A DNA stretch of 60,252 nt, from IMG/VR virus record IMGVR_UViG_3300028895_000917, positions 1 through 60,252 of that record. One strand, written 5' to 3'. The notes beneath the pieces were generated by a model that ran no database searches, was not told where the DNA came from, and was given only the letters and a program-made list of their open reading frames with translations. Positions within the stretch are counted from its first letter, which is position 1, and the number at the start of each line of letters is the position of its first letter. This document shows positions 1-60,252 of the stretch, one piece after another. Source of the DNA: a virus (Duplodnaviria; Caudoviricetes). The position numbers and the translations under genes were made by a program.

Positions 1-74
1 AAAGAGATGGGGGACCCGGAGTTCGCATCATCCATCGAAGGGTGGACGTACAAAGACAACGAGGACAAACACTG

Positions 75-542
75 ATGACCGAACCCGACCAGGTGAAGAT
101 CCGGGTGATGTTGGACATCCCTGCGAGTGGCGTTCGCAGTGAAGGGTTGTGGGCGATCCCCACGGACAAGCCCGACCACTACGAGGTCAACAACATCCCG
201 TACCATGCCTACGGCATCAACGCGCATGACATCGTGCGGTGTACGGCACCACCTGAGCGTCGGGTTCTTGAAGTCGTTAAACCGAGCGGCCACCGAACAA
301 TCCGCATCGCGTTCCAACGGGGAACAGAGATGGAGGTGATGAATGCCGTGGTGAAATCCCTCGTGCAGAAAGGCGGCCACCCAGATCTCGGTTTCCCTGG
401 GTTCCTGTCGCTCGACGTGGCGCCCGACAAGGACTACGACCAGATTTTCACGTACCTGGAGGATCTCAATGACCAAGGTCTACTCGAGTTCGAGAGTGCG
501 GAGCAGCAAGTCGAAGGCAGCTTCTCACCCAAGAAGGAGTAG
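75..542 (+). CDS. DUF4265-like protein
   Basis: E-x-LWA...YEVNNIPYHAYGINAHDIVRC and SGHRTIRI resemble DUF4265; ATG at 75 follows GAGGA. Confidence 0.65.
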   Translation: MTEPDQVKIRVMLDIPASGVRSEGLWAIPTDKPDHYEVNNIPYHAYGINAHDIVRCTAPPERRVLEVVKPSGHRTIRIAFQRGTEMEVMNAVVKSLVQKGGHPDLGFPGFLSLDVAPDKDYDQIFTYLEDLNDQGLLEFESAEQQVEGSFSPKKE

Positions 543-551
543 AATGGGGGC

Positions 552-701
552 ATGGCCGATGAACCCGTAGAGGTGGAGGTCCTGATTCCCGTCAAAGCCC
601 TAGCGCTCGTGTTCGCTGTTTTGACGGCACTCATGATCCTGCTCGTCGGCCTCGCGGCCGTTCTCGTGCAACAGGGCGTGCCTCCGAAGGAGCCGGAATA
701 G
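552..701 (+). CDS. small single-TM membrane protein (49 aa)
   Basis: Hand translation MADEPVEVEVLIPVKALALVFAVLTALMILLVGLAAVLVQQGVPPKEPE; fills the gap between neighbouring genes. Confidence 0.55.
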   Translation: MADEPVEVEVLIPVKALALVFAVLTALMILLVGLAAVLVQQGVPPKEPE

Positions 702-711
702 GATCCACAAC

Positions 712-969
712 ATGTCTGAAGTCGAAGCTTTCTTTCATCCGGCCCTCTGGATCGTTCTTCTCGTTTTGGCGATCGGTGCCGTCCTTGTCGGGTTTGGCTC
801 CTCGATGGCCGACCATGTGTGGGGACCCGACCCAGCTCAGATGCGCCAAGAGTGTATGGATCGAGCACATGAGGACCGCACGACGTGTCAGCGTGGCATT
901 CTCAAGACCAAGCGTCAGCTCGAGACGTGCCAGGAGATCTACGAGAAGGACGTGGCCGCGTGCCCATGA
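712..969 (+). CDS. small membrane-anchored protein with Cys-containing helical tail
   Basis: N-terminal hydrophobic stretch; ATGA overlap with next gene. Confidence 0.6.
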   Translation: MSEVEAFFHPALWIVLLVLAIGAVLVGFGSSMADHVWGPDPAQMRQECMDRAHEDRTTCQRGILKTKRQLETCQEIYEKDVAACP

Positions 970-1274
970 GCTGGCAACTTCTCACTCAGGTTGCGGTGTT
1001 TTCCGTTGCTGTCGGAGTGGTGTCCCTGACGTTGACGCAAGCGGCGATCTTCGAGTGGCTGCGGGATTGGGTTGAGGACCGCAGTGAGTTTCTCGGCGAG
1101 CTCTTCAACTGTCCCTACTGCATGGCGCACTGGATCGCTTTGGCGGTCATGCTCATCTACCAACCAATGCTCATCGGCACAGGCCCAGCTTGGGCGAACT
1201 GGACCGTGTCTTGGTTCACTCTCGTTGGCTTAGGGTCTCTTGTGTCTGGACTGATCATGCGAGTGTTCAAGTAA
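966..1274 (+). CDS. DUF1360-like membrane protein
   Basis: Three hydrophobic segments and IFEWLRDW...FLGELFNCPYCMAHW motif. Confidence 0.6.
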   Translation: MSWQLLTQVAVFSVAVGVVSLTLTQAAIFEWLRDWVEDRSEFLGELFNCPYCMAHWIALAVMLIYQPMLIGTGPAWANWTVSWFTLVGLGSLVSGLIMRVFK

Positions 1275-1320
1275 TCTCAACCACCAACCCCATCGGCCAA
1301 GTCGGCCAAGGAGAAAGAAA

Positions 1321-2688
1321 ATGGCAAGTCGCTATTACATCATCACAGGCGGGACGATGGTTCACGTCGCCCCACACTTCTCACTCTGCGCTCCGGCCTA
1401 CGGAAAGGTCGGAAGACAGATCTACAAAGAGCTCTACGAAGCCTTCGGAAGAATGGGCCCCGAGGACGACACCTGGGTTCACCTCGTCCCGACCAAGATG
1501 GCGCAGGACGAAAGCCGTAAGGATTCGGATGTTCAACGCATCCTCAAGGAAGCGGGGCTCAACTATCTCGAAACGAACGAGGACCTCGAGAAACTGCTCG
1601 ACTACCTCGTCCTTCAACCGGACACCAAGGGCATCGTACTCGCGTGTGCTGTCTGTGACTGGCAGCCCCAGGCGTACGCCTACTGGGACGATGCAGTTCC
1701 GGATTGGAACGGCCCCATCGGGAAGAAGGCTCCGCGTCTCAAGACCTCCCGGGGGACCGTCAAGATGAGCCTGACGCCGGCCGACAAGCTCATCGGCAAG
1801 ATCCGCAAGACGCGGAAGGACATCTTCCTGGTCGGCTTTAAGGCAACCACGGGGATGTCGGAGCAGGAGCAGTACCTCACCGGGCTCGGGCTGCTCAAGG
1901 GAGCTTCGTGCAACCTCGTGCTCGCCAACGACGTGCACGAGCACCGCAACATGGTCATCACTCCCGAGGAGGCGAAGTACCACGTCACCAAGGACCGGAA
2001 GGAAGTCATCAAGGGTTTGTGCGAGATGATCGCTCTACGCTCGCAGCTTCATTTCACGCGCTCCGAGGTCGTCGAAGGCGATCCAATCCCGTGGGACAGC
2101 GACGAGATTCCGGCCAACCTGCGCAAGGTCGTGAACCACCTGATCGCTCGAGGAGCCTACAAGCCCTTCCAAGGCAAGACGGTCGGGCACTTCGCCACGC
2201 GCGGCCCTCGAAAGGGGATTATCTACACGAGCCGTCGCAAGACGGACTTCAACAGGCTCCCCGAGGAGGGGCTTCTTCGCATCGACGCGATCGGTGAAGA
2301 CCGGGTCATCGCCCACGGAGCCAAGCCGAGCGTCGGTGGTCAGAGCCAGCGCATCATCTTCGATCAGCACCCCGACGTGGACTGCATCGTTCACGCCCAC
2401 GTACCTCTCCGAGCGGGTCAAGAAGCCGTTCCTGTCCGGGAGCAGCGACCCTACGAGTGTGGTTCGCACGAATGTGGGCGCAACACCTCCGAGGGGCTCC
2501 AGATGGTCCTACGTTCGGCCGACAAGAAGAGCCCGGACGGCATCAAGGCCGTGATGCTCGACCAGCACGGTCCCAACATCTGCTTCTCGAAAACGATGGA
2601 CCCCGATGTCGTGATCGAGTTCATCGAGCGCCACTGGGATCTCGAAGGCAAGACCGGAGGCCCGGTCAGTTTGGAGGACGCACGATGA
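1321..2688 (+). CDS. CoaB/DFP-like ligase domain fused to class II aldolase/adducin-like domain
   Basis: ITGGT, ACAVCDW, LVGFKA, LVLANDV (CoaB-like); KPS..., IVHAH, HG (class II aldolase metal ligands); RBS AAGGAG. Confidence 0.7.
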   Translation: MASRYYIITGGTMVHVAPHFSLCAPAYGKVGRQIYKELYEAFGRMGPEDDTWVHLVPTKMAQDESRKDSDVQRILKEAGLNYLETNEDLEKLLDYLVLQPDTKGIVLACAVCDWQPQAYAYWDDAVPDWNGPIGKKAPRLKTSRGTVKMSLTPADKLIGKIRKTRKDIFLVGFKATTGMSEQEQYLTGLGLLKGASCNLVLANDVHEHRNMVITPEEAKYHVTKDRKEVIKGLCEMIALRSQLHFTRSEVVEGDPIPWDSDEIPANLRKVVNHLIARGAYKPFQGKTVGHFATRGPRKGIIYTSRRKTDFNRLPEEGLLRIDAIGEDRVIAHGAKPSVGGQSQRIIFDQHPDVDCIVHAHVPLRAGQEAVPVREQRPYECGSHECGRNTSEGLQMVLRSADKKSPDGIKAVMLDQHGPNICFSKTMDPDVVIEFIERHWDLEGKTGGPVSLEDAR

Positions 2689-3041
2689 GCAACAAGAAAG
2701 GACACCTCCCTTGGGCTGCGCTCGGCAAGCCATTCATCGAGATGAGTCCCGCCGAGTGTGAGATGGCTTTGGAGGACATCGGAGACGATCTCAACCAGAA
2801 CATCCTGGCCCAAGCCCGCGACGGTAGGGGAGTGGGATCTACTCTCGTGTGTGCCGTTCTCACTCAAAACTCGGGAGAGCGGAAGGTGGTCTATGACGGG
2901 GTCGACTACGGTGACGGTGACGGTCGGGAAGGCGTGGAGGCTTTCGTAGACCAGGTCAAAAGACGTGGTCTGCTTCGTGAAGGTGAGAGCCTTGAGATCC
3001 ACGAGACGGAGATCACCACCGTCCTACTGGGTCTCGGGTAA
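2685..3041 (+). CDS. hypothetical protein
   Basis: ATGA overlap, RBS GGAGG. Confidence 0.6.
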   Translation: MSNKKGHLPWAALGKPFIEMSPAECEMALEDIGDDLNQNILAQARDGRGVGSTLVCAVLTQNSGERKVVYDGVDYGDGDGREGVEAFVDQVKRRGLLREGESLEIHETEITTVLLGLG

Positions 3042-3120
3042 CCCATGCTGAACCAATGGAAAGAGGGGCACTGAGCTCCGCTGGAATAGCTTCGCTCTGG
3101 CTCCGGTTGACGTGAGAAAC

Positions 3121-3450
3121 ATGCTCCGACGTTTCGTCAAGAATGGCACCCACCTTGTTGCTGTAGACCGCGTCGATTGGGCGGACTACTCGCGCATCGA
3201 GGAGCTCGTTTTGATCGTCGGGTTCGAAGATCAGGTCATCCAGATTGAAGGCATCGACGCGCTCGAGTCAGCGATGGCTCTGCGCCCTTCAGCACTGGAG
3301 GGCAAGAAGCTGCGGTGGGCCAAGAACAAGTGGCTGGTGCACAACGTGGTCGGGCACCCGTTGATGCAGCTTTTTGCGTTGTTTGGGTGGTACAACGAAG
3401 CGTTTTGGGTGCATGACCGGACGGTGCCCATGCCCGAGGGTCCCAAGTAG
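3121..3450 (+). CDS. hypothetical protein
   Basis: ORF with genome-typical codon usage; HNVVGHP motif. Confidence 0.6.
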   Translation: MLRRFVKNGTHLVAVDRVDWADYSRIEELVLIVGFEDQVIQIEGIDALESAMALRPSALEGKKLRWAKNKWLVHNVVGHPLMQLFALFGWYNEAFWVHDRTVPMPEGPK

Positions 3451-3472
3451 CTTTCCACGAAGAGGATCGCAG

Positions 3473-3503
3473 TAGATCGCCTATAGCCCTCCCCTTTCAC
3501 AGG
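3473..3503 (+). promoter_or_regulatory. CTAT-class putative late promoter
   Basis: TAGA-tcgc-CTAT-N15-CAG; member of recurring motif family. Confidence 0.55.
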
Positions 3504-3514
3504 AGGACTCCCAC

Positions 3515-3712
3515 ATGGCAACTCGATCCACAACGTCCCAGTTTCAGCCCATCCCGCCCAACTATTCGACGGCGGCGGGCACGTACCGCAACATCGGCCG
3601 TTACCGGGCCATCAACTCGGCGACCCAGGGGCCGGCTCGTGCCAACATGAGCACCGCGCCCACCACGGCGAACAACACGCAGTATTTCTATGTGCCGCGT
3701 CTGAACGGTTAG
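3515..3712 (+). CDS. small Asn/Thr/Ala-rich protein, possible virion component
   Basis: RBS AGGAGG; 65 aa without Asp/Glu; own promoter motif and terminator. Confidence 0.65.
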   Translation: MATRSTTSQFQPIPPNYSTAAGTYRNIGRYRAINSATQGPARANMSTAPTTANNTQYFYVPRLNG

Positions 3713-3738
3713 GGGTTCAAAACCCTCCGTTTTTGGAG

Positions 3739-3775
3739 AGTCCCTCGTGCGTATAGTAAGCACGAGGGACTTTTT
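3739..3775 (+). terminator. intrinsic terminator
   Basis: 12-bp stem AGTCCCTCGTGC/GCACGAGGGACT followed by T run. Confidence 0.7.
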
Positions 3776-4387
3776 GTGTCCGTAGCCTCCCCAAAAACCT
3801 CCTCATCCGGGTTTCTAAGGGACTTTCACTTCTCTACGATGGCGAATGTCGCCCTCGACGAGCTCTTCGGTGAAGTGAAGCCTCCTTTGTGGATGAAATT
3901 CACGGTCGGGCATCATCTCGATCCGACGCACCATAACTTCATCTTCACGATCGACGCGACCTTTGACCCCTCCCTTGTCACGAAGGTCGAGGGTGTCGGT
4001 TTTCGGAACGTGCCTCGCAAACGGAAGCAATTTCAGTTTCGGTTCGACCTTGCACAGACCATTGTGCAGGAGATGCGGGACGAAGTTCCGAAGCTCTTCG
4101 TCAAGTGGGTGAAGAAGACGCTGTTCGAGAACGCCTACCGGATGTACGAGTTTGACCCGAGGATGGGCTGGAAATGGGAAGGCGACGCCTACCTTCCAGA
4201 GTGTCCTTTGTTCGATCCGCCTGAACATTTCTCAAGGACCGGGTTGCTCACCGAAGACGAGGAGGGCGAGCTCTTCTTTCCAACATGTCCTTTTTGTGGA
4301 GAGGAGCACACCTTTCTGGACCCTCCTGTTTGGGCCGGGGCCAACATGATGTGGGTTCACGAGGCGTGTTGGAGGAAGCCAACGTGA
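3776..4387 (+). CDS. hypothetical protein with C-terminal Zn-ribbon-like motif
   Basis: CPFC...HEAC; start uncertain. Confidence 0.6.
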   Translation: MSVASPKTSSSGFLRDFHFSTMANVALDELFGEVKPPLWMKFTVGHHLDPTHHNFIFTIDATFDPSLVTKVEGVGFRNVPRKRKQFQFRFDLAQTIVQEMRDEVPKLFVKWVKKTLFENAYRMYEFDPRMGWKWEGDAYLPECPLFDPPEHFSRTGLLTEDEEGELFFPTCPFCGEEHTFLDPPVWAGANMMWVHEACWRKPT

Positions 4388-4872
4388 AAAGCTCCATCCT
4401 CGAACATGGGAGGGTAGAAACCTGGAAGGCTGAGAACCCAAGGGAGTGGTGGGCATACCAACAACTCGACGAGGACGACAAGCTGCGAGACAGGGTTCTC
4501 GCGGCGGTTCTCAACGGTCGCGAAGACGACGAAGCGATCGACGACCTGATTCGTTTCACGGAAGCGCTGGAAGCTCACCGCCGAGTATCCAAGATGGGTA
4601 CGGTGCGTCTACCTCCTGCGGTTGGAGAGCGTCGCTCGTTCTCCATCCTCATCAACAGGATGACGCGGATGACTGGTAGTTCTGGCCTCTTTTTTCGTGT
4701 GGATTTCTCGTCGCCTGATGGGTGGGGCGGGTTCTTCGACACGACCAATCCAAGCGTGGTGGAGAAGATCGCGAAGGTGCGCAACCACGCCAAACCCTTG
4801 AACGTGGTGGCTGAAGTCTCGAGGCGTGTGTACGAGTTCTTCGTCGAACTAACCCACGTCAAGATCATGTGA
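4384..4872 (+). CDS. hypothetical protein
   Basis: GTGA overlap, RBS GGAGG. Confidence 0.6.
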   Translation: MKSSILEHGRVETWKAENPREWWAYQQLDEDDKLRDRVLAAVLNGREDDEAIDDLIRFTEALEAHRRVSKMGTVRLPPAVGERRSFSILINRMTRMTGSSGLFFRVDFSSPDGWGGFFDTTNPSVVEKIAKVRNHAKPLNVVAEVSRRVYEFFVELTHVKIM

Positions 4873-4879
4873 GGAATCT

Positions 4880-5713
4880 ATGCCGAAGGCCAAACCCTAC
4901 TCGGGACCCGTAGAAGAAAGCGTCGCACGACAGCTCCTGAACAGCACTGGTCATGCCGTGGACATCAACGGAGAGTCCCTGCTACTTGGTGACGCCCTGC
5001 TGGCTGCTGCCAAACAACTCGCCGAGCTCGTATCGGAGGCAAACACGCAGCTCGACAACAACGACTTCGCCAAGATCGTCGCCGACCACCTGGCGGCGGA
5101 TCTGAACCGACGAGGGAAAGCCGAGATTGCCGTTCATGACAATGGCAGCGTGCAACTTCACATCAACTACCAGGGCAACCCGCGCAACCAGAAGCAGAAG
5201 CAGAAGCGCAAGCGCAACATCCCGTTGATGGAGGAGCTCAAGGCTCGAGCGGAGAAGCTCGGGGTTGAGATCCCAGAGGAGTTTGGCATCAAGCGCTCCA
5301 AGATCTTCGCGTGGCTCAACGAATACGAAGCGGGCGGAGTTCCCAAGGAAGCCGCTTCGAAGCCCAAGAAGGCAGCACGCAAGAGGCTCGAGGTGGCTGA
5401 AGACCCTCCTGAAACTGACCTTGGTCCGATGTCGGCAGGTCCTGATGAGACCAAGGTGTCGGCACCTCTCGATGAGGCAAAACTTCCGAAAAAACGTGGT
5501 TTCGTGAAAACCTCTGAAGCCCTCTCCGGCCCAGTGTTTGTTGGCGCCGATGCCGTGGGGGAGCCGAAACCGGCCCCAGAGGCAGAGTCGAACAGGGCCA
5601 AAAAACCCGCTGAAGACGCTCCAAAAGCCAAGGGACGTTCGATGCGGCAGCTCGTGGAAGAGAGCAAAGAGGTGGACATCTCCAACCTCTTGGCCTCCGA
5701 GCCGCCCAAATAG
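4880..5713 (+). CDS. hypothetical protein, Lys/Pro/Glu-rich disordered C-terminal half
   Basis: Long ORF, RBS GAGGA. Confidence 0.65.
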   Translation: MPKAKPYSGPVEESVARQLLNSTGHAVDINGESLLLGDALLAAAKQLAELVSEANTQLDNNDFAKIVADHLAADLNRRGKAEIAVHDNGSVQLHINYQGNPRNQKQKQKRKRNIPLMEELKARAEKLGVEIPEEFGIKRSKIFAWLNEYEAGGVPKEAASKPKKAARKRLEVAEDPPETDLGPMSAGPDETKVSAPLDEAKLPKKRGFVKTSEALSGPVFVGADAVGEPKPAPEAESNRAKKPAEDAPKAKGRSMRQLVEESKEVDISNLLASEPPK

Positions 5714-5716
5714 CGC

Positions 5717-5748
5717 GAATCCTTCTATGGGCGTCTCAGGGGTAGATG
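5717..5748 (+). promoter_or_regulatory. CTAT-class putative late promoter, leaderless
   Basis: GAAT-cctt-CTAT-N14-TAG directly followed by ATG. Confidence 0.6.
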
Positions 5749-6198
5749 TCCTTCAATCACTGCAAGGTCTGCGCACAGTGCAAGCAGCACCCCTGCACGT
5801 GCATCGACAATTTCTGGATCCTGCCCGAATCAGGGCGAAACTTGCTCAAGGGTTGCGAGTGCGATCCTGAAAACCCGATCCGCTTGCAGGACTGTTTTGT
5901 CCTGCACGCGATCCAGCACTCGACGAAGGCTCGCAAGGATTTTTGCGATCTCTACCCCTCCTTGTTCCCCTGTGAAAAGGAGCGGTTCGACATTCTATTC
6001 GGGGACAACCCGCTACTGACGAACCTCGTCGTCTGCTCGATGAACTACGAGGACACGTTCCAGCGGCGGATGAACAACATCCCCGTCTACACCAGTGGGC
6101 TCAACGGTGCGAAACGACTGCCGGTTGGGCACGTCTCGCAGGTCGTGAATCTGCCCCCGCACCTTGCTCCCAAACAACAACCCCCAGGATGTAAGTGA
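5746..6198 (+). CDS. Cys-rich hypothetical protein
   Basis: CKVCAQCKQHPCTC N-terminus. Confidence 0.6.
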   Translation: MSFNHCKVCAQCKQHPCTCIDNFWILPESGRNLLKGCECDPENPIRLQDCFVLHAIQHSTKARKDFCDLYPSLFPCEKERFDILFGDNPLLTNLVVCSMNYEDTFQRRMNNIPVYTSGLNGAKRLPVGHVSQVVNLPPHLAPKQQPPGCK

Positions 6199-6491
6199 TG
6201 GCTGAAGAGAACCCTGCTCAGAGTGAACACGAGAAGAGTCACCTCGCGTCGAAGAAGTTCGTCGCTTTTCTCGTCACGGAAGTCGGTCTCTTCGCTTTGC
6301 TGGGGATCATGATCTTCCTCGGTGAGCTCGACACGCTCGGCGAGAACGTGGCGTTCATGGTCCTCGCAGTGACGGCTGGTTTCGTTGCGGTCGGCTACAT
6401 CCTCGGTCAGTCAAGTCTCGATCGGTACGTGCGTGTCGCGATGATCACGGCTGGTAGAGAAGTCCCCGAAGAGAAGAAAACGGAGGAGTAA
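6198..6491 (+). CDS. two-TM membrane protein, holin-like
   Basis: Two hydrophobic helices, charged tail; function inferred. Confidence 0.5.
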   Translation: MAEENPAQSEHEKSHLASKKFVAFLVTEVGLFALLGIMIFLGELDTLGENVAFMVLAVTAGFVAVGYILGQSSLDRYVRVAMITAGREVPEEKKTEE

Positions 6492-6495
6492 ACAG

Positions 6496-6873
6496 ATGTC
6501 GAAGTGGATCAAGAAACTAGCACTCGGTGCTGCGTTGGCTGGGATGCTCGGGACGACCGCGTGTAAGCGCGTGGTTATCCGTGACCCGGAGACGTACAAG
6601 AACGAGATCTACCTGTTGGAGATGACGATCCAGCAGGACACCGAGCTACTCAAGGCCCACATCGCGGATGGGTCGTGCTCCTGTGACGAGGACGGCAACT
6701 GGAACAACGAGGTCTGCGAGACCTCGGCCCTCAACGTCGTCGTGATGGAGGCTCGGCTCGAGTGGCACGTCGCGATGATGATGTTCCTCGGTGGCTTGTC
6801 CGAAGTAGACCCCGGCGTCGAGCCGGAGGTGTCGATGGACGATGTCGTGAACCTCTGCCCCGACAACGGGTAA
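6496..6873 (+). CDS. putative lipoprotein
   Basis: Basic N-terminus, hydrophobic core, TTAC lipobox-like Cys; RBS GGAG. Confidence 0.6.
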   Translation: MSKWIKKLALGAALAGMLGTTACKRVVIRDPETYKNEIYLLEMTIQQDTELLKAHIADGSCSCDEDGNWNNEVCETSALNVVVMEARLEWHVAMMMFLGGLSEVDPGVEPEVSMDDVVNLCPDNG

Positions 6874-6893
6874 CGTGAAAAGAGGATACGGGC

Positions 6894-7274
6894 ATGAGTT
6901 ACAAGAAGAAGATCTCTGGCCTCGCCTCGAAGGTAGGTGAGGAAGGCGTCGAGAAGCTCTCCAGTTTCCTGGACGACGAAGCCGCCAAGGCCGATGAGCC
7001 GTGGAAGCGCACGCTCCTGGACTTGCTCGCGGATGGTGCCCGTCGTCACGGCCCCGAGGGTTTCCAGATGGCCCAGGAAGCCGCTGAGCGGCTCTTGGAT
7101 GGTGACGACACCGACATCCGCAAAGTGACCAAGAATCTGCTGATTGCCAGCAACATGGTCGCTCAGCTTCAACGCGCCGAAGCTGAACGCAAAGAACGAG
7201 CTCGAAAGTGGCTCAAAGCGGTTGGCCAAACGCTCGGTACGATCCTCAAGGCGGTACTCGGGACAGTTCTCTAG
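6894..7274 (+). CDS. helical hypothetical protein with amphipathic C-terminus
   Basis: RBS GAGGA; ORF. Confidence 0.6.
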   Translation: MSYKKKISGLASKVGEEGVEKLSSFLDDEAAKADEPWKRTLLDLLADGARRHGPEGFQMAQEAAERLLDGDDTDIRKVTKNLLIASNMVAQLQRAEAERKERARKWLKAVGQTLGTILKAVLGTVL

Positions 7275-7301
7275 GCCGCCGGGAAACCCCGGATTTGCGC
7301 T

Positions 7302-7757
7302 GTGGGAAAACTCGTCCGCAAGAAGATGCGGGTTCTCAAGTACCTGCCCAAGAAGCTGTTCGGCTTCGTCGTTGACGACGCGGGGCAACAGGTGTTTTTC
7401 CACATACGCGCATTTAAGTGGGGCGAGTTTCCAACAACCCCACCACCAGTCATCGGCGAAGAAGTCGAGGTGGAGTACGACCCAGGCGGTTCGAGCAACG
7501 GCAAAGCGCCGAAGGCACGAACCGTCACACGCCTTCATGAGCCTCGAGCTTCTTTTGGCATCGTCGAGGATTTCAACGAGCAACGTGGGTACGGTTTCAT
7601 CAAGACCGAGGACGGCCGATCTCACTACCTCCATCGGACAGAGATGACCGACGGGCGACTACCGATGCCCGGGATGGAGGTCAACTTCTTTGAGGGGTTT
7701 CGACAAGGTAGGACTCGAGCTTGCTACGTGTCCTTGACGGGAGAGAAGAACGGATGA
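7302..7757 (+). CDS. tandem cold-shock-domain protein
   Basis: Two CSD signatures: KLFGFV...VFFH and RGYGFI...HYLH. Confidence 0.8.
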   Translation: MGKLVRKKMRVLKYLPKKLFGFVVDDAGQQVFFHIRAFKWGEFPTTPPPVIGEEVEVEYDPGGSSNGKAPKARTVTRLHEPRASFGIVEDFNEQRGYGFIKTEDGRSHYLHRTEMTDGRLPMPGMEVNFFEGFRQGRTRACYVSLTGEKNG

Positions 7758-8389
7758 ACGACCAGCGCAACCCCTTTGGCGGCAAGAACCCCCACGGCAT
7801 GTACGTGCCGATGACCGACGAGGAGATCGAAGTTCTCTACCGGCTCGCTGAGGCGGGTGAGTTCAAGATCCTCATCAAGGGTGAGGGGACCAACGGTCAG
7901 TCCGTCGAGTGGGGCTACGTCACCGGTTTCAAGGTTGGCAAGTACCACGGACCCGAGAACTACTTCGGTCAGTCGATCGTCACCATCGGCGACAAGCGCA
8001 TCACCTTCGTCTTCCGCATGAACTTCAATGCGCCCGCGCTGCCTCAGCCGAACTACTTCTTCGACATGGAAGTGTGGGCGATGGGGCACCTGTTCTTCTC
8101 GCAACGGTTCCCCACTGTAAACCCGATGGGCAAGCCCATTCAGGTGGTCGCCGGCATGTATCACGACTTCGCCCTGGACGTGGCCGTCGATCAGATCGAC
8201 CCCAAGATCGTCAAGGAGATCAAGCCGTCTGCTCTCGGCTTGACGACCCGACATGGGAACATGCACCTGGACACGCATCATCAGCGGCTGCTGGCCAAGA
8301 CCCAGGCTGGAGAGCGTGCAATTCGGGATTTGACGAACCATGAAGCCGTCAAGGCGACCAAGAAGATGAAGAAGGCCACGGGTCAATGA
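7754..8389 (+). CDS. hypothetical protein
   Basis: ATGA overlap; typical codon usage. Confidence 0.65.
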   Translation: MNDQRNPFGGKNPHGMYVPMTDEEIEVLYRLAEAGEFKILIKGEGTNGQSVEWGYVTGFKVGKYHGPENYFGQSIVTIGDKRITFVFRMNFNAPALPQPNYFFDMEVWAMGHLFFSQRFPTVNPMGKPIQVVAGMYHDFALDVAVDQIDPKIVKEIKPSALGLTTRHGNMHLDTHHQRLLAKTQAGERAIRDLTNHEAVKATKKMKKATGQ

Positions 8390-8419
8390 CTTGCCTATAG
8401 CCCTCTCGTTTGTAGGATG
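8387..8419 (+). promoter_or_regulatory. CTAT-class putative late promoter
   Basis: CTAT at 8395, TAG at 8413, ATG at 8417. Confidence 0.55.
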
Positions 8420-8584
8420 CGCACCCCCAAGGCCAAAAAGCCCAAGAGGATCGTGAGCGCAGGGCGTAAACCCTCCCGGATCGTGGTGCCTCCAATGAAC
8501 CCGAACCAGCCGTACAAGCTGCGCACGACAAAGCCGGCCCCGGGAGGAGTGGGATGTCTACGTTTGACTCTTCAGGGGCGCTGA
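8417..8584 (+). CDS. small basic Pro/Lys-rich protein (55 aa)
   Basis: Hand translation MRTPKAKKPKRIVSAGRKPSRIVVPP...; starts directly after promoter motif. Confidence 0.4.
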   Translation: MRTPKAKKPKRIVSAGRKPSRIVVPPMNPNQPYKLRTTKPAPGGVGCLRLTLQGR

Positions 8585-9312
8585 TCCTCAAGCGGCATTT
8601 CGTCCGTAAAGCGATGGAGCTCGAGGTCGAGCTCGACATCACACCTGAAGAGCTTGCGCAGCTCTGGGCCGCTCACCAGGAGCTCGGCATCTCAAAGTTC
8701 GAGATGGGTGGAGAGGCGGTGGCCTCCGATGCAGACATGGTCGTTGACGGGGTGTCGATGCCCACCGATTGGACGGAGCCGCCGACGGACTGGATGACGG
8801 CCAAGCAGGCAGCGGTCCGCAACGTGATGGCTTGCCTGGTCAATGATGCCCAGAGCCTCCCGCAGATCGGTCGGCGCGTGGACAGGATCGTTCGGCAGGT
8901 TGGCAAGGTGGACATCTACTTCGACGATGGCTCGTTCGTCTCGGCGACGGTGAGTGATCCACAGCCGAGCACGAATGACGAAGCTGAGGTCATCGAGCGC
9001 GTCTACGGGGTGCCGACCAAGGCCAAGTCCTGCGGGTGCAAGACAGCCGCCACCACAGTCGATATGGTCGCTGCTGTGAGGCGCGGAGAGTTGCTGGGGG
9101 CCATGGACGCCCGGAAGCGTGGAGCCTCTGACGTTCGCTTCTGGGGCTTCCAGGTGGATGGTCCGTTCGAGCTCTACCGGCTCGAGGATGTGCCCATGGA
9201 GATGGCACGTCCGCTCAACGATTTTCCGCGCTCTTCACGCTTCCGCAACGGGAAACAGGCGTGGCAGATGGCGAAAAAGCACGCTGGGCGCCCGTTCAAA
9301 CGGAAAAACTGA
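8554..9312 (+). CDS. hypothetical protein
   Basis: RBS GGAGGAG; long ORF. Confidence 0.65.
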   Translation: MSTFDSSGALILKRHFVRKAMELEVELDITPEELAQLWAAHQELGISKFEMGGEAVASDADMVVDGVSMPTDWTEPPTDWMTAKQAAVRNVMACLVNDAQSLPQIGRRVDRIVRQVGKVDIYFDDGSFVSATVSDPQPSTNDEAEVIERVYGVPTKAKSCGCKTAATTVDMVAAVRRGELLGAMDARKRGASDVRFWGFQVDGPFELYRLEDVPMEMARPLNDFPRSSRFRNGKQAWQMAKKHAGRPFKRKN

Positions 9313-9325
9313 GTCTCGTTCTCGG

Positions 9326-9351
9326 TGTAAATTTTTCCATCGCTGCGTACA
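9326..9351 (+). promoter_or_regulatory. TGTAAA-class putative promoter
   Basis: TGTAAAT-N13-CGTACA; one of six copies with identical spacing. Confidence 0.6.
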
Positions 9352-9359
9352 AGCAGTAG

Positions 9360-9941
9360 ATGGCACGTACCAGGGTAGCGATCAGCCGTGGGAAGTTTGA
9401 GGACTGGCTCTTCGAGCTTTGTCCTGTCTTCGAGTTCCGGGCCCACTGGGGTGAGAGTGCCTTTGTTTGTCCTCTCTCCAACCATGTTGCGATCGTGCTG
9501 AACATGCGGGGCCACATGAAGCTTGCGTCTCGGAAAACGGGGCGGCTGCTTCGTTTGGATTCAGGAGAAGCAACGCGGCGCTACAACCACGCTACGAAGA
9601 ACTGGGAGGAGAACTGGGCCTACTCGTTCAACGTTCTTCTGGAGAGGCACCGGGACAATCGGAACGAGCTCAACAGGAGGGCCAAGCGTCTGGACAACCT
9701 CCCTGCTCGCACGAAGAAGACGAAGCTCAACCCTCGAACGCAGCAGGCTCTGATCAATGCTCTCGACAAACTCGAGGTGGCAGCGACGAACGCCGGGGAC
9801 AAAAAGACTTCGACCACGGCAGGAGGGGCGATCCGACGCCGAGTTCAGGAAGGGAGACCTCCAACGACGAGGCAGGCGAACTGGCTTCGCGAAAAGTTGG
9901 AGAGGTACAAAATTTACGTTCCATCAGCGGTTGCGGCGTAA
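9360..9941 (+). CDS. basic hypothetical protein
   Basis: ORF between promoter motif and terminator. Confidence 0.6.
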   Translation: MARTRVAISRGKFEDWLFELCPVFEFRAHWGESAFVCPLSNHVAIVLNMRGHMKLASRKTGRLLRLDSGEATRRYNHATKNWEENWAYSFNVLLERHRDNRNELNRRAKRLDNLPARTKKTKLNPRTQQALINALDKLEVAATNAGDKKTSTTAGGAIRRRVQEGRPPTTRQANWLREKLERYKIYVPSAVAA

Positions 9942-9963
9942 CCTCGTCTCCACAAAACTCGAG

Positions 9964-10003
9964 AGCGCGGCTCACACTGAAACGGTGTGGGCCGCGCTTT
10001 TTT
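9964..10003 (+). terminator. intrinsic terminator
   Basis: GC-rich stem AGCGCGGCTCACAC/GTGTGGGCCGCGCT plus T run. Confidence 0.75.
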
Positions 10004-10085
10004 GATGCTTGTGGGTGATTAGGCGCTTCAGGTCCTGCGCTTCGGTTTTCGGTTGATAGCGGGCCCTCTACCAGAGAGGCAGCCC

Positions 10086-10796
10086 GTGGCAACATTTACG
10101 AACTTCCAGGCCCTTCTTCAATTGGGCGGTGGCGGCGGCGGCGGAACGCTGGCGACCATTCTTGCGTCTGGTAACGCCACGGGTGGCTCGGACATCCTTT
10201 TCTCGGCAAGTACCGGCGACGGCATCGACACCGAAAACAACGCGGCGGGTGCGGGCTTCAGTCTCGACATCGAAGGAAGCGATGCGGGTGGTGGAGTCTT
10301 TGCCGGCGGCGACATCAACCTGACCCCAGGGTCCGGCTCCGGAGGCGGCCCCGATGGCGTGGTCAACATTGCCGGCGATCTGATCGTTACCGGAACCGTT
10401 TCGCTGTCGAACCTCATCGTGGGCGCCGGAACTCCCGAGGGTTCTGTCGCGGCTACGGTTTCGACAATTTTCCAACGCACCGACGGCGGTGCGGGCAACT
10501 CGGTCTACTTCAAACAGTCGGGTGCGGCTGCCACGGGCTGGGTCCCGGCAGGTCCTCCGGTGTTTGAAACCTTCGTCGCGGTGGGGGTCCCCACTTTTGT
10601 GACGAGTCGTGCGGTCTTCGACGACACCCTGGCGCTTGGGGTCGAGAACATCGCCGTCTTTTGGAATGGCGTCCTCCAACGCGAAGGCGGTCTCGACGAC
10701 TACACGGTGGTCTTCGGTGGCGCAAGCGCGACGGTGACGCTCACCTCCACGCCCCCTCCGGGTGACTTCATCACAATTCGATACCTCCCGGCCTAG
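10086..10796 (+). CDS. Gly-rich virion/fibre-associated protein
   Basis: LATILASGN, GTPEGSV...RTDG...YFKQSG...TGW and C-terminal VFWNGVLQ...DY...P..GD.ITIRY motifs typical of phage fibre proteins; GTG after GAGAGG. Confidence 0.7.
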   Translation: MATFTNFQALLQLGGGGGGGTLATILASGNATGGSDILFSASTGDGIDTENNAAGAGFSLDIEGSDAGGGVFAGGDINLTPGSGSGGGPDGVVNIAGDLIVTGTVSLSNLIVGAGTPEGSVAATVSTIFQRTDGGAGNSVYFKQSGAAATGWVPAGPPVFETFVAVGVPTFVTSRAVFDDTLALGVENIAVFWNGVLQREGGLDDYTVVFGGASATVTLTSTPPPGDFITIRYLPA

Positions 10797-10848
10797 GCCC
10801 AGCTCCTGACCGTCCCAGCAAGACTCCCGCAGAGAAACGAAAATTCAC

Positions 10849-13800
10849 ATGGCTACCGCTGCACCGACTAGTCTCAACCCTGACGAGCAAGTCAAAAATG
10901 TCCTCACGTACGACGACACGCTTCCGGCCGGTTCGGGCCTTGAGGTTACCGGTAGTGCGATCGAGGACAACATCCACGCGATTCTTTCGCAGCTCAACCG
11001 CATCATCAACTCGACGACTGCGGGCAACGACTGGTTCCAAGGGTTGGTTGCACCCAGCGCTCTCGACCCCGGTACCGTGCGTGGCGTCAACGATATCAAC
11101 GACGACCTTCACAGTATCGAGCGCAAGCGCATCCTCAAGCGCTTGGTCATGGTGGGGGTTGACGTAACCATTGCTGCCGCAGGCAACCAGTTCGTCATTC
11201 TCGATGCGGCCGACATTCCGTCGACCACGACGGCAGCCGTGGGCGCCGTCACCACTACCGGTACGGTCGTGGCAGACGCGAGTGGTTCGTTCGGGACTGC
11301 GCAGCTCACTGAGGTGGCCGGGGCCAACGACCTGCAACCCAAGAACCTTTGTGTTCTGACAGACAACTCCACGGGTGACGTGGTCACTCGTTCTTCGGAT
11401 GGTCGGCAGATCTACGGGCTGCTTCAGTCCGAGAACGCCACGGACGGGTTCACCATCTCGGGGACTACTCCAAACCGTGTCCAGATCAGTTTCGTGGTCC
11501 ACAACTCGACCAACGATGACCTCGAGCTCGTCGCGGCCGGCGACATGGACGGCATCACGTTCGACTATGCCTACGTTCGCCGCGATGCTTTTGCGGATTG
11601 TCCCGAGGAAGCGTGGTTGGGAGACGGCTTCGCGGACACGGGTGTGACCGCAGCGACTCGTCAAGCCGGATACGACAACCAGGGCACGGGCGCGGTGCTC
11701 ACCACGTCCAACGCCACTTTGGACGTGGGCGCGGGGTTCTCCTGGGAGCTCGGTGACGCTGCAAGTGCGGCTCTCTTCACGATCACCGAAGACTCGGGGG
11801 GTGGAGCCACCGACCTGGCCATCGGTGCGGATGTCGATACGTACAACAACAACGCCATCGACGTGAACTTCGACAACGGCCTCACTGCCGACAACGGATC
11901 GAACGCCATCAACATCGGCGTTACGGCCGACCAGATCGACTTCACCGGCAACGGTACTCTGACCGCCTCGAGCGCCAGCACGGTGACCGTGACGGCGGAC
12001 TCGGCCAGCGTCAGCATGACCACCACCACCTCGGGTAACGTGGTCATTAACTCGGCAGGCAGCGTCTCCTCGACGGCTGTGGGCGCCACGGACATCGACG
12101 GTGCAGGTGCGGTGTCCATCAACTCCACGGGTGGCGCAATCAACATCGGTAACGACGCGGATGCTCAGGCGATCAACGTCGGTACGGGTGCGGCTGCTCG
12201 AACCATCACGGTTGGTAACGCCACTGGCGCTACCGCTGTGAACATGGACGCGGGTACTGGAGCCTTCTCCCTCGACTCGACAGTCGGCGGAAGCGCTGCT
12301 CTCATGACCCTGACCACCACGGGCGCTGATGGCGATTCCGTTGAGGTGTTCGTCAGTGACCTGGATCCCTCGGCTGGAGCCGGCATCCCGGCTCCAGTGG
12401 GTTCGACCCTTCATCGTGACTCGGGTGGTACGGGCACTACGGGTGAGATGTGGCTCAAGACGGGCGCAGCGGACACTGCTTGGGAGATCATTATCGTCGG
12501 CACTGCTGGCCAAGAGACGCTTCAAGAAGCATACGAGTTCGGAAACACGATCACCACGAGCGCCCCTGAGGGTCCCTTTGACGTCTCCGGAACCGAGGCC
12601 ATCAGCCTCGATGCTCAGACCGCATCGAACTTCACGGTCGACGGCGCAAACCTCTTGCTGAGCACAACCACTTCTGGTGCTCTTCAGTTGTCTTCGGACG
12701 CCAACATCGTCCAGAGCGCTTCTACCTCTTGGGCCGCTTCTACGGTTACGGGAGCTGCCACCATTACGTCTGGATTGACCGCAACGGTTCAGTCGACCGG
12801 CGATGCAACCTTCCGCTCAACCGGCCAAGGCGGAAACGTGGTGGTTACGACGGCTAACACGGGAGCAGGCGCTGTTGGTGACATCAGCCTCACCGGTGGT
12901 GACTACACGGGTGTGGGATCGGAAACGGGTGGCGGCATCAGTCTCACCGGTGGATCGGCCACTTCCGGTACAGGAAGTGACGGTGGTGAGCTTACGTTCA
13001 CTGCGGGTGACGGATTCGGCGCTTTCTCGGGCGGTGCTGTGACAACTACCGCCGGTGCTGGTGGCGCAACAGGAGACGGTGGTGCAATCCTCATCACCAG
13101 TGGCGCAGGTGGCATTACAAGCGGAGCCAGCGGCAATGTTACGATCTCAAGTGGCGACGTGCCGGTTGGCAACTCAGATGCCAGCGGTAACATTTCGGTG
13201 GGCTCTGCGACGCCCACTGGAACAGGCAACTCAGGCGATGTTGATATCACCACCGGCGACTCCGATAGCGCCGCTGGTGCCCTCTCGATTACTACGGGGC
13301 TGGGCGACACCGCTGGCAACTCCGGCGACATCACCGTTCAAGCTGGAAATAACGTCAATGCTGCTGGCGTCGCTGGCGGTATTGAGATTCTCGCAGGCAT
13401 CGCAACCACAGCAGGTGGTGCCGGTGGCGGGCTTACCCTCCGAGGCGGTGGAAACGTCTCTGCTGGTGGCGTTGGCGTCACTCGGCTGATCGGCTCAGTC
13501 GGACTCAGTCCCGGCGCAGACTCCGGGACCGTTTACATCATCGGATCTAACGCCTCGGCGGCGGGCGGAGATGTGACCATCACGAGCGGTGCAGGCGCAA
13601 CGGCCACAGACACTGGAGTTGTGACGATCGGTTGCGGTGGCTCAAACGCGAACATTCCGTTCGACTCCTCAAGCCTAGTAACCACCGAAGCTCAGCCTGT
13701 CGTGAACTTTGCCAACAATGGCACCGGTGCCGGTCTTGGCGCCGGGGGTTTCATCAACCTCTTTGTCAGTGATCCTGACGATGGTGGTAGCGCAAGCCCG

Positions 13801-14985
13801 AACACGGTGGTCACAGGCCGCTCTGGTTCACTGTTCTTCAAGAACGCTAGCGGAGCCGGATCCGGTGAGCTTTGGCTCAACACTTCGACGGGCGCTTCGG
13901 GCACGGCTTGGGAACAGGTCGTCACAGGCACTTCCCCGGTTACCCTGGAAGAGGCTATTGAGAACACGGGCACTTCCCCGGCGGTCCTCGGTGGTGTGTC
14001 GGGCTCGACGAGCTTTGAGGTGGAGATCCAAGACGGCTCAAACTGGATCTTCTCTGAGAGCGTCGGTGGCCTTAACCTCTTGACGGTTGAAGCCAACTCC
14101 GCAACGAACGCTTCGACGGTGGCTGCCATCGCTGACTCCATCACCCTGACGGGTCAAACCAACACGGGTGCTGCGGGCGGTACCGTAACGGTCTCTGGCG
14201 GAGGTTCGGACACCGCCCCGGGTGCGGTCACGGTCTCAGCCGGCGACCACACCGGAACAGGTGCAGGTGCAGACCTGACGCTCAACGCTGGCGATGGTGG
14301 AACCACTTCCGGCGCTGGCGGCAACGTTGTCGTGAATGCTGGTACCCCCACCGATGGTGACGGTGGTACCGTGACCCTCACTGGTTCGGCCGGTGTGGGC
14401 ACCAACCGCGACGGGGGTAACATCACCCTCGTTCCGGGAGCCAACACCGGCACTGGTGTGGCTGGTGTTGTCGGTGTCGACTCGGCGCTGGGTATCAACG
14501 AGCCGGTGTTCCGGCTCGACCGTGCCGACGGCACCTCAGGCGTGACCATCGACATGTTCAACGGTTCGGTGGATCCCGAAAACAATGTCACCGGCGACGA
14601 GGGCGACGTCTACTTCCGCGACGGTGCCGAGAACGCCATCTACATCAAGGAGACGGGAGACGCCAACAACACCGGATGGGAGCGTGTCACCACGGCGAGC
14701 TCGGCGGTCACACGCCAGTTCTACCAGACCACGATGGCGAGCACTGTGACAGGGCCTGGTGCGATCCAGAACGCCGATTTGAACGGAGGACTTCCCACCA
14801 AACCCACGTCGAATTTCAACTTCGATACCGACGCGGAAATTTACCTCAACGGTATCCTGCTTTGGAATGGTTCCAGTGGTGAAGTCGAAGACGGCACCGG
14901 TGACGAGATCAACCTCGTTGGGTCAGCTCCGACGTTTACAGCCAATGACGTAGTTACGATCATCTACTACACCAACTCCAACTAG
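10849..14985 (+). CDS. large Gly/Thr-rich fibre-like structural protein (1378 aa)
   Basis: GxIxIxxG repeats, three P...G...W knob motifs, C-terminal IYLNGILL...DVVTIIY domain shared with upstream gene. Confidence 0.75.
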   Translation: MATAAPTSLNPDEQVKNVLTYDDTLPAGSGLEVTGSAIEDNIHAILSQLNRIINSTTAGNDWFQGLVAPSALDPGTVRGVNDINDDLHSIERKRILKRLVMVGVDVTIAAAGNQFVILDAADIPSTTTAAVGAVTTTGTVVADASGSFGTAQLTEVAGANDLQPKNLCVLTDNSTGDVVTRSSDGRQIYGLLQSENATDGFTISGTTPNRVQISFVVHNSTNDDLELVAAGDMDGITFDYAYVRRDAFADCPEEAWLGDGFADTGVTAATRQAGYDNQGTGAVLTTSNATLDVGAGFSWELGDAASAALFTITEDSGGGATDLAIGADVDTYNNNAIDVNFDNGLTADNGSNAINIGVTADQIDFTGNGTLTASSASTVTVTADSASVSMTTTTSGNVVINSAGSVSSTAVGATDIDGAGAVSINSTGGAINIGNDADAQAINVGTGAAARTITVGNATGATAVNMDAGTGAFSLDSTVGGSAALMTLTTTGADGDSVEVFVSDLDPSAGAGIPAPVGSTLHRDSGGTGTTGEMWLKTGAADTAWEIIIVGTAGQETLQEAYEFGNTITTSAPEGPFDVSGTEAISLDAQTASNFTVDGANLLLSTTTSGALQLSSDANIVQSASTSWAASTVTGAATITSGLTATVQSTGDATFRSTGQGGNVVVTTANTGAGAVGDISLTGGDYTGVGSETGGGISLTGGSATSGTGSDGGELTFTAGDGFGAFSGGAVTTTAGAGGATGDGGAILITSGAGGITSGASGNVTISSGDVPVGNSDASGNISVGSATPTGTGNSGDVDITTGDSDSAAGALSITTGLGDTAGNSGDITVQAGNNVNAAGVAGGIEILAGIATTAGGAGGGLTLRGGGNVSAGGVGVTRLIGSVGLSPGADSGTVYIIGSNASAAGGDVTITSGAGATATDTGVVTIGCGGSNANIPFDSSSLVTTEAQPVVNFANNGTGAGLGAGGFINLFVSDPDDGGSASPNTVVTGRSGSLFFKNASGAGSGELWLNTSTGASGTAWEQVVTGTSPVTLEEAIENTGTSPAVLGGVSGSTSFEVEIQDGSNWIFSESVGGLNLLTVEANSATNASTVAAIADSITLTGQTNTGAAGGTVTVSGGGSDTAPGAVTVSAGDHTGTGAGADLTLNAGDGGTTSGAGGNVVVNAGTPTDGDGGTVTLTGSAGVGTNRDGGNITLVPGANTGTGVAGVVGVDSALGINEPVFRLDRADGTSGVTIDMFNGSVDPENNVTGDEGDVYFRDGAENAIYIKETGDANNTGWERVTTASSAVTRQFYQTTMASTVTGPGAIQNADLNGGLPTKPTSNFNFDTDAEIYLNGILLWNGSSGEVEDGTGDEINLVGSAPTFTANDVVTIIYYTNSN

Positions 14986-14994
14986 GGGTAAAAT

Positions 14995-15030
14995 AGAAAG
15001 CCCCGGGTCATAATGACCCGGGGCTTTCTT
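14995..15030. terminator. hairpin terminator
   Basis: 16-bp perfect stem AGAAAGCCCCGGGTCA/TGACCCGGGGCTTTCT. Confidence 0.7.
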
Positions 15031-15047
15031 CGGGCTGTGCAACACAA

Positions 15048-15614
15048 ATGGAGAAAAACAAAATGCAGGACGTGGATCGTATGCGTGAGCAGGTCGCTGA
15101 TATGACTTTGAATGCGGAAACCAACGCTCGACTGGCCAACGAATACAAAGAGCTCGTGGCAGAGCACCGCAAACGCTCTGAACGTGAAATTCAGAAACTC
15201 AAACTGATGTTCGAAGTTTTCTCGATGGGGGAAAGGCTGCTTCTTGAAAAAAAAGAGAGCCTCCAAAAAGAGGAAACTGAGGTCGAAGAGTACGTGTTTG
15301 GCGCGATTGACGACGCCATCTCAAACATGGCCGCCCTTTCAAAACAGGCCCAGGAGCAGGTTGTCCGGAACGAGGGAGCCCTGGGTGCTTTTCAGGGGAT
15401 TGAGGAAGTTTTGACGACTAGGGCGCAAAAAGCGACCGCTAGAGCTCGTGGGATGGACATTCAAGGGGCCCGAGCCGTCGGTGTGGCCGAGCGCCGTGGG
15501 CCGGCTCCGGAGCTACAGGAGGCCCCTCAGAGCGCTCCTCAGGCCCCTGTGATGGCCTCTTCACAGGGGCCTCTGGTCTCTGGGTTTCTCGACACGAAAC
15601 CTTCAGGCTCCTGA
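15048..15614 (+). CDS. coiled-coil protein
   Basis: Glu/Lys/Ala-rich helical sequence between the two giant fibre genes. Confidence 0.6.
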   Translation: MEKNKMQDVDRMREQVADMTLNAETNARLANEYKELVAEHRKRSEREIQKLKLMFEVFSMGERLLLEKKESLQKEETEVEEYVFGAIDDAISNMAALSKQAQEQVVRNEGALGAFQGIEEVLTTRAQKATARARGMDIQGARAVGVAERRGPAPELQEAPQSAPQAPVMASSQGPLVSGFLDTKPSGS

Positions 15615-15620
15615 TTCCGC

Positions 15621-15664
15621 GAATGGGCCTATGGGCTGCCCTCTACAGAGAGGCAGCCCATAGG
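15621..15664 (+). promoter_or_regulatory. CTAT-class promoter embedded in an inverted repeat
   Basis: GAAT-gggc-CTAT-N13-CAG; CCTATGGGCTGCC pairs with GGCAGCCCATAGG. Confidence 0.6.
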
Positions 15665-15699
15665 CGGCTGTCTCATTCGCAGACGGAGCCTTTGAAGCT

Positions 15700-18600
15700 A
15701 TGGCCAACCCTCCCGCCAATCGACGCCCAGGTGTAGACGCCGACATTTTCCAAGGACAGTGGGTCCGGGGATTCGACGTTCCGGCGGGCAACGACGACCC
15801 TGCTGCCGACCCCTGCGATCTGATTGTCTCGAACGGCAAAAGTCAGATCGACCAGACGGTCTCGAACCTCATCTTCGCCAGCCGCAAAGACGACATCGGC
15901 CAACCGATCTTCGTCATGGCTCAGGGCGAGACGGCGACCGCTCCCATCGGCACCATCAACTTCCACATCGGTCGTGAGGCGGACCCCAACGGTTTGATCT
16001 CCGGTGTGGGCGGCGGCGCTCTTTACGCGAGCTACGGAACTCCGGGCTTGTGGCAGCTTCAGGCGGACAACACGACCTGGCAGAAGATCTCGGACGACCT
16101 CGGCGGGGAGGACCTCCAACAGACGCTTGCTCTGGGCAACTTCTCGGGCGGCTTCAACATCGTGATGACCAGCGGCGACAGCATCGTCGGCGCTGACAAT
16201 GCCTTGGGGAGCGACGGAGCTCCGGTTCAGTTGCAAGGTGGTGCGGCAACCGGTGCGGCGGGCAACGGTGGTCAGATCATCGCTCGAGGTGGCGACTCTG
16301 CCAACGGTGTCACTGGCAACGTCGAGGTCAGTACGCTCGCGACCACGAGTGGTGCGCAGTCGGGCACTGGTCGCGTTAACATCTTCACGGGCGATTCTCG
16401 TTTCGGAGGTAACTCGGGCGCCATCCGTATCGAGACCGGTAGTGCGGGCGACCCGGCCATCGCAGGCACTGCGGGCACTCTCCAACTCATCGGTGGCCGC
16501 AACTTCAACACTGGTGGGTTCGGCGGCGGCGGTCGCATGGACATGATCGCGGGTCAGGCGACCCAAGACGGCCAGGGCGGCTATGTCCGGATCTTCTCGG
16601 GTAACGCGACGACCACGACTCAGACCATCCCGCTTCCGTTCTTCGTCCAGGGACGTGCTGGTGACGTTCAGATCGGGGCTGGCACTTCGTCGGGCACGAA
16701 CGAGGGTGGTTTCATTCAGCTCACGGCTGGCGTCGGTGGTAGCGGTGGCGGCCCTGGCGGCAACATCCTTTTGAACGTCGGTCCTGGTGGTGGCGGTGCG
16801 GATGATGGCCAGGTCATCTCCAACGGTGTCCTGTCGTCCGACAACATCAAGCGTGGCACCCAAGATCCCAATAGCATCAACCTGGCCGGCAACGAAGGTG
16901 ACGTGTACCAGCGTACGGCTGGAGGTCTTGGCCAGGTTTGGGTCAATACCAATGGCTCGCCTACGGGGTGGCAGCAGCTCGCCTTTGCTGGGGACTTCGT
17001 CGAAGCATTCCAGCAGATGGAGATGGGCTACGTGTCTCCGTCGATGCAGGAGTTCGGCGGTCCCGATACGCAGAAGTACAGCGACATTGGTTTGTACAAG
17101 GGCCTGCGTACCGTCATCAACGGTATCGCTACGGTGACGCAAGGCCGGACGGGTACGGGTCCCGCTCTGGCGATGTTGGTCAACGAGACGATGAACAACG
17201 AGCAAGCCTCGTTGGACATGCAGACTTCTGGTTTGAGCGGTCAGGGTGTCGTTCTACGAAACCGGTTCTTTGCCACGTTCGCTTTGCAAACCGCTTCGAC
17301 GGATGAAGACTCGACACGTTTCTTTGTCGGGCTCTCGGACAACGACATCACGACCCAGCTTTCCTCGGATCTGCCTGGTGGTCGCTATTTGGGCTTCATG
17401 CGAAGCGCCATCAACGGCAACTGGGTGGTCGTTCACCGTGGCGGCGGTGGTGCGAACTTTGTCAACACCGGCGTCTCAAGAAGTACGACGGATGGCGGCG
17501 CTTCCGATGATGTCTACTATTTCGTGATCGATGCGACCGACGGGCTTCTGCCTGTGGTCAGGTTTTTCATCCTCGATCCCGATCTTCAGGTCATCGCGAA
17601 CATCACAGTTCCGAGCAACCTTCCCGGGCCCGGAGAACAGATGTGGCCCGCATTTGGCGTTCGTACCGTCAATGCCGCAGCGGGTTTCGTCAGCGCTCTT
17701 CGCGTCACCAATGCGTCGATCACAACGAAGGCCGCAACCGTTGCTCAAGGCGGAGGTACCGGAACGGGCGGTCTTTCCCTGGCCCAGGTGTTGGTCAACG
17801 GCAACGAGACGGGCCTCAACCCCATCCTCATCAACCAAGGCAGTAGCATCCTCGGTGTCACCGACGACAACGCGGGTGACGGTGCCTTCGTGTCCATCTT
17901 CGGTGGTGCGACGACGCTTGCCACCAACGATACCGGCGGCATCAACGTTGGCTCCGGTAATGCTTTCGGTGGTGGTGCTGAGAACCCTGGCTCGAGCACG
18001 GGTATCGCGGGCTTCGGTTCAGGTTTCCAACTCGGCCTGACTTCGCAAGGCAACACCGGTGTCGTGAACGTCATCAGTGGTGATCACCTCGGCACGGACG
18101 GTGACACGGGAGACATCAACCTTCGAAGCGGTGGGTTCTTCAACGGTGCCGCTGGTACACGCGAGCAGGGTGATGTGAACATCGCTCCCGGTTCGTTCAT
18201 CCCGAACCCGGCGACGGTCACAGGTGACTTGGTCCTCAAGGGCGGTAGCTCGAATCTTTCGGGTATCGTCGGTGGTGACGTGATCATCATGTCGGGCGAG
18301 AACAACTCGCCGTCCGGCAACACGGGTGACATCGTCATCGAGACCTTCGATGCGCTGACGGCTGGGGACTCCGGTGGTCTGGACCTGAGCACGGGTAGTG
18401 CGGGTGCGGTCAGTGGAGACTCGGGTAACCTGACCATCGCAACCGGTGCGGCCCCTGGGGGGAACTCAGGCTTCATCGCTCTTGTGACGGACAACGCCGG
18501 TAACGGCGCTGCGGGTCCAATGCTGCTGAGCATCGGCGGCACGACGCTCGGAGATGGCTCTGACATCTTCGTCAATGCCGGCTCCACCACCGATGCGGCG

Positions 18601-21600
18601 GGTTTTGGTGGTGACATCATCATGACGCCGGGCACGGGTGCTGCCGGCAATGGTGCGGTCGTCGTCAACGGCAAGCTCACCGTGACGGGTCTCATCGATC
18701 CGACCGGTCTCCAGCTCACTGGTCAGATCGCCACGCCGGTTGCTGTCCTTCCGGCCGGTGATGGTCTCCTGTGGGTGGACAACACGGCCGTGCCCTCGAG
18801 GCTCATTTTCCGGGATGACACGGGGACGGACAACGACATCAGCATGGGCGGCGGGGGCGGTGGGTCTCTCGGCTCGCTGAGCGACGTGAATCTCGTTGGT
18901 CCGGCGGTGGGCGAAGTGCTCACCTATAACGGGGCGCAGTGGACCAACCTGCCAGGAGCCGGTGGATCTCCATTGGCTACCATTCTCGGTCTCGGCAACG
19001 TGACCGGTGGTACGGCGGGCGGCATCACCGTGAGTGACTCGCTGGGCGACCGGATTGTCTCTGATGGAGACCTCGTACTGGATCCCTCGGTGACGCCAGG
19101 TGATGCGGTCGTCATCGATGGTTTGCGTTGGCCCGAGGCGGACGGACCAGCCGGGTTCGTGCTCACCACGAACGGTCTGGGGCAGCTCAGCTTCCAGCCT
19201 GGTGGCGGTGGGGGCGGCGGCTCGAGCTTCGCTGAAGCCTTCGCTCAGATGCAGTTCGGTGCTCTGATGCCACCGGCTGATGTGGCGGGCGTTCCGTACC
19301 TCAACGGGACGGGCATTCTCAACGATGTCAATCCGTCGGCTCCTGGTGGATCGAACATTTTCCCGCGCCTTGACGGTCTTGCGTCTCAATTTGTCGGCGT
19401 TGCTCCGAATGTGGCTCCGGGTCGGTTCGTTTCGGCCAACCCGATGACGCGGCTCGACAACCAGGGCCTGTACATCTACAAGTTTGAGATCAGCAACACG
19501 TTCGGTGTACGGCTGTTCTTGGGTCTGACCACCGATCCGAGCTCCGATGCCATGGTGACCAGCGATACGCCTCCCGGAGCTGTTGGGGGTTACGTTGGTC
19601 TGAGTTACTCGACGACGGTGCCGGATGCCGGATTTGTGTTCTGGCACAGTAGCGCAGCGGGTGCTGGTACTCGTGTCCCTACGGGCGTTGCTCCCATTGC
19701 GGGTGCCGTCTACTACTTTGCGCTCGACGCCACGGTCCCGGGTCAGGTCCGGATGACGATCTACGATCAGGACTTCGTCGCATTGTCGGCGGTTCCTCCG
19801 ATTGCAGCGTCGCTGCCTCTTCCCACAAGCATCATGGATGTGATGGGCGCCCTGATGCCGACGGGCGGGGTCAACGAGGCTCTGTTCCTCTACTCCTGCA
19901 ACGTGGTGCACCGGGCCGATCTGCTCAACGTCCTCGGTGGTGGTGGCAACCAAGACCTCGCGTCCGTCCTCGGTTTCGGCAACGAGACCGGCGGCGTGGC
20001 CATCAAGGGCTCGGACAACAACGCGGGTGCCGGTGGCGTCTTGGCGTTGCAAGGCGGCGACTCCACCGGTGGCGGTGGCGCTGGCGGCATCATCGACATC
20101 ATCACGGGTTCTCCCGACGGCGCCGGCAATGGCACGGGTGGTGACTTCCAGGTCACGACGGCTTCGGGTGCTGGTCTCGGGAACGCCGGCAGTTTCCAGC
20201 TTGTCGGGGGAACCGGCGGTCCTCTGGGCGGCGACGGGGGCACCTTCCGCGTGGATACGGGGCCTGGGCCCGGTGCTGCGTCGGGTGACGGTGGTGGAGC
20301 TGGCTTCAACCTGGGAGACGGTGGTGCCACTGGAGGCGACGGTGGGTTCTTCTCTGTCGCGGCCGGTAACGCCATCGGAGGGAACGGAGTCGGTGGCCGC
20401 ATCCAGATGTTCGGAGGCAACGGTTTCGGCACTGGAGACGGTGGTGCTTTCACCTTCACGGCTGGAGACGGCGGTGCTGGTGGTGGCGATGGCGGTTCCC
20501 TGTTCTTCACGGCAGGTACCGGCAACGGCGGTGGGGCGGACGGCACCATCACGTTCACCGGCGACACGACCATCACGGGCAAACTCAACGTCACGGGTCT
20601 CATCGACCCCACTGGACTGCTTCTCGATTCGCAGGGATCGGTGCCGTTCACCCCGGTTGGGGCTGACGGCGGTATCTGGGTCAACAACTCCGGCGAACTG
20701 ATTTTCACGAACGCTGGAGGCGACCTGAATCTGTCCACGGCCATTGGCGGTGGCGTGACGTGGCTGGATGCCATGCTCACGGCCGGCTACGGCTTCCTGG
20801 GCGCCGGCAACAACTTCGCTGGACCGCAGAGCTACGGTGTCTTCGGCAGCTCTGTGAACGGCGCTGTGAGCCCTGGACCCCCACCGGCTTCGGCGACCAT
20901 CGGTCAGGACAGCGAAGGCCCCTTCCTCAATCTGGCGGTCGCTGCGGCGCCCAACAGCGAGGCGTTCCTCGGAACGTCGGAGCTCCAGATTCAGCGGGAC
21001 TCCCGTTTCAAGGCTCGGTTCAAGTTCCAGGTCACTTCGCCGGCTCACACCGACGAGCGCATCTTCATCGGTTACACCGACGATGCGACCCAGGTGACTC
21101 CGAACCCGATGCTGGCCGTGGATACTCCGGTTCCGGGCATCCAGTACATGGGTCTCGCCCAGAGCGTGGCCGGCTTCAACCTCGAGTTCGTGGCTCATGG
21201 TTCCGGTGGCGCCATGGTCAACGTGTTCGCCATCCCGACGGACGCGCTGGTCCACTACCTCGAGATCGACGCGACGGCGACCTCGGGGGACGTGACCTTC
21301 AACCTGTACGCGGCAGATGGTGTCACCGTCGAAGCCACGCACACGGAGCCGAGCTCGTTCCTGATCCCGGACCTGGCAAACCCGCTTCGTCCCTTCTTTG
21401 GCATCCACACCGATACGGGTACGACACCGCGTTCCCTGGATATCTACCAGGCGACGGTCGTCACTCGAGCGGATGTGGTGGATGCGGTCACCGGTGGCGG
21501 TGGGGGCGGCGGAACGCCAGACCTCGAGACCGTACTGACGGCTGGGAGTACGACGGGCTCCAATAGCATCACGTTCTCGTTGGGCAGCGGAGGTCTTCTT

Positions 21601-23121
21601 TCGGATGCGGCCGTCGCCAATACGGGTGCTGCTGGCCAACCCCTGACGGTGGTGTTGGGTGCCGGTTCGACTGAGACCGGAACTGGCGTTGCCGGCGGTG
21701 CTGGTGGTGAGCTCGCGGTCACGACTGGACCTGGCGGGGCGACGGACGCTCCGCTTGCCGATGGCGGTGACGGTGGTGCTTGGAACACGACTCTCGGACC
21801 TGGTGGTGACAACACTGGCGGGTTTGATGGTGGTACTGGCGGACGGTTTGTCCTTACAACGGGAGATGGCGGCAACGCCACCGTGGGGTCTGGGGCCGGC
21901 GGTGGGGGCGGCAGCGTCCAGTTCTTCCCGGGTGCCGGTGGGGACTCAACCAACGACACTGGTGGTCGAGGTGGAGACTTCAGAATCGATCTCTCGTCCG
22001 CTACCGGTGGTGCCGGAGACATGCAGGGTGGTCGGGCTGGTCGCTTCACCATCACCGGAGGTGACGGTGGTAGCTCGGCCTCTGGAACCGGCGGTGATGG
22101 TAGCCGCATCGTCATCGTTGGTGGTCTTCCTGGCTCTGGTCCGGTTTCCAACGGTGACGGTGGTGGGATTGAGCTCCGTGCCGGTGGGTCTATTGGAACC
22201 ACAGGAGACCCGGGAGGCATCACACTCTACGCAGGTGATGCTGTTCCGGTCGTCAGCGGTGAAGGCACCGTGCAACTTGCTAGTGCCGCTGAGGCTGGTG
22301 ACGGCCTCACTCAGTCCTTCCTTCTGGTGACTCGTGCCACTTCGTCGGCTGGAGGCCCGATCACGCTTTCGGCAGGTCGAGCTCCTGTCGCCAGCGGTGG
22401 GGACGGTGGGAACATCGTCCTCAATACTCGAGAAGGAGACGGCGCCGGAGATGACGGGTCGATCCATCTGTTGGCCAATGGGGCAACGGCCCTCACAGGC
22501 ATTGGAGGAGGCAACGTCCAGTTGTGGGGTGCTCCCACGGTGGGCACCGGTACCGGCGCTCGAGTGGTCGCATCTAAGGCGATTGCAGGGCTTCCAGGGT
22601 CCGGTCAAGTTGCTGGCGGCGACGCCGAAGCTGGATCAGGCATCAACGGCGGTGCTGCGGCGGTGCAGGGTGGTGCCGGTGATGGTGTCGGTAACGGTGG
22701 AAGTGCCTTCATCAGTGGCGGTGCGGGAGGTGCTACTGGCGATGGTGGGAGCGCGCAGCTTCTGGGTGGTCCGGCGGTTGGCGTTGGCAACACTGGCGGT
22801 GATGTTCGTCTTCTCCCTGGTCCTGGTCCTGCGGGTCAGGGTGAGATCCGCATCGACGGCCCGATTCGTGATTCTAGCCGTGGTGTCCAATTCGGGACCT
22901 TCGCACCTCCGAGTGGGGGTGGTTTCATCGTGCCCTTCAACACAGTCTTCCCGAATGTGCCTCGCGTTGTGCAGTTGACCTTCGAAGCCACTGTGGCTGA
23001 TGCCGTTGGTCGTACAGTGACGGTGGCGCCAGGTTCGATCACCACTTTGAATTTTACCCTGAATGTTTCAGGAGGGGTTTTCATCGGAGCTCCGGTCGTG
23101 CACTGGGTCGCTTTCCTTTGA
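15700..23121 (+). CDS. giant Gly-rich modular tail/head fibre-like protein (2473 aa)
   Basis: GGxFxxxxG repeats, several LxxVLxxGN motifs, three paralogous beta-rich domains, C-terminal QFG...F...FP..P...HWVA (gp53/H-lectin-like) domain. Confidence 0.75.
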   Translation: MANPPANRRPGVDADIFQGQWVRGFDVPAGNDDPAADPCDLIVSNGKSQIDQTVSNLIFASRKDDIGQPIFVMAQGETATAPIGTINFHIGREADPNGLISGVGGGALYASYGTPGLWQLQADNTTWQKISDDLGGEDLQQTLALGNFSGGFNIVMTSGDSIVGADNALGSDGAPVQLQGGAATGAAGNGGQIIARGGDSANGVTGNVEVSTLATTSGAQSGTGRVNIFTGDSRFGGNSGAIRIETGSAGDPAIAGTAGTLQLIGGRNFNTGGFGGGGRMDMIAGQATQDGQGGYVRIFSGNATTTTQTIPLPFFVQGRAGDVQIGAGTSSGTNEGGFIQLTAGVGGSGGGPGGNILLNVGPGGGGADDGQVISNGVLSSDNIKRGTQDPNSINLAGNEGDVYQRTAGGLGQVWVNTNGSPTGWQQLAFAGDFVEAFQQMEMGYVSPSMQEFGGPDTQKYSDIGLYKGLRTVINGIATVTQGRTGTGPALAMLVNETMNNEQASLDMQTSGLSGQGVVLRNRFFATFALQTASTDEDSTRFFVGLSDNDITTQLSSDLPGGRYLGFMRSAINGNWVVVHRGGGGANFVNTGVSRSTTDGGASDDVYYFVIDATDGLLPVVRFFILDPDLQVIANITVPSNLPGPGEQMWPAFGVRTVNAAAGFVSALRVTNASITTKAATVAQGGGTGTGGLSLAQVLVNGNETGLNPILINQGSSILGVTDDNAGDGAFVSIFGGATTLATNDTGGINVGSGNAFGGGAENPGSSTGIAGFGSGFQLGLTSQGNTGVVNVISGDHLGTDGDTGDINLRSGGFFNGAAGTREQGDVNIAPGSFIPNPATVTGDLVLKGGSSNLSGIVGGDVIIMSGENNSPSGNTGDIVIETFDALTAGDSGGLDLSTGSAGAVSGDSGNLTIATGAAPGGNSGFIALVTDNAGNGAAGPMLLSIGGTTLGDGSDIFVNAGSTTDAAGFGGDIIMTPGTGAAGNGAVVVNGKLTVTGLIDPTGLQLTGQIATPVAVLPAGDGLLWVDNTAVPSRLIFRDDTGTDNDISMGGGGGGSLGSLSDVNLVGPAVGEVLTYNGAQWTNLPGAGGSPLATILGLGNVTGGTAGGITVSDSLGDRIVSDGDLVLDPSVTPGDAVVIDGLRWPEADGPAGFVLTTNGLGQLSFQPGGGGGGGSSFAEAFAQMQFGALMPPADVAGVPYLNGTGILNDVNPSAPGGSNIFPRLDGLASQFVGVAPNVAPGRFVSANPMTRLDNQGLYIYKFEISNTFGVRLFLGLTTDPSSDAMVTSDTPPGAVGGYVGLSYSTTVPDAGFVFWHSSAAGAGTRVPTGVAPIAGAVYYFALDATVPGQVRMTIYDQDFVALSAVPPIAASLPLPTSIMDVMGALMPTGGVNEALFLYSCNVVHRADLLNVLGGGGNQDLASVLGFGNETGGVAIKGSDNNAGAGGVLALQGGDSTGGGGAGGIIDIITGSPDGAGNGTGGDFQVTTASGAGLGNAGSFQLVGGTGGPLGGDGGTFRVDTGPGPGAASGDGGGAGFNLGDGGATGGDGGFFSVAAGNAIGGNGVGGRIQMFGGNGFGTGDGGAFTFTAGDGGAGGGDGGSLFFTAGTGNGGGADGTITFTGDTTITGKLNVTGLIDPTGLLLDSQGSVPFTPVGADGGIWVNNSGELIFTNAGGDLNLSTAIGGGVTWLDAMLTAGYGFLGAGNNFAGPQSYGVFGSSVNGAVSPGPPPASATIGQDSEGPFLNLAVAAAPNSEAFLGTSELQIQRDSRFKARFKFQVTSPAHTDERIFIGYTDDATQVTPNPMLAVDTPVPGIQYMGLAQSVAGFNLEFVAHGSGGAMVNVFAIPTDALVHYLEIDATATSGDVTFNLYAADGVTVEATHTEPSSFLIPDLANPLRPFFGIHTDTGTTPRSLDIYQATVVTRADVVDAVTGGGGGGGTPDLETVLTAGSTTGSNSITFSLGSGGLLSDAAVANTGAAGQPLTVVLGAGSTETGTGVAGGAGGELAVTTGPGGATDAPLADGGDGGAWNTTLGPGGDNTGGFDGGTGGRFVLTTGDGGNATVGSGAGGGGGSVQFFPGAGGDSTNDTGGRGGDFRIDLSSATGGAGDMQGGRAGRFTITGGDGGSSASGTGGDGSRIVIVGGLPGSGPVSNGDGGGIELRAGGSIGTTGDPGGITLYAGDAVPVVSGEGTVQLASAAEAGDGLTQSFLLVTRATSSAGGPITLSAGRAPVASGGDGGNIVLNTREGDGAGDDGSIHLLANGATALTGIGGGNVQLWGAPTVGTGTGARVVASKAIAGLPGSGQVAGGDAEAGSGINGGAAAVQGGAGDGVGNGGSAFISGGAGGATGDGGSAQLLGGPAVGVGNTGGDVRLLPGPGPAGQGEIRIDGPIRDSSRGVQFGTFAPPSGGGFIVPFNTVFPNVPRVVQLTFEATVADAVGRTVTVAPGSITTLNFTLNVSGGVFIGAPVVHWVAFL

Positions 23122-23127
23122 CATAAA

Positions 23128-23159
23128 GAAGCCCGTGGAGCTCGAGCTCCACGGGCTTC
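23128..23159. terminator. 32-bp perfect palindrome between convergent genes
   Basis: GAAGCCCGTGGAGCTC|GAGCTCCACGGGCTTC. Confidence 0.65.
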
Positions 23160-23255
23160 GTGTTGGAGGTAGGGGTCTGCTACTGGCAGACCTGCATGAA
23201 GCCGCCAAACATGTCCGTATCAACTACGTGGCCATCCTGTAGCCGCTTCGAACGC

Positions 23256-23292
23256 AAAAAGCCCCGGCGAGCTCGTGCTGGCCGGGGCTTTG
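23256..23292 (-). terminator. intrinsic terminator of the lipoprotein operon
   Basis: AAAGCCCCGGC/GCCGGGGCTTT stem, T run on minus strand. Confidence 0.7.
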
Positions 23293-23306
23293 TGTTGGAG
23301 GTGTTC

Positions 23307-23993
23307 TTACATGCAGATGATGGTGTTCAGGAACTCCGAGAACACGCAGGACATCGGGTTAGGGCACTGGTAGTCGGCCCCGCATTCGTAGACGCACTGG
23401 TTCATGACGCAACGTGGGGCTGCCTCACAGCCACTTATCCCTGGAACGGCACATTCCACGTCCGTGTCGCACCCGGCCGAGCAGTAGCCCGTGGTGCCGG
23501 GCTCGCCGAGGCAGAGCTCGCCGCCTTCGCAGTACTCGAGACCCTGCTGGGGGACTTCACAGGTACTGAGCGGGCCGTTTTCGGGCTGCGTGCAAGCCCC
23601 CACGCCGCACTGGTTCCTGTTGACAGTGCAGTCCTGGTTACAGGAGACGGTGCCGAAGTCGAAGCCCTGTGTTTCGCAGGTCTCGCCGTTCATGTTGTCT
23701 CCGTCGCATTCCTCGTTGCCGTTGACGGTGTCGTCGCCGCAGTAAGGCTCGGGACCTCCGGTGTCGCCGTCACCGTCTCCACCGCCGTCGCCATCTCCAT
23801 CGCCGTCCCCAGCCGATCCGGAGTCGGAGGTTTCGCTGCCTCCGTCCTCACCGGAGGTGCTCGTGTCTCCACTGTCGGAGCTGTCGCTTTCCGTGCCGCT
23901 TCCGGTTTCTCCGAAGCTGTCGAGGTCGGGGTTGAACTCGGCAGCGCAAGCGCCGAGGAACATGAAGGTGGTCAGTAGCAAAATGCGCTTCAT
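23307..23993 (-). CDS. myxobacterial-type Cys-rich lipoprotein
   Basis: Lipobox LGAC, S/G/D linker with GDGDGD, CGD..V.G.E.CDG..M.G.TC...GF..G.V.C...C motif. Confidence 0.8.
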   Translation of the reverse strand: MKRILLLTTFMFLGACAAEFNPDLDSFGETGSGTESDSSDSGDTSTSGEDGGSETSDSGSAGDGDGDGDGGGDGDGDTGGPEPYCGDDTVNGNEECDGDNMNGETCETQGFDFGTVSCNQDCTVNRNQCGVGACTQPENGPLSTCEVPQQGLEYCEGGELCLGEPGTTGYCSAGCDTDVECAVPGISGCEAAPRCVMNQCVYECGADYQCPNPMSCVFSEFLNTIICM

Positions 23994-23996
23994 GAC

Positions 23997-24713
23997 TTAG
24001 CCCTCCATGCACGCGCCGGTCGTACCGAACATCTGGCAAGTGAGTCCAGGGGCACAGCCCGCGTCCGTGTCGCAGTACGCGGTGCAGCAGTGGGAGTCCC
24101 AGTTCTCCCCAGGGAAGGGGTTGAGCATGTCGTTGTTCTGACAGAAGTCGAACGGGAGCTGGTCGGACGACACGCACGCCAGGTTGAAGCACCCGGCGAA
24201 TTGACGGTTGCCGCCTCCAGGCTCGAAACACCCGTTGTGGAGATCGGTGCCGTCGTTGCTCACGTCGAACATCGGCAGGCAGTACATCCCTCCGACGGGG
24301 TCCATCCCCGGACCCGGAGACACGGTCCCGAGCACGCACGTGTACGTGGTCAGCGGGGAGTCGGGATCGTTGATGTTGCGGGGACCGTCGGCGCAGTAGT
24401 TGTCGCCGGCCATCATCTCGATGGGATCACAGGGCATGTACGGCTCGACGGGCGTGGGTTCGGTGCCTCCATCATCGCCGTCACCGTCTCCACCGCCGTC
24501 GCCACCAGTGGAACCCGTCTCGCCGCCCGTTTCGTCGTCGCTCGAGCCGCTGTCTTCGTCACTGGTCTCGCTTTCGTCGGCTCCGGTTTCACCGTCATCC
24601 ATCATGCCGGCGGAGTCGTCAGCGGGCTGAGCTTCCTGAAAGCCTCCGGAGTCGAACGCACACCCTGCGGTGAGCATCATGGTCAGCAACATCGTGAAAA
24701 GTGTTCGTTTCAT
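23997..24713 (-). CDS. myxobacterial-type Cys-rich lipoprotein
   Basis: Lipobox TAGC, GDGDGD linker, CCTAYCD...C motif; RBS GAGGAGG before MKRTLF. Confidence 0.8.
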   Translation of the reverse strand: MKRTLFTMLLTMMLTAGCAFDSGGFQEAQPADDSAGMMDDGETGADESETSDEDSGSSDDETGGETGSTGGDGGGDGDGDDGGTEPTPVEPYMPCDPIEMMAGDNYCADGPRNINDPDSPLTTYTCVLGTVSPGPGMDPVGGMYCLPMFDVSNDGTDLHNGCFEPGGGNRQFAGCFNLACVSSDQLPFDFCQNNDMLNPFPGENWDSHCCTAYCDTDAGCAPGLTCQMFGTTGACMEG

Positions 24714-24735
24714 TCGAAAATCTACCTCCTCACTG

Positions 24736-24761
24736 TACACGGACCAATCGAAAAAAATACA
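24736..24761 (-). promoter_or_regulatory. TGTAAA-class putative promoter (variant)
   Basis: Minus strand TGTATTT-N13-CGTGTA upstream of lipoprotein operon. Confidence 0.5.
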
Positions 24762-24906
24762 TCAAGCTCATGATCTGAGGCGGATCAAGTACGCGAAAAA
24801 AGGTCATGCGCCTTCGATAACGGCTTTCTATAGGGGGAATCGCGCCGTTGGCGCTGATTCCGCAACTGATCCTTGGGTCCAGGAGACCTCCAAAACGAGC
24901 TCTCCC

Positions 24907-24938
24907 GAATCCGCCTATGGGCGCCCCTGGACGAGAGG
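24907..24938 (+). promoter_or_regulatory. CTAT-class putative late promoter
   Basis: GAAT-ccgc-CTAT-N14-GAG. Confidence 0.5.
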
Positions 24939-25067
24939 TCCGGATGAGCAGCACCCCAGACGTTTCCAGTTTGCAGACCTGTGTCGTCCTTCCTCGCGAC
25001 GTTGCGAAGAAAGGGACCGCGTTCCGGGTGATCGGCTTCGGAGAAGGATGACCGCGACACGCGGCTC

Positions 25068-25096
25068 TAATCCCTCTATCGGCTTCCCTTCATAGG
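25068..25096 (+). promoter_or_regulatory. CTAT-class putative late promoter
   Basis: TAAT-ccct-CTAT-N13-TAG. Confidence 0.55.
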
Positions 25097-25155
25097 AACG
25101 CGCGTCTCCATGCTCCAAACCCCACTCATCGTGCCGCGAATTTCGGGAGGACGGC

Positions 25156-26130
25156 ATGTCTAGTACTCCTTGGCGTCGCGGGAACGTGAAACTCGAGGTT
25201 GACGCCTCGGTTGAGCACGTTGAATCAGCTTCTGTACCGGGCGGTGCGCCGGCAGCGGGCACTGGCAAGTTCTGGGTTCGCAACGACAGCGACAACACCC
25301 CGATGTTCACCTCAGACGGTGGCATCGACTACGTCCTCAATGGCGGCTCTCAGTGGCAAGAAGAAACTGCGACCACGACCGATGCGACGGCAAACGTCAC
25401 GATCGCCACCCCAGTGTCGGCGCTCGGGGTTGCCGAGCAGACGTTCGTAGACGTGATCATCCTGGCTGAGTCGGGCGCGGCCAACACCTACTTCCATCGG
25501 CAGCTCATCACCTACTACGAAAGCGGGGGCGTTACCCAGTGGACGGTGGAGATGAACGGCCTCGAGCAGCGTCGAGGTTTCCCAACCACGGTCACCGCTG
25601 CACTCGCCATCAACGGTTCGGCCATCGAAGTGCAGGCTACAGGTCAGGCTGCGACCACGATCAACTGGACCGTTCAGTACCGGACCAAAGAGACCGTCCA
25701 AGATGGTCTTGCCACGGGTAGTGGTGCGCCCTCCCCCACCGCCAGCACGCTCGTTTTCACATCCCTCGTCACGTCGGGTCCGACGACGGCGGCTGTGAAC
25801 GACTTGGTCAAGTACGACCCGTCCGGAGGTCCTTTCACGATCAATGCTCCTGCGAGTCCTTCGAAGGACGACCGTTTCGCGATCAAGAACGCTACGGCAG
25901 ACCTGACGAACATCACCCTCAGCGGCTACTCGCTCTACAAGACTGAAGCGTCCTTGGTGACTGGTCTTGAGCTCCACGGCGACCCGGTGAAGAAAATCTG
26001 GCGAACTCGAGTGCCGGTACCTTTTTCGGCTCTTGAGCTCGTAGATCGCGACCCCAACCCCACGACGTTGCCTGGGCTCACCGAGATGATCCGAGCCCGC
26101 GCTGCTGAGTATCCGAGCGTGACCTTGTAG
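25156..26130 (+). CDS. fibre-like structural protein, possibly chimeric/truncated
   Basis: GKFWVRND...PMFTSDGG motif resembles motifs in the 2473-aa protein; abrupt composition change near 25926. Confidence 0.6.
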   Translation: MSSTPWRRGNVKLEVDASVEHVESASVPGGAPAAGTGKFWVRNDSDNTPMFTSDGGIDYVLNGGSQWQEETATTTDATANVTIATPVSALGVAEQTFVDVIILAESGAANTYFHRQLITYYESGGVTQWTVEMNGLEQRRGFPTTVTAALAINGSAIEVQATGQAATTINWTVQYRTKETVQDGLATGSGAPSPTASTLVFTSLVTSGPTTAAVNDLVKYDPSGGPFTINAPASPSKDDRFAIKNATADLTNITLSGYSLYKTEASLVTGLELHGDPVKKIWRTRVPVPFSALELVDRDPNPTTLPGLTEMIRARAAEYPSVTL

Positions 26131-26139
26131 GAAAGACCG

Positions 26140-26415
26140 ATGGTTTTTAGCGACATGGATAAAGAGTGCATCCGAGCTTGTCACGCTCACCTGATGGCTG
26201 TGCAGTCCAAACGCGAGCTGACCACCGAGGAAGCAGCGGACCTCGAGACCATCCTGGTGGGTGACGAGGCTGACAAGATCACGCTGGCTCGGACCTACGC
26301 TCAGGACAAAGAGCTCCCCATGGTCGAAGGTGAAATCGCCGGCCTGTCCATGGGAAGCCCCGACCTGGCGCCACTGCAAACCAAGCAGTCCGAGCTCGAA
26401 GGCTACCTCGCCTAG
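26140..26415 (+). CDS. hypothetical protein
   Basis: ORF, typical codon usage. Confidence 0.6.
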   Translation: MVFSDMDKECIRACHAHLMAVQSKRELTTEEAADLETILVGDEADKITLARTYAQDKELPMVEGEIAGLSMGSPDLAPLQTKQSELEGYLA

Positions 26416-26662
26416 AGGCCCTACACGCTCCTGTGAGGCATGTTCCGGGTTCGGGCTCGGGGAGGCACTGCTCCGATGGCTAGACGCGCTCTGGAGAGCT
26501 CGTTTGGCTTTTGGGGTGGGATCAGAGTATGATGGCGAGCCTTCGGCCCGAAACGGCGCTAGAAGGCTCGCTAGTCCGGTCACAATGGCCGATCCCTCTC
26601 CACTCCGTGGTGGATCATTTCGGAGGGGGTACAAGACACAGAGCCCCAACAGGAGGGGCCTA

Positions 26663-27364
26663 CATGCTCGACATGTCCGCAAAATTGGAAGAAGCGGGAC
26701 TCGCCACGCTACGGCCGGCGAAGACTACGTTCCCCGATGGTCGCATGGCGACCAAAGAAGCCTGGAAGTACTGCCAGGCCCTATGTTCAAAACTGAAGAT
26801 GCAGGCTCCGACGCTACGGACGTTCAAGTGGCATCTGAAGCACGGCAACTTGATCAAGGCGACGTTGGTCCCCAACCCTTTCGGCGGGGGCGGCCCAGAC
26901 AAGGTCTACGCCCTTACGGTGGAAGCCGTAGACGCTTTCGTCAACGAGCTTCGGAACAACCCCACGAGGACGTGGTCGAAGCAGTACATCGTGTGGCTCG
27001 ACGCTTGACCGATTGGTGCAAGGTTCTTTGGCCCGGATCGATACGGGCCCTCCAGGTCTATACGCAGCCCTCGCATTCCCTCGATGGGCTGATCCCCTCG
27101 AAGTCCATGCCGAAAACATGGGCAGAAGCGGCTATGAAGATCGACGATCACCTGACCGCAGAGCTCGCGAAGTCAGGTCGAGACGAGTTCGGGTGGTCAG
27201 ACTTCTCGTTCCTCCGGCCTGAAGCTCCCAACCCCGACAAAGCCCTCACCGAGGCCGTCAGCAAGATCGAAGGAGTCCTTACCGACGGCGAGGTGCCCGT
27301 ATCCAGGTCCGCAGAGGCGCCTGAGAGGATCGAGAGGCCACAAGAAGGCCCAGAGGGTCCGTAG
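26663..27364 (+). pseudogene. probable frameshifted/truncated gene
   Basis: RBS AGGAGG, ORF stops at 27008 but protein-like sequence continues in another frame to 27364. Confidence 0.45.
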
Positions 27365-27389
27365 ACCGTCCGGGCCTTCAGGAAGCTCC

Positions 27390-29195
27390 TCAGACCGCTG
27401 TGACGGTAGGTCTCGGGGGTCCGAGCCGGAGCGAGATCATGCCGATGTTGCCGGGGAAGATCACCGTTCCGTTGGCGTTGTTGGGGCTGGCCGTCGCGGT
27501 GGAGGGGTCGAAGACCAAGCTCGTCTCGTCGCCACCCACCGAGGGCCCCTGGACCTCGAGTTCCTCGTCCTCGAGCGCTCCTCCCTGGTATGCGTACAGG
27601 GGGTACCCGACGTTGGCGATGCCGAACCCACCGAGATCGAGGCTGAACACGGTGCCGGTGGAGGTCGTGCCCTTGATGGAGTAGCGGTACGAGCCGCCCG
27701 GCGTGAGGTCGAGGGCTCCCACCGTCTGGACAGACGCCCACGACGTGCCCTGATCGTCCTCGGTGACACCGATCAGGGAGTCGAGGGTGTCGCCGACGAA
27801 AGTGACTGCGGACCCCGAGTCGAGCTGCCAGAACTCGAACCGTTTCTGGTTGGCGACTCCTGGGGCGTGTGCTTGGAACAGGGCCCAGGTGTCCTTGAGC
27901 TGGAGGTCTGCAAGAGTAGGAACCGTGATACCCCAAGCCACGAAGATGTCCTCGATTTCGCTGCCGGGCGGGTAGAGGTCTTGATCGTGGACACCAGGGA
28001 CAGCACCGGCGATGACGGTGTAGTCGCCGTCCTCTTGGTATGGAGCTTCTTGGATGACGAGGCGCACCTCGGTCCCGAAGTTGAAAGCAGCCGTCACAGC
28101 ACCCACGGGGCTCACGGTAGGTGTTGTGCTCCCCGAGGTGCCGTCCGTCAGCCACAAGGTGTTCCCTCCGCCGTCGTCGAAGAGACCGCCGTTGACCGAG
28201 CCGCCACCGAAGAGAGAACTCGTAGCACCGTCCCCGTGCGTCCCGATGAAGATGCGTTCCCCGCCGTTGTAGTAGAAGACCTCGTCAGGGGGGAGCCACT
28301 CACGATGCCAGGTGGCGGGCCCGCTGTCCCCGACGGTCCGGTCGATGTTCACGATGGCTCCCTCGGGGTTGCCGTCGCCGGTGCCTCCTGAAGCCACGGA
28401 CATCCGAACTCCGGTGCCGACGTTGTTGCCTCGGAGGATCTCGAGAGCCACCACGCGGAAAGGGCCAGCAGGGACGGTCGAGGGAAGGACCTGGACCCAG
28501 CCGGTGGTGTTCCCGTTGGTGCTCGAGCCCGACTGCATCTGGGTAGCCCCGAGCGTGCGGCCAAGACCACGACCGTCGTAGTTCGTGAGTGCGTCCTGTG
28601 CGGCGATGACATCCAAGGAGGTGAATTCCCCTTCGACCGTCACCGATCCGTCCCCGTTGTCCGTGACATTGAGGTCGGCGACCAAGTCCATCACGGCTGC
28701 AGCAGCCGTGGCCACTTGGATGCCCGTCCAAGGGCCAGCACCAACCAAGTCCACCCGATGAGCTGTCCCCGCAGCACTCGGCTGGACCCCCACGTCGTTG
28801 ACGGCAAACCAGACGTAGTCTGTCGGAGTGAAGTAGACCGCCGCACCGTACATGGTGTGACCCCCGAGGCCCTGAAAGGAGGGGCCCAGGTCTGTAGATG
28901 CCACTTCGGTGAGTGCTGCGAAGGTGGCGAGCACCGACTCCAGGACAGGGCCGGTGTCCTCCGAGCTCGAGGTGCTTCCGGGAAGAGCCCCGAGTGCCTT
29001 GAGCGTGCCAGACCCTCCCAGCAGGGCGGTACAGATGCCGGCCCCTTGGAGAGCGGAAGGCTGGCGAGTGCGCTCCACGGAGGTGGCTTCCATGGCCCGC
29101 ACCTTGAGCACGTGGTTGAAAGGAACCGAGCGAGCCAAGCTCACGTACGGAACAAGGGGGGTCTTGCGCCCTGGGGGAAGGAGAGGGTTGGTCAT
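27390..29195 (-). CDS. beta-rich putative virion accessory protein with shared N-terminal module
   Basis: 601 aa; NPLLPPGR...RQPSALQGAGI..ALLGG shared with adjacent gene. Confidence 0.7.
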   Translation of the reverse strand: MTNPLLPPGRKTPLVPYVSLARSVPFNHVLKVRAMEATSVERTRQPSALQGAGICTALLGGSGTLKALGALPGSTSSSEDTGPVLESVLATFAALTEVASTDLGPSFQGLGGHTMYGAAVYFTPTDYVWFAVNDVGVQPSAAGTAHRVDLVGAGPWTGIQVATAAAAVMDLVADLNVTDNGDGSVTVEGEFTSLDVIAAQDALTNYDGRGLGRTLGATQMQSGSSTNGNTTGWVQVLPSTVPAGPFRVVALEILRGNNVGTGVRMSVASGGTGDGNPEGAIVNIDRTVGDSGPATWHREWLPPDEVFYYNGGERIFIGTHGDGATSSLFGGGSVNGGLFDDGGGNTLWLTDGTSGSTTPTVSPVGAVTAAFNFGTEVRLVIQEAPYQEDGDYTVIAGAVPGVHDQDLYPPGSEIEDIFVAWGITVPTLADLQLKDTWALFQAHAPGVANQKRFEFWQLDSGSAVTFVGDTLDSLIGVTEDDQGTSWASVQTVGALDLTPGGSYRYSIKGTTSTGTVFSLDLGGFGIANVGYPLYAYQGGALEDEELEVQGPSVGGDETSLVFDPSTATASPNNANGTVIFPGNIGMISLRLGPPRPTVTAV

Positions 29196-29325
29196 GGGAT
29201 CGTCTCTCCTGGGGTTCCCTATAGCCCAGCTACCGAATCAGTCGAACTCGGTGATCCCGTTGAGCCAGTCGTCGATTGCCGCAACGATGCGCTCCTGGAT
29301 CTGAAGCTGCGTCGCCAACGACCAG
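29165..29325. repeat. 161-bp direct repeat, copy A
   Basis: Matches 30605-30765 with 4 mismatches, offset 1440. Confidence 0.95.
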
Positions 29326-30635
29326 TCGAGCACGAGCTCCGAGTCGGGGGGGCCACCGGGGTTGAAGTCGGTGTCGAACGGCACGTTCCCGACTCCCGTG
29401 GCATGACCCCCGTAGATGAGGCTCCCGTCAGGGCTGATGAAGTTGCTCAGCGGGACGGGCAGACCGACAGGGCTGGTGAAGGTGGTGTCGCCACGAGGGT
29501 CGATGCCCCACATCATGTAGCCCCAGGTCCAGGCTGCCACGATCGAGGAGAGCACATTGAAGTGAGTGTTGAAGTTGAAGGGGGCAACGGTCCCTTGGGT
29601 GCGATTCAACCAGCCCCAGTTGCGTCCACCGGGCTGCAAGCTCCCCGAGTGCGTCAGTGTCGCGTAAGCAGGGACGGGCGTATCGACCCCAGAGCCCACA
29701 GTTCCGAAGGCCCCGTACTGGAGCCTCGAGCCCACGTAGTGTTCCGGGACGACCAAGATTCCTTCTGCTTCGAGCTGGCGAGCTCCGAGGACCTGCCGCA
29801 ACAGGAAGTCTTGGACCTGGGTGAGGTCCACGTCAAGGTTCGTCCTGTATCCTTCGTGGGTCATCCGCACGATGCAGGTCGGTGCAGGGCTGATCCGACT
29901 TCCGATCTCCGTGATGATGTCTCGGACGGGCTGGAGGTAGACGGTGTCTGCTCCGCTGCCGGGGACCGTCTCGTCGGCGGCGGTAGGGTCCTCTTGGTTG
30001 AACCCCGACGTCAGGACGACGAAGTCGTAGGTCCCAGGAGGCACGGAGGCGAGCGCGTCGATGGCGTCCAGGGTGCCTGTAGCGCCGGACTCATAGCGCT
30101 GGTCGAAGGCTGGGTACAGTGCCATCCCGGCAAGGGTCATGGCTGGGTAGTAGCCATCGTTGCCGTTGGCGATGGTGCCAGCCAAGATTGGAGGCGGCCC
30201 CAACGTGACGGCTGCTCCCGGAAGGGTCGCGTCCACGTAGTGAGCCATGCTCGGGACGACCGCGAACTGCTGGGTGTAAGAGTTGCCGACGAAGGAGACC
30301 GTAGAGGTCCCAGTGAACAGAGGAGGATCCGGTTCTGGCTCCGGGTCAGGAGGGGGAGCTTCTTCGACAGGAGTCGGATCGGGACGGTAGAGGTGCTTGG
30401 CCACTGGCGCGAGAGCCCCGTGAGCCCGAAGGGTGGTCATCCCCTTCTGGCCGCCGAGGAGTGCGCTCGAGATCCCAGCACCTTGCAGAGCCGAAGGTTG
30501 CCGGCGCCGGTTGTCCAGATCGACTTCGTTGGCATCCACGACAGGAGAAGGGACCGACCGTCGAGGGCGTCGTGTCGCGGCCACGAAAGCTGCGATCGGT
30601 CGAGTGCGCCCTGGGGGAAGGAGAGGGTTGGCCAT
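29238..30635 (-). CDS. SGNH-type esterase-like protein with shared N-terminal module
   Basis: VSFVGNSYT, YDFVVL, late H followed by SIVAAWTW...G; Pro/Glu linker. Confidence 0.65.
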   Translation of the reverse strand: MANPLLPPGRTRPIAAFVAATRRPRRSVPSPVVDANEVDLDNRRRQPSALQGAGISSALLGGQKGMTTLRAHGALAPVAKHLYRPDPTPVEEAPPPDPEPEPDPPLFTGTSTVSFVGNSYTQQFAVVPSMAHYVDATLPGAAVTLGPPPILAGTIANGNDGYYPAMTLAGMALYPAFDQRYESGATGTLDAIDALASVPPGTYDFVVLTSGFNQEDPTAADETVPGSGADTVYLQPVRDIITEIGSRISPAPTCIVRMTHEGYRTNLDVDLTQVQDFLLRQVLGARQLEAEGILVVPEHYVGSRLQYGAFGTVGSGVDTPVPAYATLTHSGSLQPGGRNWGWLNRTQGTVAPFNFNTHFNVLSSIVAAWTWGYMMWGIDPRGDTTFTSPVGLPVPLSNFISPDGSLIYGGHATGVGNVPFDTDFNPGGPPDSELVLDWSLATQLQIQERIVAAIDDWLNGITEFD

Positions 30636-30765
30636 GGGATCGTCTCTCCTGGGGTTCCCTATAGCCCAGCCACCGAATCAGTCGAACTCGGTGGTCCCGT
30701 TGAGCCAGTCGTCGATTGCCGCGACGATGCGCTCCTGGATCTGAAGCTGCGTCGCCAACGACCAG
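30605..30765. repeat. 161-bp direct repeat, copy B
   Basis: Contains orphan copy of the last 28 codons and stop of 29238-30635, the promoter motif and a gene start. Confidence 0.95.
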
Positions 30766-30981
30766 GGGGTCTCTGCGGATCGCTACGACATGGTGCTGAT
30801 GGCTGCGGCTTTCAGCAACCACAACGCGGACACGGCTCTCTGTCGGGCCACCAAGGCTGAGGGGCTCCCGTACAGCCGGGTGCAGAAGGGCCGCCTGGCC
30901 TCGACCATCCGAGCCATCGGGCGCGTCTACAAGGTCCAGACGAGCGACGTGGATCAAACGAACGTCGCCCACGCTGGGTGA
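30766..30981 (+). pseudogene. 3' remnant of DUF2325-like gene
   Basis: RYDMVLMAAAFSNH...RATKAEGLPYSRV resembles the DUF2325 C-terminal pattern; no RBS; begins at repeat boundary. Confidence 0.45.
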
Positions 30982-31355
30982 ACGTGAAAAGGGACGGCCG
31001 GTAGGATCTCCGTTTGAGAGATCTCTTCCGTGGAAACCGTCCCTTTGCAGCGCAACCTCACGAAGATCGCGGCCATAGCGGCTTCAACGAGCGGTCAGAG
31101 TGCGTAGAACAACCGACGCCTTCTGACCAGCTCGGTATTCCGCAAATGGTCACGCCTTCTTTACGTTCCGGTGCTATTCAATGTTCTTGCGCGAAAATGT
31201 CCACGTTTACGCCCACCGCAGCGGGGGGTTCATCAGCGACCAGCTTGCGCTCCGGATCGTCTTTTTCATGATCTTTTGTCTTATCGCGGGACAACTCTTC
31301 GGGGCTTCGGGTTGTGACCCCTCCCGCCTTCGCGACCCCAACCAGGAACCACTCC

Positions 31356-32711
31356 ATGAACAGTAAAAAGCAGTTTTCCGTGTTCGCTCTGATGAGCTTG
31401 GCGTTTCTGCTCTTCGTCGCCGGCATGGCCGGAGATCCCAACAGTGAGGCCGTCACAGACTCCCTGTCTGTGGCTCCTGACGACGAAGACCTGAACCGCC
31501 CGAGCTCCGAAGAGCTTGCCCCGGAACCTGAACAGGAGGAGCTGGCCGCTCCAGAGGCGACCTCCGTAGCTCCTCCGCCCAGCAACCCTTGGGTCGGCTA
31601 CCCGAACGTCTGCGAGACGTTCAAGGTCATCCAGGGTAGCAAGCGGGTGAAAGGCAAAAAGGGGCACCACTACCCTGTGAGCTACAAGCGGAACCGTTAC
31701 GTCCGCACCAGGGAAGACAAGGCCCGGACCCGCAAGCTCGTCGAGCTTGTTGCCAAGGAGATGGGCGTCGCGGAGCCGGATTTCTTTGTCGCGTTCGCGT
31801 TGCACGAAAGCACGTGGAACCCTGAAGCGATCCACATCCTCAACCCCGACCGACAAGCGAACCAGCGGGCCTGGGAGCGGCACTCCTACAACCGCACCAA
31901 GGAGCTCGAGCTCGAGACGAAGATGCAGAACACCAGTGCTCAGGACAAGAAGTACTGGCACTACAAGGCTCAGCTCGCTGACGTTCGTCTCTACAAGGGG
32001 AACACACACTGGGACGACCGTCTTCAGTACGATTTCGTCATCCCTGGCCGCACAGTCCGTGTGGACGGTGAGGAGACGGAAATCCCGACCAAGGTGATCC
32101 AGGAGTCCCGCAACGTGTGGGCACTCGGATACGGGCTCTACGGCATGTACGCCGTGGGTTACGTGCACATCTGGGATCGTGAAGCTCCTCCGTGGATCCT
32201 GTGCGCAGATGAAGGCATCATTGCCACAGTCATCCAGGTTTGGGCGGCTCGCAATGCTGTCAGTGAGTGTGACAGCCTGACCAAAAAGAACCCCGAAAAG
32301 TGGGGTCACGATGGCGGTACCTACGAGGGTGTTGTTCGTCGTTTGGGTCGTGGTCACTGTGGCGATCAGCGCCTTGGCAAAGTTTGGCAGCGGCTGATGA
32401 AGCAGTACGACGGTGTCCCCTGGGACCAGCACGCGGACTTCGGCGACAAGTGGCCACGCTACGAGATGAAGAAGCGACGCGGAGAGTGGGTGTACGAGAG
32501 GGACGCCAACGGGAACAAGATCCCGACCGATCGTGAGGCGATCCTCGCTCACATGCTCAAGCGCGCCGAAGAGGAAGGTCTTTTGCGAGACACGCCTCTT
32601 CAACGCAAGGTGCCGAACTCCAAACCTGTGGTCATCCCTGGCCACAAGCCGACAGAGCCGCAACAAAGCTCTTCGCACGTTGGTGGCGGTAACGCTGCTG
32701 CCGCTCCGTAG
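31356..32711 (+). CDS. membrane-anchored lytic transglycosylase/lysozyme-like protein
   Basis: N-terminal TM; AFALHESTWNPEA (SLT motif I-like) and GYGLYGM (motif II-like) separated by a long insert. Confidence 0.55.
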   Translation: MNSKKQFSVFALMSLAFLLFVAGMAGDPNSEAVTDSLSVAPDDEDLNRPSSEELAPEPEQEELAAPEATSVAPPPSNPWVGYPNVCETFKVIQGSKRVKGKKGHHYPVSYKRNRYVRTREDKARTRKLVELVAKEMGVAEPDFFVAFALHESTWNPEAIHILNPDRQANQRAWERHSYNRTKELELETKMQNTSAQDKKYWHYKAQLADVRLYKGNTHWDDRLQYDFVIPGRTVRVDGEETEIPTKVIQESRNVWALGYGLYGMYAVGYVHIWDREAPPWILCADEGIIATVIQVWAARNAVSECDSLTKKNPEKWGHDGGTYEGVVRRLGRGHCGDQRLGKVWQRLMKQYDGVPWDQHADFGDKWPRYEMKKRRGEWVYERDANGNKIPTDREAILAHMLKRAEEEGLLRDTPLQRKVPNSKPVVIPGHKPTEPQQSSSHVGGGNAAAAP

Positions 32712-32732
32712 AGGGCTTCTCTCGGTAGAGTG

Positions 32733-32766
32733 AAAGGGACGGTCTTCGGGCCGTCCCTTTCCTTTT
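32733..32766 (+). terminator. intrinsic terminator with C(UUCG)G loop
   Basis: AAAGGGACGGTC-TTCG-GGCCGTCCCTTT then CCTTTT. Confidence 0.75.
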
Positions 32767-32775
32767 GGAGACGGC

Positions 32776-33462
32776 ATGTACACCTCCCCCAACGGCGACA
32801 CCTGCACCCTCATCGCAATCGAAGGCCCCGACCGCGTCGGCAAACACACTCAAGCCCGGATGCTTGGGAACGCCCTGTTCGGGAAGGGCCCCCACGGAGA
32901 TCAGCCAGTCGAAAAAGACACGCCTTGGTGGGCCAATAAAGTCTACGAGGTGCCTTGGAACGACGGTCCTCTGTACCAAGAGATCTACGCCATGCTCAGA
33001 GACCGCTCGGCGTTTGAGTTCCCGGTCGCGTTTCAGACGCTGCACGCCGCCAACCGGCGTGTCTTCCAGGCCCATGAGCTTCCTGCTTTTGCCGGCTGGG
33101 CCGACGTGGCGATCCTCGATCGTTGGACTTTGTCCACTCGCGTGTATGGGGCCTGCGATGGTGTCCCGGTTGAGGTCACGAACCGTATTTTGAAGGGTGT
33201 CGTCGAGCCCGACCTCACTCTCGTCTTCGATGGCGACCCCTTCCCGAAGGAAGACCTGGATGCCTACGAGGCCAACACCGAGTTTCAGAAGAAGGTCCGT
33301 GCCGAGTACATGAAGTGGTGTGAACGGGACCCGTCGAAGTACGTGAAAATCAAGGTGGACCGGCCGGCGGAAGAGCTTCACACCAAGGTTCTTGCTCGAG
33401 TTCTCGAGGTGATTGGGGATCCGACGGGCTACGGTAGTGGTCCTATGCTCGACAGTCGATAG
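32776..33462 (+). CDS. tmk: thymidylate kinase-like protein
   Basis: IAIEGPDRVGKHTQ P-loop, ILDRW, EPDLT, YE...FQKKVR. Confidence 0.8.
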   Translation: MYTSPNGDTCTLIAIEGPDRVGKHTQARMLGNALFGKGPHGDQPVEKDTPWWANKVYEVPWNDGPLYQEIYAMLRDRSAFEFPVAFQTLHAANRRVFQAHELPAFAGWADVAILDRWTLSTRVYGACDGVPVEVTNRILKGVVEPDLTLVFDGDPFPKEDLDAYEANTEFQKKVRAEYMKWCERDPSKYVKIKVDRPAEELHTKVLARVLEVIGDPTGYGSGPMLDSR

Positions 33463-33463
33463 A
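33435..33463 (+). promoter_or_regulatory. CTAT-class putative late promoter inside tmk 3' end
   Basis: TAGT-ggtc-CTAT-N13-TAG before endolysin-like gene. Confidence 0.45.
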
Positions 33464-33471
33464 GGCATCGC

Positions 33472-34785
33472 ATGAAGCTCTTCGAGTTCCTTCTCAACCT
33501 GCTTCGTTCTTTGTTCGGCGGTAAATCCAAGCCGAACAAAGAACTTCCTCCGGCAGCGGAAGAGCCGACGCCAACGCCGGAACCCGAGCCTGAGCCTGAG
33601 CCTGAGCCCGCTCCTGAGCCCGCTCCTGAGCCCGAGGACCAGCCGGAAGAGGAGTTTGACGACCCCGAGTACAACGTCGAGGAAGTCACTGAGGACGACG
33701 AAACCGAGCGTGAGCCCCTCGACGAAGAGGACGAGCCCGAGGAGGAGGTCGTTGTCGAGCTCGAGCTCAAGATGCTTCCGCTGGACTCCTGGAAGGAGCG
33801 TCAGCAGGCTTTGGTGGACCTGGGCTTCAACCCAGGCAAGGTCGACGGCATCCCTGGCCGCAAGACCAGCGCCGCGATGAGGCGCGCTGAGAAGGAGTAC
33901 GGACTCGAGCAAGATGGTGAGTGGGACTTTGAGCTTCATCAAGCCATCTCGGACGCCCTCAAAGAGAAGGGCAAGCCCAAACTCAAGCCGATGCCGATCG
34001 TACCTCCGCCCAGCGGAGAGTACGAGGACATGCTTGACCCGTCCGAGTACGAGCTCGACGACGTTTTCTTCGCGTCCTTCATCGATTTGACCCACAAGTC
34101 CAACGTGGTGAAAAACGGTAGCCGTCGCCGCAAAGGGCGTCGTCGTTGGTCACGGCTGACTCGGTTCTGTTGGCATCAGACCGCATTCGTGTGGCGCCCG
34201 TATCGCGAGAGCAAGCGTCTCGGGAAGCACACGGGCCATCACCGGATGAACGCCCACATGTGCTTCGACCGTGATGGCACGATCCTGCTGATCCACAACT
34301 TCTTCTACTACTTGTGGACTGCCAACGCTTTCAACCCCGACTGCATCTCCATCGAGGTACTCGGCAACTTCGAGGGTATCCAGGGCAGCGGCAAGTGGTA
34401 CAAGGGCGACAAGTTCGGTCGAGCTCGCCCGACCCGGATGCAGCTCATCCGTTGTCGCCAGTTCACGATTTGGATGCACAACCCCGAGCTCGGCCCCGAG
34501 GACGACAAGCTGCCCAAGCCTCTGCTCGAGTGGCGCCTGCACTGCCGCAAGGAAGGTAACCCCCTCAAGTGGGTCAACACCCACCGCGAGTCGGCCGACC
34601 AGCGCAACGGCGACTGCGGCTCGGAGCTCTGGTACCACCTGTGCGAGTGGGCCTACTGGTACTTCAGCGGTGACCTCACCCAAGGACCCAAGAAGGGGAA
34701 GGGCAAGGACATCCCGGCCGTGTGGCGAGCCAAGCCGCCGGCCCCTCCGCTGCCTCTCGACACGGGTGAGGACGAAGCCGCGTAG
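33472..34785 (+). CDS. endolysin-like: PG-binding domain plus N-acetylmuramoyl-L-alanine amidase
   Basis: QQALVDLGFNPGKVDGIPGRKT...GLEQDG (PG_binding_1); WHQTA, AH...DGTI, SIEV, HRE, DC (Amidase_2-like). Confidence 0.8.
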   Translation: MKLFEFLLNLLRSLFGGKSKPNKELPPAAEEPTPTPEPEPEPEPEPAPEPAPEPEDQPEEEFDDPEYNVEEVTEDDETEREPLDEEDEPEEEVVVELELKMLPLDSWKERQQALVDLGFNPGKVDGIPGRKTSAAMRRAEKEYGLEQDGEWDFELHQAISDALKEKGKPKLKPMPIVPPPSGEYEDMLDPSEYELDDVFFASFIDLTHKSNVVKNGSRRRKGRRRWSRLTRFCWHQTAFVWRPYRESKRLGKHTGHHRMNAHMCFDRDGTILLIHNFFYYLWTANAFNPDCISIEVLGNFEGIQGSGKWYKGDKFGRARPTRMQLIRCRQFTIWMHNPELGPEDDKLPKPLLEWRLHCRKEGNPLKWVNTHRESADQRNGDCGSELWYHLCEWAYWYFSGDLTQGPKKGKGKDIPAVWRAKPPAPPLPLDTGEDEAA

Positions 34786-34793
34786 AGTACGGG

Positions 34794-35219
34794 GTGGAGT
34801 TCGTCATCGTAGAAAGTCCCTTCGCCACGAGCAGCCTCGTCTTCAAGGACGGACGGGGCTGTGTCATCGAGGAAGCCGACAACGTGGCGTACGCTCGCGC
34901 GTGTCTCCACGATTGCCTGGTGAACTACGGAGAGGCTCCGTACGCCTCGCACCTCCTCTACACGCAGCCGGGCATTCTGGACGACACGGTGCCCGAGGAG
35001 CGCAAGCTGGGCATTGAGGCTGGGCTCGAGCTCGGGCGTCACGCGGTTCGTCGAATCTTCTACATCGATCGTGGAATTTCGAAGGGCATGAAGTGGGGTT
35101 GGAAGTTCGGAGACGAGATCGAACAGCCCTGCGAAATTCGCGTTCTTGGAGGTGAATGGGATCTCGGATGGGCACAGCAATGGTCTGAGGACGAGATCCA
35201 AGCGATGTTGCGCGGCTGA
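34794..35219 (+). CDS. nucleoside deoxyribosyltransferase-like fold protein
   Basis: VIVESPFA...NVAYARAC...EAPYASHLLYTQ..LDD...ERKLGI...GISKGM, a common phage family. Confidence 0.6.
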   Translation: MEFVIVESPFATSSLVFKDGRGCVIEEADNVAYARACLHDCLVNYGEAPYASHLLYTQPGILDDTVPEERKLGIEAGLELGRHAVRRIFYIDRGISKGMKWGWKFGDEIEQPCEIRVLGGEWDLGWAQQWSEDEIQAMLRG

Positions 35220-35226
35220 CGCCCGG

Positions 35227-35258
35227 TTATGGGCCTATCACGGTCCCTTTTGTAGATG
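35227..35258 (+). promoter_or_regulatory. CTAT-class putative late promoter, leaderless
   Basis: TTAT-gggc-CTAT-N14-TAG directly followed by ATG. Confidence 0.6.
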
Positions 35259-35876
35259 GCTGAGCCGACCGTCAAAACCGCTGTGGTGTTCCGGCCCAAG
35301 CGGGACTGGAAACCCAAAAAGCGGGACCGCAACATCACGCGCCGCAAGAAGCGCAAGAAGTGGTGGCGTCGGAACAAGCACAAGGTGAAGCTCCGGCGCA
35401 AGAAGCGTCAGCGGATGCTCAAACACAACTCCCTGTTCAAACAGTGGAGGAAGAAGCGACAGAAGGAAAAGCAGAGGCGCCGGATGCGTTTCGGTTCCGA
35501 GGAAGCTCCCACTCTGCCGCAGAGTTGGTTTGTTTTCCGCGACGATGTCGAGGAGGGAAAGCCCATCGACATCGATATGGGGTACATCGTGGACTACGAC
35601 CCCGACACCGAGGATCTGCTGATCTACGACGTGGATACGGACGAGGAGAAGGTCGTCAGTCTTGATGACTTCCTGACCCACAGCGAGTTCCTCGAGGAGG
35701 CTGACCTCCACAACTTCGAGCTCATTTTGGATCAGTACTACGGTGGTCCCGAGGATGACCTTGAGATCGTCGATGACGAAGATGAAGCTCCTCGCATGGA
35801 GTTCGAAGTAGACATGGATGAGTTTGCTCGGAAGGTCGCCCACACCTGGCTGCTTCGGTTGGCCGAGGAGGACTAG
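35256..35876 (+). CDS. charge-bipolar protein (very basic N half, very acidic C half)
   Basis: Composition visible in translation. Confidence 0.7.
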   Translation: MAEPTVKTAVVFRPKRDWKPKKRDRNITRRKKRKKWWRRNKHKVKLRRKKRQRMLKHNSLFKQWRKKRQKEKQRRRMRFGSEEAPTLPQSWFVFRDDVEEGKPIDIDMGYIVDYDPDTEDLLIYDVDTDEEKVVSLDDFLTHSEFLEEADLHNFELILDQYYGGPEDDLEIVDDEDEAPRMEFEVDMDEFARKVAHTWLLRLAEED

Positions 35877-35879
35877 ACG

Positions 35880-36704
35880 GTGGCGGACCCGAACTCAGCC
35901 GAACGCGCCACACTCTATCTGGGTCGAGCCCAGCAGGGTACCGTGTTCAACCGCGAGTTCAACTTCTACCCGGGAAGTGCCACGGTTCCAAACAGCTTCA
36001 CAGGGAACCAGGCGCTCGGCGCAACCTCGGGAGGGCCAGGCGCCTTCATCATCAACGGCATCGGCCCTGCTCTCGTAGGTGAAGCGTGCGATGAGCCAGT
36101 CATCCTCGTCACCAACGTCGTCTTCGGCGACGACAACGTGTTCATCTTCATCGAGATGAGCAACGTCTCGCCGACGGACACCTTCATCATCTTCAACGCG
36201 AACGGCGATGCTTTCAAAGCGTCCAACGTGTCGCCCTCGGGCGGGAACTGGGTGCTCACCTTTCCGGACTCAGCGCTGTTGCCCTCCGGTTCTTATGCGC
36301 TCAAGGTCATCCGGGAAGGCGACCTCGACTGTTTCGACATCGAGTACAATGTCTTCAACATCGCGGGAGCTGTGTGCGCCATCGATGCGGGTGCGTGGAC
36401 TTTTTCCGGTGGCGTCCCCTTCCCGCCTGTCGTGTTCCCAAACCCTCGAGCCACTCAGATTGTAGGGAGCGGGTTCACGACGTGCATGATCAGCGTGCAG
36501 GTCAACCTCCTGGTCTCGGTGGGCCCGAGCCCTGGCACGCTTCCTGTCATTGGTCTGACGGTGATCAACGACAACCTTCTCACCTTCACTGTCGATGGTA
36601 CGACAGCCGGCGTTCCCTCAACGTATGAGGCGGTCGTCATCTGCGACGATGTTCCAGGTTGTCAGGACACCGCCGACAATTTCATCTCCTGGGGCTTTGC
36701 ATGA
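35880..36704 (+). CDS. beta-rich putative structural protein
   Basis: Ig/IPT-like pattern (IVGSGF, YEAVV); cotranscribed from CTAT motif. Confidence 0.55.
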   Translation: MADPNSAERATLYLGRAQQGTVFNREFNFYPGSATVPNSFTGNQALGATSGGPGAFIINGIGPALVGEACDEPVILVTNVVFGDDNVFIFIEMSNVSPTDTFIIFNANGDAFKASNVSPSGGNWVLTFPDSALLPSGSYALKVIREGDLDCFDIEYNVFNIAGAVCAIDAGAWTFSGGVPFPPVVFPNPRATQIVGSGFTTCMISVQVNLLVSVGPSPGTLPVIGLTVINDNLLTFTVDGTTAGVPSTYEAVVICDDVPGCQDTADNFISWGFA

Positions 36705-36976
36705 TGAACAATCCCGATCCGAAAAAAGTCGCCAAACAGTTTCTCGCTCAACGCGGGGAATCCTGGTCTGAGTTGTTCTTCGCCCCTTACCCTCGAGGAC
36801 TCACTCGCTACCTTCCAACCGAGCTTGACGTTGTATGGTGGCGTGCGGGTGAAATGTTCGAAGGTGACATCCACAAGTTCATTCCCGAAGGCAGCGACTT
36901 GGCCTTCGAAAAAGAGTCGGGCTACCAGGTGGGGCATAATCAGCGTGTCCGCGCAGATAAGGTGTACCTGCGATGA
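36701..36976 (+). CDS. hypothetical protein
   Basis: ATGA overlaps at both ends. Confidence 0.5.
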   Translation: MMNNPDPKKVAKQFLAQRGESWSELFFAPYPRGLTRYLPTELDVVWWRAGEMFEGDIHKFIPEGSDLAFEKESGYQVGHNQRVRADKVYLR

Positions 36977-39003
36977 GTGACGCCAAGCACAGACTCAAGG
37001 TTCTCAACAAGCACTGGAGCGACTTCGTTTCTCTCGAAGAGGCGAACGCGCAGCACATGGAGAACGTGGCGCGCCTTCAGGAGATGTTCGAGAAGCGCAA
37101 AAACAAGAAGCGCCCTATCCATGTCGTCGGGATTGCGGGCTCGAACCGTAGCAAGGGCAACTGCGCCCACGAGACGAGCAGCTCCTGGCTGATGATCCGC
37201 AAGGCGATGGAGTACCTGTCGCACCAAGACAACGTCACCACGCACGCCTTCAACCTCCCCGGCATGGAGATCGAGCACTGCAACGGGTGCTACTCGAGCA
37301 CGAGCTCCCTGTGTCGCTTCCCCTGCATCGCTGCTGGAGAGAGGGTGCAAGGCCCCTCCATGTCCCGCATCGAGGATGTCAAAGCTGGGGATCAAATCTC
37401 GACGGGGATCGTGACGAAGGCGTGGCAGTCGGGAATCAAGCCTACTTTCTGGGTAACCCTATCTGACGGACGACGCCTTCGTCTAACTGATAACCACCCG
37501 GTCAAAGTCATCACGGGAAAAATCAGGAACAAAGAGACGAGCTGGAAGTGGGTGAGGACTACTGACTGGGTTCAGGTCAAAGACCTCGAAATTGGCGCCA
37601 AAATTCCGTTTGTTCTCGGTGGGGGTTTTGGAGAAGGCATCGACCAAGCGCCTCACGATTTTCTGCTCGCTGGAGCAGTTTTCGGCGACGGAACGTTCTA
37701 CGGAAAAAAGAAGGAAGAGGCGTGTATCTACTACGACGAGCGTAGTGATGGGCTTGCTGCTGCGTTGAGGAAAGAAGTCCCGTACGAAGCCGTAGACCGG
37801 AAACACCTCGTGAACGCAGAAATTTGCGAACGCCACGGTTGGCCTTCTTCGGCCTGCGATCACATGCGCAAGTTGGCGTACCCTGCTCGCATCGGGCGCC
37901 TTCTGAGACATCGTATCGGACTAAACAAGGAAGGCCCTGCATCGTCTCGACGACTCCCAGACTCTGTGATGGCGGGCTCCCGCGAACAGGTGGTCGCTTT
38001 CCTGCGTGGGTGGTTTTCGGCAGATGGTTCCGTGAACCACAAAACCGGCAACGGTGAAAAATACGCGCGGGTATCTCTCAGTAGCTCCAGTGTACAGGCG
38101 CTGCGAGATGCTCAGATGCTTCTGTCCAAACTGGGCATCCGATCCTGTGTGTACGATCTCTCTCACCATGTCGTGGAGGAAGAGAACCGTACATACACTC
38201 GATCCAGCGAACTTCAGATCACGGACGCCGAACACATCCAGACGTTTGCGGAGGTTGTGGGGTTTGCTGAGGAAACCAAAACGGCAAAACTGGATGGCCT
38301 TCCTGAGCGTCGGAGTTGTTCGCGTCCATACGGGGAAGTTGTTTCCATCGAGGCTACTGGTGTCAGTGAACCCGTGTACGATCTTACGGTCGAGGACACT
38401 CACGAATTCGTGGCTGGAGGGGTCCCAGTTCACAACTGCGACTGCTGGCCCTACGACGACATGCAGGACATCTACGCTCAGCTCACGCTGGCTGATGTCA
38501 TCCTGTTCTCGACCCCGGTGAACCAGTTCTTGCCGGGCTCGAGGCTCAAGATGGTGCTTGACCGTCTCATCTCGATGGACGGCGGCCGGTTCGCTCCGAT
38601 GTACAACGTGGACGGCCAGACCTGGAAGAACTCGGAGTCCAAGAACGCTGAGCAACGTGTCGGGATGCGTGGGGACTTCAGGTACGTCCAGAGGCTCGCA
38701 GGGAAGGTCTGTGCGGTCTTCTCGACGTGCAAGGACTACGGCTCGTACAAGGTCGCCTACGACATCCTGGCTGGCATGAACGACTACGGGTGCTTCATCC
38801 CCCCGAACTCCGTGGTCAGCTTCCACAGCCCACGTGTGCAGCGAGACACGGCCTACGACAAGCATGACTTCCTGAAGGACCTCCAGACGGGCGGTTGGAT
38901 CGGTGACGCGATCGAGAAAACCTGCGAGAGGTGCCTTGAAACGGCAAAACTCGTTCGTGACAACGAATCGCTCTGGATGGATGAGATGACAGGGCGCGCC
39001 TAG
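36973..39003 (+). CDS. flavodoxin/NADPH-dependent FMN reductase family protein containing an intein
   Basis: VVGIAGSNR, CNGC...C..P|CDCWPYDDM, ADVILFSTPV, LKMVLDRL, LAGKV. Confidence 0.85.
   Translation: MSDAKHRLKVLNKHWSDFVSLEEANAQHMENVARLQEMFEKRKNKKRPIHVVGIAGSNRSKGNCAHETSSSWLMIRKAMEYLSHQDNVTTHAFNLPGMEIEHCNGCYSSTSSLCRFPCIAAGERVQGPSMSRIEDVKAGDQISTGIVTKAWQSGIKPTFWVTLSDGRRLRLTDNHPVKVITGKIRNKETSWKWVRTTDWVQVKDLEIGAKIPFVLGGGFGEGIDQAPHDFLLAGAVFGDGTFYGKKKEEACIYYDERSDGLAAALRKEVPYEAVDRKHLVNAEICERHGWPSSACDHMRKLAYPARIGRLLRHRIGLNKEGPASSRRLPDSVMAGSREQVVAFLRGWFSADGSVNHKTGNGEKYARVSLSSSSVQALRDAQMLLSKLGIRSCVYDLSHHVVEEENRTYTRSSELQITDAEHIQTFAEVVGFAEETKTAKLDGLPERRSCSRPYGEVVSIEATGVSEPVYDLTVEDTHEFVAGGVPVHNCDCWPYDDMQDIYAQLTLADVILFSTPVNQFLPGSRLKMVLDRLISMDGGRFAPMYNVDGQTWKNSESKNAEQRVGMRGDFRYVQRLAGKVCAVFSTCKDYGSYKVAYDILAGMNDYGCFIPPNSVVSFHSPRVQRDTAYDKHDFLKDLQTGGWIGDAIEKTCERCLETAKLVRDNESLWMDEMTGRA
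37324..38436 (+). mobile_element. intein with LAGLIDADG homing endonuclease (371 aa)
   Basis: N-terminal CIAAG, LTDNHP block B, LAGAVFGDG and FLRGWFSADG, VYDLTV...VHN followed by extein Cys. Confidence 0.92.
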
Positions 39004-39081
39004 CCGATCTGATCCACAAGTCTGGGGTCAGCTTCGCCAGCTAGGAGCCAGCCCCTTGGATCATGATCCAAGGCTCTGAGA

Positions 39082-39558
39082 TCAAGGTAGATCGGCCGGC
39101 TCAGCGTTTTCGTAGAGCCACAGGAGCTCGAAGGCTTCCTCGCTCAGTTCTTCATCGAGCTCTTGTCCGATACGGAGGACAAGAGACTGGCCGACATGGC
39201 CTTGGCAGTAGCAGACGAAGCCCACGTCTCCGTCGCCGTACTCGAAGTGATCGAAGCCAGCATGGCCCGCGTGCTGCCAGATGAAAGACAAGAGGTCCGT
39301 CTCCTTCTGGCAATCGATCACGATGGGTCGCAGTTCTCGTTCATACAGATTCCACCGAACTGATAGAGCACGCTTGCGTTCGATGCCGTCAGAGCTCACC
39401 CACGTGTTGACGCAGTAGTAGCCCCACTGTCCAGCGAGAGGCACCTTCTCGGGATAGACATCCCATCCCTTCTGCCGAAGTGCTTCGGCAGCCATCTCGG
39501 CCTCTTCCCGCGAGCGTTTCAATTCGGCGGTATGGTCGTCGTAGTCGTGCTCGGCCAT
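39082..39558 (-). CDS. hypothetical protein
   Basis: 158-aa ORF. Confidence 0.55.
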   Translation of the reverse strand: MAEHDYDDHTAELKRSREEAEMAAEALRQKGWDVYPEKVPLAGQWGYYCVNTWVSSDGIERKRALSVRWNLYERELRPIVIDCQKETDLLSFIWQHAGHAGFDHFEYGDGDVGFVCYCQGHVGQSLVLRIGQELDEELSEEAFELLWLYENAEPADLP

Positions 39559-39604
39559 CCCACTAATTGCGCGGCTATAAGCGCGCTGGCGCCGCTAACG
39601 AAGG

Positions 39605-39865
39605 TCAGTAGTCCTCCCACATTCGTTCGCGTTGGTCGTCCCAAATTTCTGCGGAACGAGGGCACGGCCCTTCCTTGATCGCGATGACGCAGTCGGGATG
39701 ATCGCGCCACACAAGGAGCGCTTCTTGTTGCGCTTCCTTGTGCGAGCCCTGAGCGCAGCACCAGCCGGGGCTGCTCTTGGGGTGGCGAGGTGAGCAGCAA
39801 GACGGCACGCCGTCGAGCTCGAGGTAGTAGGTCTTGGTGGGGATGAACGGGCGAGGTTGAGACAT
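39605..39865 (-). CDS. small Cys-rich hypothetical protein
   Basis: 86-aa ORF. Confidence 0.45.
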   Translation of the reverse strand: MSQPRPFIPTKTYYLELDGVPSCCSPRHPKSSPGWCCAQGSHKEAQQEALLVWRDHPDCVIAIKEGPCPRSAEIWDDQRERMWEDY

Positions 39866-40027
39866 GCTTGGGGATCACTGCCATCCCCGTGCCGCGTCTT
39901 CTCTTCGTGAAAAAGTTCAAGGATTTCGCCAACGGTCTCTTTTGTGGGATTCAGGCTCTGGCGAAGTTTCGCCACAACAAACGATGTGCCGGGGGTAAAA
40001 ACTCTTCTGGTGCGTCGAACGCGCTTG

Positions 40028-40053
40028 TGTAAAAGAAGCGAACGCTTCGTGAA
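40028..40053 (+). promoter_or_regulatory. TGTAAA-class putative promoter
   Basis: TGTAAAA-N13-CGTGAA. Confidence 0.55.
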
Positions 40054-40086
40054 AAGATCGATGTTCGACGACCAAGGGAGTTTTTG

Positions 40087-40818
40087 ATGGGAGGTTCAAT
40101 CGCAGTGACTGCACGACGAGCCAACGGCGAAGTCATCCGCATGTGCCGGTGGACCAACCCGTTGCCGTTCTTCATTCAAGACGCTCGTTGGATCGACGCC
40201 GACGAGACGCACCTCGACGAGTACCTCGAGCAGTGGAACTCCATGCGCGCGGACTACGAGAAGAACGAGCCCGGCAACTACGAGTTCAACATGACAGACG
40301 TGTACGCACCGTATCCGTTCCTGGCGCCGCACGGCTACGGTTTGGTCGTCATCGACTACCAGACGCATACGTTGCTCACGATGCAGGGCTACTCATCGCT
40401 CATCGAGGTGTTCCCGGACACCTTCCGGAACGTGAACCCGGGGCCTCTACCGGAAGACGTGTCGCCGCTCATTTCGATGCTTGCCATGTCGCAGGAGGAA
40501 CAAGCACAGGAGAACGCGCGTGTCATGGGGCTCTTCAAACGCAAGTGCCTGTACGTCATGCCTCGCGGGGCGGACAACCTGGACGCTGCGACCTTGGTAC
40601 CGGATCTTGAGACGGCGCAGTCTCTGGTGTCCGATAAGGAGGCGTGGTGGAACTACCGTTTTTTCATCAAGCCTGACCCGTGGAAGGTTCGACGGTTCCC
40701 CGAGACCCCAGACGGCGCCGACGAGTTTCACGACAACCTCATCGATCTCGGTTTCCAGTTCACGTCCCAGGAGAACGACCTGTGGGGTGAATTCCGGAAC
40801 CAGTGGGAGGATGCGTAG
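40087..40818 (+). CDS. hypothetical protein
   Basis: RBS GGGAG; typical codon usage. Confidence 0.7.
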   Translation: MGGSIAVTARRANGEVIRMCRWTNPLPFFIQDARWIDADETHLDEYLEQWNSMRADYEKNEPGNYEFNMTDVYAPYPFLAPHGYGLVVIDYQTHTLLTMQGYSSLIEVFPDTFRNVNPGPLPEDVSPLISMLAMSQEEQAQENARVMGLFKRKCLYVMPRGADNLDAATLVPDLETAQSLVSDKEAWWNYRFFIKPDPWKVRRFPETPDGADEFHDNLIDLGFQFTSQENDLWGEFRNQWEDA

Positions 40819-40826
40819 CTTCGCGC

Positions 40827-40852
40827 TGTAAATTCTTCCCGAGGTCCGTGCA
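40827..40852 (+). promoter_or_regulatory. TGTAAA-class putative promoter
   Basis: TGTAAAT-N13-CGTGCA. Confidence 0.6.
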
Positions 40853-40862
40853 CAGGTAGACG

Positions 40863-41699
40863 ATGAACACACTCCTACTCAGTCTCATTCTCGCTTTCGG
40901 CGCCGGTCAGCCGGTAGACCAGCAAGACGAGGCACGGACCTTGTTCCGCGAGGGCACCGTCAAGTACGAGAGCGCTGACTACAACGGCGCCATCGAGAGC
41001 TTCACGGAAGCCCTGGCGCTCGTGACCGACGATCACGTCCGCCTCTCCCTCCTGTTCAACATCGCCAAGGCCCACGAGAAGGCATTCAAGATTGACCGCG
41101 ACGTGACGCACCTCCGGCAGGCTCTGACGCTGTACCGCCGGTACCTGGAGTTCGCACAGAGCACGGGGGACCTGGGCGAGGAGCTCGATGTGGCAACCAA
41201 CATCGCACGGCTCGAAAAGCAGATCCGCATCCACAACCAGGTCGAGGATAACCGCGCTCGAGCCGAGGGGCCCCAGGTGCCGCCGCCTCCTCCTCCTCCT
41301 CCGCCCATCGACGGCAGCACCAACTGGAAGAAGGCTCGCAACACGGGAGTTGGACTCGTGGTCAGTGGTGGTGCGGCGACCATCGGGGGTGTCGTTCTTT
41401 TGACTCTGGGGAGCACCTTCGAGGGCAGCGCTCAGGACCAAGTCAACAGCCTCGCAGATGAGGGCGTGCCGCCAGACCACCCCGCTTGGGAGGAGGGTGA
41501 GGACTTCATCGCCAGTGAGCGTCGTCGAGGCGCTATCTTCATGGGCGTAGGAGGCTCTGTCGCTGTCGTGGGCGCCGTAGGCGTCGGGGTGGGCTCGTAC
41601 TACCTCGTCAAGTCCAAGCGCCTTCGTGAGGGCTCTGTGAGCGCCACACCAACCTTCGCCCCTGGCTTTGCCGGGGTTCAGATCTCGGGGAAGTTCTGA
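40863..41699 (+). CDS. myxobacterial-type secreted TPR protein with poly-Pro linker and membrane hairpins
   Basis: Signal peptide, TPR helices (A..LF.EG...Y...DY..AI..F..A; LLFNIA.A), P8 run, two Gly-rich TM segments, terminal GVQISGKF. Confidence 0.8.
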   Translation: MNTLLLSLILAFGAGQPVDQQDEARTLFREGTVKYESADYNGAIESFTEALALVTDDHVRLSLLFNIAKAHEKAFKIDRDVTHLRQALTLYRRYLEFAQSTGDLGEELDVATNIARLEKQIRIHNQVEDNRARAEGPQVPPPPPPPPPIDGSTNWKKARNTGVGLVVSGGAATIGGVVLLTLGSTFEGSAQDQVNSLADEGVPPDHPAWEEGEDFIASERRRGAIFMGVGGSVAVVGAVGVGVGSYYLVKSKRLREGSVSATPTFAPGFAGVQISGKF

Positions 41700-41852
41700 T
41701 GTACCACGCCAACGGACACACCTACCGCAACAGCTTGGCAAGGTGCCGGTTCCTCTCGAAGAAGTGGCTCGAGTCGAACAGACGGCTCTGGGCCACAGCG
41801 ACTATGGCACCAAGTACGCCCTGTACTGCACCGAACTTGTGGAGAACACGCC

Positions 41853-42299
41853 ATGAAGCCCATCGATCTCAAAGTCGGCCACCTGTATCGCCTCACCGAG
41901 GACGTGAAGAACCCCGTCACCGACGGACGCTCGGCCAACAAGCTGCTCAAGCGTCAGATCTTTTCAAAGGGCACGCACTTCGTTTGCCTCAACCACGACG
42001 AGTACAAGAACATCATCCAACTTGCGTACGGCGAGTATCGGGGTGACAAGTTCGTCGTTGGAGTTCGCCGTGAAGGTGAGATGACGGAACCTCGGAGTGC
42101 CCGTGATCAAGCGTGGACGAAGGCCATCGTGCCTCACCTGGAAGAAGTGGAGATCGACTCGTGGCGCCGTATCCGTCTTGCTTTCGGGTGGAGCTCCACG
42201 GGTTCGGCTCTCGAGGAGCTCTGGAAAGACGGCACGATCTCCACAGAACGCCTTCTCGAACTGATGCGCAAGCACACCATCGGAGCCTCGACCGAGTGA
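41853..42299 (+). CDS. hypothetical protein
   Basis: RBS GGAG. Confidence 0.6.
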   Translation: MKPIDLKVGHLYRLTEDVKNPVTDGRSANKLLKRQIFSKGTHFVCLNHDEYKNIIQLAYGEYRGDKFVVGVRREGEMTEPRSARDQAWTKAIVPHLEEVEIDSWRRIRLAFGWSSTGSALEELWKDGTISTERLLELMRKHTIGASTE

Positions 42300-42571
42300 C
42301 CAGCGACTACATCGAGTGGGCCCAAACATGGTGCCCGCTCCCCGTTGCATCGGAGCCCGTGCCTCTGACGGAGGCCATGAAGATCTACGACGCCGTAGAC
42401 CTTCGCCTCGGTGATGATGCTGAAGGGGATGACTTTCTCACTCGAGTCTTGTGGCTCGAAACGGCCATCCGGCTCGCCAAAGTCGGGTGGACGATCTCCG
42501 AACTCGAGGCTGCCCGATGGCCTGTCTCGAACATCGCAGCGATGACCGCTGCCCTCATGGAACCGAACTGA
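42296..42571 (+). CDS. hypothetical protein
   Basis: GTGA overlap. Confidence 0.55.
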   Translation: MTSDYIEWAQTWCPLPVASEPVPLTEAMKIYDAVDLRLGDDAEGDDFLTRVLWLETAIRLAKVGWTISELEAARWPVSNIAAMTAALMEPN

Positions 42572-42583
42572 AAGCGAACAACG

Positions 42584-43963
42584 ATGCGATACTTCCCCTC
42601 CGAAGACGAGTACGACAAGGAACTCAAGGACTACGCAGCCGAACCTTGGATGGTCGAGCAGCTCAAGCGCAACTGGGATTACGTTGCCTGGGGCCCCCAC
42701 GAGGACTACCAGTGGATCAGTGACCTCAGCAATCCCAACAGCCCGCGCAAGTTTCCGACGTGGGCATCGTTTCGGAAGGGGTTCACGCCCGGCAAGCACC
42801 CCGAGGTGCCTCAAGACCGTTCGGGCGGTGAGATCGTCGGGTGGTACTTCAACGTCGCTCGAGAGCGCCGCGAGTGCACCAAGTGCGAGGGCTCCGGCCT
42901 GAACGCAGAAAGCCGGCGCATCCACGATGACTGGTACGACTTCAACCGAACAGGGCGCCGGTGGTGCAACAACATCACGCAAGATGAGGTGGACGCCCTC
43001 ATCGAGGCGGGGCGGCTCAATAGCAGCATGACCGTCTACACGCGACAGGGACTCGACAGACTTGTGGAGGATGGTCGCATCACGGCCGAGCGTGCCGAAG
43101 AGCTCTGGGAAGGTCGAGACAAGTCCAAGGACCAGGAGTTCGACAACGATGACGGCGTGACGAAGCGTTTGCGCGTCTACATCCCGTGGCGCGATACGGT
43201 GCCTGTCGAAGAATTCAACAGGGGCCACAACCACGATGCCATCAACCGGTGGATCTGCGTCGAGACTCGGTGCAAGCGGCTCGGAGTATGGGGCACCTGT
43301 GATGCCTGTGAAGGCCATGGGTACGTGCCTGTGGATCTCAAGGGGCGTCTCCAGCTCGTCCTGTGGGTCGTCAACCCGATGACGGGTCAGAACTACGGGC
43401 TCGAGATCGACAACATCGAGCAGGACGAGCTCGAGGACGTGTACGACTTCCTCGGTGGGATGCAGAGGCGTCTGGTGTCGCGACTCGACATGCCCGAAGC
43501 AACGACCTCCAAGGGCCTCAAAAGCTTCGGTAGCGGGGAGTCCATGATGTGGACACAGGCCGGCTCGGCATTGGAAGTGTCGGACGCGGGGTGGCGCAGC
43601 GAGATCATCATCAGTTCGTGGGAAGACTTCTGCTGGCCTACGCACTACAAGTTCGGGAATCACGATGACGGTGATCGTGTGCCGAAAGACCACCCCAAGT
43701 TCGCGGAGCTCTACACAGGCAAGCCAGACCTCGAGCTCAACGACCTCAACGAGCTCATCGGTGTCCGCTTCGGGTATGACCCGCACGGGACGAGTATCGA
43801 GCGCCTGCACCTCTGGCTGGCGCTTCCTCGCAAGGGGTGCAGTCGTCGCATCACCATCAACAAGGTCACCGAGGACGACCTTCCTGGGATCCGTGAGTGG
43901 GTTCTGACGGGGCGGGAACGGGCTCGAGCTCGTCTCGATCCCTCGATGAGGGAGGTTGATTGA
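42584..43963 (+). CDS. protein with split DnaJ-type Zn finger and internal domain duplication
   Basis: CTKCEGSG and CDACEGHG. Confidence 0.65.
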   Translation: MRYFPSEDEYDKELKDYAAEPWMVEQLKRNWDYVAWGPHEDYQWISDLSNPNSPRKFPTWASFRKGFTPGKHPEVPQDRSGGEIVGWYFNVARERRECTKCEGSGLNAESRRIHDDWYDFNRTGRRWCNNITQDEVDALIEAGRLNSSMTVYTRQGLDRLVEDGRITAERAEELWEGRDKSKDQEFDNDDGVTKRLRVYIPWRDTVPVEEFNRGHNHDAINRWICVETRCKRLGVWGTCDACEGHGYVPVDLKGRLQLVLWVVNPMTGQNYGLEIDNIEQDELEDVYDFLGGMQRRLVSRLDMPEATTSKGLKSFGSGESMMWTQAGSALEVSDAGWRSEIIISSWEDFCWPTHYKFGNHDDGDRVPKDHPKFAELYTGKPDLELNDLNELIGVRFGYDPHGTSIERLHLWLALPRKGCSRRITINKVTEDDLPGIREWVLTGRERARARLDPSMREVD

Positions 43964-44298
43964 TGTTGCAAGACGAAGCTGCCCTCAACTTCATCAAGGC
44001 GGCCACTGAACAGGAAGACGCCGTGTTCAAACGGTGCCTCAAGATGTTCCGGGCGGTGCCTCCCCCGCACAAGGATGACCGGATCGTGGACTCCGGGATC
44101 ACCATGATGCAGGTAGCCTTCACGATGCTGCTTCAGCAGGAGAAGAAGATGAAGCAAGCCGGCGGATGGCCAGAATCCCTCCGAGAGCACGAATCGGCGC
44201 GTACACGCAAGATGCGGAGGGCGCTCCGAACCCACACGGAAGACTATTTCGACGCCTGGTACACGCGAGCGAAACGGCTGAGTCCCGAGTTGGCGTAG
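43963..44298 (+). CDS. hypothetical protein
   Basis: RBS GGAGG. Confidence 0.6.
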   Translation: MLQDEAALNFIKAATEQEDAVFKRCLKMFRAVPPPHKDDRIVDSGITMMQVAFTMLLQQEKKMKQAGGWPESLREHESARTRKMRRALRTHTEDYFDAWYTRAKRLSPELA

Positions 44299-44320
44299 AA
44301 CAGTCGGAGGCTCACGTCAC

Positions 44321-44620
44321 GTGAAGTACTACATCATCCCTGCCAAGGATGTCCAAGCCGGCGACGTGATTTTCACGAACAACGGCGACGGCAAGGACAT
44401 CCAGTTCTGTGGCCGAGTCATCGGCCAGACCGTCCCGAGTTCTCACCCCATGATCACCGAGTGGCGTGTCGAGGTCATGGTTGGGGACGAGTCCGAGGCG
44501 CCCGGGACCCATACGACCATCGGGTTCCGGCACAGCACGCTGGTCGGTGTTGCTCGAGAGGATGCTTTCGTCGAGACCGACATCGCAGCCATCCTGGCTG
44601 ATCTCGACAAAGAGGGCTAA
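44321..44620 (+). CDS. hypothetical protein
   Basis: RBS GGAGG, GTG start. Confidence 0.6.
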   Translation: MKYYIIPAKDVQAGDVIFTNNGDGKDIQFCGRVIGQTVPSSHPMITEWRVEVMVGDESEAPGTHTTIGFRHSTLVGVAREDAFVETDIAAILADLDKEG

Positions 44621-44633
44621 GTGAAGCCGTTTT

Positions 44634-45011
44634 CTATTTCGCAGTAAGTGGTGTTTTTTCGCTGGTGTCATTCTGAGCTTTGAGGGTCTCGGTGAGATCA
44701 CCGATCTGACCGTCGATACCCTCAATCTGCTGCTCGATTTTCTCGATCTTCTCCGCGTTGTCGCGTGCGGTGAGTAGGTCCTTCACCGTTCCTTGAAGTC
44801 GTTCGATGCGGCGTTCCTGATTCTCGACTCGAGCTGTGAGGGATCGATGAAGCGAGTACAGGAAAATGTCGCCGATGAGCAGAATCCCGACACAGACGGC
44901 GAACATCATCCGGAACCAGGACTTCCAACGCTCCCCGTTCGGGCCCGAAAAGGGCCCTGTGGCGTTTTGGTCCTGCGTCGCTTCTTCCTGGGGCGCCTCG
45001 AGCTCGGACAT
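44634..45011 (-). CDS. single-TM coiled-coil protein
   Basis: TM segment then heptad-like helix. Confidence 0.6.
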   Translation of the reverse strand: MSELEAPQEEATQDQNATGPFSGPNGERWKSWFRMMFAVCVGILLIGDIFLYSLHRSLTARVENQERRIERLQGTVKDLLTARDNAEKIEKIEQQIEGIDGQIGDLTETLKAQNDTSEKTPLTAK

Positions 45012-45029
45012 GTTGCCAAGGGTTTAGCA

Positions 45030-45061
45030 TAGTCTGGCTATCGAACGTCCCTCTACAGATG
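45030..45061 (+). promoter_or_regulatory. CTAT-class putative late promoter, leaderless
   Basis: TAGT-ctgg-CTAT-N14-CAG directly followed by ATG. Confidence 0.6.
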
Positions 45062-46303
45062 CCCCTGGTCCCGCCCATCCCGCCGTTGCCGCAGGTTCCG
45101 TTCGATCTGCCGTTCAACGCGACGATCGACAAATCGCACATCCTGGCGTTGCCGCCCGAGGACGATTTTGACGTAATGGCTGTGACCTGTTTTCTCGATT
45201 GCCTGATCGTCGAACAGGTCAACCGAGACTGCTGCGACTGGGTCATCATCGCCAACCGCAAGGTCTACTACATCAAGTGGCGCGACGTGCCTCCACGTCC
45301 CCCGTGGACCCGACAGGTCTGGGACATCTACAAGCTGATGCCCGACTCCTGCGGCTGCCCGAGTCAGCCCAAAGGTCTCGGTTGGCAGTGGTGCTGGTCC
45401 GACGTGATCAAGACGCTGCGCAACGACATCATGCGCAACTGGCAGAACGGCAACCTCTCCGGTAGTGGAGAAACGGTCGTCGCCATCGGCACCAATGCTT
45501 TCCAACCCGCCACCCCGGGCATCGCTCAGGTCGGCCCCGTGCTCTACCTCGATGCCAGCGACGCGAGCACGCTGACCCTCACCGGTGGTGCCGTCGAACG
45601 TTGGGCGGACAAGAGCACCATGTTCAATGATGCCGTGCAGGAGGTGGCTGGTAACCGACCTACTGTGGCCGCTGCCTCTTTGAACGGGCTGGACACGCTC
45701 TTCTTTGATGAGACGCTGGACCAGTTCATGAACGTGCAGCTCAAGGCTCGAGCGGACTGGCACCTGTTCGTCGTGGGTCGCTTCATGGCAAGCGTCCTGA
45801 ACGCTCGAGGCACCTTCTTCTCGGCCGCAGGGTTTGATGGAACTTTCGGTGGGATCGACGGCAAGATCTACCAGGACAGCTCGGTGCAGCCGGTCGGCAC
45901 TCCGTTCACGTACATCGACCCGAGTGAGGTGCCGATGGTCGGGACGACGTTGGGCAGCGGCACCTTCGGCATCCTCGAGTGGCGTGAGACTATCTCAGGT
46001 ACGGGCACCGCAACCATCTCGGTCAACGCCTTCGAGCAGGATGTGTTCTCCGGCAACACGACCGACGATTTCTGGGACCCGACGCGACAGACTTTCGGTG
46101 AGCCCGTTCCGCTTCAAGCTGCGGTGGGACGATCGAACTGGGGCGTCAACCCAGCCCGAACGTTCGACTACCTCAGCGGGAACATCGGACAGATCTTGCT
46201 GTACCCTCGTGTGCTGGCGGAAGGTGAGCGCATCCAAGTGCTCAACGTGCTTCGTGCAAAGTGGGGCCTGGGAGCCCCTCTACCTTTCCCGCCTAGTCCG
46301 TGA
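45059..46303 (+). CDS. LamG/ConA-like virion protein with Cys-rich N-terminal domain
   Basis: LYLDASD...V.RWADKS...RPT...LNG and GNIGQILLY.R.L...E...V...L..KWG. Confidence 0.7.
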   Translation: MPLVPPIPPLPQVPFDLPFNATIDKSHILALPPEDDFDVMAVTCFLDCLIVEQVNRDCCDWVIIANRKVYYIKWRDVPPRPPWTRQVWDIYKLMPDSCGCPSQPKGLGWQWCWSDVIKTLRNDIMRNWQNGNLSGSGETVVAIGTNAFQPATPGIAQVGPVLYLDASDASTLTLTGGAVERWADKSTMFNDAVQEVAGNRPTVAAASLNGLDTLFFDETLDQFMNVQLKARADWHLFVVGRFMASVLNARGTFFSAAGFDGTFGGIDGKIYQDSSVQPVGTPFTYIDPSEVPMVGTTLGSGTFGILEWRETISGTGTATISVNAFEQDVFSGNTTDDFWDPTRQTFGEPVPLQAAVGRSNWGVNPARTFDYLSGNIGQILLYPRVLAEGERIQVLNVLRAKWGLGAPLPFPPSP

Positions 46304-46665
46304 AGGACCGGTATAGTCCGAGCATGACCGACGACGAGTTTGCTGATGAAGTTGCGCGCCGCCTGAACCGTTTCATCAAAACGGACGAGATGCGTTCGTT
46401 GGCGACGCTGACGAGCTCGTTGGCGCACGTGGGCTACGCGAACGTAGCCCATTTCCTGGGGCAGCTCTGTTTGCCGCACGGCATGACCCAAGAAACTCCT
46501 CCCGAAGAGATGGAGAACGTGAAGTTCCTGATGCCCATCATCGATCTCGAGAAGAAAGGGATCAAGGGGTTCCGGACAGCAACAGGCTCAGAACTCCAGC
46601 AAGAGGCCGAAAAAGCACAGAAATTCCAGGAAAAGCAAACCGGCCCCGAGGACAAGATCCACTAG
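46300..46665 (+). CDS. hypothetical protein
   Basis: GTGA overlap. Confidence 0.6.
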   Translation: MKDRYSPSMTDDEFADEVARRLNRFIKTDEMRSLATLTSSLAHVGYANVAHFLGQLCLPHGMTQETPPEEMENVKFLMPIIDLEKKGIKGFRTATGSELQQEAEKAQKFQEKQTGPEDKIH

Positions 46666-46672
46666 GGGTAGA

Positions 46673-47491
46673 ATGAACGAAATGGGCACCGAAAGCGTTT
46701 TTTTGATCCGTATCGACGACGCCACCGTTCCGCTGGTGAAGTCGGTTCTGTGCGACGACAAGAGCCAGGAGGCCAAGCGGTTGCGTCGTGCCCTGGCCAA
46801 CTGGGGGAGCACGACCCTGAGCGTCGGTGATGCTCAGTACATGCAGGATGCTCTGGTCGCCTATGCCAACAACGAAGTGCGCGAAGGATCGGCCACGCAC
46901 AAGAAGGCCCTGCACTTCGCGGCTGCCCTCGAGGACTGCGTCATCGTGGCTGAGGCTCGAGCCAACGCTTCAAAGGAAGAAGAGCCCAAGTCGATCGTGA
47001 CCCCGGAGGCCGAGGTGGCTCGTCTCGAGAAGGAGCGCACCGATCGTCTCCGTGACGAGATGCTTCGTCAGGTGTTCCTCGGGGGCCCTCGCAAGAAGAT
47101 CGACATCTGGGGGAACGTCGTCGAGGACGAGGCGCCGGTCTCGAAGCACGAGTTCCGGAAGATGGCGAAGACCATCTCGAACGAGGACTTCCGTGACGCT
47201 CTCCGCAAGGATCTCGAGGACAAGAGGCGTCGAGAGATGGCAACTGCCGGTGGCAGCGCCATGAACTACGAGACGCTGCAGCGCATTCGGTTCAACCGCA
47301 AACCCGTCGCAGACGTGGAGGCCGACAAGGTCCTCACGGGTGGCTCCTCCATGAACTACAACGAGGACATGAAGGTCGAGGGCGCCACTACCTTGCTCAA
47401 GCAACAGCAGCAGTCGTCTCCGGTGGGTCGGTTGCAAAACGGCGGCGTTGTCGTCGGCACCGTCTCCGGGTTCCGCAACAAGACAAGGTAG
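46673..47491 (+). CDS. hypothetical protein
   Basis: Long ORF; repeated GGSxMNY. Confidence 0.65.
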   Translation: MNEMGTESVFLIRIDDATVPLVKSVLCDDKSQEAKRLRRALANWGSTTLSVGDAQYMQDALVAYANNEVREGSATHKKALHFAAALEDCVIVAEARANASKEEEPKSIVTPEAEVARLEKERTDRLRDEMLRQVFLGGPRKKIDIWGNVVEDEAPVSKHEFRKMAKTISNEDFRDALRKDLEDKRRREMATAGGSAMNYETLQRIRFNRKPVADVEADKVLTGGSSMNYNEDMKVEGATTLLKQQQQSSPVGRLQNGGVVVGTVSGFRNKTR

Positions 47492-47497
47492 TTCGAC

Positions 47498-48169
47498 GTG
47501 AAGGTCCCGGACACTGTCGAAGGGGTCCAAGACCCCTACCTCAATCAGTTCGAGCTCTGGGGCGCAGAAGGACGCCAGCTCACTACGGGTTCCGAGGTGC
47601 CTTCCGTGGGCATGGCGGACACCTACGCGGTTCAATTCCTCGGGCCCGAGGATGCCAAGCCCATGTTTCTGTGGGTGCAGGAGAACAAGATCACGAACAT
47701 CATGGCGCTCCAGCCCATCGGCCAGCGTTCGGTGTTCGATCAGCGCGGGACGTACCTCGGGCGTGGGGGTTTTGAGCTCGACCCCATCGTGACCAAACAG
47801 CAGTCCCCCGTGGACATCGTCACGGCGATCAAGCAGCAGACGCTTTCCAAGGTTGAGGAGGCTCCGGTTTCGGATCTGGTCGAAGAGCTTCGTAAGGTCC
47901 CGATGCCCGAGCAGTCTCTGGCTCTCTCGGACTTGGTCAAAGAGACCGAGTCAGATGAGATCGAGGGAGAAGAAGACAACGAAGTCATCGATCAGATGCT
48001 CGCTGAGCTTCAAGAGGAGATGGGGCCTGACCCCGCGCCTCTTCTTCACGTCTTCCACTTGCGCCCCGACTTCAAGCTCCAGATCCCGCTACCGTTGGAC
48101 CTGACCGAGCGGGAAGCCGAGAGGCTTGCGACGTTCATCCTTTCGTGTCCCTTCTGGCAAGAGAATTGA
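47498..48169 (+). CDS. acidic hypothetical protein
   Basis: Long ORF; C-terminal LRPDF...LPLDLT.REAERL motif. Confidence 0.65.
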   Translation: MKVPDTVEGVQDPYLNQFELWGAEGRQLTTGSEVPSVGMADTYAVQFLGPEDAKPMFLWVQENKITNIMALQPIGQRSVFDQRGTYLGRGGFELDPIVTKQQSPVDIVTAIKQQTLSKVEEAPVSDLVEELRKVPMPEQSLALSDLVKETESDEIEGEEDNEVIDQMLAELQEEMGPDPAPLLHVFHLRPDFKLQIPLPLDLTEREAERLATFILSCPFWQEN

Positions 48170-48170
48170 T

Positions 48171-48938
48171 ATGAAGGCTCTGCTCGTCAGCGATTTGCAC
48201 TTCGAGTTCCACCGGGACAACGGTCGCTCGCTCGTGGACTCGCTGCCGGATGCAGATGTGCTTCTGTGTCCTGGCGATCTGACAAACGCGGCAGGGATCT
48301 GGGATGCTCTGTTGCTGCTACTCGAGAAGTGGCCGCACGTCGTCTACACCTACGGCAACCACGAGTTCTACGGGAGCAACATTCCGGCCGTGAAGAAGAA
48401 GGTCGCGCGTCTGATCAAACGGCTTCCAAGGTTGGGTGACAACCTTGGTCAGCTTCACGTCCTCGACAATTCGACCTGTGAGATCGAAGGGCGTCGCTTT
48501 GTCGGGACTACGCTTTGGTTCCGCAAGGTGATGGGCGGCCTCAAGTACGACCGCATGATGAACGACTTCTCACAGATCGGTAACTCGGAACGGATCTACG
48601 AAGAGAACGACGCCGCCGAAGAGTTCCTGCGTGAGACCGTGACCGGTGATGACATCGTCCTCACGCACCACATGCCGGCAGCCGAATCGATCCATCCGAA
48701 GTACGAGGGCTCACCGCTCAACCGCTACTTCATGACCGACATGGCGTGGCTCATTGAGCAACGTCAGCCGAAGCTGTGGGTGCATGGGCACACCCATACC
48801 TCCACTCAATATCAGTTGGGACATACCCGCGTCGTGTGTAACCCTTTCGGGTATGCGGCCTACGAAGAAAACCCAGAATTCGATCCAAACCTGATCATTG
48901 ATCTTACAAAGCTTCGACCCGAAGACGACGGCGCATAG
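48171..48938 (+). CDS. calcineurin-like metallophosphoesterase
   Basis: SDLH, GD, GNHE, THH, HGHTH, CNPFGY. Confidence 0.9.
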   Translation: MKALLVSDLHFEFHRDNGRSLVDSLPDADVLLCPGDLTNAAGIWDALLLLLEKWPHVVYTYGNHEFYGSNIPAVKKKVARLIKRLPRLGDNLGQLHVLDNSTCEIEGRRFVGTTLWFRKVMGGLKYDRMMNDFSQIGNSERIYEENDAAEEFLRETVTGDDIVLTHHMPAAESIHPKYEGSPLNRYFMTDMAWLIEQRQPKLWVHGHTHTSTQYQLGHTRVVCNPFGYAAYEENPEFDPNLIIDLTKLRPEDDGA

Positions 48939-49833
48939 CGTAGTAGGCACTCTTTGAGCGCCCTTCCGGGCAGACACCGTCTCGCGCAAGCCCGATCTCG
49001 TGCCGCGACCAATGTCGGTGATTCGTTTGGATAGCGCGACCGCTACACCAAATGTCGTACTTGCGCTCCAACTTGAGCGATGCGTCTGCGTACATGTACT
49101 CGCCAATAGCCACGGAGTCGGCGTGGCCCAGAGAGAGTTTGAACATCTTCCTAGAACCCTTCTTTTTGCCAGAACCTCCCTTCGCAAGCACGCCTACCTT
49201 CTGGCCCACAAGACCGCGCTCGTGGAGACGTTGTACGATGTGTTCGAGAAACTCTTTACATGCGCACACGAGACTCCACTGCAAGCGTTCGTCCCTCCGG
49301 TTCACCACGATGCTCATCGAGCCGTCCCCGTCGCTTAGCCCACGTAGGAAATGCGGAAACCATTCTCCATCGCAGCCTTCCGGGATGAACTCGTTGCCTG
49401 TCTTGTCCGAGGTAAACCCGAGAGACTTGAGAACTTGGAGCGGCATCCCCGAGAAAGAGATGCGGTAAGAGAATTTTCCTGAGAGTTCTCGACTTTTCCA
49501 TTTCCGAAGCGGGATCTTCGAGATGGTGTTTCGGTAATGGACTGCCTCGGCGACGAGCCGGATAAGCTCCTGATCGTTGAGTGCAAGATACGCTGCTCCT
49601 CCTCGTTCCTCGAGCCAACCGTCCGCTACAAAAAGACCCAGGAAGTACGCCCGGAGTGCTGTCGGCGTAGACAGAAAAAGGGGGTCGTAGGCTGCCTTTA
49701 GGTGTCCCCTGGTCCATGCAGACACGGTCTCCACAGAGACACCCAGTTCTGTGGCAACCTCACCGCGTGTTTTTCCGTCGTTACGGAGTGCTATCGCACG
49801 GGCTTCGAGCTCGGGGCGTCGAGGACGGGGCAC
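48904..49833 (-). mobile_element. free-standing LAGLIDADG homing endonuclease with N-terminal HTH
   Basis: YFLGLFVADG and FLRGLSDGDG, L.RK; antisense to neighbours, overlapping the phosphoesterase 3' end. Confidence 0.88.
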
Positions 49834-49884
49834 GTAGAGACGTTACCACACATCTCGTGTAGGACAATTGTGGTAAGCTTTCCC

Positions 49885-50229
49885 GTGGTCCTTTCGGTCT
49901 GGATCGTGACGGCAGTCGGACCCGAACCCTCCGTTCACTTCGTCATCGCAGGTTCCTTTGACCGGGCTCAGGATCTGGTCGTTCGACGAACGCACATCCG
50001 GGCTGAAAGCCTCAGCGTCGTGAAGCTTCGAGAGGACTTCGCTCCGGTGCCTCAGAGCCTCGCCAGGAAGCCCGGGGTCGAGAGGTACCTCGGCCCTTTG
50101 GAGAAGTTCAGCCCGTATCTGAGAGCCGACTGCTCGCTCTGCCGGGGCACCGGGAAGGTCATCGGCTCGAGGCCGCCTGAGCTGTGCCCGGTTTGTGGGG
50201 GCACCGGGCTGAAAACCACGCGGTCTTGA
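49885..50229 (+). CDS. protein with C-terminal DnaJ-type Zn finger
   Basis: CSLCRGTG...CPVCGGTG; start uncertain. Confidence 0.55.
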   Translation: MVLSVWIVTAVGPEPSVHFVIAGSFDRAQDLVVRRTHIRAESLSVVKLREDFAPVPQSLARKPGVERYLGPLEKFSPYLRADCSLCRGTGKVIGSRPPELCPVCGGTGLKTTRS

Positions 50230-50322
50230 GGCAGAGGGATCAGCAGACGTTCAGCCAAATAGGCTCTGGGACGCCGTCTGTGGCCTCCTGGGGCTTTTTT
50301 ACGAAAAAACCGGGTGTAGGTA

Positions 50323-50348
50323 TGTAAAAAGTTCGGGACCTCCGTGCA
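50323..50348 (+). promoter_or_regulatory. TGTAAA-class putative promoter
   Basis: TGTAAAA-N13-CGTGCA. Confidence 0.6.
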
Positions 50349-50369
50349 GAGGGGGAGAGAAGACCCACC

Positions 50370-52538
50370 ATGGCGCTTTACCCGAACCGACGAGCTGGAA
50401 TCTGCACCACCTGCAAGGGCCGCGTGGCCGCTCAGGCTGGCTTCATCCACAAGAACGCCGCTGGCAAGTGGGACGTGTACCACAACAGCGACAAGTGCAT
50501 CCCCAAGGCACTCCAGACCGCTCAAGCCAAGGCTGACCGCAAGGAGCTGACGGCTGACGGCGAGCTCTACTTTCCCTACGACCGCGACGCGCTCGATCTG
50601 CTCCGGTCGTTCCCCCCGACCAAGGACCGCAACAAGCCGACGTGGGACAGCGTCAAGAAGTGCCGCAACGTGAGCACCGAGCCCGAGGACCGTCCTCGCG
50701 TGCTGGAGCTCTGTGAGAGGCTCGGCATCAAGGTTGCGGACGAGCTCAAGCAGGTTCCCACCAACCCGGCTGTGGAGGCAGCGATGCTTCGCTGCGACGC
50801 CATCCCGACCCTCCGTGGGTACCAGCGTGAAGGGGTCGAGTTCCTGGCCCGTCGCCGTGCTGCGATCCTGGCCGATGACATGGGTCTGGGCAAGACCCTC
50901 CAGGCACTCCTCGCCGTGGACCCCTCGATGGGTCTGCTGGTGGTGTGCCCCTCGGTCGTCAAGTACTCGTGGAAGAACGAGGTCGCCAAGTGGCGCCCCG
51001 ATCTGACCGCTGAGGTCATGGAGGGCCGCGACAGTTTCCGGTTCCCGAAGGCTGGCGAAGTCGTCATCACCAACTTCGAGATCCTGCCCAAGTGGCTCAT
51101 GCCCGTCACCATCGCCACCCGCAAGGACGGCTCCGAGATCAAGGGCGCGCAAATCCCTGACCTGCCGAGTTTCCGCGAGTCGGACCCGAAGAAGGTGGTC
51201 CTTGTTGTGGACGAGCTCCAGCGTGGCAAGAACTACCGCACCCAGCTCCACAAGAAGGTCAAGGAACTCGGCCGCCTGTGTGGCAAGGTCTGGGGTCTCA
51301 GTGGCACTCCGATCGACAACCGCCCGACTGACCTGTGGGGTGTCCTCCAGGCTGTCCACATGCACCGGGATGTGTTCGGTGGGTGGAAGGGCTTCGTGCG
51401 CTGCTTCCAGGCGTACAAGGGCGGCTACGGTAGCTCCTACATCTGGGGCTCCCCGCTCCCCGAGGTTCCCGAGCGTCTGCGTCGAGTGATGCTGCGTCGT
51501 CTCAAGGACAACGTGCTCACCGATCTTCCCCCCACCGTGTGGAAGGACGTGTACGTTCCCGTCTCGGGAGTCCGCTTCAACAAGCAGCTCAACAAGGCGT
51601 ACGACCGTGTGGAGCGGATCCTCAACGAGGGTCGTCTCCCCCGTTTCGAGGATCTTTCGGAGGTTCGTGCTCGCCTTGCCGAGTCTCGTATCCCGGCCCT
51701 GCTCGACATGGTCGAGGACTTCGAGGAGGCTGGTGAGCCCCTGGTCGTCTTCTCGGCCTACAAGGCTCCCATCAACGAGCTCGCCAAGCGCGACGGTTGG
51801 GAGATCATCACCGGTGATGTGTCGGCCAAGCGCCGCCAGGAGATCGTTGCGGATTTCCAGGCCGGCAAGCTCAAGGGTGTCGGACTCACCATCGCGGCCG
51901 GTGGTGTCGGCATCACGCTGACCCAGGCCAGCAACATGATCTTCGTGGACCTCGACTGGGTTCCGGCGAAGAACGCTCAGGCGGTCGATCGCATCCGTCG
52001 TATCGGTCAGACGGGTGCCTCCATCCAGGTCATCCGGATGGCGAGCGACCACCCCGTGGATCGTCGGGTGCAGGCGATTCTCAACGAGAAAATGGAGCTC
52101 ATCCAGCGCGCCATTGAGGACGAGATCGCCTACGAAAAGAAGACGGCGACCGTCATCAAGAGCGAGTCTCAGGCCGACTACGACGCTCGCATCGCGGCTG
52201 CCGTTGCCAAGGCGGAAGCCAAAGCCAAGGCTGATGCGCAGCAGCGGGTCATCAACAGCAACTACGTGGCTGGTGAGCGAGCCAAGGCTCAGCGTCCCGA
52301 GGTCACGATCACCCCGAAGGTGGCCGTCTCCCTGCGTGACGCCCTCCAGTACATGCTCACCCGCTGTGACGGTGCCCATCACCGCGATGATGTGGGTTTC
52401 AACAAGCCGGATGCCGGCCGTGCTCGAATCCTCGCGCAGACCGGCCTCACCACTGAGGACGAGCTTCGCACGGCGGAGCGACTCCTGTCCCGCTACTACC
52501 GGCAGCTCCACAACAAGTACCCGGAGCTGTTCGCCTGA
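50370..52538 (+). CDS. SNF2-family helicase/ATPase
   Basis: LADDMGLGKT, VVDELQ, LSGTP, RRLK, AGGVGITL, QAVDRIRRIGQ. Confidence 0.92.
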   Translation: MALYPNRRAGICTTCKGRVAAQAGFIHKNAAGKWDVYHNSDKCIPKALQTAQAKADRKELTADGELYFPYDRDALDLLRSFPPTKDRNKPTWDSVKKCRNVSTEPEDRPRVLELCERLGIKVADELKQVPTNPAVEAAMLRCDAIPTLRGYQREGVEFLARRRAAILADDMGLGKTLQALLAVDPSMGLLVVCPSVVKYSWKNEVAKWRPDLTAEVMEGRDSFRFPKAGEVVITNFEILPKWLMPVTIATRKDGSEIKGAQIPDLPSFRESDPKKVVLVVDELQRGKNYRTQLHKKVKELGRLCGKVWGLSGTPIDNRPTDLWGVLQAVHMHRDVFGGWKGFVRCFQAYKGGYGSSYIWGSPLPEVPERLRRVMLRRLKDNVLTDLPPTVWKDVYVPVSGVRFNKQLNKAYDRVERILNEGRLPRFEDLSEVRARLAESRIPALLDMVEDFEEAGEPLVVFSAYKAPINELAKRDGWEIITGDVSAKRRQEIVADFQAGKLKGVGLTIAAGGVGITLTQASNMIFVDLDWVPAKNAQAVDRIRRIGQTGASIQVIRMASDHPVDRRVQAILNEKMELIQRAIEDEIAYEKKTATVIKSESQADYDARIAAAVAKAEAKAKADAQQRVINSNYVAGERAKAQRPEVTITPKVAVSLRDALQYMLTRCDGAHHRDDVGFNKPDAGRARILAQTGLTTEDELRTAERLLSRYYRQLHNKYPELFA

Positions 52539-52554
52539 TCGAAGAAGAAACAAG

Positions 52555-53544
52555 ATGACCGAAGTCACCACTGTTCCCGACACCATCATGGACGCCGACA
52601 ACCCGGTGGCCATGCTCGCCCAAACCGACTCCATGTCCACATGGAGTGATGCCAAGAAGAACGAGTTCGCCGAGCTTTTCGAGAAACGGACTCGAATCGC
52701 GCTGTACCTGTGCGAGATCACGGTGTCGAAGCTCGCCAACATGGCGAAGGCTCGACACTTCATCTCCGACTACCACCTGACCAAGCTTCAACGTTCGCAC
52801 TCGTGGGCGCCGGTGCCCGAGTACATGTACTCGTACGCGCACGAGATCCAGGACTGTGGCCGCGATCCCGAGGAGATCCTGCACCTCGCAGACCAGCGGG
52901 CCAAGACGTTGCTGGCCGAGCTCCCTCCGCTCAAGCAGGCGGTGAGAGTCATCGATGCGGAGACGGCCAAGAAGATCGAGAAGATCGAACGGCTCAAGGC
53001 CAAGGCTGAGGGGCTCCAGGAGGAACTCGAGCAGCTCCCCGCCCAGATCGACATGGCGGACGACGAGTACCAGGACATGAAGGTCAGCGAGTTCCGTGCG
53101 GAGGTCCAGAAGCTCTTCGACACGCGCAACAAACTGGTCAAGGACATGAACAAGGCTGGCACCGAGGCCCACGATCTCGAGATCGCCGTGTCCAAGGCGC
53201 TCTACAAGGGGCTCCCCGGGCTGTCCGATGCCGTGATCGACGTGATCAAGGTCCACCTCGAACGCAAGACGGCTCTCGATCAGATGCAACGCCGGGTCAC
53301 CGAACAGGTCAAGTTCGGAGACAGCGAGGCGGCCACGGACCTGCTGGCCCAGTTCGAGAAAGATGAGGTCGCCGTGTCCGATGAGCTCAAGACGAAGCTC
53401 AACGCTGCCATGGCCTCTCTCAAGGCCAGCGTGAAGGCGCTTCCCAAGAAACCCCGCGCCAAGAAGACCTCCAAGGCCCTGTCGGCCAAGAAGGCCACCA
53501 AGAAGACGGCGTCGAAGAAGCGCGCCAAGAAGGGATCGCGCTGA
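52555..53544 (+). CDS. coiled-coil protein with Lys/Ala-rich histone H1-like tail
   Basis: Heptad-like helices; KKATKKTASKKRAKK tail. Confidence 0.7.
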   Translation: MTEVTTVPDTIMDADNPVAMLAQTDSMSTWSDAKKNEFAELFEKRTRIALYLCEITVSKLANMAKARHFISDYHLTKLQRSHSWAPVPEYMYSYAHEIQDCGRDPEEILHLADQRAKTLLAELPPLKQAVRVIDAETAKKIEKIERLKAKAEGLQEELEQLPAQIDMADDEYQDMKVSEFRAEVQKLFDTRNKLVKDMNKAGTEAHDLEIAVSKALYKGLPGLSDAVIDVIKVHLERKTALDQMQRRVTEQVKFGDSEAATDLLAQFEKDEVAVSDELKTKLNAAMASLKASVKALPKKPRAKKTSKALSAKKATKKTASKKRAKKGSR

Positions 53545-53969
53545 TGCGGAAAGTTCGTCGAAAGCACCAGCGTAGGCTCCAAGAGACGCCACGGGTCTAT
53601 GCAGACGGCGCCAACATGGTGGTTTCCTTGGATGGCAGTCGCGGTCTCAACAAGGACGGTCAGGTCATCCACTCCCCCCACCCCCTCAGCCTCTACGATC
53701 TTCGCTTCTCGGTGACTCGGAGCGGGAAGCTCAAGTTCGCCAAGAAGATCACGCTGACCCCGCAGTTCGAAGAGCGGGAGAGGCTCGATGAGAACGGCAA
53801 CAAGATCCCCAACGCAAAACGCGAGAAAGAGCTCGAGCGTTGGGGGCATAGCTATCAGCCCGAGTTCGAGACCGAGAACGCGGTGCTAGATGAGCCCCAC
53901 GTGAAGCAGGAGTACGATGTGGACCGGGAGTGGTGGCGCCGCCACGCCTACACCACGGTGGTTTTCTAG
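53544..53969 (+). CDS. hypothetical protein
   Basis: TGATG overlap. Confidence 0.6.
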   Translation: MRKVRRKHQRRLQETPRVYADGANMVVSLDGSRGLNKDGQVIHSPHPLSLYDLRFSVTRSGKLKFAKKITLTPQFEERERLDENGNKIPNAKREKELERWGHSYQPEFETENAVLDEPHVKQEYDVDREWWRRHAYTTVVF

Positions 53970-53987
53970 GAGGCCACCACTTTTTCG

Positions 53988-54013
53988 TGTAAATCGTTCC
54001 GCCCTTGCGTGCA
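53988..54013 (+). promoter_or_regulatory. TGTAAA-class putative promoter
   Basis: TGTAAAT-N13-CGTGCA. Confidence 0.6.
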
Positions 54014-54019
54014 CGTTTC

Positions 54020-54181
54020 GTGGGACAGAAACGGACCACAAAGCCCCCAGAGGTCATTCCGGTGCCCATCCGGACACCGGAAGACCTCCTCAAGGTGCCT
54101 GAGCGAATCTTGCGCAGGATCAAGCGGCAACTTGAGATTGAAGAGTTCGAAGAGTTCCTGCGCATCCGAGGAGAGAAATGA
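54020..54181 (+). CDS. small protein (53 aa), probably leaderless
   Basis: Hand translation MGQKRTTKPPEVIPVPIRTPEDLLKVPERILRRIKRQLEIEEFEEFLRIRGEK; ATGA overlap with next gene. Confidence 0.5.
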   Translation: MGQKRTTKPPEVIPVPIRTPEDLLKVPERILRRIKRQLEIEEFEEFLRIRGEK

Positions 54182-54561
54182 GCACGACTACACAAGACGC
54201 ATTCGAGACGGCTCTGGCCGACGTTTTCGAGGGCCGCGAGGTCCAGTTGGGCCATGGCCCCCGCAAGCTCCTGCGCGAGTTCTACGACCGCGCCCTGAAG
54301 GATTCCAGCAAGGTGCAGGGGTCCAAGGTGGGGCAGCCGGTTCGGGATTTCTCTGATCTCCAGGTCGGGGACGTGTTCCAGAACGGCTATCTCCAGGGCG
54401 AGAACCGTTGCCGGCGCGTCACCCGAGTCCTCAGCTCGGATGAGATCGAGACCGAGTACGTCAGCACCCGGTCGAAGCGCATCGTCCGAACCGAGAGCTA
54501 CGACCGGCACACGTTCAACAGCTACCACAACTACAAGTACATCGCGGATCCGGCCAAGTGA
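54178..54561 (+). CDS. hypothetical protein, paralogue of next gene
   Basis: RBS GAGGAG; aligns by eye with 54558-54959. Confidence 0.65.
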   Translation: MSTTTQDAFETALADVFEGREVQLGHGPRKLLREFYDRALKDSSKVQGSKVGQPVRDFSDLQVGDVFQNGYLQGENRCRRVTRVLSSDEIETEYVSTRSKRIVRTESYDRHTFNSYHNYKYIADPAK

Positions 54562-54959
54562 GCGACGAACAACGGTTTCAGGAGGCGCTGCAAGCCGTCT
54601 TCGGGCCCCGGTGCGCGGAGTTTCAACCGGGCTTGCGTGACCTGCTTCGGCAGCTATACAGTGCAGCCCATGCGGATGGTGTTCACGACGCAGCCCTGAC
54701 AGGGTGTTCGGCTCTCGAGCCGGGCACCCAAGTCACGGAATTCCTCGCTCTGCGGCCGGGAACCTTCCTGCAAAAAAACTGGCTCCGGAAACAGGGACAG
54801 GTTCGTCGAATCCTGTCCGTGACCTACCGGTCCGTCGTTCTGGATGCCCAGACGGGGAAACCCGTCACGCAGGAGGAGGGCTACACGGAACAGTCCTTCC
54901 GGTCGTACCAGCCGTACACCGTCGTCTTGCCCGTCGAGTCAGAAGACTCGGCGGCTTAG
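54558..54959 (+). CDS. hypothetical protein, paralogue of previous gene
   Basis: GTGA overlap. Confidence 0.6.
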   Translation: MSDEQRFQEALQAVFGPRCAEFQPGLRDLLRQLYSAAHADGVHDAALTGCSALEPGTQVTEFLALRPGTFLQKNWLRKQGQVRRILSVTYRSVVLDAQTGKPVTQEEGYTEQSFRSYQPYTVVLPVESEDSAA

Positions 54960-54971
54960 AAAGCCAAAACC

Positions 54972-57464
54972 ATGAGCCACAAGTACCGAGTCGAGAAGAT
55001 CAGCGACAACCACTACATCCTGCCGGCCATCAAGGACATGAAGTGCCGCGTGGATGCGTTCTTGTCGACCGAGCTCTACGAGCAGACCGACGAGGCGCTG
55101 TGGCAGCAGGCCGTGGACTCAGCATCGTACGATGGGGCGATCGGCATGTACCTCATGCCCGACACGCACCTCGGCTACAGTATCCCCGTGGGCGGCGTCC
55201 TCGTGACCGAGGGCACCATCGTGCAGTCGGGCTCAGGCTACGACATCTCGTGCTTCACCAAGGACACCAAAGTGTCCTTGGTTGACGGCCGTGAGCTTTC
55301 GTTCTCTGAACTCGTCGAACAGTACGGGGACGGTGGTGAATTCTACGTGTACTCGATGACTCCGGAAGGCCGCGTTACGGCGGGCAAAGCTCACAGCCCC
55401 CGGAAAACCAGGGAAAACGTTCTTTTGGTCGAGGTGCTCCTTGACAACGGAGAGGCGATCCGGTGCACCCCGGACCACCAATTCATGCTGCGAGACGGAA
55501 GCTACCGAGAAGCGCAGGACCTGCGTCCCGAGGACTCCCTCATGCCGCTCTACCGGACCTACTCGAAGGGCTACTGCGATGTGCAGCATCCCGTGGATAA
55601 CTCACAGGAACGGATGTACCGTGTCGCTTTTCGCGAACTTCACGGATATGTCCCGGAGTGGCCGAGGGTTGTACACCACGACCTTTTCGCCGAGGACAAC
55701 CCGAACCCGGACAAGACCAACGATGATCCGCGCTTCCTCGTTGAGATGGACCAGAATGACCACTGGCGCCTCCACTCTGAAACGGCGCGGACACGTCTCG
55801 ACCGTGGAGAAATCTGGGGAGCCAAGGCTCACAAGCTCTATCCTGAGATGTACTCAAAAATGGGGTCAGAGAACATGCGTCGCCTCCATGCTGATCCTGA
55901 ATTTTGCAAACGACGGGACGCACGGATGAGCGAAACAAACCGCCGGGTCCGGGCCCGAGGAGGCTACGCTGAGAACGACGCCAAAGCGGGAGAGCGCGGG
56001 CGGCAACACTTGATTGCTTACAACCAGAGCGAAAAAGGACGTAAGCAATCTCGTGAGAACGGTTTACGCAATCGAGGCCGTGTGCACACCGAGACCACAC
56101 GCCAGAAACTCCGTGAGGCTCACGCTAAGGCTCGGCAGGAAATTCTGGAGTGCCCGCACTGCGGGCGTCCCTGCCAGGGAAAAGGAGGTCTCAGTCGTCA
56201 CATCCACTACAAACACAACAACCACAAGGTGGTGTCGGTCACCCCTCTCCCAGAGAAGGATGACGTCTACTGCCTGACCGTGGACAAGTACCACAACTTT
56301 GCCTTGTCGGCCGGGGTGTTCGTCCACAACTGCGGAGTTGTGTATTTGAAAGTGCCCAACATCACGGCGGCCGACGTGGCCGACTGGGACAAGCGCAAGG
56401 CGTGGGTCGATGAGGTGGAGAAGCGTGTGGCGACGGGCCTCGGCAACGATCGTCCGGCGCTGGCCAAGCGCATCAAGTACAAGCAGGTCGATGAGGTGCT
56501 CCGGTACGGCGCCAAGGCGCTGGGAGTGTCGGCCGACTTGTGCGAGCGCCAGTACATCGAGATTCCCGAGGACCTCGATCTGACGAAGATCGAGCGGGCG
56601 CACAAGAAGTGCGTCCACCAGCTCGGGTCGGTGGGTGGTGGCAACCACTTCATCGAGATGCAGGTGGACAAGGACGATGGCTCCGTGTGGGTCATGGTCC
56701 ACTGCGGATCTCGAGGCTACGGTTGGCAGACCGCGAACCACTTCTTCCACGAGGGAGCCAAGCTTCGTGGTCTGCCGAAGAACCGGCGCGAGCAGTCGCA
56801 CCTGTACGCCGACGAGCCCCTGGGCAAGGAGTACTGGGCCTACCACAACAGCGCGGCCAACTTCGCCGTGGCCAACCGGCACACCATCGTCGAGGGCGTG
56901 CAGGAGGCTTTGCGTGAGGTCTTCCAGGTCGAGGGCGAGGTCTTCTACGAGATCTCCCACAACCTCGTGCAGGAGGAGACTTTGGTCCTTCCTGACGGGA
57001 CGACCAAGCGGGGCTTCGTGCACCGCAAGGGCGCGACTCGAGCGTTCCCTGGGGGTCACCCCGACCTCAAGGGGACGAAGTGGGAGAAGTCAGGGCACCC
57101 CTGTTGCATCCCCGGCTCGATGATCTCCGGCGCGGCGATCGTCTACCCCAAGGATGGGGCGTTCAACTCGGGCTGCTCCGTGAACCACGGTAGCGGTCGT
57201 GTGATGGGGCGTGGTCAGGCGAAGCGAGAGCTTCACGAGTACCACGACGACATCGACGAGGAGATGCGCACCATCGAGCGGACCTTCGGGCCTGATGAGG
57301 TGACGATCACCGGAATTGTCGGCAACACCGACCGTACTCCGCTCGATGAGTGTGGGCACGTGTACAAGGACCTCGACGCGGTCCTCAAGGTCCTCGAGGA
57401 CGAGGGCATCGCCGAGGTGGCGCACCGCCTATGGCCCGTTGCAAATATCAAAGGAACAGACTAG
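54972..57464 (+). CDS. rtcB: RtcB RNA ligase containing an intein
   Basis: MPDTHLGYSIPVG, GYDIS|CG, GSVGGGNHFIE, HCGSRG, HN, HRKGAT, PGSM, HGSGR, DE...YKD, IKG. Confidence 0.95.
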   Translation: MSHKYRVEKISDNHYILPAIKDMKCRVDAFLSTELYEQTDEALWQQAVDSASYDGAIGMYLMPDTHLGYSIPVGGVLVTEGTIVQSGSGYDISCFTKDTKVSLVDGRELSFSELVEQYGDGGEFYVYSMTPEGRVTAGKAHSPRKTRENVLLVEVLLDNGEAIRCTPDHQFMLRDGSYREAQDLRPEDSLMPLYRTYSKGYCDVQHPVDNSQERMYRVAFRELHGYVPEWPRVVHHDLFAEDNPNPDKTNDDPRFLVEMDQNDHWRLHSETARTRLDRGEIWGAKAHKLYPEMYSKMGSENMRRLHADPEFCKRRDARMSETNRRVRARGGYAENDAKAGERGRQHLIAYNQSEKGRKQSRENGLRNRGRVHTETTRQKLREAHAKARQEILECPHCGRPCQGKGGLSRHIHYKHNNHKVVSVTPLPEKDDVYCLTVDKYHNFALSAGVFVHNCGVVYLKVPNITAADVADWDKRKAWVDEVEKRVATGLGNDRPALAKRIKYKQVDEVLRYGAKALGVSADLCERQYIEIPEDLDLTKIERAHKKCVHQLGSVGGGNHFIEMQVDKDDGSVWVMVHCGSRGYGWQTANHFFHEGAKLRGLPKNRREQSHLYADEPLGKEYWAYHNSAANFAVANRHTIVEGVQEALREVFQVEGEVFYEISHNLVQEETLVLPDGTTKRGFVHRKGATRAFPGGHPDLKGTKWEKSGHPCCIPGSMISGAAIVYPKDGAFNSGCSVNHGSGRVMGRGQAKRELHEYHDDIDEEMRTIERTFGPDEVTITGIVGNTDRTPLDECGHVYKDLDAVLKVLEDEGIAEVAHRLWPVANIKGTD
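55251..56330 (+). mobile_element. intein with HNH-like endonuclease, NUMOD-like segment and C2H2 finger (360 aa)
   Basis: CFTKDT start, CTPDH block B, VYCLTV...HNFAL...VHN then extein Cys; VVHH...DKTND...H..LH; CPHC...H...H. Confidence 0.92.
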
Positions 57465-57473
57465 CTTGGAAGG

Positions 57474-58061
57474 GTGCCGACCTGCGCCAAGTGCCAACAG
57501 ACCAAAGACGAGGATGCTTTTCACCGCAATAAGGCGCGCCCCAACGGGCGTCACGCATACTGCAAAGTCTGTCGAGCAGCCCAGAATGAACAGAACGCAG
57601 ACAAGATGCGGGAGTACAACCAGCGTTACTACGAGGAGAACAAGGGCGACCTCGCGGAGCGTATGCGCGGCTACTACGAGGAGAACAAGGACGACCTTTT
57701 GGCCTACGGCAAAAACTACCGCAAACGGAGAGCCCAAAATGAGCCAGAGAAGGTCATTCTTGTGCGCACTCGAGCCCGAGCGAAGCGACTCGGTCTTGAA
57801 TTCGATTTGGAACTGGAAGACGTGTGCATCCCCGACGTGTGCCCCGTTCTCGGGATCCCCATCGTATGCGGAAAAACGGGACGCAAAGGTCCACGTCAAA
57901 ACAGTCCGAGCATCGACAGGCTCAATCCTGCCAAGGGCTATATCAAAGGGAACGTCCGAGTGGTCTCGAATCGGGCCAACACGCTCAAGAACAACGCTTC
58001 GTTGCAAGAACTAGAACTCGTGATGAAAGACCTACGCAAGCTGGCAAAGGGGACGGACTGA
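57474..58061 (+). mobile_element. free-standing HNH-type homing endonuclease
   Basis: CAKC...F...CKVC N-terminus; CPVLG...SPSIDR...KGY.KGNV.VVS.RAN.LK. Confidence 0.85.
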
Positions 58062-58412
58062 ATGAGGGTTCTGATCGTAGAAGACGAGGAGCACCTTCGG
58101 GAGGGGCTTCGGGCACTCATCGAAAAGATGGGGCACCAAGTCACCGTCGCCTCGGATGGGGAAGAAGGCTTAGCCGCCGTACAGGCGGTGGCCTTCGACC
58201 TCATCGTTTCAGACTTCAACATGCCGAGGAAGACCGGGCTCGAGCTCCACGCCGCCCTGGACTCTCGGATGCAGGAGCGCTTCATGCTCTACACGGCGGA
58301 CCTGGATGCCCTTCGTGATGCTCCTGCGGGCGTTCACAGGCTTCCCAAGTGGTCCTCGGTGTCTGAGCTCCGGGCCACGCTCCAAACGCTCCTGGAGGGC
58401 TGTGATGGCTGA
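58062..58412 (+). CDS. single-domain response regulator (CheY-like receiver)
   Basis: VLIVEDE, DLIVSDFNMP..TG, YTA, late K. Confidence 0.88.
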   Translation: MRVLIVEDEEHLREGLRALIEKMGHQVTVASDGEEGLAAVQAVAFDLIVSDFNMPRKTGLELHAALDSRMQERFMLYTADLDALRDAPAGVHRLPKWSSVSELRATLQTLLEGCDG

Positions 58413-58534
58413 AGACTACGAGAGGACGGCGAGAAATTCCCGGATGACCCGGAAAAGTTCTGGGGCAACAACTACTACCGGATCTATCAGGAGCGCGACC
58501 TAGGCTCCTGGGAGTATCAACAGAGAAGGAAGTG

Positions 58535-58750
58535 ATGAAGGAAGTGATGTCGGCGAAACCCAAGGCACGCCATGTTCAGAAGTCCGCTCGTGAGCAAGGG
58601 CTCCAGGACAGCTACATGACGATCCGCCACCTCGTGCTCCAACACTGGGAAGAGATCAACGAGTACAAGCACACGCATGAAGACGTGACGTGGGGCGAGG
58701 CTGCGGACGCGATCATCCTCCCGCTTCTGCGGAAGAAGGACGATACGTGA
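58535..58750 (+). CDS. hypothetical protein
   Basis: Short ORF; start uncertain. Confidence 0.5.
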   Translation: MKEVMSAKPKARHVQKSAREQGLQDSYMTIRHLVLQHWEEINEYKHTHEDVTWGEAADAIILPLLRKKDDT

Positions 58751-59280
58751 CCTCCCTTCCTCGCAATTACATCCGGTTGCCGGACGGGACGATCGAGCCC
58801 TGCGATGACGAACGTCGCTTCATCCAGTGGTACAACGAAGTCAAGAACCGTCGGATTCTCCGGACGGCGGTGCCTTACGGCGACTTCAAGAAAGCCGTGA
58901 TTGTCGAGACGCGGTTTACGGGCCATGGCTCCATGGTTTCGGACGAGCCCGACTTCTTCGAGACTTTTGCTAAGTTCCCACACAAGAAGAGCACTCTGTC
59001 CAAACTGGACGCCACAGAAGCTCAAGCTCGAGAGACTCATCGGTGGATGGTGGCGGAAGTCGAAGAGGAGCTCGCCAAGAACCCCGCATATCGAGAGTTC
59101 TCTAAGGGCCTCGAGGAAGTGCTGACGAACCCTGGTGCGATGCCGGTACCCCGGCCTCGCCAAGCCGCTGCTCCGCACCTCCAGGCGCCCAAGGCGGACT
59201 GTCCGAAGTGTCACGGCAGCGGGAAGATTCACGGGGTCTTCGAGACGCTTCCTTGCGACTGCACCATCGTCACAACCTGA
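58747..59280 (+). CDS. protein with C-terminal Zn finger
   Basis: CPKCHGSG...CDC; GTGA overlap. Confidence 0.6.
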   Translation: MTSLPRNYIRLPDGTIEPCDDERRFIQWYNEVKNRRILRTAVPYGDFKKAVIVETRFTGHGSMVSDEPDFFETFAKFPHKKSTLSKLDATEAQARETHRWMVAEVEEELAKNPAYREFSKGLEEVLTNPGAMPVPRPRQAAAPHLQAPKADCPKCHGSGKIHGVFETLPCDCTIVTT

Positions 59281-59317
59281 ATGCGCGGTAAAATGGCTTT
59301 GAAGTCCCCTTGTACGG

Positions 59318-59989
59318 ATGAGCCTTGTCACCGAAGACGGCCAACAGACCCCCGACCTCAACGTCGATCTGGTGCGCCTTAGTCCCCGTGGGGAACCACT
59401 GTCACCATTTTTGGTGATGCTGTTCTATTCCAAGGGCGTCTTCTCGTGGTTGCACAAGAGAGGACGCCGCATGTGGTGGTCGCCTGAGCCCCGTTCGGTC
59501 CTCATCTTGTCCGAGCTCAAGGTCAGTCGTTCCCTCCGCAAAAAGCTCCGTAGTGGTCGTTTCCACGTCACTGCGGACACGCGCTTTGAAGAGGTCATGC
59601 GCCTGTGCAGGCTGACGCGGAAGGAGTCGTGGATCACCGACGAGCACATCGAAGTGTTCAGTAGGCTCCACGCTCTAGGCCATGCTCACAGCGTGGAGGT
59701 GTGGGAGGGGGATCAGTTGGTGGGGGGTCTGTACGGCGTCTGTATCGGCGAACTGTTCTGCGGATGTTCGATGTTCCACACAGCCCCAGACGCCTCCAAG
59801 ATCGCGCTGGTGAAGCTCGTGGAGCTCCTGGCGAGTTGGCGAATTCCGCTCCTAGACTGCCAGGTACACAACCCACACCTGCAACGCATGGGCGCTCGCG
59901 TCATCCCTCGAGACACCTTCCATCGCCTTGCCGGGCACCTTGTGCGTCAAAAGCGCAGGGTTGGAAGCTGGTCCAAGTATTTCACGTAA
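59318..59989 (+). CDS. aat: leucyl/phenylalanyl-tRNA-protein transferase homologue
   Basis: WWSPEPR, SRSL, SWIT, LH.LGHAHSVEVW, LVGGLYGV, SMF, ASK.AL, LLDCQ. Confidence 0.92.
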   Translation: MSLVTEDGQQTPDLNVDLVRLSPRGEPLSPFLVMLFYSKGVFSWLHKRGRRMWWSPEPRSVLILSELKVSRSLRKKLRSGRFHVTADTRFEEVMRLCRLTRKESWITDEHIEVFSRLHALGHAHSVEVWEGDQLVGGLYGVCIGELFCGCSMFHTAPDASKIALVKLVELLASWRIPLLDCQVHNPHLQRMGARVIPRDTFHRLAGHLVRQKRRVGSWSKYFT

Positions 59990-60099
59990 CTGAGCGGCTC
60001 CTGATTTTCGCGTATAAGGAGCGACAGTGGCACAGGACCAGCCGCTGCTTGAGGGACAACCCCTCGTCGATCCTTTGGTCCGACACTCGGAGCTACAAC

Positions 60100-60252
60100 A
60101 TGACGACCAGTACCTCGGCCTCGACTTCTTCTCGTCGGGCCTCTTCCAAGAGCACCAAGGGTGCTTCCAAGAGCACCCTTGGTGCTTCCAAGAGCACCCT
60201 TGGTGCTTCCAAGAAGTTCACTGCGAAAGTCGAGCGTATCGGACCAAAGAAG
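60100..60252 (+). CDS. partial ORF running off the window end
   Basis: GGAG then MTTSTSASTSSRRASSKSTKGASKSTLGASK...; an alternative frame from GTG 60028 is also open. Confidence 0.4.
   Translation, partial: MTTSTSASTSSRRASSKSTKGASKSTLGASKSTLGASKKFTAKVERIGPKK
60143..60214. repeat. 21-bp tandem repeat, about 3.5 units
   Basis: CTTCCAAGAGCACC at 60143, 60164, 60185 and partial at 60206. Confidence 0.9.

Follow-up and report, generated by a model that had tools for sequence, protein, structure and literature searches.

An Aat-family aminoacyl-tRNA–protein transferase with cysteine in place of acceptor-site Glu156 in a lineage of very large viruses

The open reading frame at 59318–59989 of the window (the whole 60,252-base stretch of DNA that was analyzed) encodes a member of the Aat family of aminoacyl-tRNA–protein transferases in which cysteine stands in place of Glu156, a residue thought to help define the acceptor specificity of the E. 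coli enzyme. In the sequences compared, this replacement is the hallmark of a clade that comprises about 35 proteins from metagenomes. Judged by which residues are kept and which are changed, the rewritten part is best seen as the acceptor site, with the chemistry and the donor site unchanged. We hold with roughly even confidence that the protein is an active transferase whose acceptor preference has shifted off Arg and Lys, and whose products would pass to ClpS and ClpAP.

Identification of the transferase gene

The window makes up the whole of a linear IMG/VR virus record (CheckV 33%). Residues were numbered through a HMMER alignment to chain 2z3k_A, where the chain index plus one gives the E. 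coli number. The gene and the stretches of it that are discussed below are the following:

59318..59989, + strand: Aat-family aminoacyl-tRNA–protein transferase gene of the Cys156 type; 223 amino acids, ATG start
59375..59398, + strand: residues 20–27, RLSPRGEP in place of GLLAxGGD (G25R, G31E and D32P in E. coli numbers); gap-free alignment
59435..59449, + strand: residues 40–44, GVFSW (GIFPW in E. coli), with Pro48 replaced by Ser and Trp44, equivalent to W49, kept; alignment
59654..59659, + strand: Val113-Phe114 codons, equivalent to E. coli Ala119-Tyr120, where EAYHRLH reads EVFSRLH; alignment
59765..59767, + strand: Cys150 codon TGT, equivalent to E. coli Glu156, where GESMF reads GCSMF; alignment and DNA
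59855..59863, + strand: Asp180-Cys181-Gln182 codons, equivalent to E. coli D186-C187-Q188; alignment

The original prediction had listed the changes CGESMF to CGCSMF, EAYxRLH to EVFSRLH and GIFPW to GVFSW, together with an intact DCQ, and all four readings were confirmed at the codons given. The codon of Val113 is at 59654 and that of Phe114 at 59657. The N-terminal GLLAxGG segment had been described as absent. The motif is indeed gone, but the stretch itself has not been deleted: the sequence RLSPRGE, of equal length, aligns in its place without a gap and is conserved in the clade. In this stretch, each of the 33 clade sequences aligned has Glu at residue 26 (position 31 in E. coli numbers), where ordinary Aat has Gly or Ala.

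The protein matched Pfam family PF03588 (Leu_Phe_trans) with an E-value of 4.2e-64 and 215.6 bits, against a cut-off of 22.7, with residues 34–197 aligned to positions 5–171 of the 171-position profile. It scored 192.4 bits against the TIGR00667 "aat" equivalog of NCBIfam (cut-off 143.55), and matched the E. coli Aat chains 2z3k, 2dps and 2cxa with E-values of about 1e-43. These three lines agree on a clear Aat homolog in a virus record, as predicted, and by sequence scores the homology of the 59318–59989 reading frame to Aat is beyond chance by far. The domains ATE_N and ATE_C (PF04376 and PF04377) were not found in the protein, for which the Pfam scan returned PF03588 and a sub-threshold match to Acetyltransf_6 only.

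An AlphaFold (AF2) model of the protein, built from a 33-sequence alignment, had a pLDDT of 93.2 and a pTM of 0.89. A Foldseek search with this model returned E. coli Aat at ranks 1–9, with TM-scores of 0.80–0.84 and rmsd values of 1.8–2.5 Å; these matches included 2cxa, 2dpt and 2z3k as well as peptide complexes. The model and its matches thus indicate that the protein shares the two-domain fold of E. coli Aat, in which the C-terminal domain is GNAT-like. FemX, ATE1, Sbb17 and A-PGS were found as distant fold neighbors.

E. coli Aat, or LFTR (EC 2.3.2.6; PDB 2cxa, 2dps, 2dpt and 2z3k–2z3p), is ≈38–40% identical to the window protein over ≈200 columns. The two have in common the two-domain fold, D186 and Q188, the tryptophans at the tRNA end and the hydrophobic donor pocket. 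They differ in that the window protein has Cys156, Pro32, Glu31 and Val119/Phe120, and belongs to a very large phage rather than to a cell.

Cysteine at position 156 marks a clade

A homolog search covered 5.8 billion proteins, of which 8000 candidates were scored and the best 120 compared. Among these 120 matches, a clade made up of P0001–P0035 and the fragment P0051 is 53–90% identical to the window protein, and its full-length members match over nearly the whole length. Below the clade, the score falls from 250 to 210 bits and ordinary bacterial Aat begins, which is ≈50% identical to the window protein and is matched from residue 25 onward only. The first ≈25 residues of the window protein are specific to the clade.

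Residues were counted in 34 full-length clade rows (the window protein and P0001–P0033) and 84 ordinary rows from the same 120 matches; three fragments were excluded, two of which span site 156 and have Cys there. Position 156 is Cys in 33 of the 34 clade rows and Ala in the remaining one (P0007), whereas it is Glu in all 84 ordinary rows. The alignment with other Aat sequences thus showed that E156C defines a conserved clade, and a quirk of one copy was ruled out because the change is clade-wide. In all, ten columns split the clade from ordinary Aat: P23L, G25R, G31E, D32P, Y50L, T110S, A119V, Y120F, E156C and T191N. At position 119, the clade has Val (33/34) and ordinary rows mostly Ala (77/84); at position 120, the corresponding residues are Phe (30/34) and Tyr (81/84). 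The Ser of GVFSW, originally listed among the changes, did not hold up as a trait of the clade, being a sub-clade trait carried by only 7 of the 34 clade rows; all 84 ordinary rows have Pro48. A conserved CxC motif was also considered and rejected, as the first Cys of CGCSMF varies between C, Y, F, S and V within the clade.

Cellular genomes were scanned with one genome per species, for 185,579 species, which gave 598 Aat relatives. The best 80 of these were inspected, and all are at most 52% identical to the window protein. Glu156 was present in 78 of the 78 loci that could be parsed, two having been missed by the search pattern. The possibility that a cellular Aat had been misfiled as viral was ruled out, with no Cys-type locus among the best 80 of the 598 relatives from these 185,579 species genomes. 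Some bacterial loci seemed to be without DCQ, but this was likewise discounted: they read DAQ, DTQ or DVQ, and only C187 varies.

We also searched 1.84 billion cluster representatives exhaustively and tabulated the best 150. Position 156 is Glu in 145 of them, Asp in three, Cys in one and Tyr in one. The lone Cys is in the clade's own representative, and the Tyr case (P0270) is a 161-residue fragment near the clade. At position 120, the same 150 representatives have Tyr (127), Phe (19), Met (2) or Leu (2), and the 19 with Phe120 retain Glu156. The Y120F change had been put forward as part of the rewired pocket, but since Phe120 occurs together with Glu156 in these 19 it is common in ordinary Aat and, taken alone, unremarkable.

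The virus record and a 618-kb relative

The sole other Cys-type locus in IMG/VR, L002, is in a virus record of 618,736 bases (CheckV 92%), hereafter called G001, and no members of the Cys clade were found outside the relatives of this genome. G001 has a G+C content of 58.3% and 54 tRNA genes for all 20 amino acids, among them five for tRNA-Leu and one for tRNA-Phe. When the 246 window ORFs of at least 80 amino acids (all frames) were compared with G001 by tblastn, 101 gave matches. The order is collinear: positions 885–23121 of the window map to G001 from 18380 down to 3, and the order then continues from ≈617 kb down to 575,918. A window ORF of 2473 amino acids has matches at either end of the G001 contig, from which it follows that the two ends are neighbors in the window. 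The matches are untidy, with overlapping parts of the protein matching both ends; this overlap may reflect a repeat or come from the assembly. The loci L083 and L084 also run collinear with this part of G001, and L086, which is of the Glu type, shares many genes with that part, with identities that are lower.

In G001, we found neither a ClpA-type ATPase (PF07724), a family that all 14 control cell genomes had, nor ClpP (PF00574), which speaks against a small cell. Pfam searches of G001 for terminase 6N, terminase 6C and the HK97 capsid protein (PF03237, PF17289 and PF05065) found none of the three. Of 30 window ORFs compared with PHROGs and Pfam, most belonged to no family; matches were to a helicase, a metallophosphoesterase, a weakly matching virion protein, a peptidoglycan-binding domain and inteins. 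A phage nature is suggested by the class of the record, by weak matches to virion-protein and lysis domains and by the lack of cell-type Clp ATPases.

Three neighboring genes upstream of the transferase gene were annotated:

54972..57464, + strand: RtcB gene (RNA ligase) carrying an intein; PF01139 (E 3e-80) and PF14890 (E 2.8e-20)
58062..58412, + strand: stand-alone response-regulator receiver domain; PF00072 (E 3.7e-16)
58690..59280, + strand: upstream ORF with a C-terminal CxxCxGxG...CxC motif; homologs beside Aat

The nearness of Aat to rtcB and a receiver domain had been taken to suggest a host-takeover module. RtcB does lie upstream of Aat in G001 as well as in the window, ≈6 kb away in G001, where it has 495 residues and no intein match. 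The receiver gene, however, is not syntenic: the best-matching sequence in G001, 37% identical, lies near 476 kb and ≈100 kb from Aat, which does not bear out a module.

What is conserved beside Aat is rather the unannotated ORF directly upstream of it. This ORF likely starts at codon 20 (58747), since its Atlas sequence runs from residue 20 on. Its homologs are found upstream of the Aat gene in five of five related loci, of both Cys and Glu types, and their alignment shows invariant C171, C174, G176, G178, C189 and C191. The window ORF had no Pfam match; its homolog in the locus L085 matched the DnaJ zinc finger PF00684 with an E-value of 0.0012, below the cut-off. A predicted complex of Aat with the upstream ORF product scored 0.18, the mark being 0.32.

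Selection and origin of the replacement

Pairwise codon alignments of four Cys-type genes (those of the window, L002, L083 and L084) gave dN/dS values of 0.08–0.16, with dS near or above 1. The Cys clade is under purifying selection, and a pseudogene or relaxed selection was ruled out by these values. Substitutions unique to one copy and with signs of relaxed selection, which the original prediction had considered as the case against it, are thus not what was found: the substitutions are clade-wide, and the clade is under purifying selection. The window gene is also present on contigs of four further public DNA runs, with most overlapping pieces identical, and no RNA run was listed as carrying the stretch. 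In two runs, a co-occurring variant has 13 differences in the last 150 bases; six of the 13 were listed, and all six are synonymous third-position changes.

The Cys150 codon is TGT in two of the four Cys-type genes and TGC in the other two. To reach Cys from GAG, the Glu codon of the sister group, takes three base changes; these could have passed through Asp and Tyr, and Tyr does occur as a variant.

This sister group consists of the metagenomic loci L085 and L086 (representatives P0242 and P0243). These share the phage-type N- and C-termini, the upstream ORF and a related genomic region with the window protein, but unlike it have GESMF, and hence Glu156, together with an acid at position 32 and Met120. 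We built a quick IQ-TREE phylogeny, for which no root was inferred, from 91 rows: the 34 Cys-type sequences, L085 and L086, every second ordinary match and 13 loci taken from the 80 in cellular genomes, with fragments excluded. The 36 phage-type rows formed one clade (SH-aLRT 100), in which the 34-row Cys clade (SH-aLRT 92) was sister to L085 plus L086 (SH-aLRT 99). The simplest reading of the tree is that E156C arose once, after the N-terminal changes had begun, and it would be placed inside the phage lineage because the sister pair keeps Glu156.

A ClpS protein in the 618-kb genome

The original prediction had Aat products routed to ClpS–ClpAP, and this link was strengthened by the finding that G001 encodes a ClpS of its own (PF02617, 102 bits against a cut-off of 23). 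Its closest solved relative is C. crescentus ClpS (3dnj), to which the segments NDDFTPVEW and QVHQEG align, and both pocket motifs, NDD...TP and His, are present. The gene adjoins a Tpt1/KptA RNA 2'-phosphotransferase gene and lies ≈360 kb from the Aat gene of G001. No ClpS was found in the 60-kb window, which spans about a tenth of such a genome. The co-occurrence of Aat and ClpS rests on one genome, as ClpS was found only in G001.

At the gatekeeper position of the pocket entrance, where bacterial ClpS has Met, the G001 protein has Val. A Met-to-Ala change at the gatekeeper broadens the specificity of ClpS to beta-branched residues. Among the 120 listed ClpS relatives, the nearest 24 have Ile (10), Val (9), Met (4) or Gly (1) at the gatekeeper, and the other 96 have Met (79), Ile (9), Val (5), Gln (2) or Arg (1). 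The gatekeeper has been described as helping to control ClpS selectivity (PMC7966870).

Several jumbo phages have been reported to encode ClpS, likely bringing targets to host ClpAP (Iyer et al. 2021, PMC7824862); no mention of an Aat-type transferase was found in the text of that report. G001 has the reader in common with these systems and encodes a writer, Aat, as well.

Conserved chemistry and a changed acceptor side

According to a review of GNAT proteins (PMC4964394), W49 of E. coli Aat stacks on the terminal adenine (A76) of the tRNA, and the Leu/Phe pocket is made up of M144, F153, L170, F173 and I185. The same review, citing Suto 2006, has E156 and Q188 using their side chains to anchor the positively charged N-terminal Arg or Lys, and these are thought to define acceptor specificity. 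In a mechanism proposed later, Q188 and D186 serve as a proton relay (bioRxiv 2022.07.20.500667). The acceptor range of E. coli Aat has been described as including Met and Thr (bioRxiv 2021.07.26.453911).

The clade has the same residues as ordinary Aat at W49, W111, M144(L), F153, M158, L170, F173(L), I185, D186 and Q188, with D186 and Q188 each present in 33 of the 34 clade rows from the best 120 matches. On the donor side of the window protein, W44, L138, F147, L164, L167 and L179 are the residues that ordinary Aat has at those columns. The intact D186–Q188 pair that had been read from the DCQ motif is accompanied by an intact set of donor residues.

The clade differs elsewhere: in position 156; in positions 23, 25, 31 and 32 of the N-terminal loop; in position 50, beside W49; in positions 119 and 120; and in position 191, shortly past Q188. 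The acidic anchor for a basic N-terminal acceptor, Glu156, is absent from the window protein, which has Cys150 there. With D32 and E156, the clade has lost two acids, and with E31 it has gained one. As far as the sequence tells, A119V, Y120F and E156C make the site less polar, and positions 31, 32, 119, 120 and 156 may together form one pocket.

In the reading that we favor, Leu or Phe would still be taken from aminoacyl-tRNA and added to a free N-terminal amino group. The preferred acceptor would shift from Arg or Lys to an uncharged N-terminal residue, because the acceptor side appears less acidic and more hydrophobic. Met would be the obvious candidate, since E. coli Aat already takes Met weakly. 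The Leu- or Phe-tagged products would then be read by ClpS and degraded by host ClpAP. The idea of a rewired acceptor pocket that acts on a new class of N-termini was borne out as far as the residue changes go, these being clade-wide; the change in specificity is one that we infer from the published role of one residue. Site 156 seems to tolerate several uncharged residues, given the natural Ala (P0007) and Tyr (P0270) variants, and Cys as such may not be important there.

Alternative explanations

A possible, though rather less probable, alternative is that ordinary Arg/Lys tagging has been kept. The loss of Glu156 would then be compensated, or Glu156 would matter less than the model-based proposal holds, and the phage would supply additional Aat activity where the host's own is slight or lacking. 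The lost charge could be restored by the Glu at position 31, which is invariant in the clade, the rest of the active site is standard, and the sister phage group has Glu156; the role of E156, moreover, comes from a docking model cited in PMC4964394. Against this, Glu156 is found in 145 of the best 150 representatives (Asp in three more) and in 84 of 84 and 78 of 78 ordinary sequences, and so wide a conservation among the Aat sequences examined argues for a strong functional role. Asp32 has been lost as well, which leaves the Cys clade with one acid fewer on balance, and three base changes from GAG to Cys are unlike drift at a free site.

It is improbable that the enzyme acts on something other than a protein, such as a base in DNA, a precursor of the cell wall, a lipid or some small molecule. 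There is precedent for such acceptors in other aminoacyl-tRNA-dependent transferases of the GNAT fold, including phage Mu Mom (PMC13219725); FemX, ATE1, Sbb17 and A-PGS are among the distant fold neighbors of the model, and in G001 a gene resembling an N6-adenine methylase (PF10237) is found ≈3 kb upstream of Aat. However, the model has a TM-score of 0.8 to Aat and of at most 0.5 to the other transferases, the sequence is also far nearer to Aat, and the fold matches listed do not include Mom. The D186–Q188 pair and the Leu/Phe pocket are retained, the sister group with Glu156 occupies the same genomic place, and G001 has a ClpS.

An unusual mechanism, in which the protein is an aminoacyl-tRNA-binding decoy, as the original prediction had offered, or a deacylase, or in which Cys150 acts as a nucleophile via a thioester, is very unlikely: the strand residue pattern does place the Cys150 thiol between the donor-pocket residues F153 and M158, but a mere binder would not need the catalytic pair kept in 33 of 34 clade rows or the low dN/dS over the whole protein, a poor fit for a decoy, and the natural Ala and Tyr variants (P0007 and P0270) speak against an essential nucleophile.

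Relation to known systems and significance

Bpt and ATE1, which transfer Leu or Arg onto N-terminal Asp or Glu, use the same chemistry as Aat and share its N-degron logic, as described in bioRxiv 2021.07.26.453911. They are a separate family whose GNAT-type fold is distantly related, ATE1 having a TM-score of about 0.4 to the window protein. Another phage-encoded GNAT-fold enzyme with an aminoacyl-tRNA donor, as in the window protein, is Mom of phage Mu, in which R111 and S124 are essential. Mom moves Gly from Gly-tRNA to N6 of adenine in DNA (PMC13219725) and hence differs from the window protein in having a DNA acceptor and a Gly-tRNA donor; it is absent from the fold matches listed for the window protein.

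We found no phage Aat in the phage literature searched, in searches that were not exhaustive, and no Aat in PHROGs. Among 50,697 phage records, the Aat matches came down to two contigs under one organism label, and the one inspected was plainly a bacterial chromosome.

Few natural substrates are known for the tagging of bacterial proteins by Aat in the N-degron route, and the part that it plays in physiology has been called unclear (bioRxiv 2021.07.26.453911). A phage Aat with a changed acceptor residue, along with the ClpS of G001, would be a natural experiment in re-aiming this route. We can imagine, as an unlikely but coherent extension of the shifted-acceptor reading, a phage lineage with genomes of ≈600 kb that carries its own N-degron writer (the Cys156 Aat) and reader (a ClpS with a beta-branched gatekeeper), both altered at specificity residues, along with its own donor tRNA-Leu and tRNA-Phe. 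These could amount to a private N-end rule in infection, by which stable host, defense or rival-phage proteins with uncharged N-termini, such as Met, would be turned into substrates of host ClpAP. N-terminal tagging for degradation is in this sense a possible tool for phage takeover or anti-defense, and the sister phages supply a natural pair of Glu156 and Cys156 enzymes for mapping acceptor specificity.

The RtcB–Aat Region and Inteins

The window was compared with G001, a collinear virus record of 618,736 b. Upstream of the window's aat lies an intein-interrupted gene, and a further gene is found in L002, the Aat-gene locus of G001:

window 54972-57464, plus strand, RtcB RNA ligase gene interrupted by an intein (PF14890; intein at about residues 102-453)
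L002:6392-6916, plus strand, gene probably encoding an N6-adenine methyltransferase-like protein (PF10237 match, E 2.6e-13)
window 36973-39003, plus strand, second intein of the window, with a LAGLIDADG homing-endonuclease domain, within a gene weakly matching FMN-reductase

The RtcB orthologue in G001 has 495 aa, and an intein match is absent from it. The PF10237 gene of G001 is positioned between RtcB and Aat; ORF inspection of the RtcB–Aat interval in the window, which at about 1.8 kb is shorter than in G001, did not reveal a counterpart. Only about 188 aa of the FMN-reductase-like gene could be aligned to its copy in G001.

Other Reading Frames and tRNA Genes

The following features were also called in the window:

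10849-14985, plus strand, giant ORF of 1378 aa
15700-23121, plus strand, giant ORF of 2473 aa
1321-2688, plus strand, 455-aa ORF with weak matches to DFP (the C-terminal domain of the pantothenate-metabolism flavoprotein) and class II aldolase domains; it also matches a PHROG without known function
31512-31588, minus strand, single tRNA-Gln(CTG) gene

No Pfam or PHROG family was found for either giant ORF. Overlapping parts of the 2473-aa protein (residues 1-1378 and 120-1440) match the two ends of the G001 contig. This suggests an internal repeat, or else that assembly has affected the ends of the contig.

Apart from the tRNA gene, the genes of the window are mostly on the plus strand. G001 (58.3% G+C) carries 54 clustered tRNA genes, in which all 20 amino acids are represented. 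The calls include tRNA-Asp(ATC), tRNA-Ile(AAT) and an odd one with a two-base anticodon.

ClpS of the 618-kb Relative

G001 also encodes a ClpS:

L163:1480-1812 (L163 = G001:C1:213256-216492), minus strand, ClpS gene

At the "gatekeeper" position at the pocket entrance this protein has Val, where bacterial ClpS has Met. Among the matches listed, the residue is mostly Ile or Val in the 24 closest relatives. A Tpt1/KptA RNA 2'-phosphotransferase gene adjoins the ClpS gene.

Aat in Other Records

One contig with aat in a phage collection is labelled "Acinetobacter phage MD-2021a" (L195, hit H1). It also carries ftsK, trxB, an arginyl-tRNA-protein transferase-like gene, rimI and tufA, a gene content resembling a bacterial chromosome, and its aat was therefore rejected as a phage gene.

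In some ordinary bacterial Aat proteins (L003, L008, L013 and 11 more loci), from bacteria including Rhodanobacter and Luteibacter, the DCQ motif is replaced by DAQ, DTQ or DVQ, while D186 and Q188, the proposed catalytic pair (E. coli numbering), are retained. Cys187 of Aat is thus dispensable.
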